NCBI RefSeq assembly: GCF_006345805.1
Contig: NW_021824966.1
Location: 1-17,013 of the forward strand
Length of the DNA: 17,013 bases
Reading direction: 5' to 3'
Origin: Octopus sinensis
Lineage: Eukaryota
In this document: in pieces, positions 1-17,013 of the stretch
How positions within the stretch are numbered: position 1 is the first letter of the stretch
Layout: each line of letters opens with the position of its first letter
Translations under genes and position numbers: made by a program
The notes under the pieces: model-generated
The model's input: only the letters and a program-made list of their open reading frames with translations
The model's database searches: none
What the model was told of the DNA's origin: nothing

Positions 1-961
1 TTGCTATGACAACCACTGAGGTATGGACTGGAGCATTATCGTGACAAAAAAGGATTCTTCTGGTGAGCGTTCCCGGCCTTTTTTCTTTGCTTGGTTCTTG
101 GAGGCGTTTCAGTAGCTGAAAATAATACAGCACAGTCACGGTGTGACCCTTTTCAAGGTAATCGATCAGCAAGACACCTTGAGAATCTCAAACAGCGGAC
201 GCAATGACCCTGCCAGCTGAAGGAATTACCCTGGCCTTCTTTGGAGTAGAAGTTGTGTGCTTCCACTACTTTGATTGTTCTTTGGTTTCAGGCTGCTAGT
301 AATGAACCCAACTTTCGTCCATAGTAATGAAGCGAGCAAGAAATTCTCTTCATTGACTTCAAACAGTTACAGATTGCTCGTGGACAAAGTGCACCTGGTG
401 CGTTTCTGTTCAGGAGTCAAAAGGCGAGGGACCCACCTTGCAGAAACCTTTGAGAACCCAAGTTCTTTTGTTACAATGTTATCCGCTCTTTCATTTGAGA
501 TGCCCAGTCTCTCGGCTATCTGACGACATGATATTCGGCGATCTTGCATTATCATACCAAGAGCAAGGTCAGGGTTGCCCTTGGTGGTTACAGTTGGAGG
601 TCTCCCGGTATGGGATCATCTTCCACACTTTCCCTGCCATGCTTGATTTCATTTACCCAGCGTTTGACTGTTGCATATGAAGGAGCATTGTCTGTTAAGG
701 TTCTCACCATATCTTTATGAATTTCTGATGGAGTCATGCCTTTCAAATGAAGGTACTTTATAACACTACGATACCCAGTTTTCTCCATTTTTTTGTAACC
801 TCGACCCTTTTTTATTCAAAAAGTTAAAATATCAGAAAATTAAAAAATATCAGAATCATTAAAATGAACAAGAATACTCTGTAGTTACCAGAAAAAAATT
901 GTCTCAGCTATCTAGCAGCCCCGTTTCTAGGTTAGGCTCAAAACTTTTCACACACCCCTCG
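1..961 (-). mobile_element. Mariner (DD34D-type) transposon fossil; left TIR present, 3' part runs off the window
   Basis: Minus strand reads MEKTGYRSVIKYLHLKG (N-terminal HTH, 588-788), then VSARWVPRLL, FITMDESWVHY (first Asp at 317-319) and HDNAPVH (43-23). There are several in-frame stops and at least two frameshifts. The terminus reads TA|CGAGGGGTGTGTGAAAAGTTTTGAGCCTAAC (961-931, TA at 962-963), resembling Hsmar2/irritans-type ends. Confidence 0.93.
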
Positions 962-1079
962 TAGCTAGGCTAATGATTGTCTCAGTTCGGTTGATTTATC
1001 GATTAATACATATAGTTAGACAAAACTACAAAACTACAAAACATACCTAAGACGCCACAAAATAGCAAAATAAAAACAA

Positions 1080-1670
1080 AGAAACATTATCTGGTTCAAC
1101 CCACTTTTCAGTCTAAATGTAGCAACAAATGTAACACATATTGTCCCAGCGTTAATTTGTAAATACTTCTCAACTGACCATAATTATAACAAAGTATTCA
1201 ACAATATGAAAGTTATACCTGCATAAAATATAAAACACTCCATAGTATCATTAAACAATAATATACCCAGGACACAGAAACACGACCACAAGCTCATGTA
1301 ACTGCCCCGAAAAGAACATAATCATTAAAAGGAAAGTGCCTAAAAATGTAATCTACAAAGTAAAAGTATCGCGATGTGGATAAACCTAAGGAAGCTACAT
1401 CAATGCTACTTCAAAGACAGTTACTCACGACATTCACATTCCAGAATATATAAATAAAAAAAAAGCAACGTTCCAGTCTAAACGCATTTGGGAGCTAAAC
1501 GACAAGAAATGTAAAATGGGAAATAATAGTGTTCCTTCATACAAAAATAGTTCTAGAATCTGTCCTGTAGCACAATAAAATACCGCATAAATACATAACA
1601 CATTCACACAGAGGAAATGAAATCATGTCATACTGCAAGCGTCAAAACAAATTCATCCTTAATAAATGGT
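1080..1670 (+). pseudogene. Penelope-like element fossil: RT thumb/linker plus GIY-YIG endonuclease C-terminus
   Basis: Manual translation across frameshifts gives RNIIWFNPLFSLNVATN (from 1080), KVFNN, CNC, KGKCL-NVIYKVKV (VIY 1348-1356), YIN (decayed YIG, 1396-1404), KRIWELND (IWEL 1486-1497) and EIMSYCKRQNKFIL (1619-1660). These motifs occur in the order typical of Penelope-like ORF C-termini. Confidence 0.85.
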
Positions 1671-1782
1671 CCGAATTCCAAACAGGATGAGACAACCATC
1701 AAGGATCCTCGGCACGTTAAAACAATTACAACCACAGAAATCGAACCACAAATAGCTAATCCGAATTAAACCCACCGATTTC

Positions 1783-1997
1783 TATTCGTATATATATATA
1801 TATATGCACAAAGACAAATTAAAAATAAGCTTTAGCCAAAATACATAAACATACGTAAAATAATTGACACCTGCAAGAATTGAACCACAAATTGCCGACC
1901 GATACACACCCATACACCCACACATGTGGGCGCGCGCACACACACGCACGCACGCACGCACACACGCACAGACACACACACACACACACACACACAT
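1783..1997. repeat. (TA)n and (CA)n/(CACG)n microsatellites
   Basis: Visible TA run at ~1788-1804 and CA/CACG runs at ~1905-1997. Confidence 0.9.
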
Positions 1998-2049
1998 ACC
2001 AACTTACTGAACTCAATGTATAATGCATATAATAAACGCTGACCGACCA

Positions 2050-2460
2050 CAAAACGTACACAAGCCAAGCACACCGAAAACTTAATCAGTAAAAACACAT
2101 GCTCTTGAATAAAAGGATTTAAGAAATTGAATAAGCTACGCAACATTCTCATTAAGAAGACTTTAAAGCTCTCATTCTTCGCCAAAAAATAATCCAAAAC
2201 ACAGTAAAAGACACTCAAACAGGAAATATAATGTACAATACTAAATATTTTCTCCTCCATCCGTTCCTATAACTTTAATTAGTTTAGCAAACACATTTAC
2301 GAAGTCTGTGACTAAAAATAAATATAACCAAACGAGTCTTTAAAATTCTGTAATCAAAAGTAAAACAGAATTCACACCAACAAAGCTATTCTTCCATGAT
2401 ATTATTATTCGCACACACAATATGATACACACCAAAATGATATTGAGCCAAAAACTCACG
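2050..2460 (+). mobile_element. Possible degraded N-terminal region of a Penelope-like ORF
   Basis: A/C-rich plus strand with Lys/Asn-rich broken frames (KKLNKLRNILIKK) downstream of the Penelope-like fossil. No diagnostic motif. Confidence 0.25.
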
Positions 2461-3421
2461 ACCTTAAGCCATTAAGTCCCACTGTCCTATAAATAGGACA
2501 CTAAATGAGGTCCTATTTATAGGACACCGAGTATTCCCATTTCTACTTGATGTAAAGGAATTTTAGTAATTAATTTTTCATTTTAACCTATTTTCAATCA
2601 TCTGTAAAAAATATTCAGAAACTTAAGTACTCTGAGACTTAATGTGTTAATTAGATTAACTGTAAATCAGTTAACAAATATAAATCATTAATCAATCATT
2701 AGTAAATCAGTTAACGAACATAAGTTATTAGTTAATCAGTAAATATAGATGTAACATTAAATATGAACAGAGACAAAACACATGTTCCCCACCGACAAAT
2801 TCAAGGGAACGAAACACTTGGCCTCACAAAATAACCAATAAAGAAGCAGAAAAGTTATATTCAATCAACAGACATTAAAAGAAAACCAATGAACAGACAT
2901 ACAAGTGCCTTCGTCTATACCAACAAATATAATACGCACCCAATTCGAGATGCTTGAAGGTTGCGTTGATATGAAACACGAGTCGGATATTATGTCTAAA
3001 ATATGCTAAAATATACGGCTCGAGTCATATATTTTTCATTTGGACGTGTTATAAATATTGTCCTGTTATCAATCGTCTTTTGAGGATAAGAGTATAGATG
3101 TGTTGTCCACTAATATTTGTCTATTTTTAATCGTGTGTGATATCGCGTATTGTTGGTAGTCCTTTCTGTAAACATCTTTATTTTTAGTTAAGTGGTAGGA
3201 AAGCGTCATACTTGTAAAGTCAATATAGCAATTAGAGCCGCTATTTGCAAGCTTGTAGGTTGAAATTCTTGTGGCCTCTTATTAACAACACGGTTCTTAA
3301 TTATAGAGATTTGTAGTATACTGTTAATGTCATGGAACAGAACCTGGAAGGTGAACCAGCTGCATAAGAAGGAAATCATGACATTGCAATGTCTTGGAAA
3401 GAAGAATGGTGAACATTATTA

Positions 3422-3463
3422 TCTCTTACTTGCTTCAGTCATTGAACAACGGCCACGCTGGAG
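3422..3463 (-). mobile_element. 3' tail fragment of SINE family B
   Basis: tctcttacttgcttcagtcattgaacaacggccacgctggag matches the family B tail at 6236-6280. Confidence 0.7.
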
Positions 3464-3551
3464 TAGAACTTTGTATTATGTTGAAGTATAGAATTAGATT
3501 TGCAGAGACCAGACGGAAGGCAGGAGTCAGAGATATACTTGAAGAAAAATG

Positions 3552-3784
3552 AAGGCGGTGAGCTGGCAGAAACGTTAGCACGCCGGGCGAAAAGCGTAGC
3601 CGTATTTCGTCTGGCGTTACGTTCTGGGTTATAATTCCGTCGAGGTCGTCTTTGCCTTACATCCTTTCGGGGTCGATAAATTAAGTACCAGTTACGCACT
3701 GGGGTTGATGTAATCGACTTAATCCGTTTGTCTGTCCTTGTTTGTCCTCTCTGTGTTTAGCCCCTTTGTGGGTAGTAAAGAAAT
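3552..3784 (+). mobile_element. tRNA-derived SINE family A (central domain resembles Meta-type SINE core), full length with TSD
   Basis: Head aaggcggtgagctggcagaa, core gaggtcg.ctttgcct..catcctttcggggtcgataaattaagtaccag. TSD atatacttgaagaaaa(a)tg at 3533-3551 and 3785-3802. Confidence 0.92.
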
Positions 3785-4114
3785 ATATACTTGAAGAAAA
3801 TGTAAAAACAAACAGAAGATAGGCAGGTCCTTTAGCCTTGAGGGAGAACAGTAGAAGGATGGAATGGATTCCATGAAGGGTTCAGCAGAATGGACGACAC
3901 CAATGAGTACCTGAAGACGATGAGGAATGTGTAAGATTGGTTTGGATTAAAATGGTGAAGAACGGGAAAGGTTTGAAGAGGGACGTCCAATTGTGGACAG
4001 CTTATCCAATGGTTTACTCTAATGCATATTGTGTTCTGTTTTATATATTTTGTTTTTGTTTATATGTTCATTTGTTTTAGAATGAATATGCGGTTTATGT
4101 GGTGTTATCTTTAA

Positions 4115-4515
4115 TCTTTTTCTTGTTTCAGTCATTAAACTGCGGCCATGCTGGGGCACCTCCCTGAAGAACTTGAGTTAAACGAATCAACCCCAGTACT
4201 TACCTTTCTAAAACTGGAGCTTAATCGATCTGTCTCTTTGCCGAACCGCTAAGTTACGGGGACGTAGATACACCAGCATCGGTTGTCAAGCGGCGATGGG
4301 GATAAACACAGACACACAGACACACGCAACGACACGCGCGCGCGTATATACACATGACGGCCTTCTTTTTATAATCGGTTTCCGCCTACCAAATCCACTT
4401 GCATGGCTTTTATCAGTCCAAGAATAGTAGATAACTTGCCGAAGGTGCCATGCAGTGGGGTAGAACCCGGAACCTTGTGGTTGGGAAGCCAACTTCTTAC
4501 CACACAACCATGCCT
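4115..4515 (-). mobile_element. tRNA-derived SINE family B (CORE-like, octopus OR-type) with internal CA/TA microsatellite
   Basis: Colinear with 6229-6626. The minus-strand head has A-box-like and B-box-like (ggttccgggttc) motifs. The tail is ...cagcatggccgcag...actgaaacaag. Confidence 0.88.
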
Positions 4516-4895
4516 CGTATATTCTTAATAAGTCTGGACCCTAATATATTTGTTTTTTTTTTTTATTCCTGTTTGTATTGTTCCATGGTTTCAAGATTCT
4601 ATTAACACGTACTCCGTAACGAGAGCGAATGTCGACGAAGATACAAAATTTTAATGATAAAATTCCTTCTTGGAAGAACATCTACAACTCTCATCAAACA
4701 ACCCACAAGATGAATAAATCCACAGATTGAAACAATTGCGTTTTTCAAAAATTAATAGACCAAAATATTGAACAATACAGTTTAACAATTGCATTAGACA
4801 CAACATATATTAAAAATGACAAAACCACACACAAAACTTCATAAGAAAACATTAGTCGACAACACATCTATACTCTACAAAAATCTCCACAAGTT

Positions 4896-5165
4896 CGTGG
4901 TCTGATCAATAAGTATCCGGACTGTTGTCATAGTAACGGAAGCTAAAGCACGGAAGAGTAAATTCGCTTGGCACAGAGCGACCTTGAATTCTGCTGTGCA
5001 TGTGCATTACGTTTTAACGTTTCAGTTCCTTCCGCTGTTTACAGCAGTGCTTAGAAGGAAGGTGTGTAACGTGTGATCGTCGCATTGACTATGACAGAGA
5101 AAGTTGAGCAGAGAATCTGCATCAAATTTTGCCAAAAACTTGGCGAAACCTGCTCAAAGGCCTAC
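4896..5165 (+). mobile_element. Mariner fragment: left TIR, 5' UTR and first ~25 codons
   Basis: TIR-like cgtggtctgatcaataagtatccggact from 4896. ATG at 5091 gives MTEKVEQRICIKFCQKLGETCSKAY, a typical mariner N-terminus. Confidence 0.88.
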
Positions 5166-5633
5166 GTAAAGTTTTCAAAAACTTTTTATCGTTCTCGACA
5201 CAATCAAGGAGATCTTGTGCAACTGAAACCCGAGTGTCACTTTGGTCAGCTGAAAGCAGTTTTGGTAGACACGCTTCTCACACTCAAATTTTTAGTGATA
5301 ATGGACTGAACTGAACCGTAACTAATCTGCACATCCTCTGATAACTCACGGATGGTGATTCGACAATTTCTCCTCACAGCTGCATATACACCTGCGATGT
5401 TTTTCTCAGTTCTGATGGTTGCAGACCTCCCAGAAAATTCGTCAATATCGAATTTTTCGACCACCTTGGAAACTCGTACAACTGTGTATGGCTCATACTC
5501 CTCTCCATACACTTTCTGCGACTTTGCGCAGCCCTCTAAGCAGATATCGCCATGACAACTTTCTCTGTCATGGTCAATGCGACAATCACATGCTGCCCAC
5601 TTTCCTTCTAAGCACTGCTGTTAGAGGGCTGCG
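5166..5633 (-). mobile_element. Second, inverted copy of the same mariner family (part of 5' UTR to just before the first catalytic Asp)
   Basis: Minus strand gives MTEKV.., YGEE.., SGR..T.RTEKNIAGV..RITIRELSEDVQISYGSVQSII, and LSADQSDTRVSVAQDLLDCVENDKKFLKTL. 5556-5621 is the diverged reverse complement of 5041-5106. Confidence 0.88.
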
Positions 5634-5674
5634 AAACTTCAAGTAGCAAGGAAGCAAAACAAACTGTTTAAAAA

Positions 5675-5686
5675 CATATATATATA

Positions 5687-5718
<32 letters not shown>
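5675..5718. repeat. (TA)n microsatellite
   Basis: Visible dinucleotide run. Confidence 0.95.
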
Positions 5719-5750
5719 CTAACAAATGGGGGAAGCTGTTTGGGGATTAC

Positions 5751-5852
5751 TTAGGTTTCTCGTCCATAAAGGGTTTAGAGGTCATGGCCAAGGGTTTTAG
5801 GATCTGACGATAAACCATGAAAAGCTAAACCCTTTGTGGGCGGGAAACCTAA
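5751..5852. repeat. 28-bp inverted repeat forming a long hairpin
   Basis: 5751-5778 pairs with 5825-5852: 25 Watson-Crick pairs plus 3 T-G pairs. Inner tcatgg/ccatga helix at 5782-5787/5815-5820. Confidence 0.85.
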
Positions 5853-5941
5853 GGTAAACCCTTTCGCACTTTTGAATATATATACTGCTCTACATCTTAG
5901 GGCTTTCTTCTTTCAGATTTATACTTACTTCTTACAATAAC

Positions 5942-5952
5942 GATATATATAT

Positions 5953-6040
<88 letters not shown>

Positions 6041-6170
6041 TTTATGTATGTATGTATGCATGTATGTATATATGTATGTATGCATGTATGTATTACTATA
6101 TATATGTATATATATATATGTATATATGCATATATATACATATATATATACATATATGTATATAAATATT

Positions 6171-6201
<31 letters not shown>

Positions 6202-6228
6202 ATATCTATATATGTATATATCTATATA
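5942..6228. repeat. Compound (TA)n/(TATG)n microsatellite
   Basis: Visible. Confidence 0.95.
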
Positions 6229-6626
6229 TACTCTTTACTCTTTTACTTGTTTCAGTCATTTGACTGCGGCCATGCTGGAGCACCGCCTTTTTAGTCGAGC
6301 AAATCGAGCAAATCGACCCCGGGACTTATTCTTTGTAAGCCCAGTACTTATTCTATTGCCAAACCGCTAAGTGACAGGGACGTAAACACACCAGCATCGG
6401 TTGTCAAACCAGACACACAAACACATACACATACACACACACATTTATATATACATATATACGACAGGCTTCTTTCAGTTTCCGTCTACCAATCCAAATC
6501 CACTCACAAGGCATTGGTCGGTCCGGGCTATAGCAAAGACACTTGCCCAAGATGCCACGCAGTGGGCTGAACCCGGAACCATTGGTTGGTTAGCAAGCTA
6601 CTTACCACACAGCCACTCCTGGCGCC
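6229..6626 (-). mobile_element. SINE family B, near full length
   Basis: Minus strand: ggcgccaggagtggctgtgtggtaag head, ggttccgggttcagccc B-box-like motif, CORE-like catcttgggcaagtgtctt, internal microsatellite, tail ggtgctccagcatggccgcagtcaaatgactgaaacaagtaaaagag. Confidence 0.92.
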
Positions 6627-6697
6627 TATATGTATATATATGCATATATATATATACATAATATACATATATGTATAAATATTATATATATATATAA

Positions 6698-6754
<57 letters not shown>

Positions 6755-6819
6755 AATATACATATATGTATATAAATATTTATATATATAATTAATGTAT
6801 TATATATATATATATATAG

Positions 6820-6861
<42 letters not shown>

Positions 6862-7185
6862 TTTACACAGATATCAGTCTATCTGTTGATGTAACTATAA
6901 CTATATACACACATGCACACACATACACACATACAAACACACGCACGCTCAACATCTATAAATTTGTTTTGTGTTTGCTGTGTGCATGTATATATATAAT
7001 ATTACATATATGTATGTATATATATATATACTCACACACACACACACATATATATGTGCGTGTGATATTCATATGTGTACGTGTGTGTGTTTAGTGAGTG
7101 AATATGTGCATTTGTATTTGTGTGTATGTATGTATGCATGCATATATATGTGTGTGTGTTTCTGTGTGTGTGTGTGCATGTGTGT
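6627..7185. repeat. Compound TA/CA/TG microsatellite field
   Basis: Visible low-complexity runs with short unique spacers. Confidence 0.9.
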
Positions 7186-7477
7186 ACAAAGGTCATCATT
7201 TTGAGCTGTCTTGTACTTAAACCGCCTACACTTTCTTTCGTCTTTCTTAAGTATAGCTTTGTTAAATCTGACTTCTATTTGGCTAGTTTTATTCAAATAT
7301 GTATGTGGCACGCGCGTATGTGTATGTGTGAATGTATATGTGTGAATGTATATATGTTTATATTTGTGTATAAGTGCGCGTGCCTGGTGTGTGTGGCGAG
7401 ATGCATCTTGGAAGCGTAATAATATTAAATATATTAGGGTAATGCCATCTGTTGGCGAAAAAGTGAGACAGAAAAAG

Positions 7478-7860
7478 TAGAGAGAGAGAGAGAGAGAGAG
7501 TGGGAGTGACCGGTAGAGAACATACATGCATACATACATACATACATACATACATACATACATACATACATACATGCATACATACATACATACGTACATT
7601 CATACATAAATACATCCATATATACATACATACATACGTACATACATATATACATACATACATACATATATACATACATACATATATACATACATACATA
7701 CATATACATATATACATACATACATATATACATACACACATACACATGCATACATACATACATACATACATACATACATACATACATACATACATACATA
7801 CATACATACATACATACATACATACATACATACATACACGCAAGCATATACACATATATA
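7478..7860. repeat. (GA)n followed by long (CATA)n microsatellite
   Basis: GA run at ~7478-7500 and CATA array at ~7521-7840. Confidence 0.95.
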
Positions 7861-8335
7861 AATGCACTCATAAATAGACGCAATTGTAATTAGCAGACAG
7901 TGGAAAGTTAGAGAGAAGGAAAGTGGTCAAAAAGTGTTAGAGAGTGAGACAAAGGGAGAGAAATCGACTGAGAAGAATGAAATGGAAAATTTGTCAGAGA
8001 GTCAAAGGGAGGCGGGCAAAGACGCCGGGAGAAGAAAAGCACAAAAATAGAAAGTCAGAGGCATTGAAGGCGGGAGAGAAAGAATAAAAGAGAAAACAAA
8101 AGGATGAACGCAAAGCATTAGAGAGTGAAGCAGCGTTGGAAATGGGTTGGTCTGTAGTTTGGCAGCAAATAGGATGTCAGATTGTGATGTATGAAAGATG
8201 AAGAAGAAAAGGTGAAAGACAACCATTGGTGGAATCAAGACAGTTGCGTGGGACTGTTGTCGTTAGATTTGCATAACACATTTAGAAATTGGTAAACACA
8301 TTTCCCAGCTTTTGAATGTAATAATTCGTTGTCGG

Positions 8336-8569
8336 AAGGCGGTGAGCTGGCAGAACCGTCAGCACGCCGGTCGAAATGCATAGCCGTAATTTTGTCTGCC
8401 GTTACGTTCTGAGTTCAAATTCCGCCGAGGTCGACTTTGCTTTTCATCCTTTCGGGGTCGATTAAATAAGTACCAGTTACGCACTGGGTCGATGTAATCG
8501 ACTTAATCAGTTTGTCTGTCCTTGTTTGTCCCCTCTGTGTTTAGCCCCGTGTGGGTAATAAATAAACAA
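8336..8569 (+). mobile_element. SINE family A, full length with TSD
   Basis: Colinear with 3552-3784. B-box-like gagttcaaattcc. TSD ataatt(c/a)gttgtcgg at 8321-8335 and 8570-8584. Confidence 0.93.
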
Positions 8570-8587
8570 ATAATTAGTTGTCGGTTC

Positions 8588-8891
8588 GTGAAGGCGCGTT
8601 GCGTAGTGGTTAGTGCCTTCGGCTTGCGATCTTCAGATCGCCAGTTCGAATCCCAGCGGCGCGTTGTGTCCTTGAGCAAGGCATTTTATTTCACGTCCAT
8701 TAAGTTAGCAAAAAACTGAGTTGTACCTGTAATTCAAAGAGGCCAACCTTGTCAGATTCTGTGTCAGGCCGAATCCGTCTGAGAACCATGATAATGGCAC
8801 GCGTGTCAGTGGAGTACTCAACCACTTGGACGTTAATTTCATGAGCAGGCTGTTTCGTTGATCGTTGATCGTTGTGGACCGACGGAGTACC
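8588..8891 (+). mobile_element. tRNA-derived SINE family C (subtype 1)
   Basis: Head gtgaaggcgcg..tagtggttag..agttcgaatccc, CORE-like gtgtccttgagcaag, tail ending gaccgacggagt. Colinear with the reverse complement of 9895-10213. Confidence 0.88.
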
Positions 8892-8958
8892 AGTTTAGTT
8901 GTCGAATGCTTTGCATGTATACCGGATCTGTGAACTAATGCATACACCGTGCATGGTT

Positions 8959-8991
<33 letters not shown>

Positions 8992-9026
8992 ATTATATAT
9001 ATATAATATAATATATATATATATAT
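8959..9026. repeat. (TA)n microsatellite
   Basis: Visible. Confidence 0.95.
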
Positions 9027-9030
9027 TCGT

Positions 9031-9425
9031 GCTACTCCGTCGGTTACAGCGACGAGGGTTCCAGTTGAACCGATCAACGGAACAGCCTGCTCGTGAAATT
9101 AATGTGCAAGTGGCTGAGCACTCCACAGACACGTGTACCCTTATCGTAGTTCTCGGGGAGATTCCGCATGACACAGAGTGTGACAGGGCTGGCCCTTTTC
9201 AAATACAGGTACAACAGAAACAGGAAGAAAGAGTGAGCGAAAGTTGTGGTGAAAGAGTACAGCAGGGTTCGCCACCATCCCCTACCGGAGCCTCATGGAG
9301 CTTTTAGGCGTTTTCGCTCAATAAACACTTACAACACCCGCTCTGGGAATCGAAACCGCGACCCTACGATCGTGATCCTACGACTGCGAGTCCGCCGCTC
9401 TAACCACTGGGCCATTGCTCCTGCA
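9031..9425 (-). mobile_element. SINE family C (subtype 2)
   Basis: Reverse complement is highly similar to 11196-11570. tRNA head with ggtttcgattccc. Tail shared with subtype 1. Confidence 0.92.
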
Positions 9426-9435
9426 CACACGCACG

Positions 9436-9466
<31 letters not shown>

Positions 9467-9555
9467 ACATTATATTAGAGGAAAAATGAAAGCCAAGTCA
9501 GAACGACTATCTCAAGCTATTTAGAATAATTTAATTAGTGTAAGGTAAATTTAGA

Positions 9556-9629
9556 GTCTTACAGCTGTTTCGTTTCTGGGATAACCTAAGTTAGCATGTA
9601 AGGGCACTGGGTATTCCGTCATCAGAGAC
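9556..9629 (-). ncRNA. Degenerate minimal type I hammerhead ribozyme motif (Penelope-type)
   Basis: Minus strand: gtct-CTGATGA-(47 nt)-GAAA-CAGCTG-TA-agac. Helix I is 4 bp, helix III is palindromic, helix II pairs poorly. Confidence 0.55.
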
Positions 9630-9826
9630 AAGGGATGAATATTTTAGACGTGGAAAAATTTACAGTTTACAAGGAATAAAATAGAAGAATAAAGAAGCAA
9701 AATAGGAGAAAAAAAAGTAAAAGCAGTTAGAATATAGGCAGGAGAATAATGTTCACAACTCATATGTTTCCAACTATAGAACTTACCCAGCTTACCTATT
9801 CGTTTAGATCACATGTGAATTAAACC

Positions 9827-9828
9827 CC

Positions 9829-9894
<66 letters not shown>
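9827..9894. repeat. (CT)n(TA)n microsatellite
   Basis: Visible. Confidence 0.95.
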
Positions 9895-9896
<2 letters not shown>

Positions 9897-10213
9897 AGCC
9901 CTACGTCGGTCACGACGACGAAGGTCCCAGCTGATACGATCAACGGAACAGTTTGCTCGTAAAATTAACGTGTAAGTGGCTGAGCACTCCACAGACACGT
10001 GTATCCTTAACGTAGTTCTCAGGGAGATTCAGCGTGATACAGAGTGTGACAAGGCTGGCCCTTTCAAATACAGGTACTACCTCATTTTTGCCAGCTGAAT
10101 GGACTGGAGCAACGTGAAAGAAAGTGTCTTGCTCACAAATCGTCGCCGAGAATTGAACTCCCGATCATACGATCGCGAGCCGAATACCCTAACCACTAAG
10201 CCACGCGCCTTCA
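9895..10213 (-). mobile_element. SINE family C (subtype 1)
   Basis: Minus-strand head gtgaaggcgcgtggcttagtggttagggtattcggc..gagttcaattc, plus the shared family C tail. Confidence 0.92.
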
Positions 10214-10387
10214 CACACACACAACACACACACCACACACACACACATATATAATATATATATATAATATATATATATATAGTATATATATATATATATA
10301 TATGTGGGTGTGTGTGTGTGTGTGGGTGTATATATATATATATATAGATATTATGATATATATATATATGTATATATATATATATTT

Positions 10388-10427
<40 letters not shown>

Positions 10428-10428
10428 T

Positions 10429-10459
<31 letters not shown>

Positions 10460-10525
10460 ATATATATAATATATATATATATATATATAATATATATATA
10501 CGAATATATACATACACACACATAC
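10212..10525. repeat. CA/TA/TG compound microsatellite
   Basis: Visible. Confidence 0.95.
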
Positions 10526-10560
10526 GCACGAGTATTGCTTGTCGTATGACGTGTAATCTC

Positions 10561-10684
10561 ATTTCGATTACTTCACTGCTATTTTATTTATCGATCTTGA
10601 ATGGATGAAAAACAAAGTTCACACCGGTGGAATCTGAACTCGATGCAAAGGACCGAAAGAGCTAATGATTCTGTTAGCTCACCA
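10561..10684 (-). mobile_element. Old degraded SINE family A fragment
   Basis: ttatcgatc..ggatgaaaaacaaag..ggaatctgaactc..ctaatgattctgttagctcacc matches the reverse complement of the family A head and core. Confidence 0.6.
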
Positions 10685-10800
10685 GTTATTATAACATATA
10701 ACTTTTATCATATTTCTTGGTGTTTATACAAAATAATAAAATAAAACTAATTTTCAAAAGGTAAGATATTTCTTAACTTAAAATTAAATTAAATATAAAA

Positions 10801-11017
10801 TTCTCATTGTATATTTTGCAATAAATATATATTGATATTATCAATTTAAAAAAAAAAAATCACAAAACGGAATTGCAAAACTTATCTCTACTAAATTTTA
10901 TTAAAAATTATGCATTTTTCTGAGTGTTATGAGAATCAAAAAGAGCGCTGGAGCACCAAACTTGAAAATGCATCTTCCTCTCTCGCCTTGTCTTTTATTT
11001 TCCCTCTCTCTTCCCCT
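10801..11017 (+). repeat. Direct repeat copy 1 (~220 bp)
   Basis: Aligns to 11575-11801 at high identity with a few indels. Confidence 0.92.
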
Positions 11018-11195
11018 AAAAGAGGAATATCGCTCGTGACCGGGTGACGCCGATTCGGACGGAGCCCGCCTTGATTTTAAAGCAAGCATGGTGAAGGTGG
11101 AGTACACGGGCACAAGCGATGATGAGATGGAAAATTGACTAGAGGTTGAAAAACCTCAGTGTTATAATGTGTAAGTGGCTCAGCGCCTCATTTGT

Positions 11196-11570
11196 AAATG
11201 GACAGTGGTTGGGGCAGCGGACTCGCGGTCATAGGATCGCGGTTTCGATTCCCAGACCGGGCGTTGTGAGTGTTTATTGAGCGAAAACACCTAAAGCTCC
11301 ACGAGGCTCCGGCAGGGGATGGTGGTGATCCCTGCTGTACTCTTTCACCACAACTTTCTCTCACTCTTTCTTCCTGTTTCTGTTGTACCTGTATTTGAAA
11401 GGGGCCAGCCCTGTCACACTCTGTGTCATGCGGAATCTCCCCAAGAACTACGATAAGGGTACACGTGTCTGTGGAGTGCTCAGCCACTTACACGTTAATT
11501 TCACGAGCAGGCTGTTCCGTTGATTCGGATCAACCGGAACCCTTGTCGTCGTAACCGACGGAGTGCTTCC
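11196..11570 (+). mobile_element. SINE family C (subtype 2)
   Basis: Head cagtggttggggcagcggactcgc..ggtttcgattccc, tail ending gtaaccgacggagtgc. Reverse complement of 9031-9425. Confidence 0.92.
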
Positions 11571-11574
11571 AGTG

Positions 11575-11801
11575 TTCTCATTGTATATTTTGCAATAAAT
11601 ACATATTAATATCAGTTTTTAATAATTTTATCAACAAAACGAAATTGACTCCATTGCAAAACTTATTTCTACAAAATTTTATTAAAAATTATGAATTTTT
11701 CTGAGTGTTATGAGAATCAAAATAAGCGCTGGAGCACCAAACTTGAAAATGCATCTTTCTCTCTCGCCTTGTCCTTTATTTTCTCTCTCTCTCTCTCCCC
11801 T
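11575..11801 (+). repeat. Direct repeat copy 2 (~225 bp)
   Basis: Aligns to 10801-11017 and begins 4 nt after the SINE 3' end. Confidence 0.92.
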
Positions 11802-11955
11802 CTCTCTTACCCTCTCACCCTCTTACCCTCTGTCTTTCTTTGTTCTTTTTTGTTTTTAGTTATTTAAATTCTTTCTCTGTAGAAGGAGCTGGTTTCTAAC
11901 AAAGATACAAATCACTATCGCTGGAATGTAAATGACGAAAACTGTCACATTTTAA

Positions 11956-12419
11956 CGCACATTTTAACGAATATGGCTAACCCTTATGGGTTAGCCATAT
12001 TCAAATGGCAAATATGCGTCACGATGTGTTACCGCTACTGTTTATAACTCGCTCTGAAATTTATCATTGTTTGATTTCACTTTTTCAATATCAGTGTCAA
12101 TTGACACTGGAAAAAGTATATGTATTTGTGAAGGGAGCTGACTTCTTGTCGACAACCATGATTGTCACACGCTGATGAAAGGTAAACACCTTGAAACTCG
12201 GGTACGCGTGTATCATGAGTTGAAGACGGGGAGGATGACTCCCCTTCACAAATACTGAGAGGACACAGATAGTGTGTCTATAGCCAGCTGGAGGAGATAT
12301 CTTCCTGGGGCTACAAACTACAGTAGCATCCACCCTTATGGGTTAGCCATATTCAAATGGCAAATATGCGTCACGATGTGTTACCGCTACTGTTTATAAC
12401 TCGCTCTGAGATTTATCAT
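11956..12419 (+). mobile_element. Retrozyme-like non-autonomous element (R-U-R, 352-nt period) flanked by 13-bp TSD-like repeats
   Basis: R copies at 11980-12070 and 12332-12422 (91 bp, one a/g mismatch at 12058/12410). tgtcacattttaa at 11943-11955 and 12420-12432. Hammerhead core inside U. Confidence 0.75.
12122..12255 (+). ncRNA. Type I hammerhead ribozyme with long extended helix I
   Basis: cacacg-CTGATGA(12172-12178)-aaggt/aaac/acctt-GAAA(12193-12196)-CTCGG-GTA(12202-12204)-cgcgtg. Predicted cleavage is after A12204. Helix I continues via catgat/atcatg, caac/gttg, gtc/gac and gtatttgtgaaggg/cccttcacaaatac. Confidence 0.88.
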
Positions 12420-12782
12420 TGTCACATTTTAAATTTGAGAAAAATCTTGAATATTTTTACTGTTCCAGATTCTATTTTTAATGTGTGTGTCAGTTGCCTG
12501 ATTTCTTTTTCCGAGTATCCTAGCACTCTCAGTTAGGCGTTTACTCACAAAGCCAAATGTAGCAATTATTATTGGTATAAATGTAAATTTATAACTTGGG
12601 TATACAAGCAGGAGGTTTCCAAGCAGTTGTCCATAGTTATCCTCTTTCTGTTTGATTTTCAGAGGTATTCACCTCAGCAGGAGAGCGGACTTCTATGACG
12701 GTACATAATTTTACTTGTCAGTCCCAAACAACAATATCCGTGTTATGCTTACACTTGATGGATGTTTTGATGTATGTAAGTA

Positions 12783-12830
12783 TTCCTTTATTTGTTTTAG
12801 TCATTTGACTGTGGCCATGCAGGAGCACCG
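12783..12830 (-). mobile_element. 3' tail fragment of SINE family B
   Basis: tttgttttagtcatttgactgtggccatgcaggagcaccg matches 6245-6284. Confidence 0.75.
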
Positions 12831-13281
12831 AAGCCATCTTTCCAACTGCTATCTTCACCAAGACCAGACCGCTTATCCTGTCTCTCTCATAAGCTATCTC
12901 CTCAAACGTTCAGAATAATTTTTCCATCGTCTTGGCTTAACAGCCCTCATCGATTGTTTTTACTGTGTTATTCTCAATAGGTGGTTCATCAACTTTTAGA
13001 GATTATATTATGTCAACTTTATTTATTTACTAAACTGACAATTACAAGAATATACATACATGTAAAACATATTATGCTTTACATATAAAATATATAAAGA
13101 TACCAGTAATTATTAAAATATAACATACGGGAATATAAATTGGAACAATAACTTACAGCTGTTTCAGCCAAGAGGCAAAAATACCTCATTCTACCTTTAT
13201 TCCTCTAGCAGACTGAAGTAATTAGTAGATGAAATTGAGGTACTGGGTGTTTCTCTAGGCTTTGACAGAGTACCTCAATTT

Positions 13282-13821
13282 GGTTTCTCGCTCAACTGCG
13301 CTCCACATATAAAATTGACGGCGGTTGCAGTCTGGGAAGTTAGGCGGCCATATTTTAGGAGTGATGTGGTCGTAAAAATTGTCTGACAGCCATGACTGGG
13401 TTCTCCTGCTTGTGTGGCATGGTGCAGAGTCCTGTTGCCAGACGTAAGGTCTTCCAGCAGTCTCCTTCTTGGCCAGGACAGCACTACCTCCTTCCAGGCA
13501 CTTGAAGTAAGTCTCCGGACTGAGTCTGAGGCTGCGGGGGAAGATGAATGAAGGCATAACGTCGCCATCACTAGTGATCAAGGCCAAACACCATGATGTT
13601 GACTGGATGTTTGTATTGGAGCTTCCGGCGCGAATGCCAAGCAGCACAGCATGTCGTTTCCAAAGTTTCTTACAGAGTGAATTGTGCTATGGTGCTGTTT
13701 TTCTTACAGACGATGCCCAACTGATCCTACTATACTGTGTAGTCCAGAAAATCAAAAATAAACAATGGGCATATGCGAAATTAAAAATATAAAATGGCGA
13801 CAATTTACCCATCGCTCCCTG
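13282..13821 (-). mobile_element. Internally deleted Tc1/mariner of DD37D (maT)-like type
   Basis: Terminus CAGGGAGCGATGGGTAAATTGTCGCC (from 13821), then N-terminal WKRHAV.GIRAGSSN joined directly to KHPVNIMVFG/ITSDGDVMP and GRPYVWQQDSAPCH..WPPNFPDCN. The 37-residue spacing places the third Asp at a now-mutated codon. No right TIR is seen. Confidence 0.85.
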
Positions 13822-13888
13822 TGTGTGTATGTGTGTGTGTGTATACGTATGTATATATACGTATGTATATATACGTACATTCATACAT
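13822..13888. repeat. TG/TATG microsatellite at the transposon end
   Basis: Visible. Confidence 0.9.
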
Positions 13889-13894
13889 CCAAAA

Positions 13895-14125
13895 TCAAAT
13901 CAAAGTTCCTTCCTTAGCCATAGGCTAATAAGCCCGGTTTCCCAGATATTCTGGTGTAATATATTCCCATCATCCCGCCCTGGATTGCTCATTTTTACCA
14001 GTTGAATAGACTGGAGCGATGCAAAATGAAGTGTTTTGCTCAAGGACACAACGCGTCACCCGATCGGAGAATCGAAACCACAATCTTATGACCATGAGTG
14101 CTGCACCTAAGCCACGTCCCTGCAC
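13895..14125 (-). mobile_element. SINE with family C-type head and a different tail (family D)
   Basis: Minus strand: ggacgtggcttagg..ggtttcgattctcc..gcgttgtgtccttgagcaaaacacttc..ctccagtctattcaactggtaaaaatgag matches 10080-10210, then diverges. Confidence 0.75.
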
Positions 14126-14132
14126 ATATAGA

Positions 14133-14152
14133 TATTTATGCACACGCACACG

Positions 14153-14190
<38 letters not shown>
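14133..14190. repeat. (CA)n microsatellite
   Basis: Visible. Confidence 0.95.
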
Positions 14191-14192
<2 letters not shown>

Positions 14193-14419
14193 TGCAAACA
14201 CAGTTTTGTAAATTCTGAAGAACAGTCATTCACTCAGATCTCTGGTCGCGAACCAGTGTGAAACATGCAGTGGCAAGGCTGGATCATTCGGTAACAGACG
14301 TAATCTTGGAAGAAAGGGGAGGGTCGCTCCTCGTTGTGGAGTGGCACATTATTCTGTCTCCTCTGAAAATATGAAAGAGGAGGTTGACCTCGGTCGGGGT
14401 TGGAATTTAGAACGCTGTG

Positions 14420-14523
14420 AGACGGAACGAATGCCGCAATGTACAGTAACTGATGCTCCAACGATTATTCTGGCTTCTATAGACAAATATCAGGCAATGC
14501 CTTTGTCTTGACAAACATATTGA
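14420..14523 (+). repeat. 104-bp direct repeat copy 1
   Basis: Ungapped match to 15413-15516 with 10 mismatches. Confidence 0.93.
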
Positions 14524-14739
14524 TTTCAAATTTTGGCACTAGTCTGGCGATTTCGGAGAAGGGGGTGACGTCGAGTATATGAACTCCGGTATTTAACTGG
14601 TACTTATCTTATCGACCCCGAGGGGATAAAAGGCAAATTCGACTTCGGCGGAATTTGAACTCAGAACGTTTAAGACGGACGATGTGCCGCTTAGCATTTT
14701 GCCCAGCGTGCTAACGATTCTGCCAGTTCCCCACCTTAC
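14517..14739 (-). mobile_element. SINE family A variant (alternative tail), tandem copy 1
   Basis: Same head and core as family A (ggaatttgaactcagaacg, tatcgacccc, ctggtacttat). Tail is gtgccaaaatttgaaatcaatat. Confidence 0.85.
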
Positions 14740-14948
14740 GCCGCCTTACGCGCTACTACTCGCTTGCGCCGCCTTGGCCACCTTACCACCTTACAAACCC
14801 CGCCTTACGCCGCCTTACACCGCCTTACACCGCCTTGCGCCGCCTTGCACCGCCTTGCGCCGCCTTGCGCCGCCTTGCGCCGCCTTACACCGCCTTACGC
14901 CGCCTTACGCCGCCTTACGCCGCTTTAGGCCGCCTTGCGCTGCCTTAC
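14731..14948. repeat. GC-rich 10-bp minisatellite (cgccttRcRc)n, ~20 units
   Basis: Visible array. The unit equals the reverse complement of the SINE A 5' terminus (aaggcgg). Confidence 0.93.
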
Positions 14949-14949
14949 T

Positions 14950-15180
14950 AATATTGATTTCAAATTTTGGCACAAGGCCAGCAATTTTGGGGGAGGAGGT
15001 TAAGTCAATTACATCGACCCCAGTGTTCAATAGGTACTTATTTTATTGACCCCGACTCGATGAAAAGCAAAGTCGATTTCAGCGGATTTTGTACTCAGAA
15101 CGTAAAGATGGACGATATGCAGCCAAGCATTTCGTTCGGTTTGCTAATGATTCTGCCAGATCGCCGCCATCCCCGCCTTA
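14950..15180 (-). mobile_element. SINE family A variant, tandem copy 2
   Basis: Colinear with copies 1 and 3. Confidence 0.85.
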
Positions 15181-15192
15181 AATATTTAAAAT

Positions 15193-15412
15193 ACTGGCTT
15201 CAAATTTTGGCACAAGGCTTGAAGTTCAGAAGTGGGGGTAAGTCAATTACATCGACTCTTGTGCTCATCTGGTACCCATTATTTTATCGACCCCGAAAGT
15301 ATCAAAGGCAAAGAAGTCCTCCACGGAATTCGAACTCAGAACGTAAGGACGGACGAAATGTAGGCAAGCATTTTGTCCAGCATGTTATCGATTTCTGTCA
15401 GCTTGCCGCCTT
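15193..15412 (-). mobile_element. SINE family A variant, tandem copy 3
   Basis: Colinear with copies 1 and 2. The head abuts direct repeat copy 2. Confidence 0.85.
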
Positions 15413-15516
15413 AGATGGAACGAACACCGCAATGTACAGTAACTGATGCTCCAACGATTATTCTAGTTTCTATAGACAAATATCAAGCAGCGCCTTTGTC
15501 TTAACAAATATATTGA
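15413..15516 (+). repeat. 104-bp direct repeat copy 2
   Basis: Matches 14420-14523. Confidence 0.93.
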
Positions 15517-16574
15517 CCGCAAAACGTGTACAGAGCATTTTATCACACGATTTTGCCAATTGGTTTTCTGTTTAAAATATCGGAGCCATTAATTAAAGTC
15601 ATCTTAATTCAATATTGTGGGAGGAAAGCAACGATTAATTTAATATATTGCAAATGTCTGAAATATATCTCAGATCTTGTATTGTTTGTTATTTTTATTT
15701 CTATAGACTTTCTAAGAACAAGTTGGGTAGGACGCGAATATCATTAAAAAAAAAAAAGGAACACCATGCTAAGTTTCTTGTAAGCTTCCAGTTATTTGCT
15801 TCGTTGTCTAACATTGGAAGCTCGAATCCGCCGGTATGGACTTCAATTTTCATCTATCTGGGAACGGCAAATTAGAATTAACAATCAAATACCAGGGTAG
15901 GCTGGTTCTATTCTATCTTCATCAGAGACAAAACATTACAACTAATGCAGTCCCAAGATTATGTGTGTGTGTACTTTATTTGTGAGTTAATATGCTTTCA
16001 TGTAGAGAGAAACCAAGCCTGCCATATGGGAACGTTGGTACTCGTTTCCATCTTGGATGATTAGGGTATATATATATATGTATCTACGTATAAACTGAAG
16101 TCAGAAGAGTTTTATAAGCTATCGGGGGAACGTGAAATAATTCCTCTTCGGAATAGTATAACTCGAAGGACACGCATAATGCTATATACAATGGCATGTA
16201 AATATTGGGCCGAGAAACCCCTTTTGGATAGAAAAAAATTCAAGGCTTTTTCTATAAAAAAAAATACAAACATCAAACAAAAACACAAAAGAAGCAAATT
16301 CACGTCCCCTGTAGGCATGACAGGCTTTCTACCATTGAATCAAAGCAATTCTTCGAATTCCTCTATCAATTTTATAAACTTTACTCTTGCTTATGAGAAT
16401 TCTATGACGCCAACAACATACAATGCTGTGTGTACTTCGAGATATACTATTCCAAAGAAGAATTATTTCACCTTGTCTCGATAGTTTATAAAATTCTTCT
16501 CAAGTCAACAACAAAGAATTCTCACCGGTAAAAATGAAGTTTCTAAAACTGATAACAAATACCTTCGTCAGATT

Positions 16575-16635
16575 GCTATGATCCAATGGTAGAACGCCTG
16601 TTATGTATATAAAAGATGTGGGTTCGAGTCGCCTT
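16575..16635 (+). other. Degenerate tRNA-like/Pol III promoter remnant
   Basis: A-box-like tgatccaatgg (16579-16589) and B-box ggttcgagtc (16621-16630) at tRNA-like spacing. No intact cloverleaf. Confidence 0.35.
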
Positions 16636-16927
16636 CGACTTCTTCTATGCAAAACGGGCTTTTCAACCCAACATTAACATGTTATCATTTATAGCCTTAT
16701 ACGTGTGCTTCGAGATGTACTATGTAAAAAAAGAAACAAAAAATGTACATATAGTTTTGCTGTGCAGAGTCGTACATAAGTTTATTATGTGAAAATGACA
16801 GTCTTCTCTGCATTTTGCCCCAGGTTGGACGGTTCACAGCTGATCAACTCAGTCTGGAGCGAAACGTCAAGTTTATGATTTAATAACACTAATAACACCC
16901 ATTCCTTCACATGTATGCATATAAATA

Positions 16928-16994
<67 letters not shown>
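16928..16994. repeat. (TATC)n microsatellite
   Basis: Visible tetranucleotide run. Confidence 0.97.
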
Positions 16995-17013
16995 ATAAAT
17001 ATATATATATAAC

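What the first reader, a model, noticed from the sequence alone, without database searches (positions are those of the whole stretch)
11943..12432. Young retrozyme-like insertion: ~1.26 turns of a 352-nt hammerhead-bearing (circular?) RNA between 13-bp TSDs
Seen: architecture TSD-[junction]-R-U-R-TSD. R is 91 bp (11980-12070, 12332-12422; 1 mismatch, so recent), the period is 352 nt, the TSD-like sequence is tgtcacattttaa (11943-11955, 12420-12432), and U holds one intact hammerhead core. There is no ORF or tRNA head. Established: metazoan non-LTR retrozymes are short non-coding hammerhead units of a few hundred nt that yield circular RNAs and are thought to be mobilised by autonomous retroelements such as Penelope-like elements. 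Inference: the ribozyme lies outside the terminal redundancy, unlike plant LTR retrozymes, so the redundancy is best explained by reverse transcriptase running past its start point on a circular or multimeric 352-nt template. This may be an undescribed cephalopod retrozyme/circRNA family.
Basis: partly seen in the sequence, partly recalled or inferred. Interest (0 to 1): 0.92.

Follow-up and report, generated by a model that had tools for sequence, protein, structure and literature searches.

The report
Solo hammerhead retrozyme insertion, octopus-like genome
This is a real, recent retro-insertion of about 1.26 turns of a 352-nt non-coding, highly structured, hammerhead-ribozyme-bearing repeat, and it fits a kind already described in other animals (non-LTR retrozymes, dependent on Penelope-like elements), so it is a tidy example, not a new kind.

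Summary
Two 91-nt copies (11980-12070, 12332-12422) differ at one base and lie 352 nt apart. An exact 13-nt direct repeat (11943-11955, 12420-12432) brackets the whole. There is no tRNA, and no ORF longer than 81 codons even in a multimer.

Rfam finds no hammerhead. However, a strict type I descriptor hits only at 12172 (about 0.003 expected per window). A covariance model built from four experimentally validated retrozyme hammerheads also gives one significant full-length hit, 12166-12210 (20.2 bits, E about 5e-4). Caveats are a C·A mismatch in helix I, A-U at 10.1-11.1, and a more stable shifted helix I.

As a circle the unit folds far better than shuffles (z about -7).

The 3' junction is clean, with 3 nt of microhomology. 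The 5' junction carries a repeated target 12-mer and an 11-nt snap-back copy. This fits target-primed reverse transcription of a template longer than one unit. Whether that template was a circle or a multimeric transcript cannot be told: both models are published.

With a single ribozyme, this locus cannot release a circle. No second copy could be found with the available collections, so the existence of a family and of a circRNA remains untested.

Verdict: a new member of a known kind, of moderate interest.

The parts
11943..11955 (+). Left target-site duplication, tgtcacattttaa
   Evidence: Exact 13-nt direct repeat of 12420-12432. Chance about 1.5e-5. The context is AT-rich.
11956..11968 (+). 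5' junction filler, first part: cg followed by most of a second copy of the target-derived 12-mer cacattttaacg (that copy is 11958-11969)
   Evidence: A 12-nt tandem repeat, 2.0 exact copies, spans 11946-11969. The first copy lies mostly in the left TSD.
11969..11979 (+). 5' junction filler, second part: gaatatggcta, an inverted copy of R nt 13-23 (11992-12002). I read it as cDNA snap-back at the ACCC/GGGU mini-hairpin.
   Evidence: Perfect 15-bp inverted repeat 11969-11983 / 11988-12002 with loop ttat (I3). As RNA it folds at -26.7 kcal/mol, z -10. These 11 nt are absent upstream of R2, where 12321-12331 reads cagtagcatcc.
11980..12070 (+). R1, the 5'-truncated upstream partial unit (unit positions 1-91). 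It is the equivalent of a pseudo-LTR.
   Evidence: 91 nt with one mismatch to R2.
12071..12331 (+). U, the remainder of the 352-nt unit. It contains the rod domain and the only hammerhead.
12122..12255 (+). Long imperfect rod (about 42 bp) that extends hammerhead helix I, with the ribozyme at its tip
   Evidence: A 14-nt perfect inverted repeat 12122-12135 / 12242-12255 (I4). The 138-nt fold is -59.6 kcal/mol, z -6.5. Helix list.
12166..12210 (+). Type I hammerhead ribozyme motif. Predicted self-cleavage is between A12204 and C12205.
   Evidence: It is the only hit of a strict descriptor in the window, with about 0.003 expected. It is the only significant hit of covariance model R1, built from four validated retrozyme hammerheads: 20.2 bits, E 4.7e-4, full length, next best E 0.9. 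Nothing scored at or above 13 bits in 49 kb of control loci. Rfam was negative.
12320..12393 (+). 74-nt cloverleaf-shaped predicted domain (an 8-bp stem closing three hairpins) spanning the unit junction. The insert's 5' end falls at the base of its first hairpin.
   Evidence: Present in the circular MFE. Folded alone it is -23.6 kcal/mol, z -3.2. ARAGORN does not call it a tRNA.
12332..12422 (+). R2, the start of the second turn of the unit. The insert's 3' end (RT start point) is at ...tttatcattgt.
   Evidence: Its last 3 nt (tgt) are shared with the TSD, giving microhomology at the priming junction.
12420..12432 (+). Right target-site duplication, tgtcacattttaa

Best explanation
The stretch 11956-12422 is a solo daughter copy of a short non-autonomous, non-coding retroelement of the metazoan 'non-LTR retrozyme' kind: a 352-nt unit with one type I hammerhead, thought to depend on Penelope-like elements.

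Shown:
- An exact 13-nt target-site duplication brackets 1.26 head-to-tail turns of the unit.
- The sense strand of the hammerhead is the strand whose 3' end meets the clean junction.
- The unit has no ORF, tRNA head, B box, poly(A), or match to the tRNA-Met primer-binding sequence tested.
- Its RNA is exceptionally self-paired, with the ribozyme at the tip of a long rod.

Inferred mechanism:
1. An endonuclease made a cut staggered by 13 nt in AT-rich DNA.
2. The bottom-strand 3' end primed reverse transcription inside the RNA at ...CAUUGU, using 3 nt of microhomology.
3. The reverse transcriptase copied 443 nt, passing its own start point and crossing an uncut or religated ribozyme site.
4. 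The template was therefore either a circular monomer or an unprocessed multimeric transcript.
5. At the ACCC-UUAU-GGGU hairpin the cDNA end snapped back and copied 11 nt of itself.
6. It then picked up a second copy of the target 12-mer before joining, which produced the 24-nt 5' filler.

Consequence: the locus holds a single hammerhead. That ribozyme has only a 2-bp helix III (a type expected to need a second copy to form an 8-bp trans helix III) and an imperfect helix I. The locus therefore cannot release or circularise a unit. It is a product of the family's activity, not a source.
For: - Repeat geometry and TSD.
- Hammerhead: the descriptor hits only here, with about 0.003 expected per window.
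- Covariance model from the coral Amil224, mussel Mg353 and axolotl Ax353/Ax330 ribozymes (sequences from the supplement of PMC7229834): a single full-length hit at 12166-12210, 20.2 bits, E 4.7e-4, with clean control loci.
- The helix III layout GAAAC-NNNN-GUH is the same as in mussel (GCGC) and axolotl (ACGU, GUA triplet).
- The dimer cofold forms the 8-bp trans helix III, ACUCGGGU.
- The circular fold is -122 kcal/mol, z -6.8 to -7.7. Eight window controls gave z +0.5 to -2.7. The mussel retrozyme gave -0.9 and the coral retrozyme -3.4.
- GC is 42%.
- No ORF, no tRNA, no B box in the element, no match to the tRNA-Met primer-binding sequence tested.
- The 5' filler consists of templated pieces.
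- Literature: the defining features of retrozymes and the model of cDNAs longer than one unit (PMC7229834, PMC7761336); partial tandems and inverted 5' pieces as PLE insertion hallmarks (PMC8557442); internal RT initiation and an AT-rich target preference for a PLE (PMC11167929); retrozymes as PLE derivatives and 'monomer' offspring copies (10.64898/2026.07.22.740005).
Against: - Only one copy is in hand. No second copy exists in the window.
- Nothing turned up in the collections I could search, none of which is a collection of animal genomes.
- Rfam's hammerhead models do not score it even at E<=10.
- Helix I has a C·A mismatch (12207/12169). A shifted 6-bp register that sequesters C3 is 6 kcal/mol more stable than the active fold.
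- The 10.1-11.1 pair is A-U rather than the usual G-C.
- No PLE reverse transcriptase or endonuclease is in the window.
- The unit has no sequence similarity to the mussel or axolotl retrozymes, as expected for species-specific families, so the assignment rests on architecture.
- The copy number at this locus depends on the assembly being right.
Confidence: 0.7

Rival explanations
1. Specifically a rolling-circle cDNA. The template was a covalently closed 352-nt circRNA (self-cleaved at 12204/12205 and religated), primed at an arbitrary point by target microhomology. This is a sub-case of the best explanation, and it is the reader's preferred reading.
For: The cleavage site is continuous inside the insert. 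The insert's ends (unit positions 91 and 1) are unrelated to the cleavage site, and the insert is longer than one unit. There are 3 nt of microhomology at the 3' junction. The RNA is very stable and highly self-paired, as expected for a persistent circle. This is the published model (PMC7761336).
Against: Every one of these observations is also produced by an uncleaved multimeric transcript. A PLE protein has been shown in vitro to use unprocessed RNA and to start internally (PMC11167929). Autonomous 3-4 kb PLEs form the same partial tandems with no circle on record (PMC8557442). No RNA data were available here.
Confidence: 0.35
2. PLE-style internal initiation on a linear multimeric transcript read from a genomic tandem array of the unit, with no circle involved. 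The R-U-R form is an ordinary pseudo-LTR of a non-autonomous PLE derivative. This is the other sub-case of the best explanation.
For: PMC11167929 reports RT starting inside the RNA downstream of the hammerhead, on multi-copy unprocessed RNA, at AT-rich targets near ATT. Here the top-strand cut falls at TAA|ATTTG, and the 3' end lies about 215 nt downstream of the ribozyme site. PMC8557442 reports partial tandems plus inverted 5' pieces, and non-autonomous elements with pLTRs. The single R1/R2 mismatch could be a difference between neighbouring units of an array.
Against: No tandem array or PLE was seen. The inverted 5' piece here is an 11-nt fold-back, not a separate inverted copy. The 3' end is not in an AC-rich stem-loop as in the anole element.
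Confidence: 0.35
3. The 443 nt are the 5'-truncated 3' end of a larger autonomous element (a PLE or other retrotransposon) whose terminal region contains a 352-bp internal tandem repeat. On this reading it is not an independent retrozyme family.
For: Hammerheads sit in PLE pLTRs (PMC4209133). Most PLE insertions are heavily 5'-truncated, and some PLEs carry internal tandem repeats (PMC8557442). Retrozyme consensus sequences match PLE termini in Xenopus (10.64898/2026.07.22.740005).
Against: This ribozyme has the 'canonical' retrozyme layout (6-position helix I, 5-bp helix II, 2-bp helix III with a 4-nt loop). It is not the minimal PLE type that lacks a helix III loop (PMC4209133). No RT/EN coding remnant lies nearby.
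Confidence: 0.12
4. The assembly has collapsed a longer tandem array. The true locus holds two or more full units and ribozymes and is an active retrozyme source.
For: A 352-bp period exceeds short-read length, and cycle collapse gives exactly flank-partial-unit-partial-flank. Nothing in the window can exclude this.
Against: R1 and R2 differ at one base and each joins a unique flank, so at least these two copies were resolved. There is no direct evidence of collapse.
Confidence: 0.1
5. This is not a retroelement. It is a local DNA-level duplication, or filler DNA captured at a break, and the hammerhead-like motif and flanking 13-mer arose by chance.
For: Only one copy is known, and Rfam is silent on the ribozyme.
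Against: The joint improbability is high: TSD about 1.5e-5, motif about 7e-5 per element by descriptor, CM E 4.7e-4 per window, and fold z about -7. The asymmetry between a clean 3' junction and a templated-filler 5' junction is typical of target-primed reverse transcription.
Confidence: 0.04

Closest known systems
Metazoan non-LTR retrozymes (Cervera & de la Peña 2020, PMC7229834), e.g. mussel Mg353, axolotl Rtz_353/331, coral Amil224
   Same: - The unit size (352 nt) lies within the 150-450 bp range.
- GC is below 50%.
- There is no ORF, no LTR, no match to the tRNA-Met primer-binding sequence tested, and no purine tract or poly(A) at the 3' end.
- The TSD is longer than 4 bp.
- There is one type I hammerhead per unit, with the same helix III layout (GAAAC-4 nt-GUH).
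- The predicted circle is highly self-paired, with the ribozyme exposed at the end of a rod.
- The insert is longer than one unit, as the published model predicts.
   Different: - Only 1.26 units and a single ribozyme are present. This makes it a 'monomer/solo' copy by the operational definition in 10.64898/2026.07.22.740005, not an 'active' array.
- Helix I carries a C·A mismatch, and 10.1-11.1 is A-U.
- There is no sequence similarity to the mussel or axolotl units.
- The predicted fold is far more stable than the two validated examples I folded (z -7.7 against -0.9 and -3.4).
- Copy number and circRNA expression are unknown.
- I found no cephalopod example in the searchable literature.
Penelope-like element insertions and their non-autonomous derivatives (pseudo-LTR partial tandems, PMC8557442; MRC1 of Chlamydomonas; anole Poseidon PAc, PMC11167929)
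   Same: - The partial-tandem R-U-R architecture.
- 5' truncation.
- An inverted piece at the 5' end.
- An AT-rich target.
- A 3' end inside the repeating unit, downstream of a hammerhead.
   Different: - There is no RT/GIY-YIG ORF.
- The unit is 352 nt rather than 3-4 kb.
- The ribozyme is the canonical type, not the minimal PLE type.
- The inverted piece is only an 11-nt fold-back.
- No 30-40 nt 'tail' can be recognised from a single copy.
Classical hammerhead-bearing repeats: Schistosoma Sm-alpha, newt satellite 2, cave-cricket pDo500 (named from my own knowledge and from PMC4209133 / PMC7229834)
   Same: Repeats of a few hundred bp carrying type I hammerheads with a short helix III, which work best as dimers.
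   Different: Those are known as abundant tandem or dispersed families with shown transcripts and cleavage. Here there is one copy and no expression data. I found no pol III boxes, which my recollection attributes to Sm-alpha.
Plant LTR retrozymes (PMC4918200)
   Same: A non-autonomous element with a hammerhead, a proposed circRNA intermediate, and direct terminal repeats.
   Different: The plant elements have type III ribozymes inside about 350-bp LTRs, a tRNA-Met PBS, a PPT, 4-bp TSDs and GC above 55%. None of these is present here.

Membership tests
Metazoan non-LTR retrozyme | Type I hammerhead with conserved core (CUGANGA / GAAAY / RUH) and three helices | tested here: met
   A descriptor scan hits only at 12172. 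A CM built from four validated retrozyme ribozymes gives 20.2 bits, E 4.7e-4, full length. Caveats: a C·A mismatch in helix I, A-U at 10.1-11.1, and a negative Rfam result.
Metazoan non-LTR retrozyme | Organised as a head-to-tail tandem with a ribozyme in each of at least two consecutive units (operational criterion for 'active' in 10.64898/2026.07.22.740005) | tested here: not met
   The locus has 1.26 units and one ribozyme. It qualifies only as a 'monomer/solo' derivative of such a family.
Metazoan non-LTR retrozyme | Monomer of 150-450 bp, GC below 50%, no ORF, no LTR/PBS/PPT | tested here: met
   The unit is 352 nt with GC 0.42. The longest stop-free stretch is 81 codons. There is no match to the tRNA-Met primer-binding sequence tested and no tRNA. 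No purine tract or poly(A) is visible at the 3' end in the sequence.
Metazoan non-LTR retrozyme | TSDs, when present, longer than the 4 bp of plant retrozymes | tested here: met
   The TSD is 13 nt and exact.
Metazoan non-LTR retrozyme | Multi-copy family in the host genome | not testable with these tools
   No animal genome collection is searchable. There is no second copy in the window or in 40 kb of fetched animal DNA. Exact-pattern scans of the metagenome, prokaryote and viral collections found nothing related.
Metazoan non-LTR retrozyme | Expressed as a unit-length circular RNA | not testable with these tools
   No RNA data are available. The predicted circle is very stable, which is compatible with this feature but is not evidence of expression.
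Metazoan non-LTR retrozyme | Self-cleavage at the predicted site | not testable with these tools
   Thermodynamics only. The active fold is -10.8 against an MFE of -16.8 kcal/mol, and the dimer forms an 8-bp trans helix III.
Autonomous Penelope-like element | Single ORF with telomerase-like RT and GIY-YIG endonuclease | tested here: not met
   There is no long ORF in the element. None of the window's ORFs of at least 90 aa looks RT- or EN-like on reading the list. I ran no profile scan against RT or GIY-YIG families.
Autonomous Penelope-like element | Partial-tandem insertion forming pseudo-LTRs, 5' truncation, inverted 5' piece | tested here: met
   R-U-R with a 352-nt period and an 11-nt inverted fold-back at the 5' junction. 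This shows it works like a PLE insertion, not that it is a PLE.
Plant LTR retrozyme | Type III hammerhead inside each LTR, tRNA-Met PBS, PPT, 4-bp TSD | tested here: not met
   The ribozyme is type I (open helix I) and lies outside the repeat. There is no match to the tRNA-Met primer-binding sequence tested. The TSD is 13 nt.
tRNA-derived SINE | tRNA-like head with A and B boxes, and an A-rich or LINE-matching tail | tested here: not met
   ARAGORN finds nothing. No B box lies within 11943-12432. The 3' end is ...tttatcattgt. A 74-nt cloverleaf-shaped fold exists but has no tRNA sequence features.

The most novel reading that the evidence does not exclude
This copy is the first sighted member of an undescribed octopod non-LTR retrozyme family with an unusually rigid RNA (fold z about -7). 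Its junctions would preserve a base-resolution footprint of how such elements integrate: internal priming by 3-nt microhomology on a circular template, more than one turn of rolling-circle reverse transcription, and cDNA snap-back at a template hairpin. Such a footprint is something the retrozyme literature proposes but has not documented in what I read.
Probability: 0.3. Interest if true: 0.5.

Novelty: new member of a known kind. Interest (0 to 1): 0.35.

Why it matters
The way animal retrozymes integrate is still a model, not a demonstration. The retrozyme papers I read note that TSDs exist but do not dissect individual junctions. A young copy with an exact TSD, a defined RT start, more than one turn of the unit and a templated 5' filler is therefore a useful specimen.

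Across many copies, the distribution of 3' ends would separate the two published mechanisms. Fixed ends would indicate PLE-type internal initiation. Circularly permuted ends would indicate priming on circles.

It would also extend retrozymes to cephalopods. Genome papers on that group report Rfam hammerhead hits and Penelope elements (PMC6962438, PMC8557442) but have not characterised them.

On its own, this single inert locus has no evident function for the host.

Tried and rejected
1. Rfam at the gathering threshold and at E<=10, on 801-nt and 86-nt slices, gave no hammerhead. I replaced it with a descriptor plus null simulation and a CM built from validated retrozyme ribozymes.
2. I tried using spurious ORFs of the unit as handles to find other copies in the protein collections.
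   - The 78-aa ORF found no word-sharing candidate.
   - The 59-aa ORF is not on record.
   - The exhaustive HMMER scan gave two hits (P0029, P0030). Both are repeat-inflated artefacts of long repetitive proteins.
3. A SINE-derived ORF, tried as a way to sample more host DNA, found nothing.
4. Exact-pattern scans gave nothing related.
   - The metagenome scan gave one hit, L001, which is a chance match in bacterial-looking coding DNA without helices I or III.
   - The prokaryote genome and viral collections gave zero hits.
5. I looked for a paralogous empty site inside the window. The 10801-11017 / 11575-11800 duplication stops before the insertion site.
6. The unit has no homology to the mussel or axolotl retrozymes beyond chance.
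7. I considered that R might be a long host TSD around a 261-bp insert. I rejected this because it leaves the outer 13-nt repeat and the templated filler unexplained.
8. I considered that the 7-nt match between the start of the TSD (TGTCACA) and 12163-12169 in helix I might mean RNA-guided targeting. It is not significant (about 0.02-0.15 by chance, post hoc).
Full report

Yes. The repeat finder and my own comparison show two 91-nt copies, 11980-12070 and 12332-12422. They differ only at 12058 (A) versus 12410 (G), and their starts are 352 nt apart. The 13-mer tgtcacattttaa is exact at 11943-11955 and 12420-12432. In 200,000 shuffles of the upstream 200 nt, the 13-mer recurred within 60 nt of R1 at a rate of 1.5e-5. 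The last three bases of R2 (tgt) are also the first three of the right TSD, so the redundancy is 88-91 nt and the TSD 10-13 nt. ARAGORN finds no tRNA. No B-box-like site lies in the element, and neither does the tRNA-Met primer-binding sequence I searched for. The longest stop-free stretch is 81 codons even in a four-fold concatemer. No other copy of the unit occurs in the 17 kb.

**2. The hammerhead**

Read directly, the motif is as follows.

| Part | Coordinates | Sequence or note |
|---|---|---|
| Helix I, 5' strand | 12166-12171 | CACACG |
| Core | 12172-12178 | CUGAUGA |
| Helix II | 12179-12183 / 12188-12192 | AAGGU / ACCUU, loop AAAC |
| Core | 12193-12195 | GAA |
| Helix III | A12196-U12203, C12197-G12202 | loop UCGG |
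| Cleavage | after A12204 | |
| Helix I, 3' strand | 12205-12210 | CGCGUG |

Rfam reports nothing, either at the gathering threshold over the whole window or at E<=10 on 801-nt and 86-nt slices. I therefore tested the motif in two other ways.

- A strict type I descriptor required the exact CUGAUGA and GAAA boxes, helix II of at least 4 bp, a short helix III, UH, and at least 5 of 6 helix I pairs. It hits the window once, at 12172. In 10 Mb of first-order Markov sequence it hit once, so about 0.003 is expected per window and about 7e-5 per element.
- I took the ribozymes of four experimentally cleaving retrozymes (coral Amil224, mussel Mg353, axolotl Ax353 and Ax330) from the supplement of PMC7229834. 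I aligned them (A1), built a covariance model with the known structure (R1), and searched the window with filters off. There is one significant hit, 12166-12210 on the + strand, covering the full model at 20.2 bits and E 4.7e-4. The next best has E 0.9. In 49 kb of unrelated loci nothing exceeded 12.3 bits.

The architecture matches the validated mollusc and amphibian ribozymes. Mussel has GAAAC-GCGC-GUC, axolotl has GAAAC-ACGU-GUA, and this element has GAAAC-UCGG-GUA.

There are caveats:
- Position 1.3/2.3 of helix I is a C·A mismatch (12207/12169).
- The 10.1-11.1 pair is A-U rather than the usual G-C, which PMC4209133 calls highly conserved.
- A helix I shifted by one position (GCGUGU/ACACGC, which uses C3) makes the MFE 6 kcal/mol better than the active fold (-16.8 against -10.8).
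- Helix III has only 2 bp. PMC4209133 explains that such ribozymes cleave poorly alone and work as dimers. Two copies of this motif do cofold into an 8-bp trans helix III, ACUCGGGU, with two G·U pairs.
- Speculation: the C·A mismatch could be a CpG-to-CpA change in this copy. A G at 12169 would give a perfect 6-bp helix I, with the active fold at -16.2 kcal/mol.

**3. The RNA as a whole**

Folded as a circle, the 352-nt unit has an MFE of -122 kcal/mol. Its z-score is -6.8 against 300 dinucleotide shuffles and -7.7 against 80.

| Sequence | z-score |
|---|---|
| This unit | -6.8 / -7.7 |
| Eight 352-nt control stretches of the window | +0.5 to -2.7 |
| Validated mussel unit | -0.9 |
| Validated coral unit | -3.4 |

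The + strand is 13 kcal/mol more stable than the - strand. The fold has three main domains:
- A rod of about 42 bp (12122-12172 paired with 12206-12255) that prolongs helix I and carries the ribozyme at its tip. The 138-nt hairpin has z -6.5.
- A 15-bp bipartite hairpin at 12079-12117, z -4.8.
- A 74-nt cloverleaf-shaped domain that straddles the unit junction (12320-12393 in the window), z -3.2.

GC content is 42%.

**4. The junctions**

The 3' junction is clean. The unit would continue ...cattgt|ttgatttc, and the insert reads ...cattgt|cacattttaa, with tgt shared. The 5' junction is 24 nt of templated filler in three pieces:
- cg
- a second exact copy of the target-derived 12-mer cacattttaacg (TRF reports period 12 and 2.0 copies over 11946-11969)
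- gaatatggcta, the exact reverse complement of 11992-12002

With R1's ACCC-TTAT-GGGT this makes a perfect 15-bp palindromic hairpin (I3, z -10). Upstream of R2 the unit reads cagtagcatcc instead, so the 11 nt are not part of the unit.

A precise 3' end and a messy 5' end are what target-primed reverse transcription of the hammerhead-sense RNA predicts. I infer that the cDNA 3' end folded back on the ACCC/GGGT mini-hairpin and copied 11 nt of itself.

**5. What the template was**

A monomer released by the ribozyme would end at 12204/12205 and could give at most one unit. This insert is 443 nt, has its ends at unit positions 91 and 1, and crosses the cleavage site uninterrupted. The template was therefore either a religated circle or an uncleaved multimer. 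That much follows from the sequence.

Which of the two it was cannot be decided here. [quoted passage not shown] The PLE literature points the other way:
- Partial tandems (pseudo-LTRs), 5' truncation and an inverted 5' piece are the normal look of PLE insertions, including non-autonomous ones (PMC8557442).
- A purified PLE protein starts reverse transcription inside unprocessed, multi-copy RNA, downstream of the hammerhead, at AT-rich sites (PMC11167929).

[quoted passage not shown] It also describes dispersed 'monomer' copies as non-transposing offspring (10.64898/2026.07.22.740005). This copy fits that description. It has one ribozyme, so it cannot excise a unit, and it fails that paper's criterion for an 'active' retrozyme of at least two consecutive ribozyme-bearing units.

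**6. Where the window comes from**

The window is eukaryotic, with large microsatellites, several SINE-like repeats and a Tc1/mariner fossil. A 20-kb Octopus bimaculoides locus (L002, GCA_001194135.2) was fetched through a mariner-like protein. It shares the window's SINE at 79-89% identity and the mariner at 78%. An octopod origin is therefore plausible but not proven. Cephalopods are reported to carry PLEs (PMC8557442, PMC6962438), and the giant squid genome has 235 Rfam Hammerhead_1 hits (PMC6962438). I found no paper describing cephalopod retrozymes.

**7. Searches for relatives**

All were negative or uninformative. The details are in the tried-and-rejected field. None of the searchable collections is a collection of animal genomes, so these negatives say little about copy number.

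**8. Verdict**

The feature is real and is more than chance. The most likely reading (0.7) is a recent solo insertion of a PLE-dependent, hammerhead-bearing, non-coding 352-nt element, that is, a non-LTR retrozyme derivative. It was made by target-primed reverse transcription of a template longer than one unit.

The evidence for recent insertion is thin: one mismatch in 91 nt plus an exact TSD. If the template was a multimer, that mismatch could predate insertion.

It is a new member of a known kind. Interest is moderate, because the junctions are unusually informative and cephalopod retrozymes appear undescribed. Family status, ribozyme activity and the circRNA are all untested.

Noticed in passing
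window 12420-12426 and 12163-12169: The first 7 nt of the TSD (TGTCACA) also occur inside the unit, in the 5' strand of hammerhead helix I. The junction 12-mer atcattgtcaca matches 12158-12169 (atgattgtcaca) at 11 of 12 positions (D6). The nicked target would pair better there than at the actual 3' end. The chance of such a match is about 0.02-0.15, so it is probably coincidence.
   Followed up: partly
window 9073-9304 and 11293-11524: Two 232-nt copies of a SINE-like repeat lie in inverted orientation, 96% complementary and 2 kb apart. They carry B-box-like GTTTCGATTCC sites at 9346-9356 and 11242-11252. Older copies lie at 8720-8862 and 9901-10064. ARAGORN calls no tRNA in them.
   Followed up: partly
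window 3415-3470, 4108-4163, 6232-6385, 12777-12832: Fragments of an abundant SINE (core ...TTTCAGTCATTTGACTGCGGCCATGCTGGAGCACC...). The same family is present in the Octopus bimaculoides locus L002 at 79-89% identity. This supports an octopod-like origin for the window.
   Followed up: partly
window 12531-13786 (ORF 13255-13647, minus strand): A decayed Tc1/mariner-type transposase remnant. Its best protein relatives are at most 59% identical, and several carry PF13358; one of the hits is an O. bimaculoides 'uncharacterized protein'. Its pieces are rearranged relative to the copy in L002. It begins about 100 bp downstream of the retrozyme insertion.
   Followed up: partly
window 10801-11017 and 11575-11800: A local duplication of about 220 bp, spaced about 775 bp apart and 85-95% identical. 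It ends in a CT-rich microsatellite just upstream of the insertion and does not reach the insertion site.
   Followed up: yes
window 14770-14969: A minisatellite of about 20 copies of a 10-bp unit, CCGCCTTRCR. It is flanked by further dispersed repeats at 14420-15523.
   Followed up: no
window 5890-6260, 6630-6860, 7460-7880, 10210-10520: Large (TA)n, (TATG)n and (CATA)n microsatellite blocks. Those at 5955-6229 and 7500-7876 are mutually complementary over about 275 nt.
   Followed up: no
P0029, P0030: The exhaustive protein scan returned two long, highly repetitive proteins with E-values down to 7e-20. Those values come from summing 23 weak matches to one short repeat (36% identity over 28 aa), not from homology. 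This is a caution for searches made with junk ORFs.
   Followed up: yes
L001 578-603 (metagenome contig Ga0116191_1006390): The only metagenome match to the pattern GCTGATGAAAGGN5CCTTGAAAC lies in ordinary coding-looking DNA, with no helix I or III partners. It is a chance match.
   Followed up: yes
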